From Eubacteriales bacterium (GTDB taxonomy: Bacteria > Bacillota > Clostridia > Lachnospirales > Lachnospiraceae), in NCBI GenBank assembly GCA_030524785.1, contig JAUNFZ010000001.1, positions 44,443 to 108,442 of the forward strand: DNA of 64,000 nt, in the 5' to 3' direction. Within the stretch, counting starts at the first letter, position 1, and each line of letters opens with the position of its first letter. This document shows positions 1 to 64,000 of the stretch, piece after piece. Under the pieces are notes generated by a model that ran no database searches, had not been told where the DNA came from, and worked only from the letters and a program-made list of their open reading frames with translations. Both the position numbers and the translations under genes were made by a program.

Positions 1-840
1 GGAAGCGCCGCAGGGCAGCACCAGGCCGTTTGAAGACACCGGCAGACCAACCTCCTGAGCGCTGACGTGCCCGCCAAAAGAGTTCAGTTCCGTCCCCATC
101 ATATAGGAAAGAACGGAAGGCGCAAGTCCGGTGGTGTAGGAATTAATAAGGAAGAAAAGCGGTTCCTCACTGAGCAGCTTCGCGCAGAGCTGCACCAGGG
201 GATAGATGGCGTCCTCGATCTTCCAGATCTCGCCCTTTGGGCCGCGGCCGTAGGAGGGCGGATCCATGATGACAGCGTCATAATGGTTCCCCCGGCGGAT
301 TTCCCGTTCTACGAATTTTACGCAGTCGTCTACAATCCAGCGGATCGGAGCCTCTGAAAGCCCGCTGGAGCGGGCGTTTTCTTTCGCCCAGCCGACCATT
401 CCCTTTGAGGCGTCCACATGGGTGACAGAGGCGCCCGCCGCTGCGGCTGCCAGGGTGGCGCCTCCGGTATAGGCAAACAGGTTCAGAACCTTCACGGGCC
501 GTCCGGCGGTTCTGATTTTATCGGAAAACCAGTCCCAGTTGGCGGCCTGTTCGGGAAAGAGCCCTGTGTGCTTGAAGCTGAACGGCTTTAACTGAAAGGT
601 CAGATCACCGTAACGGATGCTCCATTGCTGGGGTAGGTCAAAAAACTCCCATTCGCCGCCACCTTTTTTGCTGCGGTGATAATGGGCATTGGGATGCTTC
701 CAGCCCCGCAGGGTTTTCGGCGTATTCCAGATGACCTGGGGATCGGGCCGCACCAGAAGGTAATCGCCCCACCGCTCCAGCTTTTCTCCGCTGGAAGTAT
801 CTATCACTTCATAATCTTTCCACTGATCTGCAATCCACAT
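1..840 (-). CDS. class I SAM-dependent methyltransferase (RlmI/COG1092-like); 3' end lies beyond the window
   Basis: Absent from the ORF track because it has no stop inside the window. My reverse-strand translation from ATG (838-840) reads MWIADQWKDYEVIDTSSGEKLERWGD...PVKVLNLFAYTGGATLAAA...DAVIMDPPSYGRGPKGE with no stop down to position 1. VLNLF.YTGG (SAM motif I) and DPPS are family hallmarks. Confidence 0.8.
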   Translation of the reverse strand, partial: MWIADQWKDYEVIDTSSGEKLERWGDYLLVRPDPQVIWNTPKTLRGWKHPNAHYHRSKKGGGEWEFFDLPQQWSIRYGDLTFQLKPFSFKHTGLFPEQAANWDWFSDKIRTAGRPVKVLNLFAYTGGATLAAAAAGASVTHVDASKGMVGWAKENARSSGLSEAPIRWIVDDCVKFVEREIRRGNHYDAVIMDPPSYGRGPKGEIWKIEDAIYPLVQLCAKLLSEEPLFFLINSYTTGLAPSVLSYMMGTELNSFGGHVSAQEVGLPVSSNGLVLPCGAS

Positions 841-969
841 AACGGTTATGCTCTCCTATTTGATAAATGTCTTGTATTTTAAAGTAAGCTTTATTATAAT
901 TCATAGAGTGAAAATGTTCAAGAAAACCTGAAATGTACTGAAAAAAATGCAATATTTTAAAAAAAATCC

Positions 970-998
970 TTGCATGAGGTAAATTTTTCATATATAAT
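970..998 (+). promoter_or_regulatory. sigma-A type promoter of the S10 operon
   Basis: TTGCAT (970-975), 17-nt spacer, TATAAT (993-998). It sits in an AT-rich tract upstream of rpsJ. Confidence 0.6.
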
Positions 999-1233
999 GC
1001 AAGTGTTGTGACCTTGATAGCGTAGAAGCGTGAGGTTGCTGCAGCTCTTTGAAACTGCAGGTTTTCCGTGGAGCGAATGTCAAGTTATAAAACTGGCGAC
1101 AAGTCACTGTACAAGAATAAAACTGTCCGGCACCGACCGGAAACAACGTGTGGAATCTATGATACACACGGGAGAGTGTACAGTCACCGCTTGTCGTACT
1201 GATGTAAAGTGCGAAAAGGAGGCGACTTTTTTT

Positions 1234-1551
1234 ATGGCAAGTCAAGTAATGAGAATCACACTGAAAGCGTATGATCATCAGCTGATTGATGCATCCGCAA
1301 AGAAAATCATCGAAACTGTAAAAAAGAACGGATCTCAGGTGAGCGGACCGGTACCCCTTCCCACAAAGAAAGAGGTAGTTACGATTCTTCGTGCCGTACA
1401 CAAATACAAAGATTCCAGAGAGCAGTTCGAACAGAGAACTCATAAAAGACTGATCGATATCATCACACCGACCCAGAAGACGGTAGATGCGCTGTCCAGA
1501 CTGGAAATGCCGGCCGGCGTGTACATTGATATCAAAATGAAAACCAAATAA
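1234..1551 (+). CDS. rpsJ: 30S ribosomal protein S10
   Basis: Internal ATG at 1234 of ORF 1030..1551, preceded by AAAGGAGG (1215-1222). [19 protein letters not shown]... is an S10 signature, and this is the first gene of the S10 operon order. Confidence 0.97.
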
Positions 1552-1617
1552 GGTAGCTAGGTTTTCCTAGTATGATCGGCAGTGCCGATCCGCTGTAGAA
1601 AAACAGGAGGTATAATA

Positions 1618-2253
1618 ATGAAGAAAGCGATTTTAGCAACAAAAGTCGGAATGACTCAAATCTTCAGCGACGACGGAGTACTCACTCCGGTAACGGTTCT
1701 TCAGGCTGGCCCCTGTGTGGTGACACAGGTAAAAACAGTTGAGAACGACGGTTACAGCGCAGTTCAGGTTGGCTTTGCAGACAAGAGAGAAAAACTTGTG
1801 AACAAGCCGGAAAAAGGCCATTTCAACAAGGCCGGTGTGGGCTGCAAGAGATATGTCAGAGAGTTCAGATTTGACAACGCAGAGGAATATAAGCCGGCGC
1901 AGGAAATCAAAGTGGATATCTTTGCGGCAGGCGATAAGGTAGACGCGACGGCGATCTCCAAAGGAAAAGGCTTCCAGGGCGCCATCAAGAGACACGGACA
2001 GCACAGAGGCCCGATGGCTCACGGTTCCAAGTTCCACCGTCATGCAGGTTCCAATGGTGCGGCATCCGATCCGAGCAAGGTATTTAAAGGAAAGAAGATG
2101 CCGGGTCAGATGGGAAATAAGCGCATTACCATCCAGAATCTGGAAGTGGTAAGAGTAGATGCGGAAAACAATCTGCTTCTGGTAAAGGGCGCTGTTCCGG
2201 GACCGAAGAAATCTTTGGTAACAATTAAAGAAACTGTAAAAGTTGGTAAATAA
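1618..2253 (+). CDS. rplC: 50S ribosomal protein L3
   Basis: [16 protein letters not shown]... AGGAGG lies upstream of ATG 1618 (in frame inside ORF 1582..2253). Confidence 0.97.
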
Positions 2254-2282
2254 GCTTTTATTAGGAAAGGAGGAACACACAG

Positions 2283-2903
2283 ATGGCAAGCGTATCTGTT
2301 TACAATATGGAAGGCAAAGAAGTTGGCACGATGGAGCTCAGCGACGCTGTGTTTGGTGTGGAGATCAACGAACATCTGGTACACATGGCAGTGCTCAGCC
2401 AGCTTGCAAACAATCGTCAGGGAACACAGAAAGCCAAGACGCGTTCTGAAGTTTCCGGCGGCGGAAGAAAACCCTGGAGACAGAAAGGAACCGGTCATGC
2501 AAGACAGGGTTCAACGAGAGCTCCCCAGTGGACGGGCGGCGGCGTAGTATTCGCTCCGGTTCCCAGAGATTATTCCTTTAAGATGAACAAAAAGGAAAAG
2601 AGGGCGGCACTGAAATCCGTACTCACCTCCAAGGTTCAGGAAAACAAGCTGGTTGTGCTTGACGAGCTGAAGCTTGAGGATATCAAGACAAAGAATATGG
2701 TAAATGTTCTGAAGAATGTAAACGCTGAGAAAGCGCTGGTTGTGCTGAATGAGAACGATGCAAACGTAATGATGTCCGCAAGGAACATTGCCGATGTAAA
2801 GACGGCGCTGACAAACACAATCAACGTATACGACATTCTGAAATATAACACGCTGGTTATGACAAAAGCAGCCGCACAGGCAATCGAGGAGGTGTACGCA
2901 TAA
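2283..2903 (+). CDS. rplD: 50S ribosomal protein L4
   Basis: 206 aa, ...[19 protein letters not shown]... Position follows rplC. Confidence 0.97.
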
Positions 2904-3202
2904 TGGCAGCAATTCAGTATTATGATGTAATCCTTAAGCCGATTGTAACTGAGAAAAGTATGAACGCCATGAGCGAAAAGAAATATACATTCCAGGTACA
3001 CACGGAAGCGACAAAGAACCAGATCAAAGAGGCGGTTGAAAAAATGTTCGAGGGAACAAAAGTTGAGAGCATCAATACGATGAATCTGGACGGCAAGAAA
3101 AGACGCCGCGGCATGACGGTCGGCAGAACGGCAAAGACCAAAAAAGCGATCGTAACCCTGACAAAGGATTCCAAGGATATTGAGATCTTCCAGGGACTTT
3201 AA
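2903..3202 (+). CDS. rplW: 50S ribosomal protein L23
   Basis: 99 aa, [15 protein letters not shown]... The start overlaps the rplD stop. Confidence 0.96.
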
Positions 3203-3305
3203 AAAGAGCGGCTGCATGCACTAAGGGGCATGTACGCGAGATGCATCTGATGCATCCAATATCTGCTGCGAAGCAGGATAATTAATATCGAAAGGAGAAA
3301 CAACA

Positions 3306-4151
3306 ATGGGAATTAAAACCTATAGACCATATACCCCGTCAAGAAGACATATGACCGGTTCTGATTTCTCTGAAATCACAAAGTTTGAGCCCGAGAAAAG
3401 CCTGCTGGTTTCTCTCAGAAAGAACTCCGGACGCAACAATCAGGGTAAAATTACTGTAAGACACCGCGGAGGCGGTTCCAGAAGAAAATACAGAGTTATC
3501 GATTTCAAGAGAAACAAGAAAGATGGAATCCCGGCATACGTAACGGGTATCGAGTACGATCCGAACAGAACGGCAAATATCGCTCTGATCACTTACGCAG
3601 ACGGTGAAAAGGCTTACATCCTTGCTCCCCAGGGCCTGAAGGACGGCATGAAGATCATGAACGGTCCGGATGCTGAGGTGAGAATCGGCAACTGCCTGCC
3701 GCTGTCCGCAATCCCGGTTGGTACTATGGTACACAACATCGAGCTGCATCCCGGCAAGGGCGGCCAGCTTGTGAGAAGCGCAGGAAACAGCGCACAGCTC
3801 ATGGCAAAGGAAGGAAAGTACGCAACGCTTCGTCTTCCCTCCGGAGAAATGAGAATGGTTCCGATCGTCTGCAGAGCTACGGTTGGCGTAGTGGGAAATG
3901 CAGAACACAATCTGATTAATATCGGTAAAGCCGGAAGAAAGCGTCACATGGGTATCCGCCCGACGGTGCGTGGTTCTGTTATGAACCCGAACGACCATCC
4001 CCACGGCGGTGGTGAAGGCAAGACCGGCATCGGACGTCCGGGTCCCTGCACACCCTGGGGCAAACCGGCTCTCGGCCTGAAGACCAGAAAGAAAAAGAAA
4101 GCGTCTAACAAGCTGATTATCAGAAGACGCGACGGCAGAGCAATCAACTAA
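3306..4151 (+). CDS. rplB: 50S ribosomal protein L2
   Basis: 281 aa, ...[18 protein letters not shown]...HPHGGGEGK... RBS AAAGGAG upstream. Confidence 0.98.
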
Positions 4152-4183
4152 TATTAATCGAAAAATAAAGGAGGTTAGAACCT

Positions 4184-4459
4184 ATGGCTCGCTCACTGAA
4201 AAAAGGACCGTTTGCAGATGAGAGTTTACTGAAAAAGGTAAACGCGATGAACGCAGCAGGCAGCAAGCAGGTAATTAAAACCTGGTCCCGCCGTTCAACG
4301 ATTTTCCCGCAGATGGTTGGACATACAATTGCAGTTCATGACGGAAGAAGACATGTTCCGGTATATATCACAGAGGATATGGTAGGCCACAAGCTCGGAG
4401 AGTTTGTTGCTACCAGAACCTACCGCGGACATGGCAAAGACGAGAAAAAATCCCGCTAG
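4184..4459 (+). CDS. rpsS: 30S ribosomal protein S19
   Basis: [19 protein letters not shown]...GHKLGEF. Confidence 0.98.
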
Positions 4460-4484
4460 GATAAGTTGAAAGGAGGTTTCATTC

Positions 4485-4871
4485 ATGGCGAAAGGACATA
4501 GATCCCAGATCAAGAGAGAGAGAAATGCTAAGAAGGACACAAGACCATCCGCAAAGTTATCTTACGCGAGAGTATCTGTCCAGAAAGCATGTTTTGTATT
4601 AGATGCCATCAGAGGCAAAGACGTGCAGACAGCGCTCGGTATTGTTACCTACAATCCGAGATATGCTTCTACATTAATCAAGAAACTTTTGGAGTCGGCA
4701 ATTGCAAATGCTGAGAACAACAACGGCATGAGCAGAGAAAACCTTTATGTTGAGGAGTGCTACGCAAATAAGGGACCGACAATGAAAAGAATCAGACCGA
4801 GGGCACAGGGCAGGGCTTACCGCATCGAAAAGAGAATGAGCCACATTACTGTTGTGCTGAATGAGAGATAG
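4485..4871 (+). CDS. rplV: 50S ribosomal protein L22
   Basis: 128 aa, ...VSVQKACFVLDAIRGK... Operon position fits. Confidence 0.96.
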   Translation: MAKGHRSQIKRERNAKKDTRPSAKLSYARVSVQKACFVLDAIRGKDVQTALGIVTYNPRYASTLIKKLLESAIANAENNNGMSRENLYVEECYANKGPTMKRIRPRAQGRAYRIEKRMSHITVVLNER

Positions 4872-4881
4872 GAGGTAGAGC

Positions 4882-5538
4882 ATGGGACAGAAAGTTAATC
4901 CGCACGGCTTAAGAGTCGGGGTTATTAAAGACTGGGATTCCAAGTGGTATGCAGAGTCTGATTTTGCTGATTATCTTGTGGAAGACAACAAGATCAGAAC
5001 ATATCTGAAGAAAAGATTGTACAGCGCCGGTGTTTCCAAGATTGAGATTGAAAGAGCATCCGGCAGAGTAAAAGTGATCGTTTACACCGCAAAACCGGGC
5101 GTAGTGATTGGAAAAGGCGGTTCTGAGATCGAAAAGGTAAAAGCAGAGGTTCAGAAGCTGACAAAGGAGAAACTGCTGGTTGATATCAAGGAAGTAAAGA
5201 GACCGGACAGAGACGCGCAGCTTGTTGCAGAGAATATTGCACAGCAGCTTGAAAACCGTGTATCTTTCCGTCGCGCTATGAAGTCTACCATGGGCAGAAC
5301 CATGAAGACCGGCGCAAAGGGAATCAAGACGGCTGTTTCCGGACGTCTTGGCGGTGCAGATATAGCTCGTACTGAATTTTACAGCGAGGGAACAATCCCC
5401 CTGCAGACACTTCGTGCAGATATTGACTATGGATTCGCAGAAGCAGACACTACCTACGGCAAGCTTGGCGTAAAGGTGTGGATTTATAACGGCGAAATCC
5501 TTCCCACAAAAGCGGCAAAGGAAGGGAGCGATAAATAA
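4882..5538 (+). CDS. rpsC: 30S ribosomal protein S3
   Basis: [24 protein letters not shown]... Confidence 0.98.
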
Positions 5539-5975
5539 TGTTAATGCCAAAGAGAGTAAAAAGACGTAAACAGTTCCGTGGAAGCATGGCTGGCAAAGCC
5601 CTTCGCGGCAACAAAATCTCCAACGGTGAATACGGACTCGTTGCTTTGGAACCGTGCTGGATCAAGTCAAACCAGATCGAGGCTGCCCGTGTTGCCATGA
5701 CGCGTTACATCAAGCGTGGCGGTAAAGTCTGGATCAAGATTTTCCCGGATAAACCGGTAACGGCAAAACCGGCAGAAACACGTATGGGTTCCGGTAAAGG
5801 AACACTGGAGTATTGGGTAGCAGTTGTAAAGCCGGGCCGCGTAATGTTTGAACTTGCAGGCGTACCGGAGGAAGTAGCCCGCGAAGCGTTGCGTCTTGCT
5901 ATGCATAAATTACCGTGTAAATGCAAGATCGTTTCCCGTGCGGATTTAGAAGGCGGTGATAACAGTGAAAATTAA
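5538..5975 (+). CDS. rplP: 50S ribosomal protein L16
   Basis: [15 protein letters not shown]... The start overlaps the rpsC stop. Confidence 0.98.
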
Positions 5976-6168
5976 TAAGTATGTAGAAGATTTAAACAAC
6001 AAATCAGCTGCAGAATTAAATGAAGAATTAGTAGCTGCTAAAAAGGAACTTTTCAATTTGAGATTCCAGAACGCAACCAATCAGCTGGATAACACGAGCA
6101 GAATTAAGGAAGTCCGCAGGAACATTGCCAGAATTCAGACGGTTATCACTGAGAAGGCAAATGCGTAG
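5965..6168 (+). CDS. rpmC: 50S ribosomal protein L29
   Basis: ...[19 protein letters not shown]... The ORF track starts at GTG 5956. I prefer the in-frame GTG at 5965 because GAAGGCGG (5948-5955) abuts 5956. Confidence 0.93.
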
Positions 6169-6187
6169 GGAAACCTGAAAGGAGCTA

Positions 6188-6448
6188 ATGGACGTGGAAA
6201 GAAATCTTAGAAAAACCCGTACAGGTAAGGTTGTCAGCAACAGGATGGATAAGACGATCGTTGTTGCAGTGGAAGACCATGTAAAGCATCCTCTTTACAA
6301 AAAGGTTGTAAAGAGCACATATAAACTGAAAGCACATGACGAGAACAACGAGTGCAACATCGGTGATACCGTAAAGGTTATGGAGACAAGACCGTTATCC
6401 AAGGATAAGAGGTGGAGACTTGTTGAAATCACTGAGAGAGTGAAATAG
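6188..6448 (+). CDS. rpsQ: 30S ribosomal protein S17
   Basis: ...[22 protein letters not shown]... Confidence 0.97.
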
Positions 6449-6466
6449 TATAGGAGGTATATCAGC

Positions 6467-6835
6467 ATGATTCAGCAGGAAAGCAGACTTAGAGTTGCTG
6501 ATAACACCGGTGCAAAGGAGTTGCTTTGTATCAGAGTTATGGGCGGTTCTACCAGAAGATATGCAAGTATCGGTGACATTATCGTTGCTACGGTTAAAGA
6601 TGCAACACCAGGCGGCGTTGTGAAAAAGGGCGATGTTGTGAAGGCTGTCGTTGTTCGTACAGTAAACAAGACCCGCCGTAAAGACGGTTCTTATATCAGA
6701 TTTGATGAGAATGCTGCAGTCATCATTAAAGATGACAAGAATCCAAGAGGAACCCGTATTTTTGGGCCGGTTGCCAGAGAGCTTCGTGATAAGCAGTTCA
6801 TGAAGATCGTTTCCCTGGCTCCGGAAGTATTATAA
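6467..6835 (+). CDS. rplN: 50S ribosomal protein L14
   Basis: [18 protein letters not shown]... Confidence 0.98.
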
Positions 6836-6846
6836 GGAGGTAGCAG

Positions 6847-7158
6847 ATGTCAGCGTTAAAGATCAAGAAAGGCGATAACGTCAGAGTAATCGCCGGCAAA
6901 GATAAAGACAAAGAGGGCAAGGTTCTGGCGGTTGACGTAAAGAATAACAGAGTCCTCGTAGAAGGCGTGAATATGGTTTCCAAGCACACAAAACCCTCTG
7001 CGGCAAATCAGCAGGGCGGCATTGTGAACAAAGAAGCTTACATCCATATTTCCAATGTAATGTTGCTGGTTGGCGGCAAGACAACAAGAGTTGGCTTCAA
7101 GATGGACGGAGATAAAAAAGTCCGCGTGGCAAAAGCTACCGGCGAAGTGATTGATTAA
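6847..7158 (+). CDS. rplX: 50S ribosomal protein L24
   Basis: [25 protein letters not shown] (KOW motif). AAGGAGG upstream. Confidence 0.97.
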
Positions 7159-7179
7159 TAGAGAGAGGAGGCCATACAG

Positions 7180-7719
7180 TTGAGTAGACTCAAAGAAACT
7201 TACAAGAACGAGATCGTAGACGCTATGATCAAAAAGTTCGGATATAAAAATATCATGGAAGTTCCGAAGCTTGACAAGGTAGTAGTCAACATGGGTGTCG
7301 GCGAGGCGAAGGAAAACGCAAAACTTCTGGAGTCCGCTGTGAAGGACATGGAGACGATCACAGGCCAGAAGGCAGTTCTGACCAGAGCAAAGAATTCTGT
7401 GGCAAACTTTAAAATCAGAGAGGGTATGGCAATCGGATGCAAGGTAACGCTGCGCGGCGAGAAGATGTATGAGTTTGTGGACCGTCTGATTAACCTGGCG
7501 CTTCCGCGTGTGCGCGACTTCCGCGGCGTAAACCCGAATGCATTTGATGGCAGAGGCAACTATGCTCTGGGCATCAAAGAGCAGTTGATTTTCCCGGAAA
7601 TTGAGTACGATAAAGTGGATAAAGTAAGAGGTATGGACGTTATTTTTGTAACGACCGCAAAGACCGACGAGGAAGCCCGCGAGCTTCTGACACAGTTCAA
7701 TATGCCTTTTGCAAAGTAA
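7180..7719 (+). CDS. rplE: 50S ribosomal protein L5
   Basis: TTG start with GAGGAGG upstream. [23 protein letters not shown]... Confidence 0.97.
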
Positions 7720-7752
7720 TTGCCGTTATCAGAGAAATAGGAGGAAGAATTC

Positions 7753-7938
7753 ATGGCTAAGACAGCAATGAAGTTAAAACAGCAGCGTAAACAGAAGTTC
7801 TCCACAAGAGAGTATAACCGCTGCAGAATCTGTGGTCGTCCGCATGCTTATTTGAGAAAATACGGTATTTGCAGAATCTGCTTCCGTGAACTGGCATATA
7901 AGGGACAGATCCCGGGCGTTAAGAAAGCAAGCTGGTAA
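7753..7938 (+). CDS. rpsN: 30S ribosomal protein S14, type Z (zinc-binding, 61 aa)
   Basis: [38 protein letters not shown]. The two CxxC pairs mark the short zinc form. Confidence 0.97.
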
Positions 7939-7977
7939 ATAAAACGTATAGAGTCTAAATGAAGGAGGACATATCAG

Positions 7978-8379
7978 ATGACTATGAGCGATCCGATTGC
8001 AGATATGCTTACAAGAATCCGTAATGCGAACACTGCAAAACATGATACAGTAGATGTGCCGTCGTCGAAAATGAAACTTGCCATCGCAAACATCCTGCTG
8101 GATGAGGGCTACATCACAAAATATGAAGTCGTTGAAGAAGGCGGTTTCCCGATTATTCGTATCACGCTGAAGTACGGCGCAGATAAGAACGAAAAAATTA
8201 TTTCAGGTATTAAGAGAATTTCCAAACCCGGTCTTCGCGTTTATGCGGGCAAGAATGAGATCCCCCGTGTGCTTGGCGGACTCGGCGTGGCAATTCTTTC
8301 CACAAACAAAGGCGTTATCACCGACAGAGAAGCGCGCAAACTGCAGGTTGGCGGCGAAGTTCTGGCGTTTGTGTGGTAA
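7978..8379 (+). CDS. rpsH: 30S ribosomal protein S8
   Basis: [17 protein letters not shown]... Confidence 0.98.
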
Positions 8380-8449
8380 ATGTTGAATCTTGACTGAAAA
8401 CAGAGCGGTGGATTCCGTTCCGAAAATTTAAGTAAGGAGGACATGAAAC

Positions 8450-8989
8450 ATGTCACGTATCGGAAGAATGCCGGTAGTTATTCCGGCAGGCGTCACAGTG
8501 ACTGTTGCAGAGGGCAACAAGGTGACGGTAAAGGGCAGCAAGGGTACACTGGAAAGAGTGCTCCCTGCAGAAATGGATATTAAGGTTGAGGACGGTCATG
8601 TGATCGTTACAAGACCAAATGATTTAAAGAAGATGAAATCCCTGCACGGCCTGACAAGAACCCTGATTCACAACATGGTTGTGGGCGTAAGCGAAGGCTA
8701 TACGAAGGTTCTGGAAGTGAACGGCGTAGGTTATCGTGCGGCAAAGCAGGGAAATAAACTGACCTTATCTCTTGGCTATTCCCATCCGGTAGAGATGATT
8801 GATCCGGAGGGCCTTGAGGCCGTAGTGGAAGGAAACAAGATTACGGTAAAAGGGATTGATAAAGAAAAAGTTGGCCAATACGCAGCTGAAATCAGAGAAA
8901 AGAGAGCTCCGGAACCCTACAAGGGCAAGGGTATTAAGTATGCTGATGAAGTGATCAGACGTAAAGTTGGTAAGACTGGTAAAAAATAA
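8450..8989 (+). CDS. rplF: 50S ribosomal protein L6
   Basis: [17 protein letters not shown]... Confidence 0.98.
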
Positions 8990-9006
8990 GTAAGGAGAGT
9001 GTGAAA

Positions 9007-9375
9007 ATGGTTAGTAAAGAATCAAGAACAAAAGTTCGTGTAAATAAACACAGAAAAATTCGTAATCGTTTTGCAGGCACTGCTGAAAGACCGCGTCTGG
9101 CTGTGTTTAGAAGCAATAATCATATGTATGCTCAAATTATTGACGATACAGTCGGAAATACGCTGGTTTCTGCATGTACCCTTCAGAAAGAGGTAAAAGC
9201 AGAGCTGGAGAAGACGAATAACGTTGATGCAGCAGCATACTTAGGAAAAGTAATTGCCGAGAAAGCTCTGGAGAAAGGAATTAAAACCGTTGTCTTTGAC
9301 AGAGGCGGCTTCATATATCAGGGTAAGATTCAGGCATTAGCAGATGCAGCCAGAGAAGCTGGTCTGGAATTTTAG
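9007..9375 (+). CDS. rplR: 50S ribosomal protein L18
   Basis: ...[31 protein letters not shown]... The ORF track starts at GTG 9001. ATG 9007 has better spacing to AAGGAGA (8993-8999). Confidence 0.95.
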
Positions 9376-9386
9376 GAGGTAGACAC

Positions 9387-9896
9387 ATGAAACGTGAAAT
9401 CATTGATGCAAATCAGTTTGAATTGACCGACAAGGTAGTGGCGATCAAACGTGTATCCAAGACGGTTAAAGGCGGACGTAATATGCGTTTCACAGCTCTG
9501 GTGGTTGTCGGCGACGGCAATGGACACGTTGGTGCCGGACTTGGAAAAGCTACTGAAATTCCGGAAGCTATCCGTAAGGGCAAAGAAGACGCTGCAAAGA
9601 AACTGATTACAGTTGCACTGGACGAAAACGCAAGTATCCCGCACGACTTTGAAGGAAAGTTCGGCGGCTCCCATGTAGTATTAAAGAGAGCTCCCGAAGG
9701 TACCGGTGTTATCGCAGGCGGTCCTGCACGTAACGTACTGGAAATGGCCGGAATCCGCAATATCCGTACAAAATCTCTGGGCTCCAGAAATAAACAGAAC
9801 GTTGTTCTGGCAACGCTGGAGGGACTGAAACAGCTCAAATCCCCGGAGGAAGTAGCAAGACTGCGCGGGAAATCTGTAGAAGAAGTTCGCGCATAG
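9387..9896 (+). CDS. rpsE: 30S ribosomal protein S5
   Basis: ...[33 protein letters not shown]... Confidence 0.98.
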
Positions 9897-9909
9897 GAGG
9901 ATTGGAAAA

Positions 9910-10092
9910 ATGGCAGATAAAGTAAAAGTAACCTTAGTAAAATCTACAATTGGTGCAATCCCGAAACATCGTGCTACGGTTGCTGCCCTTGGCCTGAAGA
10001 AGCTGAACAAGACCGTTGAGCTTCCGAACAACGCAGCGACAATGGGAATGGTAAAACAGGTACAGCATTTAGTTAAAGTAGAGGAAATCTAA
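9910..10092 (+). CDS. rpmD: 50S ribosomal protein L30
   Basis: 60 aa, VKVTLVKSTIGAIPKHRATVAALGL... Confidence 0.96.
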   Translation: MADKVKVTLVKSTIGAIPKHRATVAALGLKKLNKTVELPNNAATMGMVKQVQHLVKVEEI

Positions 10093-10112
10093 ACTCAGAA
10101 TAAGGAGGTGCC

Positions 10113-10556
10113 ATGATGGATTTATCAAACTTAAGACCGGCAGAAGGTTCCAGGCAGAGTGATAATTTCAGACGCGGCCGCGGACACGGTTCAGGAAACG
10201 GAAAAACAGCCGGTAAAGGTCATAAGGGTCAGAAGGCTCGTTCCGGTGCTCCGAGACCGGGCTTTGAAGGCGGACAGATGCCTTTGTACAGACGTATCCC
10301 GAAAAGAGGCTTTACGAACAGAAATACGCTGGATATCGAAGCGATCAATGTCAGCGCGCTTGAGAGATTTGATAATGATACGGAAGTGACGATTGAGAAA
10401 TTGATCGAAGCAGGCGTAATCAAGAGTGCAAAAGACGGCGTAAAGGTACTCGGAAATGGGGAACTTACAAAGAAGCTTACTGTTAAAGTAAATGCTTTCA
10501 GTGAAGGCGCGAAAGCTAAAATCGAGGCAGTTGGTGGAAAAGCAGAGGTGATCTGA
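10113..10556 (+). CDS. rplO: 50S ribosomal protein L15
   Basis: ...[12 protein letters not shown]...[16 protein letters not shown]... Confidence 0.97.
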
Positions 10557-11878
10557 TGTTTGAAACACTTCGTAACGCGTTTAAGGTGAAGGACATCCGC
10601 AAGCGCATGCTGTATACATTCGGCATGCTGCTTGTGATTCGTCTTGGTTCACAGCTTCCGGTGCCAGGGGTAAATCGTGAGTTTTTGGCAAACTGGTTTG
10701 CAAGCCAGACGGATGGAGCCTTCAACTTTTTCAGTGCATTTACGGGCGGTTCCTTTGAAAAGATGTCTATTTTTGCACTGAACATTACGCCATATATTAC
10801 ATCATCTATTATTATGCAGCTTCTCACCATTGCGATTCCTCAGTTGGAGGAAATGCAGAAAGACGGCGAGGAGGGCAGAAAGAAAATTACGACAATTACC
10901 CGTTATGTGACCGTAGGCCTGGCTCTGGTAGAGTCGCTGGCTATGACGATTGCATTCGGAAAGGGCGGCTCCAGCAGTCTGATCCCGGATATGAACTTTA
11001 TAAAAGGACTTACGGTAGTTGTGGCTCTGACGGCCGGTTCCGCATTTCTTATGTGGGTCGGCGAGCAGATCACTGAGAAGGGCGTGGGCAACGGTATTTC
11101 GATTGTCCTGGTTATCAACATCCTTTCCAGGGTGCCGTCGGATATTGCTACGCTGTATGATTCCTTTGTGAAGGGCAAGACTCTGGCAAGAGGCGCGCTG
11201 GCTGCGCTGATTATTCTGGCGGTAATCGCGGTGACGATCGTTCTCGTTATCATTCTGAGCGACGCCACAAGACGTATCCCGGTGCAGTATGCAAAGAAAA
11301 TGCAGGGAAGAAAAATGATGGGCGGACAGTCCACCTATATTCCCCTGAAGGTAAACACCGCAGGCGTTATCCCGGTAATCTTTGCATCGTCGCTGTTCAG
11401 TATGCCGAGCATGATCGCATCCGTTTTGAACGTGTCTACGGACGGCGTGGGCGGAAAGATTCTGGCGGCGCTGAATCAGAACAACTGGTTTAATCCCAAC
11501 CAGCCGGTATATTCGGTCGGACTGATCCTGTATGTTGTGCTGATTATTGGATTTGCTTATTTCTATACTTCCATCACCTTCAATCCCATTGAAGTGGCGG
11601 ACAATATGAAAAAGCAGGGCGGTTTTATCCCCGGCATCCGTCCGGGCAAGCCTACCGTGGATTATCTGAACAGGATACTGAACTATATCGTGCTGATCGG
11701 TGCTATCGGTCTGACGATTGTTGTGCTGATACCGATCTTCTTTAACGGTGTATTTAAGGCGTACGTTTCCTTTGGCGGAACGTCGATCATTATTATCGTG
11801 GGCGTTATTCTGGAGACGATCAAGCAGATTGAATCTCAGATGGTAGTCCGCAATTATAAAGGCTTTTTGAGCGAGTAA
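10556..11878 (+). CDS. secY: preprotein translocase subunit SecY
   Basis: 440 aa polytopic membrane protein at the canonical position after rplO. ...ALNITPYITSSIIMQLL... Confidence 0.97.
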   Translation: MFETLRNAFKVKDIRKRMLYTFGMLLVIRLGSQLPVPGVNREFLANWFASQTDGAFNFFSAFTGGSFEKMSIFALNITPYITSSIIMQLLTIAIPQLEEMQKDGEEGRKKITTITRYVTVGLALVESLAMTIAFGKGGSSSLIPDMNFIKGLTVVVALTAGSAFLMWVGEQITEKGVGNGISIVLVINILSRVPSDIATLYDSFVKGKTLARGALAALIILAVIAVTIVLVIILSDATRRIPVQYAKKMQGRKMMGGQSTYIPLKVNTAGVIPVIFASSLFSMPSMIASVLNVSTDGVGGKILAALNQNNWFNPNQPVYSVGLILYVVLIIGFAYFYTSITFNPIEVADNMKKQGGFIPGIRPGKPTVDYLNRILNYIVLIGAIGLTIVVLIPIFFNGVFKAYVSFGGTSIIIIVGVILETIKQIESQMVVRNYKGFLSE

Positions 11879-11944
11879 AAGGGGTGTGCTGTTCCGTCCG
11901 GATATGGATGGGGCGGTGCACTAAAATTCTTTGGAGGAACTTGT

Positions 11945-12589
11945 ATGAAAATAATTATGTTAGGCGCTCCGGGTGCGGGCAAGGGAACGCAGGCAAAGCG
12001 GATTGCAAAGAAGTACTCTATTCCGCATATTTCTACAGGCGATATTCTGCGTGCCAATGTGAAAGGCGAAACGGAGCTTGGGAAAAAAGCCCAGGTATTT
12101 ATGAACCAGGGACTTTTGGTACCGGATGATCTTGTGATTGATATGCTGATGGACCGTATTGGCCAGGCGGATTGTGAGAAAGGATACGTGCTGGATGGCT
12201 TTCCGCGCACGATTCCCCAGGCAGAAAGTCTGGATGCGGCGCTCGCCGGACTGGGAGAGAAGATGGACTTTGCCATCGACGTGGATGTGCCCGATGAAAA
12301 TATCGTAAAGCGTATGGGCGGACGGAGAGCCTGTGTGAACTGCGGCGCAACATATCATGTGGAATTTAATCCGACCAAAACGGAGGGAATTTGCGACGCC
12401 TGCGGTGAAAAACTTATCCTGAGAGATGATGACAAGCCGGAAACGGTTCAGAAGCGTCTGGATGTTTACCATGATCAGACGCAGCCGTTAATTGCTTATT
12501 ATGAGAAGGCCGGCATTTTGAATACGGTGGATGGGACGCAGAATATGGAAGATGTGTTTGAATCCATCGTGCAGATATTGGGAGCGTAG
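11945..12589 (+). CDS. adk: adenylate kinase (zinc-lid type)
   Basis: [36 protein letters not shown]. Lid cysteines CVNCG...CDACG. Confidence 0.97.
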
Positions 12590-12591
12590 TT

Positions 12592-13350
12592 ATGTCTGTA
12601 TCGATTAAAACTTCGAAAGAAATTGACCTCATGAGAGAAGCCGGACGGCGTCTGGAAATTGTCCACAATAAACTTGGAGAATTTGTGAAGCCCGGCATCT
12701 CGACGAAAGATATCGACCGCTACGGTGAGGAACTGATACGCGGTTTGGACTGTATTCCAAATTTTCTGAATTACAATGGTTTTCCTGCATCAATCTGTGT
12801 TTCAGTAAATGATGAAGTTGTGCATGGAATCCCCCATAAGAACCATATCCTGAGAGAGGGAGATATTGTCAGCCTGGATGCGGGCCTGATTTATAAGGGC
12901 TTTCATTCGGATGCGGCAAGAACCCATGCGGTGGGTGAAATCAGCCCTGCAGCGCAGAAGCTGATCGACGTGACGCAGGAAAGCTTTTTCAGGGGAATTG
13001 AGTTTGCCAGGGCAGGCCATCATCTCCACGAGATATCGGCGGCCATAGGAGCCTATGCAGAAAGCTTTGGATACGGCGTTGTGCGTGACCTTGTGGGACA
13101 TGGCATCGGCAGGGCGCTGCATGAAGATCCGCAGATCCCGAATTTTGCCCAGAAGCGCCGGGGAATCCGCCTGCAGGCGGGAATGACGCTGGCCATTGAG
13201 CCGATGATTAACGCCGGGCGCTATGATGTATGCTGGCTGGATGACGACTGGACGGTAGTGACGGAGGATGGTTCTCTGTCTGCTCATTATGAGAATACCG
13301 TTTTAGTGACAGACGGCGAACCGGAGATATTGACGCTGAACGCTGTCTGA
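12592..13350 (+). CDS. map: type I methionine aminopeptidase
   Basis: 252 aa, ...VVHGIP...SLDAG...VGHGIGRALHEDP...LAIEPM... Metal-ligand pattern and position after adk. Confidence 0.96.
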   Translation: MSVSIKTSKEIDLMREAGRRLEIVHNKLGEFVKPGISTKDIDRYGEELIRGLDCIPNFLNYNGFPASICVSVNDEVVHGIPHKNHILREGDIVSLDAGLIYKGFHSDAARTHAVGEISPAAQKLIDVTQESFFRGIEFARAGHHLHEISAAIGAYAESFGYGVVRDLVGHGIGRALHEDPQIPNFAQKRRGIRLQAGMTLAIEPMINAGRYDVCWLDDDWTVVTEDGSLSAHYENTVLVTDGEPEILTLNAV

Positions 13351-13420
13351 CAGCGTCAGGGCGGAAGTTATCCTGACGTTTCAGAGAAAAACTTACGCAG
13401 ACATGGAGTGTAAAGGTTGG

Positions 13421-13696
13421 ATGGAAAGATTTGAACCGGGAATGTTGGCATGGTCGAGAGCCGGCCATGACAGCGGACAGTTATACGTCATTATGGCGGT
13501 GGAGGACGAATACGTCTATTTGACAGACGGGCGTCTGAAGCCTTTGGAAAAGCCGAAAAAAAAGAAAAAGAAGCATGTCCAGGTTCTTCGGAAAATTCCG
13601 CAGGAATTGGAATATATGTCAGAAAAAAATATAAAAAACGAGGATATCAGACGAGTAATCAGGAGGTTTTTAAATGTCGAAAGCAGATGTAATTGA
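13421..13696 (+). CDS. small KOW-domain RNA-binding protein (the map-infA spacer gene seen in Clostridia)
   Basis: [37 protein letters not shown]... followed by a KPKKKKKKH tract. The ORF track starts at 13403; ATG 13421 has an AAGG-type RBS. The 3' end overlaps infA by 23 nt. Confidence 0.75.
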
Positions 13697-13892
13697 AGTG
13701 GAAGGAACCGTATTGGAGAAACTGCCGAATGCTATGTTTAAGGTGGAACTGCAGAACAAGCATGTGGTGCTGGCGCATATCAGCGGCAAACTGCGGATGA
13801 ACTTTATCAGGATTCTTCCGGGCGACAAAGTAACGATTGAGCTGTCCCCCTATGATCTTTCCAAGGGACGTATCATCTGGAGAGATAAGTAA
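13674..13892 (+). CDS. infA: translation initiation factor IF-1
   Basis: [70 protein letters not shown]. Confidence 0.98.
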
Positions 13893-13909
13893 AGGCGGAC
13901 GCAAAGTTC

Positions 13910-13938
13910 TTGACAAAACGCCGGCTGTTGGATATAGT
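13910..13938 (+). promoter_or_regulatory. sigma-A type promoter for the valS leader
   Basis: TTGACA (13910-13915), 17-nt spacer, TATAGT (13933-13938). Confidence 0.65.
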
Positions 13939-13944
13939 GGAGAA

Positions 13945-14235
13945 AAGTAATGAGAAAGAGGAGTACGTTCGCGGCGCTCCCCAGAGAGAATGTCCCATCG
14001 GCTGAGAGGACATTTGAGAATGTGCGGGCGGAAGGTAGCTTTTGAACTGAAATTCTGAACTCCGAAGATTGGAAAGAGCGCGGTTTGTGCCGCCGGTTTT
14101 CTTCGGATGTGTAGGAATTTTCGTATACTCTGCGTTAAAGGGAAAAGAGGTATGCCGCTTGCCGGCGTATGAAATAAGGTGGTACCGCGATGAGTCGCCC
14201 TTATGTGTATAGAACGCATAAGGGCGTTTATTTTT
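13945..14235 (+). promoter_or_regulatory. T-box leader (tRNA-sensing riboswitch) controlling valS
   Basis: T-box sequence AAGGUGGUACCGCG at about 14175-14190. F-box-like GCGUUA near 14131. Terminator hairpin follows immediately. Candidate Val specifier GUA at 14045-14047 in GGAAGGUAGC. The downstream gene is an aminoacyl-tRNA synthetase. Confidence 0.85.
14196..14235 (+). terminator. intrinsic terminator of the T-box leader
   Basis: CGCCCTTATG (14196-14205) pairs with CATAAGGGCG (14217-14226), followed by TTTATTTTT. The 5' arm overlaps the T-box, giving the antiterminator alternative. Confidence 0.85.
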
Positions 14236-14386
14236 ATCATAGGGTGCTGCGTGCCAGTGACACGCGTCCAGCACCGACCGTAGTGAAACGGAGATGTGGG
14301 AGTGCGAAGCACGAAGCAATTCGTGTAATCATAGGATGCGCACCTGGTGGCGAAGAAGCAGAGAAAATGATGAAGGAGGAGAAAAA

Positions 14387-17035
14387 GTGAGCAAGGAATT
14401 GGCGAAAACGTATGACCCGAAAGGGTTGGAGGAAAGGCTTTATCAGAAGTGGATGGACAATGGGTATTTTCATGCGAAGGTAAACCCGGACAAGAAACCG
14501 TTTACCATTGTGATGCCGCCGCCAAACGTTACGGGGCAGCTTCATATGGGACATGCCCTGGACAATACCATGCAGGACATCCTGATCCGTTTCAAGAGGA
14601 TGCAGGGATATGAGGCGCTGTGGCAGCCTGGAACGGACCATGCGGCTATCGCCACAGAGGTGAAGGTCATTGAAAAGCTGAAGGAGCAGGGAATTGACAA
14701 GGACGAGATTGGCCGGGAGGAATTTCTGAAACATGCCTGGGCGTGGAAAGAGGAGTATGGCTCCCGCATCATTAATCAGTTAAAGAAGCTTGGCTCCTCT
14801 GCAGACTGGGAGCGGGAACGCTTTACTATGGACGAGGGATGCTCCGAGGCAGTGGAGGAAGTTTTTGTAAAGCTTTACGAAAAAGGCTATATTTACAAAG
14901 GCTCCCGTATCATCAACTGGTGTCCGGTATGCCAGACTTCGATTTCTGACGCAGAAGTAGAGCATGAGGATCAGGATGGATTTTTCTGGCATATCAATTA
15001 CCCGGTAGTCGGTGAGGAGGGAAAGTTTGTAGAGATTGCTACCACCCGTCCGGAAACACTTCTGGGGGATACCGCCGTTGCGGTGAACCCGGAGGACGAG
15101 CGTTACAGCAGTCTGGTGGGAAAAATGCTAAAGCTTCCCTTGACGGACCGCAAGATCCCAGTGATTGCCGATGCCTATGTGGATAAAGAGTTTGGAACGG
15201 GATGCGTGAAGATTACCCCGGCGCATGACCCCAATGACTTTGAGGTGGGCAGACGTCACGGCCTGGAAGAAATCTGCATCATGAACGACGACGCCACGAT
15301 CAATTCTCTTGGCGGCAAGTATGAGGGAATGGACCGCTATGAGGCCAGAAAGGCTATGGTAAAGGATCTGGAAGAACTTGGGCTTTTGGTAAAAGTAGTT
15401 CCCCACTCCCACAATGTGGGAACCCACGACCGCTGCAAGACGACGGTGGAGCCGATGGTAAAGCAGCAGTGGTTCGTGAAGATGGACGAGATGGCAAAGG
15501 CTGCCATCGAGGCTTTAAATCAGGGCGATCTGACCTTTGTTCCGGAGCGGTTTGACCGGACATACCTGCACTGGCTGGAAAATATCCGGGACTGGTGTAT
15601 TTCCAGACAGCTCTGGTGGGGCCACCGTATTCCGGCGTATTACTGCGACGAGTGCGGCGAGGTTGTGGTGAAGAAGGGCGGCGCGCCCGAAAAATGTCCG
15701 AAATGCGGATGCACGCATTTTACGCAGGATGAGGATACGCTGGACACCTGGTTTTCCTCCGCACTGTGGCCGTTCTCTACGCTGGGATGGCCGAAGAAGA
15801 CCGAGGAGATGGAGTATTTTTATCCCACGGATGTTCTGGTGACGGGATACGATATTATTTTCTTCTGGGTGATTCGAATGGTATTTTCCGGTCTGGAGCA
15901 GACAGGAAAAGCGCCCTTCCATCATGTGCTGATTCACGGACTGGTGCGCGATTCTCAGGGACGCAAGATGAGCAAATCGCTGGGCAATGGAATCGATCCT
16001 CTGGAGGTAATTGATAAATATGGCGCCGACGCTCTGCGTCTTACCCTGATGACCGGCAACGCGCCGGGCAATGATATGCGTTTTTACTGGGAACGAGTGG
16101 AATCCAGCCGCAATTTTGCAAATAAAATCTGGAACGCGTCCCGGTTTATCATGATGAATCTGGAAAAGGCCGAGGTTCCTGCAGAAATGCCGAAGGACGA
16201 CCTGACCCAGGCGGATAAGTGGATTCTGTCAAGAGTCAATGCGCTGGCGAAGGACGTAACCGACAATATGGAAAAATTTGAACTGGGAATTGCGGTTCAG
16301 AAGGTGTACGATTTTATCTGGGAAGAATTTTGCGACTGGTATATTGAAATGGTAAAACCGCGCCTTTATCGTGAGGAAGACACGACGAAAGCAGCGGCGC
16401 TGTGGACGCTGAAAACGGTGCTTGGAAATGCGCTGAAGCTTCTGCACCCCTATATGCCCTTTGTCACAGAGGAGATTTACTGTACGCTGAATCCCCAGGA
16501 GGAGTCCATCATGATTTCTTCCTGGCCGGTATGGACAGAGGAATGGAATTTTGCCGCAGAGGAAAAAGCGGTGGAGACGATCAAGGAGGCGGTGCGGGCG
16601 ATCCGCAATGTCAGAAGCAACATGAATGTTCCGCCCAGCAAAAAGGCAAAAGTATTTGTAGTTTCCGAGAAGGAGGAAGTACGCCGCATCTTTGAGCAGG
16701 GCAAAGTATTCTTTGCAACTCTGGGGTATGCCAGTGAAGTGGTAATTCAGGCCGACAGGGGAAATATTGCTGCGGACGCAGTATCGGCGGTGATTCATGA
16801 GGCCGTGATCTATATGCCGTTTGCAGAACTGGTGGATATTGAAAAGGAGATCGAACGCCTGAGAAAAGAGGAAGAACGTCTGACAAAAGAGCTGGCCAGG
16901 GTAAACGGTATGCTGGGCAATGAAAAGTTTGTGAGCAGGGCGCCGGAGGCGAAGATACAGGAAGAAAAAGCCAAGCTTGCAAAATATACGGATATGATGA
17001 ATCAGGTAAAAGAGCGCCTGGCGCAGCTTTTATAA
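14387..17035 (+). CDS. valS: valine--tRNA ligase
   Basis: GTG 14387 with GAAGGAGGAG upstream, in frame within ORF 14294..17035. ...[15 protein letters not shown]... (HIGH) and ...KMSKSLGN... (KMSKS), plus a C-terminal coiled coil. Confidence 0.96.
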
Positions 17036-17103
17036 AAAGCAGGCCGGCACATATTTACAGGCGGCGGCTCTTATAGAGCGCCGCCGTCAGCAGGAGGTGG
17101 AAA

Positions 17104-20100
17104 ATGTCTCTGCAGTTAATTCTGGGAAATTCAGGAAGCGGAAAATCCTATGAACTTTATCAGCGGGTGATCAGCGCTGCGGTAAAGTCGCCGGAAAAGA
17201 AATTTCTGGTGATTGTGCCGGAGCAGTTTACCATGCAGACACAGCGGGAACTTGTACGCCTTCATCCCGACGGGGGACTGCTGAATATTGATATACTGAG
17301 TTTCCAGCGTCTGGCCCACCGCGTGTTTGAGGAGGTGGGGGCCGACCGCCGCACAGTTCTGGAGGAGACAGGAAAGACGCTGCTTCTGCGGCGGGCGGCT
17401 TCCAGACGCCAGGAGAATTTAAAAGTATTAAAGGGAAATCTGAAAAAAATGGGCTATCTGCAGCAGATGAAGTCTATGATTTCAGAATTGACCCAGTATG
17501 ACGTTGATGAAGAAAAAATGCAGCGCCTTTTGGACGGCGCGAAGGGAAAGCCCTCTCTTTATTTTAAACTGCAGGATATCCGGCAGGTGTACGAGGGATT
17601 CAGGGAGGAAATGCAGGGAAAATATATCACTGCGGAAGAAACGCTGGAAGCGCTCTGCCAGGTGGCCGGGCGTTCCGCTGTTTTGAGGGGCAGTGTGATT
17701 GCCCTGGATGGATTTACGGGTTTTACTCCGTCCCAGCAGAAGCTGCTGGGAGAACTTCTGCCAATGGCAGAGCAGGTATATGCGGCAGTGACTATCGACG
17801 CCGGGGAGGATTTTTTCAGAATCCGGGGAGAGCATGAGCTGTTTTACATGAGCAAAAAAATGATCCGTATTCTGATGGAGACTGCCAGGGAAAAGGGCTG
17901 CAGCATACTGCCGCCTGTGGTGATGGAGTGGAAGACATTGCCGCGGTTTGCCAAAAGCCCCGAGCTTGCGTTTCTGGAAGCGCATCTTTTCCGAAGCGGC
18001 CGGCGGGGCGCATTTTGGATGGATGGAAATGAAAACGGCAGGCCGGCGGATACTTCGGCGCCCAAAGAGAAGGAAACATCCCTGGAGAAATTTGGCGTTT
18101 CCATGCATCGGTCGGCAAATCCTGCGGAGGAGATACACTTTGCAGCCCGCCAGATACGGCGCTTGCTGCGGCAGGGCTATCGGTATCAGGATATGGCGGT
18201 GATTGTGGGCGATCTGCCCTCCTACAGCAGTTATATTCCCAAAATATTTGCAGAATATGGGATTCCCTGCTTTCTGGATAATACGCGGAGCCTTTTCTCA
18301 AATCCAATGATCGAGTTTATGCGGGCGGCCCTGGATATGGTGCAGCAGAATTTTACCGGCACCTCGGTCTTTCGGTGCCTGCGGACAGGTCTGTGCCAGA
18401 TGGAAAGGGAGCAGATTGATCTTCTGGAAAATTACGTATTGGCTGCGGGTATTCGCGGGCTTTCCCAGTGGGAGAAGGAATTTGAACGATGCCCTCAAAG
18501 TTTTTCCACGCAGGACCTAGAGCGGTGCAATGAGCTGCGCGCTCAGGCAGCGTCGGCTTTTTCTCCTTTTGCAGCGGCAATGAAGTCTCGGGAAACATCG
18601 GTGAGAGAAAAGACAAAGGCATTTTACCGCCTGATCGTTCACTTTGGGATGCAGAAGCAGCTGGCGGTGAAAGCGGAGGAATTTGGTCAGATTGGACGGG
18701 CGGATATCCAGAGAGAATATGCTGGCGTTTACCGCATGATTATGGAATTGTTTGACAAGCTGACGGAGCTTTTAGGCGGGGAAAAGCTGAGTCTGAAGGA
18801 GTATACGGAAATTCTTGAAGCCGCCTTTGAGGAGGCAAAGCTTGGCATGATTCCTCCCACGGCGGACCGCATACAGGTGGGGGATATAGAGAGAACCCGA
18901 CTGAAGGAGATCCGGGTCCTGTTTTTCCTGGGACTGAACGACGGCTGGGTTCCCGCTGCGGCCGGCGGTACGGGACTTTTGTCTGACATGGAGCGGGAAA
19001 GCCTCAGAGACTGCGGCGTGGAGCTGGCGCCGACCGCCCGGCAGAATAGCTATATTCAAAAATTCTATCTGTATATGAATCTGACTAAGCCTGGGGAGCA
19101 TCTTTACCTTTCCTTCTGCAAGACAAATTCGGAGGGGAGCCCGATGCGTCCTTCCTATGTGATAGCCGCTGTCAGAAAATGCTTTCCGTTCCTGGAAATA
19201 CAGGAGGAAGACGACCGGGAGGACATTGCGGGGCGCGTGGAGACGCAGGAAAACGGTATGATCTATCTGGCGGAAGGATTTCAGAAAATCCGTAGGGAGC
19301 AGCCTAAGCCGCAGTGGCTGGAGCTGTACCGGCGCTACCTTTGGACAGGCGGCAGAAGCCAGGTGGAAACACTGGCGCAGGCGGCCTTTTTGACCTTTGA
19401 CGGAAAAGGGATTGGAAGGGAAAAAGCAAAGGAGCTGTATGGCAGTACGCTGGTCAACAGTGTCAGCCGGCTGGAAAAATTTGCCTCCTGCGCTTTCGCA
19501 CATTTTCTCCAGTATGGGCTGCGCCTGAAAGAGCGGGAAGAATATCTTTTTCAGCCGGTGGATATGGGGCGGATGCTTCATGGCGTGATGGAAGAATTTT
19601 CCAAAAAAATGTTGGAGGACGGTAACGACTGGGCTTCTATGCCGGCGGAGGAGAGGGATCGTATGGTAGAGGCCTGTGTGGACGAGGCGGCTGCCGGTTA
19701 CGGCCAGCAGATTTTGTTTGACAGCGCCCGCAACAGACATATGATCGACCGGATCAAGCGCATTATGCGCCGGACGGCTTGGGCGCTGCAGCGCCAGATT
19801 CAGGCGGGAAAATTCTATCCGGCAAATTTTGAGGTGCCCTTTTCCCAGGCGGAGGATTTGGAGGCGGTTCATATTGCCCTTTCGGGAGAGGAACGCATGA
19901 AGCTGACGGGACGCATTGACCGCATCGACGTGTGCGAGAAGGAAGAATGTGTTTACGTCAAGGTAATCGATTATAAGTCCGGGAATACTTCCTTTGACCT
20001 TACGGCTTTCTATTATGGACTGCAGCTGCAGCTGGCGGTGTATCTGAACGCTGCCATAGAGCTAGAACAGAGGGTGCATCCCGGCAAAAAAATCCTGCCG

Positions 20101-20616
20101 GCAGGAATCTTTTACTGCCATATGAAGGATCCGCTGCTGAAAATGGATTCGGAGACAGAGGAAGATGAGCTGGAGAGGAAGCTTTTAAGAGAATTCAGAC
20201 CGGACGGCCTTGTAAATTCAGAGCCGGAGGTATTTCGCCAGATGGACGGGGATTTTTCAAAATCCTCTGAGGTGATTCCTGTGACGCTGAATAAGGACGG
20301 TACTTTGGCAAAAGCTTCCAGGACGGCCACAGAGCAGCAGTTTGGCCTGCTGTCTTCCTATGTGCGCAGAAAGATGGGAGAAATTGCAGAACGGATCATG
20401 CAGGGAGAGATCGCCGCCGTGCCCTATCAGCGAAAGCAGCAGACGGCCTGTGATTACTGTGCATACCGGAGGGTTTGCTGCCCGGATCCGAAAATTCCAG
20501 GGACACATTACCGGAGGCTGCGGGAATATACACAGGAGGAAATCTGGAAACTGATGGAGGAAGGAGGAGATTCTGATGGCAGTGACATGGACGAAGGAAC
20601 AGCAGCAGGTCATTGA
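17104..20616 (+). CDS. addB: helicase-exonuclease AddAB, subunit AddB
   Basis: 1170 aa. N-terminal GNSGSGKS P-loop and a C-terminal Fe-S cysteine set (...CDYCAYRRVCC...). Immediately precedes and overlaps addA. Confidence 0.9.
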   Translation: MSLQLILGNSGSGKSYELYQRVISAAVKSPEKKFLVIVPEQFTMQTQRELVRLHPDGGLLNIDILSFQRLAHRVFEEVGADRRTVLEETGKTLLLRRAASRRQENLKVLKGNLKKMGYLQQMKSMISELTQYDVDEEKMQRLLDGAKGKPSLYFKLQDIRQVYEGFREEMQGKYITAEETLEALCQVAGRSAVLRGSVIALDGFTGFTPSQQKLLGELLPMAEQVYAAVTIDAGEDFFRIRGEHELFYMSKKMIRILMETAREKGCSILPPVVMEWKTLPRFAKSPELAFLEAHLFRSGRRGAFWMDGNENGRPADTSAPKEKETSLEKFGVSMHRSANPAEEIHFAARQIRRLLRQGYRYQDMAVIVGDLPSYSSYIPKIFAEYGIPCFLDNTRSLFSNPMIEFMRAALDMVQQNFTGTSVFRCLRTGLCQMEREQIDLLENYVLAAGIRGLSQWEKEFERCPQSFSTQDLERCNELRAQAASAFSPFAAAMKSRETSVREKTKAFYRLIVHFGMQKQLAVKAEEFGQIGRADIQREYAGVYRMIMELFDKLTELLGGEKLSLKEYTEILEAAFEEAKLGMIPPTADRIQVGDIERTRLKEIRVLFFLGLNDGWVPAAAGGTGLLSDMERESLRDCGVELAPTARQNSYIQKFYLYMNLTKPGEHLYLSFCKTNSEGSPMRPSYVIAAVRKCFPFLEIQEEDDREDIAGRVETQENGMIYLAEGFQKIRREQPKPQWLELYRRYLWTGGRSQVETLAQAAFLTFDGKGIGREKAKELYGSTLVNSVSRLEKFASCAFAHFLQYGLRLKEREEYLFQPVDMGRMLHGVMEEFSKKMLEDGNDWASMPAEERDRMVEACVDEAAAGYGQQILFDSARNRHMIDRIKRIMRRTAWALQRQIQAGKFYPANFEVPFSQAEDLEAVHIALSGEERMKLTGRIDRIDVCEKEECVYVKVIDYKSGNTSFDLTAFYYGLQLQLAVYLNAAIELEQRVHPGKKILPAGIFYCHMKDPLLKMDSETEEDELERKLLREFRPDGLVNSEPEVFRQMDGDFSKSSEVIPVTLNKDGTLAKASRTATEQQFGLLSSYVRRKMGEIAERIMQGEIAAVPYQRKQQTACDYCAYRRVCCPDPKIPGTHYRRLREYTQEEIWKLMEEGGDSDGSDMDEGTAAGH

Positions 20617-23600
20617 CCTGCGCGGCTGCAATATGCTGGTGTCTGCGGCGGCCGGTTCAGGAAAGACAGCCGTATTGGTGGAACGGATACTCTCCAAGCT
20701 GATGGATCTTCGCTATCCGGTGGATATCGACCGCCTGCTGATCGTAACTTTTACAAACGCGGCGGCCGGGGAGATGAAGGACCGTATTCGCTCAGCCATT
20801 GAAAAAAAGATCGAGGAACTGGAAAATGTGACAGAGACAGAAGCTCTGGCAGAGCACCTGCAGAGACAGATCTCCCTTCTTTCCAATGCACAGATCACTA
20901 CCATACACAGTTTCTGTCAGTATGTGATCCGCAACCATTTTCATACCATAGAACTCGATCCGGGACTGAGAATCGCGGACGAAGGGGAACAGAAGCTTTT
21001 GCAGAACGACGTGATGGAAAAGCTTCTGGAGGAATGTTACGGGGAGGAATCCCCGGAATTTCTGCATATGGCAGAATATTTCGCTCCGGGCAGGGACGAT
21101 AAGGCGCTGGCGGACACGGCTCTTTCCCTGTACCATTTTTCCACAGGTTTCCCGTGGCCGGAGAAATGGCTCCAGGAATGTAAGCAGGCATACGCCGTTG
21201 AAACTTTGGAGCAGTTAGACAGTGCGCCCTGGGTCGGGCGAATGATGGAACTGACAGATCATATTCTGGAGGAAGCGCGGGAACAGATTAAGGAGGCGCT
21301 TTGCATTGCTGCCCTGGAGGATGGACCTTATCCTTATGAGGAAGCGCTTGGGCAGGATCTTAAACTGCTGGAAGATCTTCTGGCAGCAAAGACCTACAGT
21401 GAACGCAGCCGGGTGTTTGAAGGCGCAGGAGCCTGGGCGCGCCTGTCGTCAAAGAGGGATAAGCAGATTTCCGAGGAAAAACGAGAGCAGGTAAAGGCCA
21501 TCCGGGATCGCTGCAAAAAGATGGTGGGCGAACTTCGGGAGGAATTTTTCTGTGCGCCGCCTCAGACAGAGATAGAGCAGATGAGGGCCTGTGCTCCGGC
21601 TGCGGCGTCCATGATCGATTTTACCTGCCGCTTTATCCGGCGTTTTTCGGAGGAAAAGCAGCGCAAGGGAATGATGGATTTTGACGACCTGGAGCATTTT
21701 GCGCTGCAGATTCTTGTGCGTGAGGAGGAAGGGAACATTACCCCGACGCCGGTGGCGCTGGAATTTGCGGAGCATTATGAAGAAATTATGATTGACGAAT
21801 ACCAGGACAGCAATCTGGTGCAGGAGATGATTCTCGGCAGCATTTCTAAAATGTCCCTGGGCAGTTACAATATGTTTATGGTGGGGGATGTAAAGCAGAG
21901 CATTTACCGCTTTCGCCTTGCCCGTCCGGAACTTTTTATGGAAAAGTACCGGGCGTATTCTGAAGACCAGGGATCCTGCCGGCGGATTGATCTTCACCGG
22001 AACTTCAGAAGCCGCGCACAGGTATTGGAGTGCGTCAATTTTTTGTTTGAGCAGGCGATGGAAGAAAGCCTGGGAAATATTCAGTATGATGAGGCGGCGG
22101 CTCTGTACCCCGGAGCTTTATTTGCACCGGGGGATGAGGAGGCCTTTCGGAAAACGGAGCTGCTTCTGATTGATACGGAAATTCAGGAGGAAGAAGAACA
22201 GCCGGAGGAAACCGTTCGGGAGCTGGAAGCCAGAGCTGCCGCAGCGCGGATAAAAGAGATCGTGGGCAGGGAACTGGTATGGGATAAGGAGCAGGAGACT
22301 TACCGGACGGCTAGGTACAGTGATATTGTAATTTTGCTGCGCACGGTGCAGGGATGGGCGGAGGTGTTTGCCAGGATCCTGACGGATATGGATATTCCAG
22401 CCCATACAGGTTCCCGGACGGGGTATTTTTCTACTACGGAGGTACAGACGGTTCTGTCGCTACTGCAGGTGATCGACAACCCGCGTCAGGACATTCCCCT
22501 GGCGGCAGTGCTTCATTCTCCCATTGGAGGACTGTCGGGGGAGGAAATGGCAGGGATCAAAAGCAGGCATCCGGAAAAATCCTTTTTTGAGGCCTGCCGG
22601 GAGGAAGAAGCTTTGCAGGGCTTTTTCGGTATGCTGGAAGAATTTCGGGATATGGCGGTTTATATGCCTATACACGAACTGCTGTGGCATATACTGGACA
22701 GAACGGGGTATGGCGCGTATGCGGCGGCAATGCCGGGGGGAAGCCAGAGAAAGGCCAACCTGGATATGCTGATTCAGAAGGCAATCGCCTATGAAACCGG
22801 TAGCTACCGGGGACTTTATAACTTTGTGCGCTACATTGAAAACCTCCATAAATATGATGTGGATTTCGGTGAGGCTGGGACAGATAGCGAGACAGAAGAT
22901 ACGGTGCGTATTCTGAGTATTCACAAAAGCAAAGGACTGGAGTTTCCTGTTGTATTTGTCTGCGGCATGGGAAAACAGATTAATCAGATGGACGCGCGAA
23001 GCGCGGTGATTACGCATGGTGATTTTGGCATAGGATGCGATTATGTGGACGTCGGGCGCAGAGTGCGGCGCGCCTCTCTCCTGAAGCGGTTCATCCGTCG
23101 TCAGACGGTGCAGGAGAGCCTGGGGGAGGAGCTGCGGGTGCTCTATGTTGCGCTGACCAGGGCCAAGGAAAAGCTTATCCTCATGGGAACAATGGCCAAA
23201 ATGACGGAGAAGCTGAAAAACTGGAGCGATATTTTAAGAAGGCAGGAGGCGGTTCTGCCCTTTTCGCGCAGAGCCAGGGCCAGTACCTATTGGGACTGGG
23301 TTGTTCCGGCGCTGATGAGGAATCAATGCTTTGCGCCTTTGCTTCGCAGGTGCGAAATAGAACAGAACAGGGATCATCCCCTGTATAGCCGGGAAATTTT
23401 CTGTGAGGTAAAAACTCTTTGCGCGGCCGGGCTGGCCCGCTCGGAGGCGGAGCAAAGGGTGGAATATATGATGACTCAGGAAGAACTTCTGGCACTGCCG
23501 GAAGATGCGGTGTTTGACGCAGAAACGGCCGCTCGTCTGGAGGAGCACATGACATTCCGGTATGCTTATGAAAAGGAAGCGGATATTCCGTCGAAGGTAA

Positions 23601-24361
23601 GCGTATCGGAACTTAAGCGCCTGGCGCAGTTTGACGCCTCCGAGGACGGCGAACTTTTGTATCAGGAGCCGGAACCGGTTCCGCTCATTCCCCGGTTTCT
23701 GAAGGACGAGTCAGAGGTATCCGGCGCGGCAAGGGGAACGATCTATCATAAGCTGATGGAATGTCTTGATTTTACATTGCCCTGGGGCGGGCCGCAGACT
23801 GCCGATGCGCCGGGAGAGAAAAAGACGCAGACTGCCGATGCGCCGGGAGAAAGAAAGACACAGAAAGCCGATGCACTGCAGAAACGCAGGGAGCTTTTGG
23901 AGAACGAAATCAGCCGTATGACAGAGCAGGGCCATTTAAGCGGTGAAGAAGCAGAGCTTATTGACCGCGTAAAAATTCTTAAGTTTCTGGAAAGCCCTCT
24001 GGCAGAAAGGATGCGAAAAGCTGCAGAAAAAGGCCGGCTTTACCGGGAGCAGCCCTTTGTGCTTGAGGTTCCCGCCTCCCGGATACAGAAGGAATGGAGT
24101 AGCCATGAGCAGGTGCTGATCCAGGGAATTATAGACGCATATTTTGTGGAAAAGGGTGCGGTTATTTTAGTGGATTACAAGACAGATTTTGTAAAATCGC
24201 AGGAAGCGTATTCCCTTTATGCGAAATATGAGGTACAATTGACCTATTACCAGGAGGCGCTTGAGAGGCTTACGCATCTTCCGGTAAAGGAAAAGCTGAT
24301 TTATTCATTTTGTCTTAACCGCGCGCTTACGGGCGGCACACAGGCAATCGAGGAGCATTGA
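20576..24361 (+). CDS. addA: helicase-exonuclease AddAB, subunit AddA (UvrD-like helicase plus RecB nuclease)
   Basis: 1261 aa. [34 protein letters not shown] (helicase motif I), IDEYQDSN (motif II), C-terminal ...GIIDAYF...LVDYKTD nuclease motif. Confidence 0.93.
   Translation: [1261 protein letters not shown]
23795..23875 (+). repeat. in-frame 33-nt tandem repeat (about 2.5 copies) inside addA
   Basis: cagactgccgatgcgccgggagagaaaaagacg / cagactgccgatgcgccgggagaaagaaagaca / cagaaagccgatgca. It encodes [27 protein letters not shown]. Confidence 0.9.
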
Positions 24362-24362
24362 A

Positions 24363-27344
24363 ATGACAGAATTTGTGAAAAAACTTTACTATAACCGCGT
24401 TGTCCGTTATATCTTTTTCGGCGGCTGCACCACTATGGTGAATCTGGTCAGCTATGGAATACTCAGATATATTCTGGGTGTGGATATTACCAGGGCAAAT
24501 TTTATTTCTATCCTGCTGTCGATTTTATTTGCGTATGTGGTGAATAAAATATTTGTCTTTGAGAGCAGGACAGAGGGAATTGTCAGCCTGATCAAAGAAT
24601 TTGCCAGCTTTGTCGGGATGCGGCTGATCACGATGTTTATCGAGATCTTTGGAACGGTTTTTTTAAGCTGCGTGTGGGGTATGCCGGATATGGCCGCGAA
24701 ACTGCTGATACAGGTGGTCGTGCTGGTGCTGAATTTCGTATTCAGCAAGCTGATTGTGTTCAGCGTAAAAAAATACGAAGGCGAGCCGTCTGCTGCGGAA
24801 CGTTCTGCGGCAAGCCGCAAAAAGCGCTGTATCTGGATTTCCTTTCTGATCCCTGCGCTGACGATGTTTATCGCATATATTGTAAACGGAGTGTATCCCT
24901 TTGGCGATCACGGCGTGCTGATTATTGACTCGCTCCATCAGTATCTGCCGTTTTTTACAGATTTCCAGCAGAAGCTGGCAAACAGCGAATCGCTGCTGTA
25001 CTCCTTCGGGGGCGGCCTTGGCTACAATATGTGGGCTACTTTTGCCTATTACCTGGCAAGTCCCCTGAATTTCCTGATTACGGCCGTTTCTATGGATCAT
25101 GTCATGGATTTTATGGCGTACCTGATTCTTTTAAAAATTGCCCTGTCCGGCGCGGCGTTTGGCTGGTATCTGTCGGAGCGGGGCCAGGGGAAAAACTATC
25201 TTCCGATCCCCTTTGCCTGCATGTATGCGCTGAGCGCCTATATGATCGGATACTATTTTAATGTGATGTGGCTGGACAGCGTGATGATCCTGCCGCTGGT
25301 GATGGGCGGAATTGAGCGCCTGACGGAAGGAAAGAGCGGGAAGCTTTTCGCACTGTCGCTGTTTTACGGGCTGTACTGCAATTATTATATCGGATATATG
25401 CTGTGTCTGTTTTCCTGCCTGTATTTTCTGGCTATCTGGGTGGGGGTGAAGAAGTTTGCAGTAAAAGAGTTTATAAAGTCGGGACTTCGTTTTGCCTGGT
25501 ATGCGCTGCTTAGCGGCGGTATGGCGGCGGTGGTGCTGGTTCCGGCCTATCTTGCTCTGGGCATTACGGAATCTGCGTCGAACTCTTTTCCGTCCAAGGT
25601 GAAATTTTATACGGACGGGATTACCCAGTGGACCGGACACTTTGCGCTGGTGGAACCGATCAATATTTATGACGATCAATCCGGAGTAAATATTTACTGC
25701 GGCGTGATTATTCTGATCCTGATATTTTTATATATTCTCGACAAGGAGATACGTTTTACCGAGCGCGTGTCCAGGGTGGTGCTGATGGGCATCCTTCTGC
25801 TGAGTATGAACTTTAACATGCTGAATTATATCTGGCACGGTTTTCATACGCAGAACGGTCTTCCCAACCGGTTTGCGTTCCTTTATATCGGACTGATTCT
25901 TGTGATGGGATTTGACGCCCTGCGGGATATACGAAAACAGGCGCCATGGAGGATACTGGTGGGCTGGCTGATTCCGGTGGCCTTTACCGCTTACTGCTTC
26001 TGGAAAAATGTGGGAGAGCGTGAGTGGTATGTCTATGCGGTTACACTGCTGCTTTTGGGCCTGTACGGGATATTGCTGCTTCTGCTGCGGGGGACGGTGC
26101 GCAGAAAGGAAGCGGTTCGCATGGTTCTGACCGGCGCTATGACAGTGGAGATGATTGTCACGGGAATTTACGGCGTGTGCATGAACGGAACGGTGGGAAG
26201 AAGCACCTATGTGGACGAACAAAAGGCGTATCAGACGCTGATGCCGCGGCAGGAGGGATATGGAGAGTTTTTCCGAAGCGAGATCGACAGCCAGAGGATG
26301 CGCAATGCAAATATGTTTATGGGAGCCAACGGCGTGGTGCTGTTTTCCTCCACAATGCCGGAGGCTACGGTGAAGCTGTGCCGCAGCATCGGTATGGAGG
26401 CACGGACAAATAAGACCGGATACAATGGCGTTACAAAGCTGTTCAACGACGTGTTTGGAATACGGTACGTCATGTCGAAAACTGCGGGCGACACCCTGTA
26501 TCAGATGGAAAAAGTAGATTACGAGGAACCGCTGTCCCTGTACCGCAACGACGGAGCGCTGTCCGTGGGCTTTATGGTGTCCTCTGACATCAAGGCGTGG
26601 GATATCAACGATAAGCTGCCCATGAAGGTGCAGGACGACTTTGCGGTGCTGGCTACGGGAGTGCCTTTCTTCTACACGCTCAGGGAGGCGTATTCGCTGG
26701 AGGAGGGTCCGACCTATATTATCCGCCTGCATCCCGGAGAACAGACGTATATCGAGTTTACAAAAAATGTGGAAAGCCTGACGATCAAGACGCCTCAGTA
26801 TGAGAAGACGATCAGCAACTTTACGACGAATGTCTTTAACCTGGGTATGGTAACTGAGGAGGGAGAGGCGAGCAAGGCGAATATCACAATCAAATATAAG
26901 GAAAACGATCAGACGCCGGTGCCGGTACGGGTGTATACCTGCACGGACGAGGAATATCAGGCCGTCTACGAAAAGCTGGCGGCAAACCAGATGGAGAATG
27001 TGCAGGAGAGCGGAAATAAACTGTCGGGTACCATCCATGCAGATCAGGCGGGGACACTGCTTTTGACGATCCCCTATGATGAGGGCTGGAGCGTACTGGT
27101 GAACGGTGAAAAAACAGAAACCTACCGGGTGGGGGAAGCCCTGACGGGACTTGACCTTGACGCCGGAGATTATGAGATTTCCATGACCTTTACCCCCCAG
27201 GGACTCTGGATTGGGAGCATACTGACCCTGGCGGCGGTACTGCTGTTTCTGGCAAGCTGCTATGCAGAGGGAAGATGGGAGAAAAAGAAATTAGAGGAGA
27301 AACAGGATGAAGATCACATTTTCGGAGAAAGTGAATACATTTGA
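24363..27344 (+). CDS. fusion protein: N-terminal GtrA-family domain plus YfhO-family membrane glycosyltransferase
   Basis: 993 aa. Residues about 10-135 show the GtrA pattern (RYIFFGGCTTMVNLVSYGILRY...AYVVNKIFVFESR...LNFVFSKLIVF). The rest is a YfhO-like polytopic protein (...GVYPFGDHGVLIIDSLHQYLPFF...YYLASPLNFL...). Confidence 0.8.
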   Translation: MTEFVKKLYYNRVVRYIFFGGCTTMVNLVSYGILRYILGVDITRANFISILLSILFAYVVNKIFVFESRTEGIVSLIKEFASFVGMRLITMFIEIFGTVFLSCVWGMPDMAAKLLIQVVVLVLNFVFSKLIVFSVKKYEGEPSAAERSAASRKKRCIWISFLIPALTMFIAYIVNGVYPFGDHGVLIIDSLHQYLPFFTDFQQKLANSESLLYSFGGGLGYNMWATFAYYLASPLNFLITAVSMDHVMDFMAYLILLKIALSGAAFGWYLSERGQGKNYLPIPFACMYALSAYMIGYYFNVMWLDSVMILPLVMGGIERLTEGKSGKLFALSLFYGLYCNYYIGYMLCLFSCLYFLAIWVGVKKFAVKEFIKSGLRFAWYALLSGGMAAVVLVPAYLALGITESASNSFPSKVKFYTDGITQWTGHFALVEPINIYDDQSGVNIYCGVIILILIFLYILDKEIRFTERVSRVVLMGILLLSMNFNMLNYIWHGFHTQNGLPNRFAFLYIGLILVMGFDALRDIRKQAPWRILVGWLIPVAFTAYCFWKNVGEREWYVYAVTLLLLGLYGILLLLLRGTVRRKEAVRMVLTGAMTVEMIVTGIYGVCMNGTVGRSTYVDEQKAYQTLMPRQEGYGEFFRSEIDSQRMRNANMFMGANGVVLFSSTMPEATVKLCRSIGMEARTNKTGYNGVTKLFNDVFGIRYVMSKTAGDTLYQMEKVDYEEPLSLYRNDGALSVGFMVSSDIKAWDINDKLPMKVQDDFAVLATGVPFFYTLREAYSLEEGPTYIIRLHPGEQTYIEFTKNVESLTIKTPQYEKTISNFTTNVFNLGMVTEEGEASKANITIKYKENDQTPVPVRVYTCTDEEYQAVYEKLAANQMENVQESGNKLSGTIHADQAGTLLLTIPYDEGWSVLVNGEKTETYRVGEALTGLDLDAGDYEISMTFTPQGLWIGSILTLAAVLLFLASCYAEGRWEKKKLEEKQDEDHIFGESEYI

Positions 27345-28485
27345 GGCCGGCATTTTTGCAGTTTTAAATGAACGAAAAGAAGCTTTGGAAAAGCAGGGAA
27401 AAAAGATTTATAATTTGTCCGTGGGGACGCCGGATTTTGAGACGCCGGAACATATACGGAAAGCTGTGGAAAAAGCGGCCCGGGATCCCAAAAACTACAG
27501 GTATGCCTTAGTGGATATCCCGCCGCTGGTAGAGGCGGTGCAGGGCTTTTACAGACGGCGTTTCGGCGTAGAGCTAAAGCCGGAGGAGATAATGTCTATA
27601 AACGGATCCCAGGAGGGCATGGCTCACTTTGCCTGGGCTTTGTGCAATCCCGGCGACGTGGTGCTGGTACCGAATCCGGGGTATCCGATTTTTAAGATCG
27701 GGCCTATGCTGTGCGAAGCGAAGACAGTAGAGTATCCGCTGTATGAAAAAAATGGATTCCTTCCGGTGTTTTCCGATATACCGGAGGATACGGCGAGGGC
27801 TGCAAAATTTATGGTGGTCAATTATCCTGCTAATCCGGTGTGTGCTGTGGCGGACGATGCTTTTTACCGGGAACTGATTGCCTTCGCAAAGAAATATGAG
27901 ATTGTGATTCTTCACGACAACGCTTACTCTGATATTATTTTCGACGGAAAGCGGGGCGGCTCTTTTCTTTCCTATGAGGGTGCGAAAGAGGTGGGCGTAG
28001 AGTTCTACTCTCTCTCAAAATCCTTTGATTATACCGGAGCAAGAATGTCCTTCTGCGTCGGAAACAGAGAGATTGTTCAGAAATTTAAGGCGCTCAGGAC
28101 ACAGATTGATTACGGCGTTTTTCTGCCGGTGCAATACGGAGCTGTTGCTGCGCTCACAGGTTCTTTTGCGTCTGTGGAGAATCAGTGCAGAATTTATGAG
28201 GAAAGGAGCAGGGCCCTTTGCGCAGGGCTTCGCAGTATCGGATGGCATGTGGAGGACAGCCAGGGAACGATGTTTGTCTGGGCGCCTCTGCCGCAGGGCT
28301 TTGAAAACTCGGAGGATTTCTGCCTGGAGCTGATGGAACGCTCCGGCGTGATCTGCGTGCCGGGCAGCAGTTTTGGCTCCCTTGGGGAAGGCTATGTCCG
28401 GTTTGCGCTGGTACTTCCCAGGGAACAGCTTCTTGAGGCTGTGGAGGCGGTGCGCGCCAGCCAGATTTTAAAAAAGACAGAGTAG
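27307..28485 (+). CDS. class I/II PLP-dependent aminotransferase
   Basis: 392 aa. ...NLSVGTPDFETPEHI..., ...NPGYPIF..., PLP-lysine context YSLSKSFDYTGARMSF. The start overlaps the upstream gene by 38 nt. Confidence 0.85.
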   Translation: MKITFSEKVNTFEAGIFAVLNERKEALEKQGKKIYNLSVGTPDFETPEHIRKAVEKAARDPKNYRYALVDIPPLVEAVQGFYRRRFGVELKPEEIMSINGSQEGMAHFAWALCNPGDVVLVPNPGYPIFKIGPMLCEAKTVEYPLYEKNGFLPVFSDIPEDTARAAKFMVVNYPANPVCAVADDAFYRELIAFAKKYEIVILHDNAYSDIIFDGKRGGSFLSYEGAKEVGVEFYSLSKSFDYTGARMSFCVGNREIVQKFKALRTQIDYGVFLPVQYGAVAALTGSFASVENQCRIYEERSRALCAGLRSIGWHVEDSQGTMFVWAPLPQGFENSEDFCLELMERSGVICVPGSSFGSLGEGYVRFALVLPREQLLEAVEAVRASQILKKTE

Positions 28486-28494
28486 GGGAAATCA

Positions 28495-29406
28495 ATGGAA
28501 CAGAAATTGTATCAGAAACTGTGTGATATTGTCGGCGAGGAACAGGTGCTGACAGAGGAACCGATGAAGAAGCATACGACCTTTCGGATTGGGGGCAATG
28601 CGGATTACTTTGTACGGCCAGGAAGCCGGGAAGAAATTGCGGGGATTCTTCAGACCTGCAGAAGCGCTCAGATTCCATGCTACGTGATTGGAAACGGCAG
28701 CAATCTGCTGGTGGGGGATCGCGGCATCCGCGGCGTGGTGGTACAGCTATTTAAGAATTTTAATCATATTCAGGCAGAAGGAACGACGTTGACGGTGCAG
28801 GCCGGGGCCATCAATTCTCTGGTGGCGAGCAAGGCGCTGGAGGCAGAACTGACAGGTTACGAGTTTGCGGCGGGAATCCCGGGAACGATCGGGGGCGCGG
28901 TGGTAATGAACGCCGGGGCCTACGGCGGAGAGATGAAGGATATCTTGTCCGAGGTAACGGTGCTCGATCAGGAGGGCAATTTTCTTACCCTGAAAAACAG
29001 CGAGCTGGAGCTTGGTTACCGTACCAGCATCATTTCCCGGAAAGGGTACGTGGTGATCGAGGCGAAGCTGACGCTTGCGAAAGGAAAAAAGGAAGAAATT
29101 CTGGCCCGCATGGAGGAACTGAAGGAAAAACGCGTCAGCAAGCAGCCTTTGGAGTACCCAAGCGCGGGGAGTACGTTTAAACGGCCGGAGGGATATTTTG
29201 CCGGGAAACTGATTATGGATGCAGGGCTGCGGGGATTTCGCGTGGGCGGCGCACAGGTGTCGGAAAAACACTGCGGGTTTGTAATTAACACGGGAAACGC
29301 CACTGCGGCGGATGTGGAAAAACTGATGAGCGAGGTGCAGCGGATTGTGGAGGAAACCTTTGGCGTAAAGCTTGAGCCGGAGGTGAAACGCATCGGAGAG
29401 AATTAG
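28495..29406 (+). CDS. murB: UDP-N-acetylenolpyruvoylglucosamine reductase
   Basis: 303 aa. ...EPMKKHTTFRIGGNADYF...VIGNGSNLLV...AGSTFKRP... Confidence 0.95.
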   Translation: MEQKLYQKLCDIVGEEQVLTEEPMKKHTTFRIGGNADYFVRPGSREEIAGILQTCRSAQIPCYVIGNGSNLLVGDRGIRGVVVQLFKNFNHIQAEGTTLTVQAGAINSLVASKALEAELTGYEFAAGIPGTIGGAVVMNAGAYGGEMKDILSEVTVLDQEGNFLTLKNSELELGYRTSIISRKGYVVIEAKLTLAKGKKEEILARMEELKEKRVSKQPLEYPSAGSTFKRPEGYFAGKLIMDAGLRGFRVGGAQVSEKHCGFVINTGNATAADVEKLMSEVQRIVEETFGVKLEPEVKRIGEN

Positions 29407-29423
29407 ACGGGAAGGACAAGAGG

Positions 29424-30281
29424 ATGAGACTTGTAATTGTAACGGGGATGTCGGGCGCAGGCAAGGTAAGCGCCCTGAAAATTCTGGAAGACATGGGATA
29501 TTATTGTGTGGACAATCTGCCGATCCCCCTGCTTCCGACTTTTGCCGAGCTGGTATACACGCAGAATACGGAAATCACGAAGGCGGCTATTGGCATTGAT
29601 ATCCGGAATGGAAACGGTCTGAAGGATATTGGAGGCTGTCTGGAGAAAATGGAAGCTGCGGGCTACCAGTATGAGATTCTGTTTATGGATGCTTCGGATT
29701 CAACGCTGATCAAGCGCTATAAGGAGACGCGGAGGGTGCATCCGATGACGGGCGACCGCAGAATTGACAAGGGCATCGAGGAAGAACGCATCCAGCTCGC
29801 GTTTCTGAAGAAAAAGGCGAATTATATTATCGATACGAGCCAGCTTCTGATTCGGGAGCTGAACCAGAACCTTGACCAGATCTTTATGCAGAATCAGAAA
29901 TTCGGCAATATGGTTGTAACCGTGCTCTCCTTCGGTTTTAAGTATGGGATTCCCACAGACGCTGATCTGGTATTTGACGTGCGTTTTCTGCCAAATCCCT
30001 ATTATGTGGAGCAGCTGAAAACGAAAACTGGAAACGACCGGGAGGTACAGGAATTTGTGATGGGATGCGCCCAGGCAGAGGAATTTTTAGCCAAGCTTAC
30101 GGATATGGTGGAGTTTTTGATTCCGAATTACGTTCTCGAAGGGAAAAACCGGCTGGTGATCGGCATCGGCTGTACCGGAGGGAAGCACCGTTCGGTTACG
30201 ATTGCAAACCGGCTGTATGAGCAGCTTAGGAAACAATCGGAGTATCGCGTAAAGATTGAGCACAGGGATATCGGAAGGTAA
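29424..30281 (+). CDS. rapZ: RNase adapter protein RapZ
   Basis: MRLVIVTGMSGAGKVSALKILEDMGYYCVDNLP...CTGGKHRSV... Confidence 0.95.
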   Translation: MRLVIVTGMSGAGKVSALKILEDMGYYCVDNLPIPLLPTFAELVYTQNTEITKAAIGIDIRNGNGLKDIGGCLEKMEAAGYQYEILFMDASDSTLIKRYKETRRVHPMTGDRRIDKGIEEERIQLAFLKKKANYIIDTSQLLIRELNQNLDQIFMQNQKFGNMVVTVLSFGFKYGIPTDADLVFDVRFLPNPYYVEQLKTKTGNDREVQEFVMGCAQAEEFLAKLTDMVEFLIPNYVLEGKNRLVIGIGCTGGKHRSVTIANRLYEQLRKQSEYRVKIEHRDIGR

Positions 30282-30306
30282 GCGCGTATCCCGGAATGGA
30301 GGGGAC

Positions 30307-31278
30307 ATGTCATTTTCCGGGCAGATCAAAGAGGAGCTTTCCAGGCAGAAATTGGGGGCGAGACACTGCCGCATTGCCGAGACTGCTGCGATTTTGTGGA
30401 TGTGCGGCGGCGTATCTGTATCAACAAAAGACAAATTCTGCCTGAAAATGCAGACAGAAAATCTTGCCGTCGCAAGAAAGTACTTTACATTATTGAAAAA
30501 AACATTTAATATAAGAGTTGAGCTTTGTATCAGACAGAATAAAGGAAGCAGACGGGGACGAACCTACATAGTATATGTGAAAAATCATGAGGATACCGTG
30601 CGAATACTTCAGGCGGTGAAATTGCTTGGAACGGACGGGACAGACTATATGGAGGGTGAGACAGCCGATTTGCAGGACAATCTGGTGATACAGCGCACCT
30701 GCTGTAAGCGGGCGTTTCTGCGGGGAGCCTTTTTGGCGGCTGGTTCCGTGAGCGATCCGCAGCGGTTTTACCATATGGAATTTGCATGTACAAGCGAATA
30801 CAGGGCAAAACAGATACAGTCCGTGCTCAGGACGTTTGAGCTGGAGGCCAGAATTATACTGCGCAAAAAGTATTATGTGGTATATTTAAAGGAAGGCAAC
30901 CAGATTGTAGATGCGCTGAATGTGATGGAAGCTCATATGGCGCTCATGGAGCTTGAGAATATTCGGATTCTTAAGGACATGAGAAATACAGTGAACCGCA
31001 AGGTGAACTGCGAGGCCGCAAATATTCACAAGACAGTGAGTGCAGCGGTGAAACAGATTGAGGATATTAAATATATCCGTGACACCATTGGTTTTGATGA
31101 CTTATCCGAGGCTTTGGCACAGATGGCAGAAGTACGGTTATCAAATCCTGACGCGACCCTGAAGGAGTTAGGCTTGCTGCTGACGCCCAGCGTGGGAAAA
31201 TCCGGTGTGAACCACCGGCTTCGAAAGCTTGGCGAGATTGCAGATGAGCTGAGAGATAATAAGGAGGAGAAGCACTAA
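30307..31278 (+). CDS. whiA: DNA-binding protein WhiA
   Basis: ATG 30307 (GGAGGGGAC upstream), in frame in ORF 30256..31278. MSFSGQIKEELSR... and a C-terminal HTH (...GKSGVNHRLRKL...). Confidence 0.93.
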   Translation: MSFSGQIKEELSRQKLGARHCRIAETAAILWMCGGVSVSTKDKFCLKMQTENLAVARKYFTLLKKTFNIRVELCIRQNKGSRRGRTYIVYVKNHEDTVRILQAVKLLGTDGTDYMEGETADLQDNLVIQRTCCKRAFLRGAFLAAGSVSDPQRFYHMEFACTSEYRAKQIQSVLRTFELEARIILRKKYYVVYLKEGNQIVDALNVMEAHMALMELENIRILKDMRNTVNRKVNCEAANIHKTVSAAVKQIEDIKYIRDTIGFDDLSEALAQMAEVRLSNPDATLKELGLLLTPSVGKSGVNHRLRKLGEIADELRDNKEEKH

Positions 31279-31280
31279 TT

Positions 31281-31535
31281 ATGATTAAAAAACCCATTAC
31301 AATCCAGCTTCCAAGCGGATTGGAAGCCAGACCGGTTGCCCTTCTGGTTCAGGTGGCCAGTCAGTATGAAAGTCGAATTCATGTAGAGATTGACGGCAAG
31401 CGAGTAAACGCCAAAAGCATTATGGGAATGATGACGCTTGGCCTGGAAACAGGAGAGAAAATTACTGTGGAAGCGGAAGGTACGGATGAGGAAGCAGCAA
31501 TGAAGGACATCGAGAAGTATCTCAGTACTCACTAA
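31281..31535 (+). CDS. crh: HPr-family protein, Crh-like (no His15, Ser46 retained)
   Basis: 84 aa. SGLEARPVALLVQVA, where HPr has GLHARPA and B. subtilis Crh has GLQARPA. KRVNAKSIMGMMTLG keeps the Ser46 context. It sits after rapZ-whiA, as crh does in B. subtilis. Confidence 0.8.
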   Translation: MIKKPITIQLPSGLEARPVALLVQVASQYESRIHVEIDGKRVNAKSIMGMMTLGLETGEKITVEAEGTDEEAAMKDIEKYLSTH

Positions 31536-31554
31536 ATCATATATGGCAGGCACG

Positions 31555-31585
31555 GTGCAGGCTCAGTTGAGGCTGCACTGTTTTT
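31555..31585 (+). terminator. intrinsic terminator after crh-like gene
   Basis: GTGCAGGCTCAG...TTGAGGCTGCAC hairpin followed by TGTTTTTCT. Confidence 0.75.
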
Positions 31586-31591
31586 CTATAG

Positions 31592-31630
31592 CGCGAAAGC
31601 GTGCGGCAAGCGCACACTCTGTTTTATGGC
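31592..31630 (+). repeat. 39-nt intergenic motif, copy A (copy B at 53426-53464)
   Basis: cgcgaaagcgtgcggcaagcgcacactctgttttatggc versus cgcgaaagtatgtggcaagcgcacactttgtttaacggc. I count 33/39 identical by hand alignment. Core hairpin GUGCG-GCAAG-CGCAC. Confidence 0.8.
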
Positions 31631-31697
31631 CTGCGGTTATAATTTGACTTTGACGGGAAACAATAAATATAAGTAAGAGAATATATTGGAGGGACTT

Positions 31698-32618
31698 ATG
31701 GCGAAGCGGATGTTGAATATGAGCTCATCAGAGCTTACGAATTTATCAAAAAAGGAACTTTTGGCGGCAATGGCGGAAAATGAGGGCAGGACGCTGATCA
31801 GTGAAACAATCGGCGCGGTGCAGCCCCTTCTGACGGATGTGACAAACGCGGAATTTGCAGCTTCTATGGGTGCGGACATGATTCTTCTGAATATGTTTGA
31901 TGTAAGGGAACCAAGAATCAATGCGCTGCCTCCCGTAAAAAAGGAGGACACGGTGAGGGAAGTGAAACGCCTGACCGGCCGGGCAGTTGGCATCAATCTG
32001 GAGCCGGTGGAAAACATGGAGAAACCAGCTGACGAACTGTGGCAAATGAGCGGCGGACGGCGCGCTACGGTAGAAAATGCTGCGCTTGCGCATCAGATGG
32101 GAGTGGACATGATTGTTTTGACGGGAAATCCCGGAAACGGAGTCAGCAACCGGGCCATCACAGACTCCCTGAAAGCAATTTCCCGGACGCTGGGGGATCA
32201 GATTGTGCTGGCGGCCGGAAAAATGCATGCCTCCGGAGTTGTGGGCGAGGCCGGAGAAAAGATAATCACCAGAGAGGATATACGTCAGTTTGCGGAGGCA
32301 GGGGCGGATATTATTCTGATGCCTGCGCCGGGCACCGTGCCGGGGATTACGACGGAGTATATCCGCGGCCTGGTAAGTTATGCGCACAGTCTTGGGAAAC
32401 TGACGATCACCTCGATCGGCACCTCTCAGGAGGGAGCGGACACAGATACGATCAGGAGAATTGCTATCGAGTGCAAAATGACGGGCACGGATATCCACCA
32501 CATCGGAGATTCGGGATATGTGGGTATGGCTCTGCCGGAAAACATTATGGCCTACAGCGTGGCGATTCGCGGAGTGCGCCATACGTACCACCGCATGGCC
32601 CAGTCCATTCGCCGGTGA
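31698..32618 (+). CDS. hypothetical protein, 306 aa (possibly a beta/alpha-barrel enzyme; family not recognised)
   Basis: Long clean ORF. GGAGG (31688-31692) precedes ATG 31698; the ORF track starts at TTG 31686. Recurrent strand-loop segments GADMILLN, GVDMIVLTGNPG, GADIILMPAPG. Confidence 0.7.
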   Translation: MAKRMLNMSSSELTNLSKKELLAAMAENEGRTLISETIGAVQPLLTDVTNAEFAASMGADMILLNMFDVREPRINALPPVKKEDTVREVKRLTGRAVGINLEPVENMEKPADELWQMSGGRRATVENAALAHQMGVDMIVLTGNPGNGVSNRAITDSLKAISRTLGDQIVLAAGKMHASGVVGEAGEKIITREDIRQFAEAGADIILMPAPGTVPGITTEYIRGLVSYAHSLGKLTITSIGTSQEGADTDTIRRIAIECKMTGTDIHHIGDSGYVGMALPENIMAYSVAIRGVRHTYHRMAQSIRR

Positions 32619-32625
32619 GAAATTT

Positions 32626-32654
32626 CGGGGCGCTTCCTTTTTGGATGCGCCCCG
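32626..32654. terminator. hairpin between convergent genes (possible bidirectional terminator)
   Basis: CGGGGCGC (32626-32633) pairs with GCGCCCCG (32647-32654), with a 13-nt T-rich loop. It lies between the stops at 32618 (+) and 32662 (-). Confidence 0.5.
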
Positions 32655-32661
32655 TCTGTGT

Positions 32662-33507
32662 CTAAAACTCTTTCTTTAAAGCTTCGTACATGATTTCATA
32701 GGGAGCCTTCTCCCCGGTCCAGAGTTCAAAATTCAAAGCGCCCTGATTGACAAGCATCCCAAGGCCTGTAATAATTCCTGCGCCTCTGGCGGCGGCTTTT
32801 TCAAGGAAGCCGGTCATTGGCGGATTGAATACTACGTCGGTAGCCGTCATACCGGGATGGATGGAATCATAATTGATGTCGGGCAGGGAGGCATCCGGGA
32901 AAAGGCCGATATTTGTGGCCTGGACAAGAATGTCGGTATTTTCCGGGATTGCCATGGCATCCGTCCAGGGAAGAAAGCGGGCCCGGGCAGCTGTTTTTTC
33001 GCCGACAAGGCGGGCCAGTTCCTCTCCACGGGCAGGAGTGCGGTTAATGATTGTAATTTCTGAAGCGCCGGCCAGAGCACATTCCACAGCGATGGCCCGG
33101 GCAGCGCCGCCCGCGCCGAGGATGGCGACATTTTTTTGGGCGGGAGAAATACCGCTGTCTGCAAGTGATCTGACAAATCCTTTTCCGTCGGTGTTTTCTC
33201 CGATCAATTTTCTGTCGCGGACAATAACCGTGTTGACGGCGCCGATAATTTCTGCCGCCGGGGATAATTCATCCAGATAGGGAAGCACCTTTACTTTGTG
33301 GGGAATGGTCAAATTGACGCCGCGCATGCCGAAGATGCGGACGGCTTTCATGGCAGTTTCAAGCTGTCCGTCCTCAAGGCGGATCGTGAGATAACGGTAA
33401 TTCAGGTTCTTTGCGGCATACCCTGCTTCCATCAGCACGCCGGTGGGATTTTCGTCGATGGGGCATCCGAAGCACCCGGTCAGTTCTGCTCTGTAATTTT
33501 TACTCAT
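32662..33507 (-). CDS. shikimate dehydrogenase family protein (divergent N-terminal substrate motif)
   Basis: ...GVNLTIPHKVKV...GAVNTV...NTDGKGF...ILGAGGAARAIA...IINRT... I prefer the second ATG (33507) because AGGAGG abuts the first (33513). Confidence 0.85.
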   Translation of the reverse strand: MSKNYRAELTGCFGCPIDENPTGVLMEAGYAAKNLNYRYLTIRLEDGQLETAMKAVRIFGMRGVNLTIPHKVKVLPYLDELSPAAEIIGAVNTVIVRDRKLIGENTDGKGFVRSLADSGISPAQKNVAILGAGGAARAIAVECALAGASEITIINRTPARGEELARLVGEKTAARARFLPWTDAMAIPENTDILVQATNIGLFPDASLPDINYDSIHPGMTATDVVFNPPMTGFLEKAAARGAGIITGLGMLVNQGALNFELWTGEKAPYEIMYEALKKEF

Positions 33508-33517
33508 CCTCATCCTC

Positions 33518-34375
33518 CTATGTGAAAAATTTTTCTTTGATACTGCTGACCGGCATATCCTTTCCGGTCCAGAGGCGGAAGGCTTCCGCGCCCTGGTAGA
33601 GAAGCATGTACAGGCCGTTGAAGGTTTTCAGACCCCGGGCCCTGGCTTCAGCGAGAAGCCGCGTTTCCCGGGGATTGTAAATGACGTCGGATACGGTCAG
33701 ATGCTCATGGAGCATGGAAGTATCTGCGATAGGCGTTTCGCCGGTATTCGGAGCCATGCCCACAGAGGTAGCGTTTGTCAGAAGACAGCTGTCCTGAAGC
33801 TGAAGACGGAGGGCGCTGGTATCTGCAAGGTCATACAGGGAAACACGGCAGGCTGTGCGGGAATTGAGCGTATCTGCAAGCTTTACTGCCCGTTCCCAGG
33901 AACGGCCCCGGCGGTTAAAAATCGCAAGCTCAGAAACACCGTCCAGAGCCGCCTGTACAGCGATGGCAGTGGCTGCCCCGCCGCCGCCAAGAAGCGTCAT
34001 TTTTTTCCCGATTACATGACATCCGGCTTCGCGAACGGCCGACATATATCCGATACCGTCAGTGTTGTGGCCGATTAGAACGTCGTTCTCGATCACAACC
34101 GTATTGACGGCGCCCATCATTGAGGCGGCGGGGGAAAGTTTGTCTGCCAGTTCGCACATCCGTATTTTTACGGGCATGGTACAGTTAAATCCCCGGGCGT
34201 TCAGAAATTTCAGGGCTTTGATGGCTTCCTCCATCTGATTTTCCGTTGCCTCAAAACACAGATAGGCGTAATCAAGCCCGAGAAGCGAAAATGCTTCGTT
34301 ATGCATTAAGGGCGAGATGCTGTGGGCGACGGGACTTCCCAGAAGCCCGGTCAGCCGTGTATGTCCATTGATCAT
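33518..34375 (-). CDS. quinate/shikimate dehydrogenase, YdiB-like
   Basis: LLGSPVAHSISPLMHNEAF..., IFNRR..., ...LTNATSVGMAP...MLLYQGAEAFRLWTGKDMP. From memory this closely parallels E. coli YdiB (LFNRRD..., MLLWQGAEQFTLWTGKDFP). Confidence 0.8.
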   Translation of the reverse strand: MINGHTRLTGLLGSPVAHSISPLMHNEAFSLLGLDYAYLCFEATENQMEEAIKALKFLNARGFNCTMPVKIRMCELADKLSPAASMMGAVNTVVIENDVLIGHNTDGIGYMSAVREAGCHVIGKKMTLLGGGGAATAIAVQAALDGVSELAIFNRRGRSWERAVKLADTLNSRTACRVSLYDLADTSALRLQLQDSCLLTNATSVGMAPNTGETPIADTSMLHEHLTVSDVIYNPRETRLLAEARARGLKTFNGLYMLLYQGAEAFRLWTGKDMPVSSIKEKFFT

Positions 34376-34515
34376 GATTTTCCTCCCTTGGTTCCTATGC
34401 GGAAAATAGCTGTTTCTGATGATATCTTAGCATATTGCCGGGGCAAATTCCATATTGTTTTTGAGAGATTCCTGGGGTAAAATATAGAATATCTTATGGA
34501 GAAAGGACGTCGGCT

Positions 34516-35277
34516 ATGAAGAAAACCGTACATATCCGAAATATCGTGCTGGGCGAGGGGATTCCAAAAATCTGTGTGCCTGTTTTGGGCAGCGAAAGAA
34601 ACGAAATCCTGCAGTCGGCCCGGCAAGCCGCCGGGACAAAGCCGGATCTGGTGGAGTGGAGAGTGGATTTTTTTGAGGAGGCCAAGAACCCTGAAAAAGT
34701 CTGCGGCATTTTAAAGGAACTGGGGGAAGTACTTGAGCAAATTCCGCTTTTATTTACGTTTCGCACAGCGCAGGAAGGCGGAGAAAAAGCGATTTCCAAT
34801 GAGGAGTATATAAATCTGTATTTAAGAGTGTTTGAAAGCGGCAAAGCAGATGCGATTGATGTGGAAGCGTTTTTGGGGGAGGAGACGGTCAGAACACTGA
34901 TCGGCGCAGCGGGAAAACGGAACACAAAAGTCATTCTTTCAAACCACGATTTTGAAAAGACGCCGCCCGGGGAGGAGCTGATAAGAAGGCTTGAATATAT
35001 GCAGGAACTTGGGGCCGATATTGCCAAGATTGCCGTTATGCCGGCCTGTACGCAGGATGTGCTTGTACTTTTGGCGGCGACGGAAGAAGCGAAGCGGACG
35101 CTTAAGATTCCTGTGATTACCATGTCCATGGGAAGAACGGGCGCAGTCAGCCGTTTTCTGGGGGAAACCTTTGGGTCTGCGCTGACCTTTGGAACCGGGG
35201 GAGCGGCTTCGGCGCCGGGACAGATCCCGGCGGGCGAGCTTAGAAAAATTCTACAGGCAATTCATCTTCATATCTGA
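34516..35277 (+). CDS. aroD: type I 3-dehydroquinate dehydratase
   Basis: 253 aa. ...KPDLVEWRVDFF...ILSNHDF..TP...ADIAKIAVMP (Schiff-base lysine context). Confidence 0.9.
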   Translation: MKKTVHIRNIVLGEGIPKICVPVLGSERNEILQSARQAAGTKPDLVEWRVDFFEEAKNPEKVCGILKELGEVLEQIPLLFTFRTAQEGGEKAISNEEYINLYLRVFESGKADAIDVEAFLGEETVRTLIGAAGKRNTKVILSNHDFEKTPPGEELIRRLEYMQELGADIAKIAVMPACTQDVLVLLAATEEAKRTLKIPVITMSMGRTGAVSRFLGETFGSALTFGTGGAASAPGQIPAGELRKILQAIHLHI

Positions 35278-35292
35278 AACCCGTTGGCGCAG

Positions 35293-35368
35293 TGTCGGAA
35301 TATGTCGAAGAAATCTGCGCTTTTGGCTATCTATTTTGACAAAACTCACAACTCCTTTCACGTATACT
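35293..35368 (+). promoter_or_regulatory. spoIIG-type promoter: two Spo0A-box-like sites plus -35/-10 with an over-long spacer
   Basis: TGTCGGA (35293-35299) and TGTCGAA (35303-35309; consensus 0A box TGTCGAA). TTGACA (35336-35341), 21-nt spacer, TATACT (35363-35368). Confidence 0.6.
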
Positions 35369-35390
35369 TGAAAACGTGGAGGGAGTTTTT

Positions 35391-36221
35391 GTGTCTTATG
35401 AGTTCTATCTGGACAGTTATTTTCTGGAACATCTGATGATGAATATTTTAGTTCTGCATATGACGGGACACATTCTGAAAAACGTCCCTTCCTGGAAGCG
35501 GATCCTGGGAGCAGCGGCGCTGGGAGCGTTTCTGGCGTGTATGATGATTCTTCTTCCGATACATAAAAATGCCGTTTTATATGGAATATGCAGCTTTCTG
35601 ACCGGACCGCTGATAGCGGCCGTCTGCATGAAGGCGCGAAGGCTTAAAGACGTTTTCAATGCAGTCTGCGCAGTCTGTGCGGCGGCTCTGTGTATGGGAG
35701 GAATATGGCAGATTTTGACGGTGCAGCTAGGACTGCCTTTTTGGGCGGCCTGGCTGCCGGGATACCTGACAGTCAGGGCGGGCGCCCGGGGCTTTGGGCG
35801 CCTTAGAAACCGTACCGGGTATTTGTACCGTGTGATACTGAAAAGGGGAGACAGGGAAGTACATCTGACGGCGCTTATGGACAGCGGCAACCGGCTGCTG
35901 CAGCCAATGACGGCAAAGCCGGTAAGCATTGTGGAATTTCAGGCCGTGAAAGAACTTTTGAGTATACAGGAGGCACAGGAGCTTGAAGAACTTCTGAATT
36001 TGAGAACGGTGGAGCAGACGACGGGAAAATTTCTGTGGATCCCGTATCATTCCATTGGAAGGAGCCAGGGAGTGCTGCCGGCCTTCAGGCTGGACAGCAT
36101 ATGCATAAAGCATGGGGAGAGTGCAAGGAGTACAAAGGGCGTTCTGGCTGCCGTCAGCAGGGAGGCGGTCAGCAGCGGAGGAGAATATCAGATGATATTG
36201 CATCCTCAGATTTTGGAGTAG
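35391..36221 (+). CDS. spoIIGA: sigma-E processing peptidase SpoIIGA
   Basis: Polytopic N-terminus and a C-terminal aspartic protease motif ...TALMDSGNRL... GTG 35391 lies 7 nt after GGAGGG (the ORF track starts at GTG 35376). Directly precedes sigE. Confidence 0.9.
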   Translation: MSYEFYLDSYFLEHLMMNILVLHMTGHILKNVPSWKRILGAAALGAFLACMMILLPIHKNAVLYGICSFLTGPLIAAVCMKARRLKDVFNAVCAVCAAALCMGGIWQILTVQLGLPFWAAWLPGYLTVRAGARGFGRLRNRTGYLYRVILKRGDREVHLTALMDSGNRLLQPMTAKPVSIVEFQAVKELLSIQEAQELEELLNLRTVEQTTGKFLWIPYHSIGRSQGVLPAFRLDSICIKHGESARSTKGVLAAVSREAVSSGGEYQMILHPQILE

Positions 36222-36239
36222 CAGGAGGAAAGTATAAAC

Positions 36240-36980
36240 ATGATGATTAAGGTGTCTGTGCCCAACAGATTTCAGCTGCGGATGGTTCCGAGCGTTTCAG
36301 ACATTCTCTGGAGAAAAACGAACGATGTTCACTACATTGGAGGAAGCGAGGTGCTGCCTTCGCCGCTGGAACCGGGCAGAGAGGCAAAAGCCATCGAACA
36401 GCTTGGAAGCGAAAAACCGGAGGAAGCAAAGACGCTGCTGATTGAGCACAATCTCAGACTGGTGGTTTACATAGCAAAAAAATTTGACAATACGGGAGTC
36501 GGTGTGGAGGATTTGATTTCTATCGGGACGATTGGTCTGATCAAAGCGATTAACACGTTTAATCCGGGAAAAAAAATCAAGCTGGCTACGTATGCCTCCC
36601 GCTGCATTGAAAATGAAATCCTGATGTATCTGAGAAGAACGAGTAAAACACGAATGGAGGTCTCCTTTGACGAGCCGCTGAACGTGGACTGGGATGGAAA
36701 TGAACTGCTGCTCTCGGATATTCTGGGGACGGACGAGGACGTGATCTATAAAGATATGGAGACAGAGGTGGAATACAGCCTCCTGAAACGTGCCGTGGAA
36801 AAGCTTTCCGACCGGGAAAGAACCATTATCCAGCTTCGGTTTGGGCTCGGACGGGGCGACGGCGAGGAAAAGACCCAGAAAGAAGTGGCAGATCTTCTTG
36901 GGATTTCCCAGTCATATATATCCCGGCTGGAGAAAAAAATCATCGGGCGGCTGAAAAAAGAAGTGGCAAAAGGCTACTGA
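36240..36980 (+). CDS. sigE: sporulation sigma factor SigE (pro-sigma-E)
   Basis: ...[14 protein letters not shown]...[43 protein letters not shown]...[14 protein letters not shown]... Near-colinear with B. subtilis pro-sigma-E as I recall it. Confidence 0.95.
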
Positions 36981-37083
36981 TAAATTTTCATATATAGAAT
37001 TTTTTTTACACATTTTAAAGTATACAAAAAGAAAAGATTGATGTATAATTATGCTTAAATACCAAAACAAAGGAGGAGTTGCA

Positions 37084-38250
37084 ATGAAAAAAAGAACACT
37101 GTTGGCGTTTGCCGGAGCGTTGGCTTTGAGCCTTAGCGTGGGGGTTACCGCTATGGCGGAAAGCCTTGATACGGAAAATCCGGTGCTGATTGGTTATGTC
37201 GGGGCATTATCCGGAGACACTGCACTCTGGGGGCAGGCGGGCTTAAACGGTATGGAGCTTACTGCGAAACAGATCAATGAAGCGGGAGGCATCCTGGGCA
37301 GAGAAGTGAAGATCATCGGTCTGGACGGAAAAGGCGTGGCAGACGATTCTGTGGCTGCCTATAAGAAACTGGTGGAGGAAGACGGCGTGTGCGCTGTGGT
37401 TGGAACCAACTTTTCAAGCTGCAATATTCCCATTGCGGCAGTTGCGGGAGAGCTTGAGGTTCCGGTAATTGCCACGGCTGCGTCGAATGAATTGGTGACT
37501 GTGGCGGAAGACGGCACATTGAATGAGTATTCTTTCCGTCTGTGCTTTATTGATTCCTATATGGGATATCTGGCAGGTTCCTATGCGTATAACGAGCTGG
37601 GGCTGAAAACCTGTGCGGTAATCGAAGATATTACGGACAGCTACAGCATCAGCGTCGGCGATTACATGGTAGATACATTTACGGAGCTTGGCGGCGAGCT
37701 GGTGGCAAGTGAAGAAGCACAGCACGGTGACAACGATTTCCGGGCGCAGCTGACAAAAATTGCGGCGGCTCAGCCGGACGTGCTCTTTGTTCCCTGGAAT
37801 TACGCAGAGGTTGCATTGATTGCCCAGCAGGCGAGAGAGCTTGGCATCACCAGCGTTCTGTTTGGGGCAGACGGATGGGATACCTCCGAGCTGACAGATC
37901 TGGCAAACGGTTCTCTGGAGGGATGCTACTACATCTCCAGACCTGGATTCAACCTTCCGGATGCAGCGGCATACGGAGAGATTTACGCGGCAGAATATAA
38001 TGTAGATCTGGAAAGCGAGTGCCTGTACGGCAACGACGGCGTTATGTGGATTAAGCAGGCGATTGAGACGGCGGGCAGCGACGATCCCAAGGCAATCCGT
38101 GATGCTCTGGAAAATACCGAGAGCTTTGACGGGCTTCTGGGCCATATGAGCGTCGACCCGGCTACGCACAATCCCAGCCGTGACGCGGCAGTCTTTACGA
38201 TCAAGGATGATGTGGTAGAATACGTGGGAATTTACAATCCCGAGGAATAA
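37084..38250 (+). CDS. branched-chain amino acid ABC transporter substrate-binding protein (LivK/LivJ-like)
   Basis: ATG 37084 after AAAGGAGG. Signal peptide MKKRTLLAFAGALALSLSVGVTAMA. Followed by liv-type permeases and ATPases. Confidence 0.88.
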   Translation: MKKRTLLAFAGALALSLSVGVTAMAESLDTENPVLIGYVGALSGDTALWGQAGLNGMELTAKQINEAGGILGREVKIIGLDGKGVADDSVAAYKKLVEEDGVCAVVGTNFSSCNIPIAAVAGELEVPVIATAASNELVTVAEDGTLNEYSFRLCFIDSYMGYLAGSYAYNELGLKTCAVIEDITDSYSISVGDYMVDTFTELGGELVASEEAQHGDNDFRAQLTKIAAAQPDVLFVPWNYAEVALIAQQARELGITSVLFGADGWDTSELTDLANGSLEGCYYISRPGFNLPDAAAYGEIYAAEYNVDLESECLYGNDGVMWIKQAIETAGSDDPKAIRDALENTESFDGLLGHMSVDPATHNPSRDAAVFTIKDDVVEYVGIYNPEE

Positions 38251-38275
38251 AACATAAGATAACGCAATAGAATTT

Positions 38276-38311
38276 CTGAAACCGGAGGGCTTAAGGATCT
38301 TCCGGTTTCAG
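38276..38311 (+). other. intra-operon stem-loop after the binding-protein gene
   Basis: CTGAAACCGGA (38276-38286) pairs with TCCGGTTTCAG (38301-38311). There is no U-tract. A mRNA stabiliser or partial terminator after an SBP gene is common in ABC operons. Confidence 0.5.
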
Positions 38312-38380
38312 CCATGCAGCCGGGCCCTGGGAAACCGAAGGGCCTGGCCAAAAGCATATACACACAAGGAGAAACAGGCA

Positions 38381-39259
38381 ATGAAGATATTGATACAGCA
38401 GATGATTACCGGAATATCTATAGGAAGCGTGTATGCGCTGATCGCTTCGGGATACGCCCTGGTTTACAGTTTACTGGATTTTTCCAATTGGGCCCACGGC
38501 GAGGTCTGTATGCTGGGAGCATATGTGTGCTTTATGGCGACGACGGTAGGTACGCTGCCTTACTGGCTTTCCTGTGTGATTGGTATCGGCGGTGCGGCGC
38601 TGATCAGCCTGTTTAATGAGAAACTGGCTTACCGCACGATTCGGAACAACGGATCCCCGAATATGTTCTTAATGATTGCGGCTATGGGCCTTTCAACTAC
38701 ATACCAGAATTTGGCAAATGTGGTGTGGGGATCAAAATTTAAACAGCTTCCCAAGATTTTTGCGGTGGGAACAATCAATATAAACGGCGTGTTTATCGGA
38801 ACCACGGACATGGTATGTCTGGTGGTGGCGGCAGTGATGCTGGTAGTGCTGCTGCTGATTATCAACAAAACGAAATTTGGCCTGCATGTGCGGGCGGTGG
38901 CCTGCAGCGGCAGAACGGCCGGGCTTCTCGGCATCAAGATCGACAGGGTGATCGCCGCTGTCTTTATGCTGGCGGGAGCTCTGGCAGGACTGGCCGGCAT
39001 CATGTACGGCATGAAATATAATATTTATCCTACGATGGGAAATGTGGGAATCAAGGCGTTTATCGCATCGGTCATCGGCGGCCTTGGGAGTGTGCCGGGA
39101 GCGATTGCGGGAGCGGTGCTTCTTGGACTGATTGAGACGGTGGTTTCCGGATATATCAGCTCCGGGCTGAGAGACCTGATATCCTTTTCTCTGCTGATAC
39201 TGATTCTGCTGATACGTCCCAGCGGACTTTTTGGCGTGGATGTACAGGAAAAGGCATAG
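38381..39259 (+). CDS. livH: branched-chain amino acid ABC transporter permease (LivH-like)
   Basis: 292 aa. MKILIQQMITGISIGSVYALIASGYALVYS... Confidence 0.9.
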   Translation: MKILIQQMITGISIGSVYALIASGYALVYSLLDFSNWAHGEVCMLGAYVCFMATTVGTLPYWLSCVIGIGGAALISLFNEKLAYRTIRNNGSPNMFLMIAAMGLSTTYQNLANVVWGSKFKQLPKIFAVGTININGVFIGTTDMVCLVVAAVMLVVLLLIINKTKFGLHVRAVACSGRTAGLLGIKIDRVIAAVFMLAGALAGLAGIMYGMKYNIYPTMGNVGIKAFIASVIGGLGSVPGAIAGAVLLGLIETVVSGYISSGLRDLISFSLLILILLIRPSGLFGVDVQEKA

Positions 39260-39283
39260 GCAGACAGGGAAGGAGGGAGACGC

Positions 39284-40171
39284 ATGTTAAATTCATTTCA
39301 GGAAGGTGTATTGATTATCTGCTGTGTAAATGTCATCGCGGTGCTGGGCATGTCGGTGCTCACCGGATTTACGCGGCTGTTTTCGTTTGGAAATGCAGGG
39401 TTTATGTCGATTGGAGCTTACGCGGCGGCGATTGCCAGCGTGCAGTTTCATCTGCCCTTTCCGCTGGCTGTCCTTCTTGGCGCTGTGGCAGCGGGCGTAA
39501 TCGCATACATATTGGGCAGCCTGACGATCCGGCTTCGGGGCGACTACTTTCTGATTAGCTGCCTCGGGTTCGGGGAATGTGTCCGGGTGCTGTTTAATTA
39601 TACAAGGGATCTTACCGGAGGCGCGAACGGATATTCCGGCATCCCCTACCGCACGACAGGGATTGTCGCCCTGGGATGCGCGATCGTGGCCTTCGTGGTG
39701 GCCTGGAATTTTATTCATTCCAGATATGGACAGGCGCTGTCGGCCATTCGGGAGAATGAGGTGGCAGCCGCCACAAACGGCATCAACGTGGTGCGCTACA
39801 AGAAAATGTCTTTTGTGTTCAGCGCGGTGTACGCAGGCTGGGCGGGCGCGCTGTACGCCCACTATCTGCAGTTCATTACGCCGTCCCTGTTTAACCTGGG
39901 AAAGAGCAGCGAACTTGTGATCACCACGGTGCTGGGCGGCCTGGGAAGCCTTACGGGAAGTGTGATGGGCACGATTATCGTACAGATTCTGCCGGAGATA
40001 TTCAGAAGTATGTCGGAATACCGCATGCTGTTTTACGGCATCGCCGTGGTGCTGGTGATCCTGGTGCGGCCCAACGGTTTGTACGGGTACCGGGAGTTTA
40101 GCCTGAAGCGGTGTGTGCGTTCCATTAAAAATATAGGAAGAACGAAGCGCGGGAAGGAATCAGAATCATGA
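39284..40171 (+). CDS. livM: branched-chain amino acid ABC transporter permease (LivM-like)
   Basis: 295 aa polytopic protein. Its stop overlaps the livG start (ATGA). Confidence 0.88.
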   Translation: MLNSFQEGVLIICCVNVIAVLGMSVLTGFTRLFSFGNAGFMSIGAYAAAIASVQFHLPFPLAVLLGAVAAGVIAYILGSLTIRLRGDYFLISCLGFGECVRVLFNYTRDLTGGANGYSGIPYRTTGIVALGCAIVAFVVAWNFIHSRYGQALSAIRENEVAAATNGINVVRYKKMSFVFSAVYAGWAGALYAHYLQFITPSLFNLGKSSELVITTVLGGLGSLTGSVMGTIIVQILPEIFRSMSEYRMLFYGIAVVLVILVRPNGLYGYREFSLKRCVRSIKNIGRTKRGKESES

Positions 40172-40938
40172 GTGAACCAATTCTTGAAATGCGAAATGTG
40201 GAAAAGCGGTTCGGCGGCGTCCGCGCGATTGATAATTTCAGCCTGAAGGTGGAGCCGGGAGCCATTTATGGTCTGATCGGGCCGAACGGCGCCGGAAAGA
40301 CTACGATTTTTAATACGATTACGGGTATCTATCAGGCGGATGCCGGACAGATTCTTTTTGAGGGCAGGGACATTACAAAAATCAAACCTCACGAGGCTGC
40401 GGAGGCGGGGATTGCCCGAACCTTTCAGAATATCCGTCTGTTTGGAAATCTGACCGTGCAGATGAACGTTGTGATTGCCTGCAATATGCACAGCAGCTAT
40501 CATTTGGGCGACGCTCTTTTCCGCACGCCAAAATACCGCAGGGTGACAGAGGAGACCGGGGAGAGGGCCATGGAGTTTTTAAAGGCTGTGGGGCTGGAGG
40601 ATAAAGCCCAGGAGCGGGCTTCGAGCCTTCCCTACGGACATCAGAGGAAACTGGAGATCGCCCGGGCCATGGCGACGGAACCGCGTCTTCTTTTGCTGGA
40701 TGAGCCGGCGGCGGGCATGAATGCGGACGAGTCCCTGGAACTGGTGGAATTTATCAGGGAATTAAAGGAGAAGTTTCCGATTACGATTTTGATGATCGAG
40801 CACCATATGGATGTTGTGACAAATTTGTGCGACGCGTGTACGGTGCTGAATTTCGGAAAAACACTTGCATCCGGCACGATGAAGGAGATTAAAGAGAATC
40901 CGGAAGTGGTGGAGGCATATCTGGGAGGAGACGAGTGA
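40168..40938 (+). CDS. livG: branched-chain amino acid ABC transporter ATP-binding protein (LivG-like)
   Basis: ...GLIGPNGAGKTTIFN... Walker A, LSYGHQRKLEIARA-type signature (LPYGHQRKLEIARAM), LLLDEPAAGM. Confidence 0.92.
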   Translation: MSEPILEMRNVEKRFGGVRAIDNFSLKVEPGAIYGLIGPNGAGKTTIFNTITGIYQADAGQILFEGRDITKIKPHEAAEAGIARTFQNIRLFGNLTVQMNVVIACNMHSSYHLGDALFRTPKYRRVTEETGERAMEFLKAVGLEDKAQERASSLPYGHQRKLEIARAMATEPRLLLLDEPAAGMNADESLELVEFIRELKEKFPITILMIEHHMDVVTNLCDACTVLNFGKTLASGTMKEIKENPEVVEAYLGGDE

Positions 40939-41648
40939 TGGCGGAAGTATTGCTGAAAGTAGAGCATTTATCAGCCGCCTATGGCGGAATACGGGCCCTG
41001 GACGATATCTCTCTGGAGGTGAGAGAGGGAGAAATCGTGGCGGTGCTGGGAGCAAACGGAGCCGGAAAATCCACGCTGCTGAAATGCCTTTCCAGTGAGC
41101 AAAAACCGGTAAGCGGGACGATCACATTTCAGGGGAAACCGCTGTCCGCAAAGCCCTACAATGTGGTAGAGAGCGGCATGGTGATTGTGCCGGAGGGAAG
41201 GCAGATTTTTTATAAGCTTTCGGTGTACGATAATCTTCAGGTGGGCTGCTGCCTGAGAAAAGATAAAGAGGGCATCAAAGAAGATCTGGAGATGGTCTAT
41301 GAAATGTTTCCGCGGCTGAAGGAGCGGGAAAATCAGTACGGTGGCCTGCTTTCGGGAGGAGAGCAGCAGATGCTTGCGATTGCAAGAGGGCTGATGGCGC
41401 GTCCGAAGCTGATGATGCTGGATGAGCCAAGCCTCGGCCTGGCGCCGATCATTGTCAATCAGATCATGGATATTTTAAAGCAGGTGAACAGCCGGGGCAC
41501 TACAATCCTGCTGGTTGAGCAGAATGCCCGCAAAGCGCTGAAGCTGTGCGACAGGGCGTATCTGATGAATGTGGGACGCGTGGTGACGGAAGGAAAGGGA
41601 GAAGAACTCCTGGCAAACGACCGTCTGATGGAAGCATATCTGGGATAA
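40938..41648 (+). CDS. livF: branched-chain amino acid ABC transporter ATP-binding protein (LivF-like)
   Basis: ...VLGANGAGKSTLLK..., LSGGEQQMLAIARGL, MMLDEPSLGLAP. ATG 40938 overlaps the livG stop (TGATG); the ORF track starts at GTG 40935. Confidence 0.92.
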   Translation: MAEVLLKVEHLSAAYGGIRALDDISLEVREGEIVAVLGANGAGKSTLLKCLSSEQKPVSGTITFQGKPLSAKPYNVVESGMVIVPEGRQIFYKLSVYDNLQVGCCLRKDKEGIKEDLEMVYEMFPRLKERENQYGGLLSGGEQQMLAIARGLMARPKLMMLDEPSLGLAPIIVNQIMDILKQVNSRGTTILLVEQNARKALKLCDRAYLMNVGRVVTEGKGEELLANDRLMEAYLG

Positions 41649-41666
41649 TGGAAAGGAAGAAAACAA

Positions 41667-42725
41667 ATGAAAGCAGCAGTCTGGTATGGATATAAGGACG
41701 TCAGAATCGAGGAACGGCCTGAGCCTGTGCCGGGACCCGGGCAGGTAAAAATACGGGTGGACTGGGCAGGAATCTGCGGTACGGACCGCCATGAGTATGA
41801 GGGACCAAATTTTATTCCGGTAGAAAAACCTCACCGCCTGACGGGGCGGGTGGCGCCACTGATTATCGGCCACGAATTTTCCGGAGAGATTGTGGAACTG
41901 GGAGAGGGCGTAACCGGATGGAAGACCGGGGACCGGGTGACAGCCAATGGAAGCCTGAACTGCAAAAAATGCGAAGCCTGCCGAAGCGGCCGCTACAACA
42001 TCTGCCAGAAGCTTGGCTTTACGGGGGTGGGAGACGACGGCACGTTTGCGGAATACGTGCTGTTTGAGGCGAGTAAGCTGTTTGCCATACCCGAGGGCGT
42101 GAGCCAGAGGCAGGCGGCTGTGGCGGAACCTCTTGCCTGCGGTATCCATGCGACGAACCTTCTGGGGGATATTGCCGGGAAGGATGTGGTGATTATAGGT
42201 CCTGGGATTATCGGGCTATCCGCGTTCTTCGGAGCAAAGTATGCAGGAGCGGGACGTATTCTTGTGTCGGGAATCGGTGAATACCGGCGGGAGCTGATTG
42301 AACGGTACGGCGGCACATATGTGGACGCCTCCAGGACAGATCTGGAAGAATATACAGCCGAATGGACGAAGGGCAATTTGGCGGATGTGGTGTACGAATG
42401 TCTGGGGTCTGAAAAAACCCTGGATCAGGCAATCCGCATCAGCAAGCCGGGCGCAAAGATTATGGTTATGGGGGTGTTCGGCCAAAAGCCCAGAGTAGAT
42501 ATGAATACCCTGCAGGAGGCCGAGCGGGCAATCTATACCAGCCAGGCCCATGTAGATGAAATAGCCACGGCGCTGGAGTATATGAAAGAAGAAAAGATCA
42601 ATGCCGACGAGCTGATTACCCGGGAGGTGGTTCTTGATACACTGGTGCAGGATGGCTTTGAGTACCTGATACAGCATGGCCCGGAACAGATCAAGGTGCT
42701 GATTCACATCGGACCGGGCGCATAG
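41667..42725 (+). CDS. zinc-dependent MDR alcohol dehydrogenase, 2,3-butanediol dehydrogenase-like
   Basis: MKAAVWYGYKDVRIEE...WAGICGTDRHEYEGP...GHEFSGEIVELGEGV... and the structural-zinc set CKKCEACRSGRYNIC. Confidence 0.85.
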   Translation: MKAAVWYGYKDVRIEERPEPVPGPGQVKIRVDWAGICGTDRHEYEGPNFIPVEKPHRLTGRVAPLIIGHEFSGEIVELGEGVTGWKTGDRVTANGSLNCKKCEACRSGRYNICQKLGFTGVGDDGTFAEYVLFEASKLFAIPEGVSQRQAAVAEPLACGIHATNLLGDIAGKDVVIIGPGIIGLSAFFGAKYAGAGRILVSGIGEYRRELIERYGGTYVDASRTDLEEYTAEWTKGNLADVVYECLGSEKTLDQAIRISKPGAKIMVMGVFGQKPRVDMNTLQEAERAIYTSQAHVDEIATALEYMKEEKINADELITREVVLDTLVQDGFEYLIQHGPEQIKVLIHIGPGA

Positions 42726-42859
42726 ATGCGGCTTATGAAGACGGGGAGCGCGCCCAAAAGAAAGCGCTGCTTGACCGTAAAAATACTGTATGAAATGGTA
42801 CGGTGAAATGCCGCAGCCATTCAGATAAATGAATAAACAAAAATGAAGGAGAGAACATC

Positions 42860-43327
42860 ATGCAGAGAATTCCAAGTTTCAGTATTGACCACACGAGATT
42901 AAAAAAAGGCGTATACCTGTCCAGACAGGATGATGATGTGATGACATGGGATGTCCGCATCAAGGAGCCGAATCACGGCGATTATCTGTCCACAGGAGTC
43001 AGCCATACCATCGAGCATCTGTTTGCAACATTTGCCCGTAACAGCCAGTATAAGGACGGCATTATCTACGTGGGACCCATGGGATGCCGCACGGGCGCAT
43101 ATTTTCTGACGAGAGGCCTGTCCAATCAGGAGGTTCTGGACTGTATCAGAGAATCTTTCCGGGCGATCACGACCTTTGAGGGAGAGATTCCGGGCGCAAA
43201 GGAAGAAGAATGTGGAAACTATCTGGATCACGATCTGGAGGGCTGCCGCAGGGAGGCTGCAGAATACCTGAAGGTGCTGGAGACGCTGACGCCGGAGGAT
43301 ATGCAGTATACATATTATCTGGATTAA
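42860..43327 (+). CDS. luxS: S-ribosylhomocysteine lyase
   Basis: 155 aa. ...SFSIDHTRLKKGVY...HTIEHLFA...GPMGCRTG... Confidence 0.95.
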   Translation: MQRIPSFSIDHTRLKKGVYLSRQDDDVMTWDVRIKEPNHGDYLSTGVSHTIEHLFATFARNSQYKDGIIYVGPMGCRTGAYFLTRGLSNQEVLDCIRESFRAITTFEGEIPGAKEEECGNYLDHDLEGCRREAAEYLKVLETLTPEDMQYTYYLD

Positions 43328-43400
43328 ATTTGTCAAGGTCTAATAATTTTTATATTTTTTTCAAAATCGCATAAACATCTTTCATTGTGAGAACGCTTTT

Positions 43401-43436
43401 ACCGGGACAGTTTTAACTGTTCCGGTAAATTTTTTG
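43401..43436 (+). terminator. intrinsic terminator after luxS, insulating sigG
   Basis: ACCGGGACAGTT (43401-43412) pairs with AACTGTTCCGGT (43415-43426), one G-T wobble, followed by AAATTTTTT. Confidence 0.8.
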
Positions 43437-43514
43437 CCCCGGCGGATAAGGAAAGTACTCTTTCCTGTCCTGCGTAAAGGCAGAGATACATTCAGCATAA
43501 GGAGGGTTCTTGCA

Positions 43515-44291
43515 ATGGCACTGAACAAAGTGGAAATATGCGGAGTAAACACATCGAAGCTTCCGGTTTTGACGAATGAAGAAAAAGACGAACTGTTTCG
43601 TCGGATTAAGCAGGGGGACAGGGAAGCGCGGGAGCGGTACATCAAAGGCAATCTGCGGTTGGTTTTAAGCGTCATAAAAAGATTCTCAGGAAGCAATGAA
43701 AATGTGGACGATCTGTTTCAGATCGGCTGTATCGGCCTGATGAAGGCCGTCGATAATTTTAATACGGAAATGGATGTGAAATTTTCTACCTATGCGGTGC
43801 CGATGATCATCGGAGAAATACGCCGGTATCTTCGGGACAATAATGCGATTCGTGTGAGCCGGTCGCTGCGGGACACGGCCTACAAGGCGCTGTATACAAA
43901 AGAAGCCTATATGAAAAAGAATTTAAAGGAGCCGACGATCAATGAAATTGCAGAGGAGATCGGTATTGCAAAGGAAGATATTGTGTTTGCGATGGATGCG
44001 ATCCAGAGTCCTTTAAGCCTGTATGACCCGGTGTATTCGGAGGGCGGGGATACCCTCTATGTGATGGATCAGATCAGCGACAAAAAGAATAAGGAGGAAA
44101 ACTGGGTGGAATCCATCGCTTTGCGGGAAGCGATGGCCCGGCTGGGAGAGCGGGAACGAAAAATTATTGATATGCGCTTTTTTGAGGGAAAGACGCAGAT
44201 GGAGGTGGCGGAGGAAATCAACATCTCCCAGGCCCAGGTGAGCCGCCTGGAAAAGAACGCCCTCAAAAGCATGAGAAATTTCCTGAGATGA
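43515..44291 (+). CDS. sigG: sporulation sigma factor SigG
   Basis: ATG 43515 after AAGGAGGG, in frame in ORF 43434..44291. MALNKVEICGVNTSKLPVLTNEEKDELFRRIKQGD...GNLRLVLSVIKRF... Confidence 0.94.
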   Translation: MALNKVEICGVNTSKLPVLTNEEKDELFRRIKQGDREARERYIKGNLRLVLSVIKRFSGSNENVDDLFQIGCIGLMKAVDNFNTEMDVKFSTYAVPMIIGEIRRYLRDNNAIRVSRSLRDTAYKALYTKEAYMKKNLKEPTINEIAEEIGIAKEDIVFAMDAIQSPLSLYDPVYSEGGDTLYVMDQISDKKNKEENWVESIALREAMARLGERERKIIDMRFFEGKTQMEVAEEINISQAQVSRLEKNALKSMRNFLR

Positions 44292-44321
44292 CACGTAAGT
44301 GTGTGCGGGCGGAGAGAATCC

Positions 44322-44564
44322 TTATTTTTCGTGCTTGGGGAGTTCCACCAGAATAATGTCTTTGCCGATCTGGCAGATACATTTCCAGGGAATGATAATT
44401 TCGTTGTCCCTTCCCCAAAAGGAGGAAAAGCGGCTGCAGCCGGGTACGATCAGCGCGGTGATGCAGCCGTTTTTTTTATCGATTTCCACATCAATGACGC
44501 AGCCAAGGGAAGCGCAGGTGCAGACGTTGATGACTTCCTTCTGACGCAGTTCACAGAGTCTCAT
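44322..44564 (-). CDS. YlmC/YmxH family sporulation protein (PRC-barrel)
   Basis: MRLCELRQKEVINVCTCASLGCVIDVEIDKKNGCITALIVPG...IIPWKCICQIGKDIILVE. I prefer the internal ATG (44562-44564) of ORF 44322..44609. Confidence 0.88.
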   Translation of the reverse strand: MRLCELRQKEVINVCTCASLGCVIDVEIDKKNGCITALIVPGCSRFSSFWGRDNEIIIPWKCICQIGKDIILVELPKHEK

Positions 44565-44609
44565 AGGGCATATTACCTCAAAAAATTCATTTCTATTTAG
44601 TATATGCAA

Positions 44610-44639
44610 TTGACACAGGGACTTTTATTGAGATATACT
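44610..44639 (+). promoter_or_regulatory. sigma-A type promoter upstream of nrdR
   Basis: TTGACA (44610-44615), 18-nt spacer, TATACT (44634-44639). Confidence 0.5.
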
Positions 44640-44700
44640 CTTTTTATAGGCTTTTTGGCAACAGAGAGACCGGGGAGTAAAAAGAGAGGGGAACAGCAGG

Positions 44701-45150
44701 ATGAAGTGTCCATTTTGTAATCAGGATAACACAAGAGTAGTGGATTCCAGACCAGCCGACGACAACAGTTCCATTCGCCGCCGCCGTTTGTGCGACGAGT
44801 GTGGAAAGCGTTTTACCACCTATGAAAAAGTGGAGACGATACCGTTGATCGTCATTAAAAAAGATCAGAACAGAGAGCAGTATGACAGGACAAAAATTGA
44901 ATCGGGAGTGCTGCGGGCCTGCTATAAGCGTCCGGTATCCGCACAGCAGATCAATGACACGATTGATAAGATCGAGACAGAAATTTTCAACCGTGAGGAG
45001 CGGGAGATTCCAAGCAATGTGATCGGGGAGATTGTAATGGAACGGCTGAAAGATCTGGATGCGGTGGCATATGTGCGTTTTGCATCCGTGTACCGTGAAT
45101 TTAAAGATGTGGAAACATTCATGGATGAGCTGAAGAAAATTTTGAATTAA
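44701..45150 (+). CDS. nrdR: transcriptional repressor NrdR
   Basis: MKCPFCNQDNTRVVDSRPADDNSSIRRRRLCDECGKRFTTYEKVE... (zinc ribbon plus ATP-cone). Confidence 0.97.
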   Translation: MKCPFCNQDNTRVVDSRPADDNSSIRRRRLCDECGKRFTTYEKVETIPLIVIKKDQNREQYDRTKIESGVLRACYKRPVSAQQINDTIDKIETEIFNREEREIPSNVIGEIVMERLKDLDAVAYVRFASVYREFKDVETFMDELKKILN

Positions 45151-45236
45151 TACCGTCGGGCTGCCGCAAAAAGGTACTTTGCAGCGGCCCTGAACTTTTT
45201 AGAGAAACCCTTTCGGATTTTTTACAGGAGAAGTCA

Positions 45237-48200
45237 GTGAAAAGAAGAATAGACGAGCTGTTAAAGGAAAAATTTGAATATAAGCCGGAAACGCTGAGTC
45301 TGTCTCCCGAACGGATTGAGAGGCAGGTTCCTGGCTTTAAACGCGTGACGGGGAAATTCTCTGTGAGCGCCGCAGGGAGCGGGATACTGCATGGATTTGT
45401 GTATTCTGTAAATCCCAGGGTTACGTGTCCAAAAAATATGTTTACCGGGAAAAAAGAGACCCTTTTCTATGAGGCGGACACCCGGGGGATGCAAAGCGGG
45501 GACCGTCTGGAAGGAGCGTTTGTAATCTGCACAACTGCAGGTGAGTATAGGCTGCCCTACTGTATGGAAATTGTGGGCGCAGAGCAGAAGAAAGAACGCC
45601 TCGATTTTCTGACGCCCCAGGAGTTTGCGGCGGCGGCCAGAAATGATTTCGGGGAGGCTTACGTGAAGTTTGCCTCGCCGGATTTTGCAGATATGGCTGC
45701 GGCGTGGGGGGATACCTACCGGGCAGCCTACGAGGGAACGGCGGGGAAGTCAATGAACTACCACAGCCTGGAGCAGTTTCTTGTGGCAATGGAGGAAAAG
45801 ACGCCTGTTTCTGTGACCCTGGAAACGGATCATGTCTGTCTGAGGAATCCAAAGGACAACGACCGGGAAGAAATTCTGCTGAAGAAAAGCACCTGGGGAT
45901 TTGCCCCGGTGCATATTTCCTGTGATGCGGATTTCCTTACGGTGGAGCGCCCGGAAATTACGACGGAAGAATTTGTGGGAAGCACGTATAATCTTGGGTA
46001 TATTCTGCATCAGGACAGGCTTCATGCCGGCCGCAATTTTGCGAAGATTACCGTGCAGACGGAATGTCGGCAGCAGACCTGCGTGGTAGAGGTGCATTGT
46101 ACTGCGCAGGCTGCGGCAGAAAAGAAAGGGCTTCAGAGAAGGCAGGAAGTGCTGCAGCTGATGAACACCTATATTTCTTACCGGGCCGGAAGAATAGGAC
46201 TTGGTGAGTGGTGCGGCATTTCCCTGCGTTGCCTGGACAATTTCAGGAAGGCGGGAGGAAACCATATCTTTTTGGAAATGTACCGCATTTATCTTTTGAT
46301 GATGTCGGGGGAGACGGTGGAGGCTCAGATGCTGCTTGGAGAGCTTCCAAAGCGCAAAGAGGAGCTTGTGATTCCCTGGTGGAAGGGATGCTATCTGTAT
46401 CTGACGACGCTGGGAGACGCTGAAAAGGATTATGTGGACTATGTAAAGAACGAAATCCACGAGCTGTTTCTGGCAAATCAGGAGCAATGGATTCTTCAGT
46501 GGCTGATGTTTAGGCTCAACGGGAATCTCTACCTGAACGATACGGAAAAGCTGGACGCGATACGCCGCCAGTACATCTGCGGCTGCAACAGCCCGGTGAT
46601 GTACCTGGAGGCCTGGGAGATATTGAAGAAAGAACCGCTGATGCTGCGCAATCTGGAGGAATTTGAACTTCATCTGCTGCGGTTTCTCTGCCGTGAAAAT
46701 CTGGTCGATCGGGAGCTGAGCGGGCAGACAGCGCAGCTTGCGGGCAGGGTGCCCTCGTATCACAGGCTGCTCTATGGAATTTTATGCAGTTGTTTTGAAA
46801 AGTATCCCACAAAGAAGCTCCTGACAGCCATCTGCGCAATGCTGATCAAGGGCCGCAAAAATACGCCTGAATATGCCGACTGGTTTGCGCTGGGAGTCCG
46901 TCAGGATGTGCGTCTGGCAGGCATGTATGAATATTACGCCCAGACTGCGCAGGATCTGAATGTGAGAGAACTGCCGCAAACGGTGCGTATGTATTTTTCT
47001 TATAATAATACGCTGGATTATGAGAAGAAGGCGGCAGTCTACGCGAATATTATCCGAAACAGGCAGAAAAATCCGGAGACATACGACGCTTACCGTGCTT
47101 CTATGGAGCTCTTTATGGAGGAACAGCTTCAGGCTGGCCATATCAATGAGGATCTGGCTCTTTTGTACGAAGCCCTGCTGACCAGGATGGTAATGGACGC
47201 CAGGATGGCAAAGGGGCTTGCAAAGGCGCTCTATACGTATGAGGTGATCTGCAAAAATCCGCAGATACGTCATGTGATTGTGGTGCACAGGCAGCTTGCG
47301 CAGGAGCAGCGGGTGATGCTGGTCAATGGCAGGGCCTGCGTGCAGGTGTACGGGAAATGCCGCGTGTTTCTGGAAGACAGAAACGGCGTACGGTATGGAG
47401 ACGCTTCTCTGTTTGAGATGAAAAAGCTTCTCACAAGGCCCGTATTTGAAGATTACTGTAGGGAGATGGAAGAAGAACCGGAGGAATTGATTCTCGGGGA
47501 CTGCTGCTGCCAGGAGGGTGAGCCAAAGATTACCCCGCAGAATGTAGGACGGTTCGTGCAGATGCTGAAGGTTTCGAAAATTTGTGAGAGCTACCGGAAC
47601 AGCATAGACGAAAAATTGCTGCTGTATTATGCTGAAAACCCCAAGGGAGAGCACCTGCAGGAATACCTTTTACTGACAGACGCCCAAAGGCTGTGCATGT
47701 CCCACAAAGCAAAACTTTTGGAGTTAATGACAGGCGAGGGAATGGCAGATACGGCCTATGGACTGGTGCAGGCTTTCGGGTCTGAAGGAACTGCTCCGGG
47801 AACCCTTGTGCGCCTGTGCAGCTGGCGCATCGGGGAGACGGAAGGAGAACAGGAGGAGGAACTTCTGGCGCTGTGTGCCCGCTGCTTTGCCATGCACACC
47901 TATGACGAATCCGTTCTGACTTATCTGATGAAATATTACGAGGGTCCGCTGGAGACGATGAAAGCAATCTGGCAGGCAGGGCAGACATTTCTTCTGGAAG
48001 ATTTTGGACTGGAGGAAAGAATACTGGTAATGGTGGTCTTCCTGCGTCAGGGCATGGAACATACCGAAGATGTGTTTGAAGGGTACTGGAAAAAGCAGGG
48101 GAAGGCAAAGCTGTGCCGCGCCTATGTGGTCTGGATGTCTTACTGCAGCTTTGTAAGGCAGATGGATGTGAAATCCCAGATCTTCCAATATATAGAGCAG

Positions 48201-48764
48201 AATATTCTGGGAGAACCAAATGCGCCTAAAATCTGCCGGCTGGCAGTGCTTCGTTATTATGTATTTCTCAAAAAGCCCAGCGCGGGTCAGCAGAAATGGA
48301 TGCATTATTTGTTGGAGCAGTTTATATCGGAGGGAATGTATTTTGCGTTTTATAAGAAGCTTTCGCCGAAGCTGCTGCGCCATTTCCACCTGCACGATAA
48401 ATATATTCTGGAGTACCGGACGAATCCGGAGTATCATGTGACGCTGTACTACCGGCTGAACGATGGAAAAGAGGCGTCGGTGCCGATGAAGAACACCTAT
48501 GAGGGGATTTTTACCGCCCAGTTTACACTGTTTTATCATGACCGGCTTACCTGGCGTCTGAGTGTGGAGGAGGAAAGCCTGGAAACTCAGCCGCAGACGC
48601 TGGTATGCGAGCAGAGGGCCCACCGGGGAGCGACGGGAAGATATGAGCTGATTAACCGGCTGTCAGAGGCGGTGGAAAAGCAGAATGAAAAACAGATACA
48701 GGAAATCAGCGAACAGTATATAGGGCAGCAGTATCTGGTGGATGAGCTGTTTACGATAAATTAG
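45237..48764 (+). CDS. large uncharacterised protein, 1175 aa (beta-rich N- and C-terminal segments flanking a long helical-repeat-like core)
   Basis: Uninterrupted 3.5-kb ORF. GTG start 5 nt after AGGAGA. I recognise no catalytic motif. First gene of a compact three-gene set. Confidence 0.8.
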   Translation: MKRRIDELLKEKFEYKPETLSLSPERIERQVPGFKRVTGKFSVSAAGSGILHGFVYSVNPRVTCPKNMFTGKKETLFYEADTRGMQSGDRLEGAFVICTTAGEYRLPYCMEIVGAEQKKERLDFLTPQEFAAAARNDFGEAYVKFASPDFADMAAAWGDTYRAAYEGTAGKSMNYHSLEQFLVAMEEKTPVSVTLETDHVCLRNPKDNDREEILLKKSTWGFAPVHISCDADFLTVERPEITTEEFVGSTYNLGYILHQDRLHAGRNFAKITVQTECRQQTCVVEVHCTAQAAAEKKGLQRRQEVLQLMNTYISYRAGRIGLGEWCGISLRCLDNFRKAGGNHIFLEMYRIYLLMMSGETVEAQMLLGELPKRKEELVIPWWKGCYLYLTTLGDAEKDYVDYVKNEIHELFLANQEQWILQWLMFRLNGNLYLNDTEKLDAIRRQYICGCNSPVMYLEAWEILKKEPLMLRNLEEFELHLLRFLCRENLVDRELSGQTAQLAGRVPSYHRLLYGILCSCFEKYPTKKLLTAICAMLIKGRKNTPEYADWFALGVRQDVRLAGMYEYYAQTAQDLNVRELPQTVRMYFSYNNTLDYEKKAAVYANIIRNRQKNPETYDAYRASMELFMEEQLQAGHINEDLALLYEALLTRMVMDARMAKGLAKALYTYEVICKNPQIRHVIVVHRQLAQEQRVMLVNGRACVQVYGKCRVFLEDRNGVRYGDASLFEMKKLLTRPVFEDYCREMEEEPEELILGDCCCQEGEPKITPQNVGRFVQMLKVSKICESYRNSIDEKLLLYYAENPKGEHLQEYLLLTDAQRLCMSHKAKLLELMTGEGMADTAYGLVQAFGSEGTAPGTLVRLCSWRIGETEGEQEEELLALCARCFAMHTYDESVLTYLMKYYEGPLETMKAIWQAGQTFLLEDFGLEERILVMVVFLRQGMEHTEDVFEGYWKKQGKAKLCRAYVVWMSYCSFVRQMDVKSQIFQYIEQNILGEPNAPKICRLAVLRYYVFLKKPSAGQQKWMHYLLEQFISEGMYFAFYKKLSPKLLRHFHLHDKYILEYRTNPEYHVTLYYRLNDGKEASVPMKNTYEGIFTAQFTLFYHDRLTWRLSVEEESLETQPQTLVCEQRAHRGATGRYELINRLSEAVEKQNEKQIQEISEQYIGQQYLVDELFTIN

Positions 48765-48802
48765 CCTCAGGCTACGAAAAGCAGGGAGAACAAAAAGAAC
48801 AG

Positions 48803-49948
48803 ATGGAAAAGACAATCATAGGACTTGATTTGGACAGGGAAAATGCACAGATTTCCTTTTATAACACAAGGAGCATGGAGCTGGAGACGGTGAGCACCGG
48901 CCAGAACTGCTATCTGATACCTACGCCGGAGGATCTTTTTCCTCTGATCGAGGAGAGCGTGGAGCTTGGATTGATGGCGCTGGCGAATTTCTTAAAAAGC
49001 TGTATTTCTCTTATCAAGCCTGCTGTCCGGATGGACATGGCCTGTATGATGGTGACGATGAAAGAGATGCGGCTGCCCTGGCCCGATGCCATCAGAGATG
49101 CCTGCGAGATGCTGGGAATGTGCCGGGAGGATGTATTTTTGCAGACCCATGCGGAAAGCTTCTGCAGTTATACGCTGAACCAGAAAAAGGACATCTGGAT
49201 GCGCCGGGTAGCGCTGTTTGAATATGAGGGCACAAAAATTTATCCCAGTGTACTTTCTGTGGATTACGGCACGAAGCCCGCGCTGGTGACGGTGGAGCAG
49301 AAAAAAGAAGTACAGATGGGTACGAAAGGGATCGGCACAGAGCAGGAGTGGAATGAAAAGCGCGATCGGTTGTTTCTTCAGGCCATAGAAGATACCTTTG
49401 GGGCGGAGAATTTTTCGGCTGCCTATCTGATCGGTGACAGCTTCGACAAATCCTGGGCAGTGGAATCGCTTCAGTTCCTCTGCCGGAGACGCCATGTGTT
49501 CCAGGGAAGAAACCTCTACACTAAGGGTGCCTGCTACGCCGCAATGCAGCGCATGGGCGTTGGAAAAAATCTGGACGCTTATCTCTATTACAGTGAAGAC
49601 ATGGTGGAGACGAATCTAAGTATGCGCATGGAAATCCGCGGGAAGGCGAGCAGCTATCTTTTAGTCAATGCAGGGGTGAACTGGTTTGAGGCGGGTCACA
49701 TCTGTGAATTTATTCCCGACGGCACGAACGAAATTGTGATTTATGGCCGCTCTATGCGGGGCGGAGATGCAGAGAGTTACAGTATTGTTCTGAAAGGGCT
49801 GCCCCAGAGACCGGGCCGCACAACGAGGCTCTGGCTTCAGGCGTCTTTTCTCTCTGCGAAGCGCTGTAAGATTACGATTCGTGATCTGGGCTTCGGAGAG
49901 TTCTATCCGCCCTCGGGCATGGTCTGGGAGAGCATTTTGGAGGTGTAA
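48803..49948 (+). CDS. uncharacterised protein, 381 aa, with Hsp70/actin (ASKHA)-like motif order but degenerate nucleotide-binding motifs
   Basis: MEKTIIGLDLDRENAQISF (cf. IIGIDLGTTNS), ...VFLQTHAESFCSY..., ...VALFEYEGTKIYPSVLSV (cf. VFDLGGGTFDVSIL), ...AAYLIGDSFDKSW..., ...NLYTKGACYAA (cf. NPDEAVALGAA). Confidence 0.75.
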   Translation: MEKTIIGLDLDRENAQISFYNTRSMELETVSTGQNCYLIPTPEDLFPLIEESVELGLMALANFLKSCISLIKPAVRMDMACMMVTMKEMRLPWPDAIRDACEMLGMCREDVFLQTHAESFCSYTLNQKKDIWMRRVALFEYEGTKIYPSVLSVDYGTKPALVTVEQKKEVQMGTKGIGTEQEWNEKRDRLFLQAIEDTFGAENFSAAYLIGDSFDKSWAVESLQFLCRRRHVFQGRNLYTKGACYAAMQRMGVGKNLDAYLYYSEDMVETNLSMRMEIRGKASSYLLVNAGVNWFEAGHICEFIPDGTNEIVIYGRSMRGGDAESYSIVLKGLPQRPGRTTRLWLQASFLSAKRCKITIRDLGFGEFYPPSGMVWESILEV

Positions 49949-49951
49949 TCT

Positions 49952-50749
49952 ATGGCGGAATATTATCTTTGCAGGACGGCAAGGGCACGTCATCCCTATT
50001 ATATTGAGAGCGTGGGTATAAATATCTGGTCAATTGAAGAATTGTGTTATTATATGCGGGAAAATGTATATCTGCTGGACGAGACGATCTTGAATGTAAA
50101 GCTGTGTGACTGGCTGGGGCAGGAACTGGGGCTGGAAAAACTTCGCCGGGTGATGATGCGGGCCCTGGAGTCTCAGGGCGGAGCGGAGGAGTTTGTCATG
50201 CCCATCTTTCAGGAGTGTGGTTATCTGACAGGGCCGGAGCTTTCCTGGTTTCATGAAAAGCTTATGCAGGTACAGATAGAACCCAGGGATGTGCGAAAGA
50301 AAATGAAAGCAGATTACCTGGTGAAATACGGGCTGTATGTCAGCGCATTGGAGGAGTACGACAAAATATTGAAGCGGCGTTCTCCGGGGCGTCTGGGTAT
50401 TCAGTTCTATGCCGCGGTATGCGAAAACATGGCTGCGGCCTATGCGAGAATGTTTCGCTTTGAGGAAGCGGCTGACTGCCTGTGGGCGTCCTACAGCGCG
50501 CTGAAATCCCGAAAAGTGTATGAAAAATATCTGAGGATTCTCCCGCTGTTTCTGCCGGAGCGCAAGTATCAGGAACGGCTGGAGGAAATCCGGGCGGACC
50601 GTGATCTGGCGGCGGCAATGAAAGAAGATACCGCTGCAATCCTTCAGGAGGCCCAGCAGAGTGATTTTGCGAAGGAATGGGCGCAGGAAGAAACGCCCCA
50701 GAGACTGGAGCGTTTGAAAAGGGAATATATTGCCTGTACGAAAAATTAG
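49952..50749 (+). CDS. uncharacterised protein, 265 aa, predicted mostly helical (TPR-like by eye)
   Basis: ATG 49952 lies 3 nt after the upstream stop, with GGAGGTG as RBS (translational coupling). I recognise no motif. Confidence 0.75.
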   Translation: MAEYYLCRTARARHPYYIESVGINIWSIEELCYYMRENVYLLDETILNVKLCDWLGQELGLEKLRRVMMRALESQGGAEEFVMPIFQECGYLTGPELSWFHEKLMQVQIEPRDVRKKMKADYLVKYGLYVSALEEYDKILKRRSPGRLGIQFYAAVCENMAAAYARMFRFEEAADCLWASYSALKSRKVYEKYLRILPLFLPERKYQERLEEIRADRDLAAAMKEDTAAILQEAQQSDFAKEWAQEETPQRLERLKREYIACTKN

Positions 50750-50754
50750 GGAAA

Positions 50755-51540
50755 TTACCCTTGTGTATATCTTGTAAGAAACTGCTTTGTGCGTTCTTCC
50801 TTTGGATGGTTTATCACTTCCCGGGCGTCACCCTGTTCTACAATAACGCCGCCATCCATAAAGATGACCTGATCCGCCACGTCCCGGGCAAAGGCCATTT
50901 CATGAGTGACGATAATCATGGTAGTTTTGCGGTCCGCCAGACTGCGGATGACCTTCAGCACTTCGCCAGTCAGCTCCGGGTCAAGGGCGGAGGTCGGTTC
51001 GTCAAAGCAGAGAATATCGGGCTTTAAAGCAAGAGCCCGGGCAATTGCAACACGCTGCTGCTGGCCTCCGGAAAGCTGATGGGGATAGTGGCTCTCCCTC
51101 TCGGAAAGACCCATCTGAGCCAGCAATTCCCGCCCGTGGGCGTTGATCTGTTCCAACAGCTCCTTTTTGCGCTGTTTGAAATCCGGCTGTTCCTTTGCGA
51201 GAAGACGTTCTGCAAGAGTGACATTTTCCAGCGCTGTGTACTGGGGAAACAGGTTGAAGGACTGAAACACCATGCCGAAATGCAGGCGTTTGGTGCGGAT
51301 GTCCTTTTCGTTTTCCGCCCTGGAGCGTCCGGCGTCAAACAGCGTAGCGCCTTTTACGGTGATGGTTCCCCGATCCGGCGTCTCAAGAAAATTCAGGCAC
51401 CGAAGCAGGGTGGTTTTTCCTGAACCGGAGGAACCGATAATCGCCAAAGCGCTGCCTTCATTCAGATCAAAGCTGACATTTTCCAGAACCTTAGTATTGT
51501 CAAAATGTTTTTCAATATTTTTCACTTCTAAAATCGCCAT
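50755..51540 (-). CDS. amino acid ABC transporter ATP-binding protein (GlnQ-like)
   Basis: MAILEVKNIEKHF...IIGSSGSGKTTLLRC...LSGGQQQRVAIARAL...LCFDEPTSALD. I prefer the internal ATG (51538-51540) of ORF 50755..51615. Confidence 0.93.
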   Translation of the reverse strand: MAILEVKNIEKHFDNTKVLENVSFDLNEGSALAIIGSSGSGKTTLLRCLNFLETPDRGTITVKGATLFDAGRSRAENEKDIRTKRLHFGMVFQSFNLFPQYTALENVTLAERLLAKEQPDFKQRKKELLEQINAHGRELLAQMGLSERESHYPHQLSGGQQQRVAIARALALKPDILCFDEPTSALDPELTGEVLKVIRSLADRKTTMIIVTHEMAFARDVADQVIFMDGGVIVEQGDAREVINHPKEERTKQFLTRYTQG

Positions 51541-51553
51541 GTACTCCGTCTCC

Positions 51554-52210
51554 TTATCTGAAATAATCCAGTCGTTTTTCGATATAGTTAAACAGCAGTG
51601 TGAGGATTCCCACAAAGATCAGATAAAACAGACCGCTATAAAACAGAGGCCACGTAAGGCCGTCCGACTTCATAAAGGAATAACCGGCGAAAGTAAGCTC
51701 CTGGGCGGCGATAATGCGCGCCAGTGAGGTATCTTTTACCAGAGTAATTACCTCATTGGACAGGGGAGGTACGACGCGTTTTACCATTTGAAGCAGAGTC
51801 ACCTTAAAAAAGATCTGGCTCTTGGTCATGCCAAGCACCTGCCCGGCTTCCCTCTGTCCCAGGGGTACGCCTTCAATACCGCCGCGGAAAATGACGGAAA
51901 AGTAGCAGGCGTAATTGATGGTAAAGGCCACGATTGTCGCAGTGATACGTCCGGCTTCGTTGCCGCCCCAGATATTATGTCCAAGCCAAAGGCCCGGTCC
52001 ATAGAAAATAATAATGAGCTGCAGCATCAGCGGAGTGCCGCGGATGATCCAGACAAGCACCTGGATCAGATACCGCAGCGGCTTCCATTTACTGATAATT
52101 CCGAAGGCCAGAATCAACCCCAGCGGCAGGGAAAATACCAGCGTCATGATAAAGATCTGAAAGGTAGTTCCCATGCCGGTCATCAGAGTTTTTGTTACAT
52201 TCCAAAGCAT
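51554..52210 (-). CDS. amino acid ABC transporter permease (HisM/GlnP family)
   Basis: 218 aa polytopic protein. ...RGTPLMLQLIIIFYG...EAGQVLGMTKSQIFFKV... Confidence 0.9.
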   Translation of the reverse strand: MLWNVTKTLMTGMGTTFQIFIMTLVFSLPLGLILAFGIISKWKPLRYLIQVLVWIIRGTPLMLQLIIIFYGPGLWLGHNIWGGNEAGRITATIVAFTINYACYFSVIFRGGIEGVPLGQREAGQVLGMTKSQIFFKVTLLQMVKRVVPPLSNEVITLVKDTSLARIIAAQELTFAGYSFMKSDGLTWPLFYSGLFYLIFVGILTLLFNYIEKRLDYFR

Positions 52211-52237
52211 AATCTTTCTCCTGTGAAAGAAATAGAT

Positions 52238-53023
52238 TTATTCTGCCGGAACAACGACTACCTGGGCGTTGTTGCAGTAAGCGTTCGTACATTCCATGGA
52301 GGAAGTTACTTCATTTGTCAGAGTCATGCCGTTCCACACGACGTCGATATTCTGCGCTTCCAGCTCCATGAGCTTGTTGTCCCAGTCGATTTCAACAAAT
52401 TCAGCTTCCACACCAAGCTTTTCTGCTACCAGCTTTGCCATGTCCGCGTCAAAACCGATCCATTCGCCGTTATCGTCCTTGTAATCCATAGGCGCAAAAT
52501 CAGTGATGCCCACAATCAGGGAACCCTTGTCCTGGATGTAAGCCACGTCGCCGTCCTCGTCGATATCGGCGTCCTCATCAATGGCAGCCTGCTCAACAAG
52601 AGCTTCCTGTACGCCGTATTCAGAAGCGATCTCCTGCATGGTGCCGTCGGCATAAGTATCTGCAAAAACTTTATTGATGTAAGCGGCCAGATCGGAACCC
52701 TTGCGGCAGCCAACGCCGTATTCCTCGGTGGTAAGCTCATCCGTGTGGGTGAGGTCAGGATAGCTGGTGCCTTCGCCGATCATAGCTCCTGCCATCAGAA
52801 GGTCGATAATCGCGGCGTCTGAAGTGCCGGAAGCCACTTCCATCAGAGCGTCTGCCTGGGAAGCAACAGAGTTAAATTCAAAACCATTGTCCTCGGCGGC
52901 TGCTTCTCCGGCAGAACCGGCCTCCACCGCATATACCATATCTTCGCTGGCGGCAGCTCCTGCGCCCAGCATAACTGATGCCATCATTGTTCCGCATAAT
53001 GCCAAAGCAAATTTCTTTTTCAT
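52238..53023 (-). CDS. amino acid ABC transporter substrate-binding protein with swapped half-domain order
   Basis: ATG at 53021-53023 after GGAGGA. Signal peptide MKKKFALALCGTMMASVMLGAGAAAS. Family-3 SBP motifs are present but C-half-like sequence precedes N-half-like sequence (see finding). Confidence 0.85.
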   Translation of the reverse strand: MKKKFALALCGTMMASVMLGAGAAASEDMVYAVEAGSAGEAAAEDNGFEFNSVASQADALMEVASGTSDAAIIDLLMAGAMIGEGTSYPDLTHTDELTTEEYGVGCRKGSDLAAYINKVFADTYADGTMQEIASEYGVQEALVEQAAIDEDADIDEDGDVAYIQDKGSLIVGITDFAPMDYKDDNGEWIGFDADMAKLVAEKLGVEAEFVEIDWDNKLMELEAQNIDVVWNGMTLTNEVTSSMECTNAYCNNAQVVVVPAE

Positions 53024-53094
53024 AATCTTTTCCTCCGAATGATTTATTCCCGCACACAGCAGCTCAAAAGAACCTGCCTGCACGGACATTTAGT

Positions 53095-53123
53095 ATATTA
53101 CCATAGTAAAGCGATAAAGTAAA
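53095..53123 (-). promoter_or_regulatory. possible sigma-A promoter of the amino-acid ABC operon
   Basis: Minus strand: TTTACT (53118-53123), 17-nt spacer, TAATAT (53095-53100). Confidence 0.4.
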
Positions 53124-53135
53124 GGAAAATTTATC

Positions 53136-53164
53136 TTGTAATTTGCGGGAGGCTGTTTTATAAT
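53136..53164 (+). promoter_or_regulatory. sigma-A type promoter pointing toward purF
   Basis: TTGTAA (53136-53141), 17-nt spacer, TATAAT (53159-53164). Confidence 0.55.
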
Positions 53165-53198
53165 CGTCCTGTAAAAACAATCATTGCGACTCGATGGG

Positions 53199-53250
53199 GA
53201 GAACAGGCTGCCGGCTGCGCGTTTTGCCGGGGAAAATGTTCTCTTTTTTC
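53199..53250 (+). terminator. intrinsic-terminator-like hairpin in the purF upstream region
   Basis: GAGAACA...TGTTCTC outer stem with an inner CCGGC/GCCGG stem, followed by TTTTTTC. It starts only about 35 nt downstream of the predicted start site. Confidence 0.55.
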
Positions 53251-53425
53251 ATTAAGAAAAATGTTGCTTACGCGACGCATTTGCGGCGCTAAATCTCGCA
53301 GCAATCCGTGTAATCATAAATTCGGGTGTTTCGACACCCAAATCATCATAGGAAACTGCGTTTCCATGATACAAAGGATGCGCACCTCGAGGAGAAGAAG
53401 TTAGCTTTAGACAGCACTGCTTGGA

Positions 53426-53464
53426 CGCGAAAGTATGTGGCAAGCGCACACTTTGTTTAACGGC
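53426..53464 (+). repeat. 39-nt intergenic motif, copy B (copy A at 31592-31630)
   Basis: See copy A. 33/39 identity, same strand, with G-U-compatible substitutions in the hairpin. Confidence 0.8.
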
Positions 53465-53495
53465 AGATGTATAGGACGGCGGAAGGGAGAAAAGC

Positions 53496-54944
53496 ATGAA
53501 TCAGAACTGGATTCACGAACAGTATGAGGAGGAAGAAAAGCTTCGGGAGGAATGTGGCGTTTTCGGCATGTATGATCTGGAAGGCCGGGATGTGGCGGCG
53601 CCTATCTATTATGGACTGTTTGCACTGCAGCACCGGGGACAGGAGAGCTGCGGCATTGCAGTCAGTGATACGAATGGGCCCAAAGGAAAGGTGAACTCCT
53701 GTAAAGGCATGGGGCTGGTGAACGAGGTATTTACCGGGGATACGCTGGAAAAGCTGAAGGGTGATATCGGCGTGGGCCATGTGCGGTATTCCACCGCCGG
53801 AGCCAGCAGCCGGGAAAACGCACAGCCCCTGGTGCTGAACTATATCAAAGGAACCCTGGGATTGGCCCACAACGGCAATCTGATCAACGCCGGGGAGCTT
53901 CGCCGGGAGCTGGAATACAGCGGCGCGATTTTCCAGACCACAATCGATTCAGAAGTGATTGCCTACCACATTGCCAGAGAGCGTATCGGCTCCAAAAATG
54001 TGGAGGAAGCTGTGGTGAAGGCCATGCGCAAGATCAGAGGGGCCTATTCTCTGGTTGTAATGTCGCCCCGAAAACTGATCGGCGCCAGAGATCCTTACGG
54101 ATTTAAGCCGCTCTGCATCGGCAGGCGGGACAGTGCTTACATTCTCGCCTCGGAAACCTGCGCCCTTGAAACGCTGGGGGCAGAATACATCCGCGACGTG
54201 GAGCCCGGGGAGGTGGTGGCGATCACCAGAGACGGCATTTCCTCCGACCGGAGCATGTGCCTGCCAAAAGAAAAACATGCCCGCTGTATTTTCGAGTATA
54301 TTTATTTTGCCAGGCCAGACAGCCATATCGATGGAGTCAGCGTGTATGGCTCCCGCATAAAAGCCGGACGTTTTCTTGCCATGGATTCCCCGGTGGAGGC
54401 AGATCTGGTGGTGGGAGTGCCGGAATCCGGCAACGCGGCGGCTCTGGGCTATTCCCTGCAGTCGGGTATTCCCTATGGCAGCGCCTTTGTGAAAAACGGA
54501 TATGTGGGGCGTACCTTTATCAAGCCCAAGCAAAGCAACCGGGAATCCAGCGTGAAGATCAAACTGAACGTGCTTCGGGAAGCGGTGGATGGGAAACGCG
54601 TGATCATGATCGACGACTCTATCGTGCGGGGCACCACCAGTGACAGAATTGTGCGCATGCTGCGGGAGGCCGGAGCCACCGAGGTACATATGCGCGTCAG
54701 TTCCCCGCCCTTTTTGTGGCCCTGCTATTTCGGCACGGACGTTCCGGCCAGGGAACAACTGATCGCCTACAACCGCTCTGTGGAGGATATCCGGCAGGTG
54801 ATCGGCGCCGACAGCCTTGGATATCTGCGAATTGAACGCCTGCGCGAAATGGTGGAGGGACTGGACATCTGTACGGGCTGCTTTACCGGAAAATATCCTA
54901 TGGAGCCGCCCACCGAAGACATCCGTGGAGATTATGACGCATAA
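53496..54944 (+). CDS. purF: amidophosphoribosyltransferase
   Basis: 482 aa. ...EECGVFGMYD (N-terminal nucleophile Cys after a propeptide), ...GVGHVRYSTAG..., ...MIDDSIVRGTT... PRPP motif, and a C-terminal Fe-S cysteine pattern. Confidence 0.96.
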   Translation: MNQNWIHEQYEEEEKLREECGVFGMYDLEGRDVAAPIYYGLFALQHRGQESCGIAVSDTNGPKGKVNSCKGMGLVNEVFTGDTLEKLKGDIGVGHVRYSTAGASSRENAQPLVLNYIKGTLGLAHNGNLINAGELRRELEYSGAIFQTTIDSEVIAYHIARERIGSKNVEEAVVKAMRKIRGAYSLVVMSPRKLIGARDPYGFKPLCIGRRDSAYILASETCALETLGAEYIRDVEPGEVVAITRDGISSDRSMCLPKEKHARCIFEYIYFARPDSHIDGVSVYGSRIKAGRFLAMDSPVEADLVVGVPESGNAAALGYSLQSGIPYGSAFVKNGYVGRTFIKPKQSNRESSVKIKLNVLREAVDGKRVIMIDDSIVRGTTSDRIVRMLREAGATEVHMRVSSPPFLWPCYFGTDVPAREQLIAYNRSVEDIRQVIGADSLGYLRIERLREMVEGLDICTGCFTGKYPMEPPTEDIRGDYDA

Positions 54945-54945
54945 T

Positions 54946-55387
54946 CACGAGCGCAGTTTCCGAAGGAAAGCCACTGGCTGCTTGCAGCCGGGAGGATTTT
55001 CTTTCGGAAACTATGTGAGTGAAACGAACAGCGAGAAAGCGAAGCTTTGGAGCGGGCGCTCGTGAGAGCAGAGGGGCGCTGCAGAAAGCGCGCAAGGAAA
55101 GCCACTGGCTGCTTGCAGCCGGGAGGATTTTCTTTCGGAAACTATGTGAGTGAAACGAACAGCGAGAAAGCGAAGCTTTGGAGCGGGCGCTCGTGAGAGC
55201 AGAGGGGCGCTGCAGAAAGCGCGCAAGGAAAGCCACTGGCTGCTTGCAGCCGGGAGGATTTTCTTTCGGAAACTATGTGAGTGAAACGAACAGCGAGAAA
55301 GCGAAGCTTTGGAGCGGGCGCTCGTGAGAGCAAAGGGGCGCTGCAGAAAGCGAAGCTTTGGAGCGGGCGCTCGTGAAAGCAGAGGGG
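54946..55387. repeat. 131-bp tandem repeat array, three full units plus a 35-nt partial unit
   Basis: aaggaaagccactggctgcttgcagcc... recurs at 54963, 55094 and 55225 (period 131). A partial fourth unit (55353-55387) is joined at the internal microhomology agaaagcg. The units are nearly identical. Confidence 0.95.
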
Positions 55388-55394
55388 ATTGTTT

Positions 55395-56882
55395 ATGGCG
55401 CAAAAAGATTTACGAACATATCATCGCCGAGGGGTAACTCGTGAAAGTGGTTATCATACTTGCGATGAAACAACCGGCGGTGAATGTCTTATCCTTCACG
55501 CAGAACGATATGTATGTGAAACCGATACGGTAACATTTGTATTTTCCCGTTCTTCTGTTGATGTTGTTGAGCTCTTTGAAAAAGGAATTTCCATTATTGC
55601 TTTTGGCGGGTATATTCATTCTTCTGAGAAGGCAACTATATCACTGGACATGAGATATAGCTATGAGGGAGAGGGGTATGCCTTTGGCGAGGATTGGGAG
55701 CAAACGATAGAGTCTGATAGCTGGTCAAATATTGGTATTCACGCAGAGCAGCTAATCAACAAAGATTCACAGCTTATTGATGTAATTGTCAAAATGACCA
55801 TATCAGGTAAACAGGGTAATATCCTGGATTTCATTGCTTTTGACTTGGATGTGGTATCCAAAGAAGAATTTCAGGATACTTCTTGTGCGACGAGTTTCTA
55901 CCAAAAAACAAGTATGCATGTGCCGTATCTATATTATCTGCGTTCTGACTTACCGATTGACTGGTATCTTACTTCTGGTCAAAAGTTTGTTGAAGGACGG
56001 CGCATTGTAGCAAAAAGCTGTAACCGCTGCGGCCGATATTTACCGATTAATATTGATGATGAGTTAAAAACATTGAGCTTTTCTTTACACTGCAAAAAAA
56101 GAGCCCCTTGTATTCACTCGACTTTTAGAGCTTACAAAATACAAAACCAAGCGGATTTGAAAGCCGGGGATTTCAGGGGACTAACGATTGAAGACGGAAA
56201 GGTTGTGTCGTATTACGGACACCAACTTGAGTGTAAGGCTTGTAAAAAGTTCTTTGTTAATGCGCCTTTGAATCCTCAGCGTAACGCTCAACAGTTCAAG
56301 GAAGATGGATTGAGACGAAGGGCAATTGAGGTTTTGGTCAACACGCTTTTGGATAGGAACCTTATTCATTTTGAGTTTGAACGCCGTACCAAAAAGGAGT
56401 TTTCCCGTTATATTTGGGAAAAGTTTGACAGGCGATGTTTCAAGTGTGGCCCGGATTCAGATCCTATTGCGTTAGGAGATATGGCTTTAGATCACACGAT
56501 GCCGCTGGCCTATCTTTATCGTTTAGACGAGACCGCAACTTGCTTGTGCAGCAGTCACAATTCCCAAAAAAGTGACCATTTCCCAGTTGATTACTATAGC
56601 GAGGAAGAACTTATTCGGCTGAGCCAAATTACCGGCTTATCATTAACGCAGCTTCATAAAAAAGAGGTTAACCGGCAAGTTCTTGATTTACTTATTGAAA
56701 ATGTCGTATGGTTCTATGATGATTTTTTAATGAATCCTGACTACCAAAAGGTAAGGGATGGTATACGAACCGCTGACAAAATCAATGATTCTTTAAAACG
56801 TATCATTGCCGGAAAGGTTGACCTCGCAGAAAAATATCGTAAGGAAACCGGACACTATCCTCTATCAGTAACAATTAAATAA
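55395..56882 (+). CDS. putative restriction endonuclease: unknown N-terminal region, zinc-ribbon CxxC pairs, and an HNH (beta-beta-alpha-Me) nuclease motif
   Basis: 495 aa from ATG 55395, 7 nt after AGAGGGGA. SCNRCGRY, ECKACKKF, CFKCGP, then ...LDHTMPLAYLYRLDETATCLCSSHNSQKSDH... Low GC. Convergent with a DNA methyltransferase. Confidence 0.75.
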   Translation: MAQKDLRTYHRRGVTRESGYHTCDETTGGECLILHAERYVCETDTVTFVFSRSSVDVVELFEKGISIIAFGGYIHSSEKATISLDMRYSYEGEGYAFGEDWEQTIESDSWSNIGIHAEQLINKDSQLIDVIVKMTISGKQGNILDFIAFDLDVVSKEEFQDTSCATSFYQKTSMHVPYLYYLRSDLPIDWYLTSGQKFVEGRRIVAKSCNRCGRYLPINIDDELKTLSFSLHCKKRAPCIHSTFRAYKIQNQADLKAGDFRGLTIEDGKVVSYYGHQLECKACKKFFVNAPLNPQRNAQQFKEDGLRRRAIEVLVNTLLDRNLIHFEFERRTKKEFSRYIWEKFDRRCFKCGPDSDPIALGDMALDHTMPLAYLYRLDETATCLCSSHNSQKSDHFPVDYYSEEELIRLSQITGLSLTQLHKKEVNRQVLDLLIENVVWFYDDFLMNPDYQKVRDGIRTADKINDSLKRIIAGKVDLAEKYRKETGHYPLSVTIK

Positions 56883-56894
56883 CTGTGCAAAAAT

Positions 56895-56919
56895 CGGGGC
56901 TGGAATTTCACCAGTCCCG
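56895..56919. terminator. shared hairpin between the convergent nuclease and methyltransferase genes
   Basis: CGGGGCTGG (56895-56903) pairs with CCAGTCCCG (56911-56919), one G-T wobble, loop AATTTCA. Flanked by A-rich sequence on the 5' side and GTTTG on the 3' side. Confidence 0.6.
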
Positions 56920-56925
56920 GTTTGC

Positions 56926-59289
56926 CTACTTTTTCATCAGGAACAAGTATTGATGTTCAACCGTTGAACCTTTGTCTTTAATGCCATGCTTCTCAATCTC
57001 TTGAACACTCTCAGTTCCTCGATATACTTCAATAAAATACGGTGCTGCTCGTCTGGATAGTTCTTCTGCCATATCAACTTTTTCTGTTTTGCCGAGATGA
57101 AGTATTACTTTCCCGTTAGGTTTCAAAATGTCGTAACACATCTTGAAAAAGGAAATATAAACATCAAAATCCCTGCGCTGTTTTTGGTCAAGAAATGCGT
57201 TGTCAGCATTTTTAAAGTCGCTTTCTTCCCAACCGCACAACCAGAGACGCATCCAGTTTTGCATATAAAATCTTATTGAATCGGCAAATGGCGGTGAACA
57301 AATGACAGCATCGGCAGAAATATTACAGGCACTCAGTTCCTGATAATCTCCATATATTGCCTGTCCAAATCTATAATTGTCAAATTCACCTTTTTGGAAC
57401 GAAGCAGTCAATTTGTCTTTTACATGCTCCACCACATTCTTGTACACGAAGTCTCCTGTAGGAGCATACGGAGTGAGTGGATGGGAGTTACGGGATAAAG
57501 CGTATGGTCTGTTGCCATGAAGCACATGTAATAGGCACGAGAAAACCATTGCCTCTGCGGAAGAAAGCGTTTTTATTCTGGGTACAAAATAGTTTCGTGT
57601 GCAAAGTATTTCTCTATAGGTGTCTTTGTGAAAGTAGCTCGGCAACTTTCCATTGAATCCAAAGTTTTCATATTTCACAATCTGCGCTGCGATTACATCG
57701 CTTAGTTTTTCTTGCTCAATATAGGATTGTAATTCATCCAGAACCTTGATACAGTCTTGTTCATCAGCTTTTTCAACTTTTGCTTTTGTTACACAAAAAG
57801 CGAGTTCACTCAGGTCGTTTCCGATACCAATTCTATTCTGTAGACACGCCTCCAAAGGAATTGTGCCTACACCGCTTAACGGATCTACAATGATATCTCC
57901 AGGCTCGGTAAATTGTTCTACCAGGAAATGAGCAATGGCAGGCTTTAGTTTTCCGTGATATGAGCACAGTGAGTGCCATGGATGCCCCCAGTTTCTTCCT
58001 GAATATGGTGCAGCCTTATATGGCATGGTATTTATAAAGTTTTGAGCTTCATTGTGAAAAACTTCAAATGGCGAAGCTGTTTGATGAAAGCGAAACTTCA
58101 ATAATCTTTGTGAAAGGATCATTCCGTTTTTTGATCTGCGTTCTCTTAGGATATCTTCTCCGTATAATTCAAATCCATACGATGCACAAATCTTTACAAG
58201 TATTTCGTGAGTAGGGATATGAACTCCGGCAAATTGAGAATCTCCAATGTCCATAATGAAATATCCGTTATCCTTCATCGCATGAGAAAGACGCTCGATA
58301 ACGTTTTCCATATCGTGAAAATAGCCTGCCACCATAATCGGGATGCGCTTGTCGTAGGCCACAGGGGTTAAGTCGTCAATGTATGGACGGACAACTTCTG
58401 GAATTTCAAAATTGGCATTGCGGGCAGATATATTGTTGATGCCTGCAATAATTCCTTTTGAATGATATTTCGGCAGATCTTTTTCAGTAACAACATAATC
58501 TGTAAGTTTTAATTCGAGTTTCGTATTTCTGGTATAGTTTGTCCCATTCAAATAAGGGGGTGAGGTAATCACACAATCAATTTGATTTTCCACCTCAATA
58601 TCTCTGGCATCGTCTGCCAATCGAATAGTCTCTGCCATAGTAGGACAGCAGCCGCTTTCAATATCTTCAATAGCCGCTTCAATTTTGCCCATAAAGTTTG
58701 CGAGAATATCTTTATCTTCGACTTTCTTTTCATTTTCCTTTGCAAATCGCAAATCGCCTTGGCGTATCATTTTAGAAGCTCTGACCGTAACTGATGCCAA
58801 AAGAATCAAAGCAATGCTTCGTGTGTCAGTATTGGGAATTTTTTCAACTTTCTTTTTCAAATCTTGCAGTTGTGCAAGAACTTCCGGTTCAAAATACTTT
58901 TCAAATCCGTCCCATGTTGGCTTATCAAAGTAAAGCTGATAATGATAGTTTTCCAGTTCATTTAAAAATTTTTTCAGATATTTACTGCCTGTCTGGCTAT
59001 CCCGTAATCTTTTTACCGCATTAGTTTTTGCTTCTATGACTTGCCGCATAAAGGGATTTGTTTCGCAGTAGAATGATTTAATACCATGCGAAGATGCAAC
59101 TAACGAAGTAGTGCCAGTCCCACAAAAAGGGTCGAAAATTATGTGAATATTTTCTGGACCAATTTCCATGATAATATCATCAATCAGGCAAGAAGAATAG
59201 CCCTCCAAATAGGGATACCATCTATGGATAGGTTCTCCTTTGTTCAAGGCGAAGGTTGCTGCCGCTGCCTTGGAATAATTATTTCCCAT
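56926..59289 (-). CDS. fused double DNA methyltransferase (two modules, motif IV SPPY and SPPF; predicted N4-cytosine or N6-adenine)
   Basis: Module 1: FDPFCGTGTTSLVA ... VITSPPYLNGTNY. Module 2: IVDPLSGVGTIPLEA ... VICSPPFADSIRFY. My preferred start is ATG 59287-59289 (787 aa). The ORF track starts at TTG 59331 (801 aa). Confidence 0.85.
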   Translation of the reverse strand: MGNNYSKAAAATFALNKGEPIHRWYPYLEGYSSCLIDDIIMEIGPENIHIIFDPFCGTGTTSLVASSHGIKSFYCETNPFMRQVIEAKTNAVKRLRDSQTGSKYLKKFLNELENYHYQLYFDKPTWDGFEKYFEPEVLAQLQDLKKKVEKIPNTDTRSIALILLASVTVRASKMIRQGDLRFAKENEKKVEDKDILANFMGKIEAAIEDIESGCCPTMAETIRLADDARDIEVENQIDCVITSPPYLNGTNYTRNTKLELKLTDYVVTEKDLPKYHSKGIIAGINNISARNANFEIPEVVRPYIDDLTPVAYDKRIPIMVAGYFHDMENVIERLSHAMKDNGYFIMDIGDSQFAGVHIPTHEILVKICASYGFELYGEDILRERRSKNGMILSQRLLKFRFHQTASPFEVFHNEAQNFINTMPYKAAPYSGRNWGHPWHSLCSYHGKLKPAIAHFLVEQFTEPGDIIVDPLSGVGTIPLEACLQNRIGIGNDLSELAFCVTKAKVEKADEQDCIKVLDELQSYIEQEKLSDVIAAQIVKYENFGFNGKLPSYFHKDTYREILCTRNYFVPRIKTLSSAEAMVFSCLLHVLHGNRPYALSRNSHPLTPYAPTGDFVYKNVVEHVKDKLTASFQKGEFDNYRFGQAIYGDYQELSACNISADAVICSPPFADSIRFYMQNWMRLWLCGWEESDFKNADNAFLDQKQRRDFDVYISFFKMCYDILKPNGKVILHLGKTEKVDMAEELSRRAAPYFIEVYRGTESVQEIEKHGIKDKGSTVEHQYLFLMKK

Positions 59290-59503
59290 TTTGCCCTTCT
59301 TCCTGTTGACGATGTTCAACAACATCCTCAATACTGCAATGAAAGTAATTACATATCCTGTCTATTATTTCAAGAGAAACAATCTCTGAACGCCCCATTT
59401 TATCCATAGTAGATTTTGAAATTTTTGTTTCTTTCATGAGATCTTTTTTGCTCATATCTCTGTCGATGAGTAATTTCCATAATGGCTTATATGAAAAAGA
59501 CAT
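59279..59503 (-). CDS. small XRE/Cro-type helix-turn-helix protein (candidate controller of the R-M module)
   Basis: 74 aa from the ATG at 59501-59503, after AAAGGAGGAG. MSFSYKPLWKLLIDRDMSKKDLMKETKISKSTMDKMGRSEIVSLEIIDRICNYFHCSIEDVVE. Its 3' end overlaps the methyltransferase start by 11 nt. Confidence 0.8.
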   Translation of the reverse strand: MSFSYKPLWKLLIDRDMSKKDLMKETKISKSTMDKMGRSEIVSLEIIDRICNYFHCSIEDVVEHRQQEEGQNGK

Positions 59504-59528
59504 TTCTTCTCCTCCTTTTATGGGTGAT

Positions 59529-59565
59529 ATTTTACTGCAAAAGTGTTGTGAAGTCAATACTTTTG
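59529..59565 (-). promoter_or_regulatory. promoter with an embedded inverted repeat upstream of the HTH-methyltransferase operon
   Basis: Minus strand: TTGACT (59552-59557), 17-nt spacer, TAAAAT (59529-59534). Inverted repeat CAAAAGT (59538-59544) / ACTTTTG (59559-59565) brackets the -35. Confidence 0.55.
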
Positions 59566-59730
59566 TATCTATTCACTTTTTATCGTTTTTCATTTGCAAT
59601 CTGCAGAAACTCAGGGCAAATGGATATTGACTTGCGGCTTCAAACATGCGAAGATGTAGGGGAGACAGAGCCGGTGCCGGCGGGCACAGGGCCTGGTGGG
59701 AACATAAAAGTAGGAAAGGAAAAAGAAGGA

Positions 59731-61161
59731 ATGAACGACAGATATCAAAGCCCTTTATCAGAACGCTATGCGAGCCGTGAGATGCAGTATATTTTTTCAC
59801 CGGACAAAAAGTTTAAGACCTGGAGGAAGCTCTGGATCGCTTTGGCGGAGACGGAAAAGGAATTGGGCCTGAATATTACGGACGAGCAGATTGCGGAGCT
59901 TAAGGAACATGCGGAGGATATTAATTACGACGTGGCGAAAGAACGGGAGAGGATTGTCCGCCATGATGTTATGTCCCATGTGTATGCCTACGGCGTGCAG
60001 TGCCCGAAGGCAAAAGGCATCATTCATCTGGGCGCGACCTCCTGTTATGTGGGAGACAATACAGATATTATTGTAATGTCAGAAGCATTAAAGCTGGTAA
60101 AGAAAAAGCTGGTGAATGTTATCGCAGAGCTGTCCAAATTTGCCGGAGAATATAAAAATCAGCCGACGCTGGCATTTACGCATTTTCAGCCGGCACAGCC
60201 TACGACGGTGGGAAAGCGCGCAACGCTTTGGCTGCAGGAGTTTTTGATGGATCTTGAGGATCTGAATTATGTACAGGGAAGCCTGAAAATGCTGGGAAGC
60301 AAGGGAACAACCGGAACCCAGGCAAGTTTTCTGGAACTGTTTGACGGAGATCAGGAAAAGATTGATAAGATTGATCCGATGATTGCCGAAAAGATGGGAT
60401 TTGAGGCTTGCTATCCTGTTTCAGGACAGACGTATTCCCGCAAAGTGGATACCAGGGTGCTGAATGTGCTGGCAGGCATTGCGGCCAGCGCACACAAGTT
60501 TTCCAATGACATCCGCCTGCTGCAGCATTTGAAGGAAGTGGAAGAACCCTTTGAAAAGACGCAGATTGGCTCATCCGCCATGGCCTATAAAAGGAATCCC
60601 ATGCGCAGCGAGCGTATTGCTTCCCTGTCCAGGTATGTGATTTGTGATGCGCTGAATCCGGCCATTACCTCGGCTGCTCAGTGGTTTGAACGGACGCTGG
60701 ATGATTCTGCAAATAAGAGGCTTTCTGTGCCGGAGGGATTTTTGGCGGTGGACGGTATTCTGGATCTCTGCCTGAACGTGGTAGACGGCCTGGTGGTTTA
60801 CCCGAAGGTAATTGAAAAACGTCTGATGTCAGAACTGCCGTTTATGGCGACGGAAAATATCATGATGGATGCGGTAAAGGCAGGGGGCGACCGCCAGGAA
60901 CTGCATGAGAGAATACGGGAGCTTTCCATGGAGGCGGGACGAAACGTCAAAGTAGAGGGAAAAGAAAACAATCTTCTGGATCTGATTGCGGCTGATCCGG
61001 CCTTTAACCTGACCAGAGAGGAACTTCAGAAGACTATGGATCCCGCAAAATATGTAGGACGGGCGCCGCGCCAGGTAGAGGTATTTCTGGAGCATCATGT
61101 GAAGCCGGTTCTGGAGGCAAATAAAGAACTTCTGGGAATGAAAGCAGAGATTTACGTATAG
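59731..61161 (+). CDS. purB: adenylosuccinate lyase
   Basis: ATG 59731 after GAAAGGAAAAAGAAGGA, in frame in ORF 59482..61161. MNDRYQSPLSERYASREMQYIFS...GSSAMAYKRNPMRSE (signature loop). Confidence 0.95.
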   Translation: MNDRYQSPLSERYASREMQYIFSPDKKFKTWRKLWIALAETEKELGLNITDEQIAELKEHAEDINYDVAKERERIVRHDVMSHVYAYGVQCPKAKGIIHLGATSCYVGDNTDIIVMSEALKLVKKKLVNVIAELSKFAGEYKNQPTLAFTHFQPAQPTTVGKRATLWLQEFLMDLEDLNYVQGSLKMLGSKGTTGTQASFLELFDGDQEKIDKIDPMIAEKMGFEACYPVSGQTYSRKVDTRVLNVLAGIAASAHKFSNDIRLLQHLKEVEEPFEKTQIGSSAMAYKRNPMRSERIASLSRYVICDALNPAITSAAQWFERTLDDSANKRLSVPEGFLAVDGILDLCLNVVDGLVVYPKVIEKRLMSELPFMATENIMMDAVKAGGDRQELHERIRELSMEAGRNVKVEGKENNLLDLIAADPAFNLTREELQKTMDPAKYVGRAPRQVEVFLEHHVKPVLEANKELLGMKAEIYV

Positions 61162-61226
61162 GCATTTGTAAATGGCGCAGTGAGTTTCAGGTGAAAGAGA
61201 GCATCTAAGGAATAGTGGTTTGAGAA

Positions 61227-61251
61227 AGAGGGCGGCCTGTGGCCGCCCTCT
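61227..61251. terminator. GC-rich hairpin between purB and the convergent MFS gene
   Basis: AGAGGGCGGCC-TGT-GGCCGCCCTCT perfect 11-bp stem, with short T-rich flanks on both strands. Confidence 0.7.
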
Positions 61252-61293
61252 TTAATATGGATTTATGATATGAATCCCATCATATGTCTGATT

Positions 61294-62460
61294 TTATACA
61301 TTTTTGGAACGCAGAAGCGTCTCGTGCATGATTATCATCAAAAGCAGGATCAGCAGCAGGTATACCGGAAATAGTGCAGGGCTGATATGGTTTGCAATCC
61401 AGCCGAATATAGGGGGCATCAGACAGGTGCCTACATAGGCACTGGCCATCTGGACTCCGATGACCGCCTGGGATTTATCTGCACCGAAATTGGCGGGCGT
61501 AGAGTGGATGATACAGGGGTAAATGGGGGCGCATCCTACGCCGATCAGTATCAGTCCTGCCAGTAAAAATACATTTCCCAGGGGCAGAAGAATGGCCGCA
61601 ATGCCAAGAAAAATCAGTGTCTGTCCCAGACGTATCATCTGCGCGTCAGAAAATTTAAATGTTAGGAATCCGCTGATGGCCCGGCCGGCAGTGATGCCCA
61701 GGTAAAACAGGGCGCTCCATGAGGCGGCGGTTTTCTCGGAAAATCCATGGCACAGTACCAAAAAGCTTCCGGCCCAGAGACCGGCAGTGGCCTCCAGCGC
61801 ACAATAACAGAAGAAAGTGATCATCACAGCCTTTGCGCCGGGAATCTGAATGACCTGAGAGAGCGGGAGCGATTTGCCGCCGGAAGTTTCCTCAGTATTT
61901 GCACCGGCTGACGCATCCTTCTGCCAGAGAGGCAGGGAAAGGATGAGAATGGCTGTCAGAGCAATCTGCAAAAATGCAATGTAGCGGTATCCCATATGCC
62001 AGCCCTGGCCCTTTGTGAGGGCATATCCCATAATGTATGGTCCTGTGGAAGCTCCGACTCCCCACATACAGTGCAGCCAGCTCATATGACGGCTGGCGTA
62101 GTGCAGGGCCACGTAGTTGTTTAGCGCTGCGTCCACACTGCCTGCTCCAAGGCCGTAGGGGACAGCCCAGAGACACAATATGAAAAAAGAAGGGCTGACT
62201 GAAAAGCCAAGGAGAGCCGCGGCGGTCATGGCGACACTGACGGCGGTGACTTTTCCAACGCCCAGCGTACGAACCAGGCGGTCGCTTAAGAGGCTTGAGA
62301 CAATCGTTCCGGCGGCAATAATCATGGAGATAATGCCTGCGTAAGAAACCGGTACTGACAGTTCGCCGTACATGGTGGGCCATGCGGCGCCAAGCAGCGA
62401 ATCGGGAAGTCCAAGACTAATAAAAGATAAATAGATGACAATAAGTAATAACTGAAACAT
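61294..62460 (-). CDS. MFS transporter
   Basis: 388 aa with about 12 hydrophobic segments. ...SDRLVRTLGVGKV... loop 2-3 type motif. Confidence 0.85.
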   Translation of the reverse strand: MFQLLLIVIYLSFISLGLPDSLLGAAWPTMYGELSVPVSYAGIISMIIAAGTIVSSLLSDRLVRTLGVGKVTAVSVAMTAAALLGFSVSPSFFILCLWAVPYGLGAGSVDAALNNYVALHYASRHMSWLHCMWGVGASTGPYIMGYALTKGQGWHMGYRYIAFLQIALTAILILSLPLWQKDASAGANTEETSGGKSLPLSQVIQIPGAKAVMITFFCYCALEATAGLWAGSFLVLCHGFSEKTAASWSALFYLGITAGRAISGFLTFKFSDAQMIRLGQTLIFLGIAAILLPLGNVFLLAGLILIGVGCAPIYPCIIHSTPANFGADKSQAVIGVQMASAYVGTCLMPPIFGWIANHISPALFPVYLLLILLLMIIMHETLLRSKNV

Positions 62461-62583
62461 AACTTTTCCTCCAGGGTTGCGTATTGCTTGTCTGTATGAT
62501 AGGATTATATTATCAAAATTACGAAAATACTAGAATATAATCGCCAAATATATAAGACAAAATCGTCAAACCGGAGGGGAAAT

Positions 62584-63534
62584 ATGGAATTAATGCTTAC
62601 TCCCTGCACAGTGCAGACAGACAGCCGCGGCCGTGAGGTGACAGCTCACGGAACGCCTGCGTTTCCGCTGGGATGTTATTACGATAATTTGGAGACAGAG
62701 GAGGTTGCCTGGCATTGGCATGAGGAAATGGAAACCATTGTGGTGTCGGAGGGGGAGGTAGTAGCCAAAGCCGGCACGGAAAAGTATCTTCTCAGGCAGG
62801 GTGAGGGGATGTTTATCAACAGCGGCGTGCTTCATGCAATAAAGAATGTGGGAACAGGTTTCTGCAGTTTACATTCCTTTGTGTTTCACCCGAAGCTGGT
62901 GGCCGGCAGTATGGACAGTATTTTCTGGCAGAAGTATGTACAGCCTCTCAAAGAGGACGTATGCCTGAATAGTGCGGCATTTCGGCAAGGGACAGAATGG
63001 GGAGGAGAAGTATTAAAGCTTTTGGAAAGCGCCTGGCAGGCCTGTGCCAGAAAGAAGAACGGGTATGAATTTGATGTGCGCAGCAGTCTTTCAGAGATGA
63101 TATTTCTCCTGACACAGCACCGCCCATCGTCCCTGCCTGCGCCGTCGGAAAAGGAAGCGCGGGATGCAGAGCGCGTCAAGCGAATGTTGGAGTATATTCA
63201 TGTGCATTACAGCGACGCGCTTACCCTGCCCCAGATTGCCGCAAGCGCTGGTTTAAGCTCAAGTGAATGTCTGCGCTGTTTTCGGTCCACAATCGGCCTC
63301 GCGCCGATTCAGTATGTGAAGCAGTATCGGGTACAGCGGGCGGCGGAGATGCTGGTGGGAACGCCGGAAAAGATTGTGGATATAGCAATGCAGTGCGGTT
63401 TTCAGGATATGAGCTATTTCGCCAGAAGCTTCCGGGAGCTGAAGGGCTGTACGCCCTCCCGCTACCGGGAAATGATGAAACGCGAACAGAGTCAGAGCAT
63501 CTCAAGAAGTCGGGAGGCCGCAGGCGATATGTAG
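62584..63534 (+). CDS. AraC family transcriptional regulator (cupin plus HTH)
   Basis: 316 aa. N-terminal cupin-like WHWHEEMETIVV. C-terminal ...LTLPQIAASAGLSSSECLRCFRSTIGLAPIQYVKQYRVQRAAEML...DIAMQCGFQDMSYFARSFRELKGCTPSRYR. Confidence 0.9.
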   Translation: MELMLTPCTVQTDSRGREVTAHGTPAFPLGCYYDNLETEEVAWHWHEEMETIVVSEGEVVAKAGTEKYLLRQGEGMFINSGVLHAIKNVGTGFCSLHSFVFHPKLVAGSMDSIFWQKYVQPLKEDVCLNSAAFRQGTEWGGEVLKLLESAWQACARKKNGYEFDVRSSLSEMIFLLTQHRPSSLPAPSEKEARDAERVKRMLEYIHVHYSDALTLPQIAASAGLSSSECLRCFRSTIGLAPIQYVKQYRVQRAAEMLVGTPEKIVDIAMQCGFQDMSYFARSFRELKGCTPSRYREMMKREQSQSISRSREAAGDM

Positions 63535-64000
63535 CGGCTGCGGGCGGTTACAATGCAGAAATGGCGGGGCGGAACAGGAGAGGCAAGGGTAAGCGCAAAG
63601 AGTGTGCCGTTTTTCAGGTATTCCAGGGCAAAATCCTGCATAACGCAGCCGATGCCAAGATTTCTGGCGGCAAATTGAACAATCATATCGCTGGTTGCCA
63701 GTTCAAATTCTAATTGTGGTTTCACATGCTCCCGCTGCATCCACTCGTCCATTCCCCGCCGGGAGCTCGTGTTTTCCTCGAGGCAGATCAGAGGAAGGGA
63801 AGAAAGAGTAGCGCAGTCCAGGGTCTGTCCTTTCAGATAGGAAAAGCGGGAACCGGCCACAAAAATATCGCGGATTTCCCGCACCGGACGGGAGGAAAAA
63901 CCGTTTCCGTCAGGCAGAGGCGTGGAGACGACGCCGAAATCGATGCGCCCCTCCTCCAGATAGCGAAGCGTCTCCGGCGTGGGCGCGTTTGTTACGCTGA
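63492..64000 (-). CDS. LysR family transcriptional regulator, 5' end beyond the window
   Basis: The ORF track shows only 63492..63884. My translation of the same frame stays open to 64000 (...TPETLRYLEEGRIDFGVVSTPLP...). The C-terminus ...ARNLGIGCVMQDFALEYL... is a LysR effector domain. Its 3' end overlaps the AraC gene by 43 nt. Confidence 0.8.
   Translation of the reverse strand, partial: SVTNAPTPETLRYLEEGRIDFGVVSTPLPDGNGFSSRPVREIRDIFVAGSRFSYLKGQTLDCATLSSLPLICLEENTSSRRGMDEWMQREHVKPQLEFELATSDMIVQFAARNLGIGCVMQDFALEYLKNGTLFALTLASPVPPRHFCIVTARSRYISPAASRLLEML

Follow-up and report, generated by a model that had tools for sequence, protein, structure and literature searches.

A foreign cassette between purF and purB that probably encodes a compact Type IIS restriction-modification system

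Two distinct methyltransferases are the usual signature of restriction-modification (R-M) systems with asymmetric sites (Type IIS/IIA systems). The Alw26I, Eco31I and Esp3I systems have two methyltransferase activities, one an N6-adenine and the other a C5-cytosine enzyme; some members of this family have them in one fused protein and others as separate proteins. The SapI/BspQI layout consists of a nuclease of ~430 aa and two separate amino-methyltransferases. SapI and BspQI have been listed as an HNH subfamily of Type IIS enzymes (PMC2441816), and the general features of zinc-containing HNH nucleases have also been described, as has the frequent acceptance of Mn, Ni or Co by HNH enzymes (PMC4081073).

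Here we analyzed a locus in the window, that is, the whole 64-kb stretch of DNA, in which a cassette of 4.18 kb (55390–59570) lies between purF and purB. We consider it quite likely that this cassette is a compact Type II R-M unit that was acquired horizontally, acts on an asymmetric DNA site and is most probably of Type IIS. The features of the locus are as follows (coordinates, strand, description and basis).

54963–55388, forward: 131-bp tandem repeat array, three full units and one partial (Tandem Repeats Finder)
55390–59570, no strand: transferred cassette, probably R-M (homology with cassettes found in unrelated surroundings; GC content)
55395–56882, forward: R gene, 495-aa putative restriction endonuclease (ORF, 510 homologues, convergence with M)
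55482–55853, forward: R aa 30–153, all-beta sandwich domain (AlphaFold, Foldseek, conservation)
55989–56594, forward: R aa 199–400, Cys/His-rich zinc clusters and HNH/endonuclease VII-type core (invariant residues, profiles, folds)
56891–56923, no strand: hairpin separating the stop codons of the convergent genes R and M (13-pair stem, 7 G-C, T-tract)
56926–58041, reverse: M module 2, aa 417–787 and stop, amino-methyltransferase (motif I DPLSGVGT at aa 469, SPPF at aa 665)
58042–59289, reverse: M module 1, aa 1–416, amino-methyltransferase (motif I DPFCGTGT at aa 53, SPPY at aa 243)
59279–59503, reverse: C(M), 74-aa Cro/C1-type HTH protein (Pfam HTH_26, E 5e-18)
59529–59565, reverse: C-M operon promoter and putative operator (best promoter match in the region, 10/12)

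The cassette is of foreign origin and was inserted between neighbouring core genes. Its GC content is 0.394, compared with 0.504 for the remaining window, and 259 windows of the same size taken outside the cassette had a minimum of 0.452 (mean 0.503, sd 0.02). The GC3 values were likewise 0.37 for R and 0.35 for M, compared with 0.66 for purF and 0.55 for purB, whose identities were confirmed by TIGR01134 and TIGR00928, respectively, both with scores above the cut-off. When the cassette was compared by blastn with four related loci (L001, L002, L003 and L007), positions 55390 to 59568 or 59570 were aligned at 76–79% identity, and the same comparison detected no homology in the flanks, the four loci lying in unrelated genomic contexts. 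Moreover, among 80 related loci from metagenomes, approximately 60 have purF directly next to purB, and none of these contains R or M genes at this site, an outcome in favour of the original prediction. Exact-protein look-ups of purF and purB returned no record of a same-species locus lacking the island, and because the nearest metagenome purF is only 84% identical, the empty site is shown at the family or genus level only. No integrase or transposase was recognizable among the ORFs of 52–64 kb, the translations of which were read by eye, and an Rfam search of 53–60 kb gave nothing relevant (a match to RAGATH-12 with E 0.84 was taken as chance). A phage collection contained no homologue and thus provides no evidence for phage carriage.

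The original prediction, which was made from the letters of the DNA, had described a three-gene island of low GC content at purF–purB without an integrase, transposase or clear target duplication, and had placed its right border near 59570–59600. All of these points were confirmed: on the right side, homology ends at 59568–59570 and the GC content has recovered by ~59600. The sharp left border also stands to within one base (55388/55389), but the 'host repeat' that was said to break there is a local 131-bp tandem array and not a dispersed element. This array (period 131, 3.0 copies and 99% matches in Tandem Repeats Finder; ~3.3 copies overall) has a host-like GC content of 0.57 and adjoins the ribosome-binding site of R. 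It is the left junction and lies outside the transferred cassette. Units of 131 bp were found neither elsewhere in the 64 kb nor in the related loci. Each unit contains a terminator-like hairpin, and the possibility that the unit is a structured RNA was rejected on its fold z-score (–0.47). R-M insertion with long target duplication leaves direct repeats of >30 bp on both flanks (Furuta et al., PMC2853133). We rejected this mechanism because the 131-bp repeat is present on one side only, and the sequence common to both cassette flanks amounts to a single 9-mer.

The R ORF can start at TTG 55389 or ATG 55395 and ends at 56882, with 495 aa when counted from the ATG. Its 510 homologues are typically 495 aa long, the best being 92% identical, and a search for the R family with E values up to 1e-3 yielded 931 clusters at 50% identity from bacteria and archaea. 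Comparison with L001 gave a dN of 0.046 and a dS of 1.79 (dN/dS ~0.03), and R is evidently under purifying selection. The core motif comprises C348xxC351, D366-H367, C383xC385, N389 and K392. Among these residues, C348, C351, D366, H367, C385, N389 and K392 were invariant in 62 R-family sequences, and C383, invariant in 23 sequences, was retained in at least 90% of these 62. The earlier description of a 495-aa protein with zinc CxxC pairs and an HNH motif was confirmed. A PHROG endonuclease VII profile matched R at aa 274–413 (E 6e-6), Pfam HNH_5 and Endonuclease_7 gave sub-threshold matches in 10 of the 62 family members each, and the fold matches were nearly all HNH proteins (Cas9 HNH, ScoMcrA, phage HNH or endonuclease VII proteins), although these were weak (best E 2.8e-3 and 1.5e-2). 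On the evidence of its residues, we assign the R core to the HNH/His-Me finger nuclease superfamily.

Existing libraries do not recognize this protein. No Pfam family matched the R of the window with E values up to 0.1, no curated HNH profile matched it above threshold, and PDB sequence searches with R alone and with the 62-member profile produced no match even at E = 10. Overall, R is covered by no entry of Pfam, NCBIfam, PADLOC or the PDB sequences, and the PDB and PADLOC searches that had been proposed for the nuclease left it without a match in these libraries. A literature search found no characterized enzyme tied to the R family, and the cluster names of partial relatives were uninformative, with some automatic annotations labelling R homologues McrA.

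The beta-sandwich at aa 30–153 was modelled by AlphaFold with pLDDT mostly >90. Foldseek matched this domain to CBM, MAM and jelly-roll folds (E 7e-6, TM ~0.4), and a whole-protein search returned generic beta-sandwich folds only. It is the least conserved part of R, and sister families have a different or shorter domain in its place; relatives have positions ~200–450 in common and diverge in the beta-domain. The modelled sandwich is a candidate DNA-recognition module. The original prediction had suggested that ~330 aa of unassigned N-terminal sequence form a separate recognition domain; this holds in part, in that ~155 aa are variable and possibly serve recognition, but the segment is not one block, and its remainder is conserved, rich in Cys and His, and goes with the catalytic half.

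The M ORF (56926–59331, reverse strand) encodes 801 aa when read from a TTG. In relatives, a stop codon lies in frame upstream of ATG 59289, and we therefore assigned the start to this ATG, which gives 787 aa; the convergent protein of 787–801 aa with two methyltransferase modules that had been anticipated is thus present at the shorter length. Module 1 matched PADLOC MTase_II PDLC03389 over its full length (E 1e-68), and module 2 matched Pfam N6_N4_Mtase, UPF0020 and Eco57I (N6_N4_Mtase in M, E 6e-19). Both the AdoMet-binding motif and the catalytic (S/D/N)PP(Y/F) motif required of a Type II methyltransferase are present, and motif I, SPPY and SPPF were invariant in 25 loci. The two modules are just 33% identical over 63 aa. 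They are fused in 16 of the 26 loci examined and encoded by separate genes in the other 10, which indicates two independent methyltransferases, and module 1 is orthologous to M1 of a sister family described below. As in R, dN is low in M, with saturated synonymous sites. The PDB matches to M were confined to the region of motif I and mixed N4-cytosine with N6-adenine enzymes, so that they do not discriminate between the two bases.

The HTH ORF (59279–59557, reverse strand) starts at ATG 59503, with GGAGGAG in front of it, and encodes 74 aa. Its stop codon TAA (59279–59281) lies past the M start codon (59287–59289), which gives the 11-nt overlap noted in the original prediction, and C(M) occupies the same position in eight other loci (L001, L002, L003, L007, L013, L016, L021 and L026). 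The promoter of the C-M operon (–35 TTGACT, 59557–59552; –10 TAAAAT, 59534–59529) is overlapped by an 11-nt inverted repeat (59538–59548 and 59555–59565, 91% complementary), whose consensus AAAAGTATTG-N6-CAATACTTTT is kept in L001, L002, L003 and L007 and has its sole copy in the window here. The controller is thus predicted to have a palindromic operator (C-box) at its own promoter, and this M-side regulator probably represses its own operon. At the other end of M, the hairpin at 56891–56923, foreseen as a terminator common to R and M, has a stem (GGGACTGG/CCAGTCCC) that is kept in L001, L003, L007 and L019, and is probably a bidirectional terminator.

In the nearest relatives, a second controller gene is found upstream of R. 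In L001 and L003, it is an HTH_3 gene of 69 aa whose end lies 14 nt upstream of R; a gene of this kind occupies the same position in L002 and L019, and L017, L029 and the plasmid L113 have one as well. No small HTH gene is present immediately upstream of R in the window, and the 450 bp upstream of R contain no sigma-70-like promoter. With no promoter-like site between purF and R, and with the terminator-like hairpins of the repeat units, expression of R may be low or absent. We therefore considered the possibility that the locus is decaying or functions as a solitary methyltransferase, in which M and its regulator are active and R is silent or being lost because it lacks the controller gene and promoter that precede R in the nearest relatives. 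However, R is full-length, retains all family-invariant residues, and shows the 92% identity to its best homologue and the low dN/dS reported above. Moreover, the R-side HTH gene is missing in many family members (L004, L006, L010–L012, L014 and others), and the ribosome-binding region of R matches that of L006, which itself lacks this gene, so that its lack here may reflect normal variation and not a deletion. We regard this explanation as unlikely, although it survives better than the other alternatives.

We further analyzed the linkage between R and the methyltransferases. Each of the 28 informative homologous loci has R in convergent orientation to the same two methyltransferases, and these loci span Firmicutes, Saccharibacteria, Spirochaetes, Alphaproteobacteria, Bacteroidota and Archaea. 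A 6.4-kb Psychrobacter plasmid (L113) carries this system, likewise convergent, together with repM, one small unnamed ORF and little else. The convergence of R with M1 and M2 was also observed in three genomes of a sister family, in which an R of ~430 aa is convergent with orthologous M1 and M2 (loci L114–L117). As for Type II R-M systems, the nuclease gene is adjacent to and co-inherited with the methyltransferase in every informative locus, and the R homologues are thus not unlinked HNH proteins, an outcome that would have spoken against the original prediction.

This linkage bears on the possibility that R is a modification-dependent (Type IV, McrA-like) or non-cognate HNH enzyme that lies beside unrelated methyltransferases. 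The sister-family loci sit in defence islands beside GmrSD, ScoMcrA is among the weak fold matches, and a few automatic annotations name homologues McrA; these labels, however, are transfers from the HNH motif alone. Such an enzyme needs no two specific methyltransferases, whereas the trio is intact in every informative locus and on the minimal plasmid. The McrA-like traits of acting alone and reading modified bases are not seen in R, which is strictly linked to M1 and M2 and in which domains that read modified bases, such as SRA or PUA, were not detected, and we consider this explanation very improbable. An orthodox Type IIP-like enzyme with a symmetric or degenerate site, whose methyltransferases would serve another purpose such as single-stranded or hemimethylated DNA, is likewise highly unlikely: the HNH restriction enzymes KpnI, Hpy99I and PacI are indeed Type IIP homodimers (PMC4081073), but the two methyltransferases are co-inherited, dissimilar and either fused or split, R combines a variable N-domain with a conserved catalytic domain, and its nearest curated match, although very weak, is the Type IIS Alw26I/Eco31I/Esp3I family.

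The constant association of R with two methyltransferases, and the absence of these genes from the purF–purB site of relatives, support the view that the island is an R-M system. In a Type IIS system of this kind, each module of M would methylate one strand of the asymmetric site; SPPY/SPPF suggest N4-cytosine as the product, and N6-adenine is possible. The conserved, zinc-stabilized HNH (beta-beta-alpha-metal) domain of R would cut unmethylated DNA, and the variable N-terminal beta-sandwich would probably add sequence recognition. Cleavage outside the site, as in the Type IIS geometry, is suggested by the architecture. The HTH protein, translated together with M, probably binds the palindrome over its own –35/–10 region and would thereby limit the expression of M. 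Since R has neither a controller gene of its own nor a recognizable promoter here, it may be transcribed by read-through from upstream, on the purF side.

The cassette very probably encodes an R-M defence system, whose type is ordinary, and it leaves the understanding of R-M systems unchanged. Its R family is large, widespread and missed by current annotation libraries. Because R is not recognized by PADLOC, Pfam or NCBIfam, such loci have probably been counted as orphan methyltransferases in surveys of defence systems and methylomes. If the family is truly uncharacterized, it could provide new Type IIS specificities for DNA assembly and for the engineering of nicking enzymes. For this genome, the result is a selfish-type module within a conserved purF–purB pair, with no mobility gene recognized. 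More tentatively, R and its relatives of ~430 aa and ~330 aa might form a large Type IIS superfamily without a characterized member, in which a conserved zinc-rich HNH module for cleavage is joined to interchangeable, CBM-like N-terminal domains that read the DNA and which, in its full form, has separate controllers for R and M. We regard this broader proposal as doubtful; if it is true, the CBM-like beta-sandwich would be a DNA-reading fold that is not yet known from restriction enzymes, and several new specificities could come from the superfamily.

Among known systems, those closest to the locus include the Type IIS enzymes with an HNH catalytic site Alw26I, Eco31I and Esp3I (TIGR02986). 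This model is the sole curated restriction-enzyme model touched by any R-family member, namely by the HNH region of the L113 nuclease, whose score of 15.6 bits is marginal against a cut-off of 443.85; the same nuclease also matches PADLOC REase_II PDLC03469, and the R of the window has no match to TIGR02986. R further differs from these enzymes in its N-terminal beta-sandwich and extra Cys/His clusters, and M consists of two amino-methyltransferases with SPPY/SPPF, in contrast to the N6-adenine and C5-cytosine pair of that family. SapI and BspQI are also Type IIS and predicted to be HNH/endonuclease VII-like, as we read R. The sister family agrees with them in layout and size, a likeness by description only, and the 495-aa R has a larger N-terminal domain than the ~430-aa proteins of that family.

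R has in common with T4 endonuclease VII, Hpy99I, Cas9 HNH and McrA a zinc site of the CxxC...DH...CxxC type, a beta-beta-alpha-metal core and the Asp/His/Asn residues. However, its second cysteine pair is CxC where the known zinc HNH nucleases have CxxC, and, unlike in the T4 endonuclease VII group, its HNH core lies inside a 495-aa multidomain protein that is strictly linked to two methyltransferases. As in the C.PvuII and C.AhdI systems, an operon is headed by a small HTH gene whose own promoter has a putative palindromic operator, and in the nearest relatives R is also directly preceded by a classic C-like gene of the HTH_3 type. In the window, by contrast, the sole HTH gene heads the M operon and not R, and its product is an HTH_26 (VanU-like) protein. 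The position of the operator between –35 and –10 suggests plain autorepression instead of the classical switch from activation to repression. With its two distinct methyltransferase modules, and with a variable N-terminal beta-domain joined to a conserved catalytic half in R, the cassette would fit the Type IIS subtype.

ORF calls bore out the three genes of the original prediction between purF and purB (both identified with NCBIfam equivalog models), together with its hairpin and the 11-nt overlap. The features of the region are as follows:

54963–55388, in the gap separating purF from R: 131-bp tandem repeat with three complete units plus a partial one (99% identity, GC 0.57)
55395 (ATG)–56882, + strand: R, putative HNH nuclease gene, 495 aa
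56891–56923: hairpin separating the convergent R and M genes, 13 pairs, stem kept in relatives
56926–59289, – strand: M, fused two-module methyltransferase gene, 787 aa counted from ATG
59279–59503, – strand: HTH regulator gene, 74 aa, its TAA stop overlapping the M start codon by 11 nt

M had been given as 787–801 aa; the shorter form stands, whereas the 801-aa form starting at TTG was rejected because an in-frame stop lies in that extension in three homologous cassettes (L001, L007 and L019). The composition of the cassette is clearly foreign. As predicted, its GC is lower than that of the host (0.394 versus 0.504 in the remainder of the window, with a minimum of 0.452 among 259 equal-sized windows outside it), and GC3 was 0.35–0.37, compared with 0.55–0.66 in the flanking genes.

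The cassette is an insertion. DNA homology to the cassettes of L001, L002, L003 and L007 spans 55390 to 59568–59570 and ends there, with unrelated flanks, in agreement with the right border proposed near 59570–59600. The original prediction depended on relatives lacking the island genes at this position; neither R nor M was present in any of 80 metagenome purF loci (purF 70–84% identical), and purB followed purF by ∼20–100 bp in ∼60 of them. Because the same species was not found, the empty site is demonstrated for related taxa only. Also as predicted, no integrase or transposase was recognisable near the cassette by reading ORF translations, and there was no clear target duplication. Some R-M insertions have long direct repeats at their flanks (PMC2853133); these are absent here, the flanks having only a 9-mer in common. 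This match, CTGCAGAAA, occurs at 55341–55349 within a repeat unit and at 59601–59609, ∼30 nt past the right homology border. A match of its length was reached in only 5 of 500 shuffles, and it is a weak candidate for a trace of a target duplication or of the intergenic DNA originally present.

Insertions may land repeatedly in the purF–purB gap; a few relatives harbor accessory genes there. Translations read from two such gaps contained a lipoprotein-like ORF and a Phd/YefM-type antitoxin-like/RelE/ParE-type toxin-like pair (L105, 9462–11492) and an HD-domain-like ORF (L111, 9628–10278). Adjoining other cassettes are a serine recombinase-like ORF, judged by eye (L001, 5544–6164, – strand), and a Pfam Integrase_1 gene (L115, 1658–2638). 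Such neighbouring genes could explain cassette mobility elsewhere; none comparable was found near the window copy.

The same methyltransferase pair was convergent to R in 28/28 loci with a contig extending past R; the count leaves out four loci that lack M, whose contigs stop at R or immediately past it. This linkage, on which the original prediction also turned, upholds its R-M island interpretation, with refinements to the domain map, regulator and repeat. Hosts include Firmicutes, Saccharibacteria, Sphaerochaeta, an alphaproteobacterium, Flavobacterium, Natronococcus and Methanobacterium. In 16 loci a single fused gene encodes M; another 10 have two separate genes that are adjacent or overlap. 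As proposed, there are two methyltransferase modules, each with motif I ∼190 aa ahead of an invariant SPPY (module 1, M1) or SPPF (module 2, M2), and they show only distant similarity to one another. On a 6.4-kb Psychrobacter plasmid (L113), M1, M2 and R are accompanied by repM, a small unnamed ORF and an HTH gene located upstream of R. Purifying selection on R and M is strong (dN/dS ∼0.03 for R).

Searches of Pfam, NCBIfam, PADLOC and PDB sequences, two of which had been suggested with the original prediction, returned no match to R, which supports a nuclease uncatalogued in these libraries. With two different queries, the 90%-identity clusters of its family number 510 and 733; at 50% identity, 931 representatives have E ≤ 1e-3. 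Nearly all members are named 'hypothetical', and automatic annotation labels a few 'HNH endonuclease' or 'McrA'. The predicted CxxC pairs and HNH motif were recovered: C209, C212, H241, C280, C283, C348, C351, D366, H367, C385, N389 and K392 are invariant, and H232, C233, C239 and C383 nearly so. This pattern reads as a zinc-stabilised HNH/endonuclease VII site with further zinc clusters ahead of it. The PHROG endonuclease VII profile matched aa 274–413 (E 6e-6), and Pfam HNH_5 and Endonuclease_7 each gave sub-threshold matches in 10/62 members. AlphaFold models were confident (pLDDT 88), and the isolated C-terminal half gave weak fold matches almost exclusively to HNH proteins (Cas9, its isolated HNH domain and ScoMcrA in PDB; phage HNH and endonuclease VII proteins in BFVD). 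We accept R as a putative HNH nuclease because this convergent, individually weak evidence accompanies the motif. The ∼330 unassigned N-terminal residues had been proposed as a recognition domain; the N-domain is indeed variable among relatives, but the region is not one block, since aa 30–153 are modelled as a beta-sandwich (loosely resembling CBM, MAM and jelly-roll folds only) and the conserved Cys/His-rich stretch after it goes with the catalytic half.

Several copies differ in their nuclease genes. In the complete Lachnospiraceae genome CP143549 (L007, 6980–7030), the first eight R codons are replaced by unrelated stop-containing sequence in an otherwise intact cassette, and R there may be shortened or begin at a different start codon. 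Natronococcus roseus (L027) has two tandem paralogues (7001–8533 and 8806–10032; identity to the window R 40% and 27%) preceding split M1/M2. In a Pelotomaculum MAG (L026), ∼2.5 kb of inserted DNA splits the nuclease gene (7001–8054 and 10572–10979) and the methyltransferase has frame breaks, and the system there is probably no longer active.

The best promoter match of the region belongs to the C-M operon (–35 TTGACT, 17 nt, –10 TAAAAT). An 11-nt inverted repeat, lying between and over these hexamers, is single-copy in the window and kept as AAAAGTATTG-N6-CAATACTTTT in four relatives; from this arrangement, we infer autorepression. The M-side HTH (HTH_26) occurs in about nine loci. Directly upstream of R, the classic controller position, the closest relatives and some distant members have a 69–80-aa HTH_3 controller-like gene (L001, 6777–6986; L003, 2573–2782; L019, 6778–7050; L113, 5357–5599). 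In L001 and L003 this gene encodes 69 aa and stops 14 nt short of the R start; L017 and a Flavobacterium locus have it as well. In some cassettes, then, each of the two operons has its own, distinct HTH regulator. The predicted regulator does head the M operon, but the R-side gene is absent from the window, where no promoter-like site was found between purF and R. Because many family members likewise lack it, including L006, whose R ribosome-binding region resembles that of the window, this absence may be a normal variant. Expression of R in the window host is uncertain. The 131-bp array adjoins the R ribosome-binding site, and each unit contains a terminator-like hairpin with a U-rich tract after it; the overall fold of the repeat was not significant. 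The host repeat described as breaking at 55387/55388 does end at 55388, but it is a local tandem array found nowhere else in the 64 kb and missing from related purF–purB loci.

Proteins of 400–470 aa have the Cys-rich and HNH half in common with R and a different N-terminal domain. One such sister family (339 clusters) is convergent with M1 and M2 orthologues in Streptomyces, Pseudomonas and Mycobacteroides, so that all of these systems belong to a single broad R-M1-M2 superfamily in which R has a variable N-domain. The sister-family loci often lie beside GmrSD; such GmrSD-type (Type IV restriction) genes directly adjoin Pseudomonas/Mycobacteroides systems at L115 9554–11278, L116 4923–6701 and L117 2271–4349, a neighbourhood that we read as a defence-island context. 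Type IIS enzymes with asymmetric target sites would be expected to combine a variable N-domain with M1 and M2 in this way, and the superfamily may hold new Type IIS specificities.

The cassette very probably encodes a Type II R-M system, probably of Type IIS, built around an HNH nuclease; this is an ordinary kind, covered by a review (PMC4081073) and a classification (PMC2441816). The superfamily, large and cross-domain, is invisible to current profile libraries. Among curated restriction-enzyme models, members touched only TIGR02986 (Alw26I/Eco31I/Esp3I) and one PADLOC REase_II model, both through the plasmid homologue, which scored 15.6 bits for the former, too low for membership at its cut-off of 443.85, and E 1e-3 for the latter. 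By size and gene layout, we presume the SapI/BspQI subfamily to be a plausible relative of the ∼430-aa sister family.
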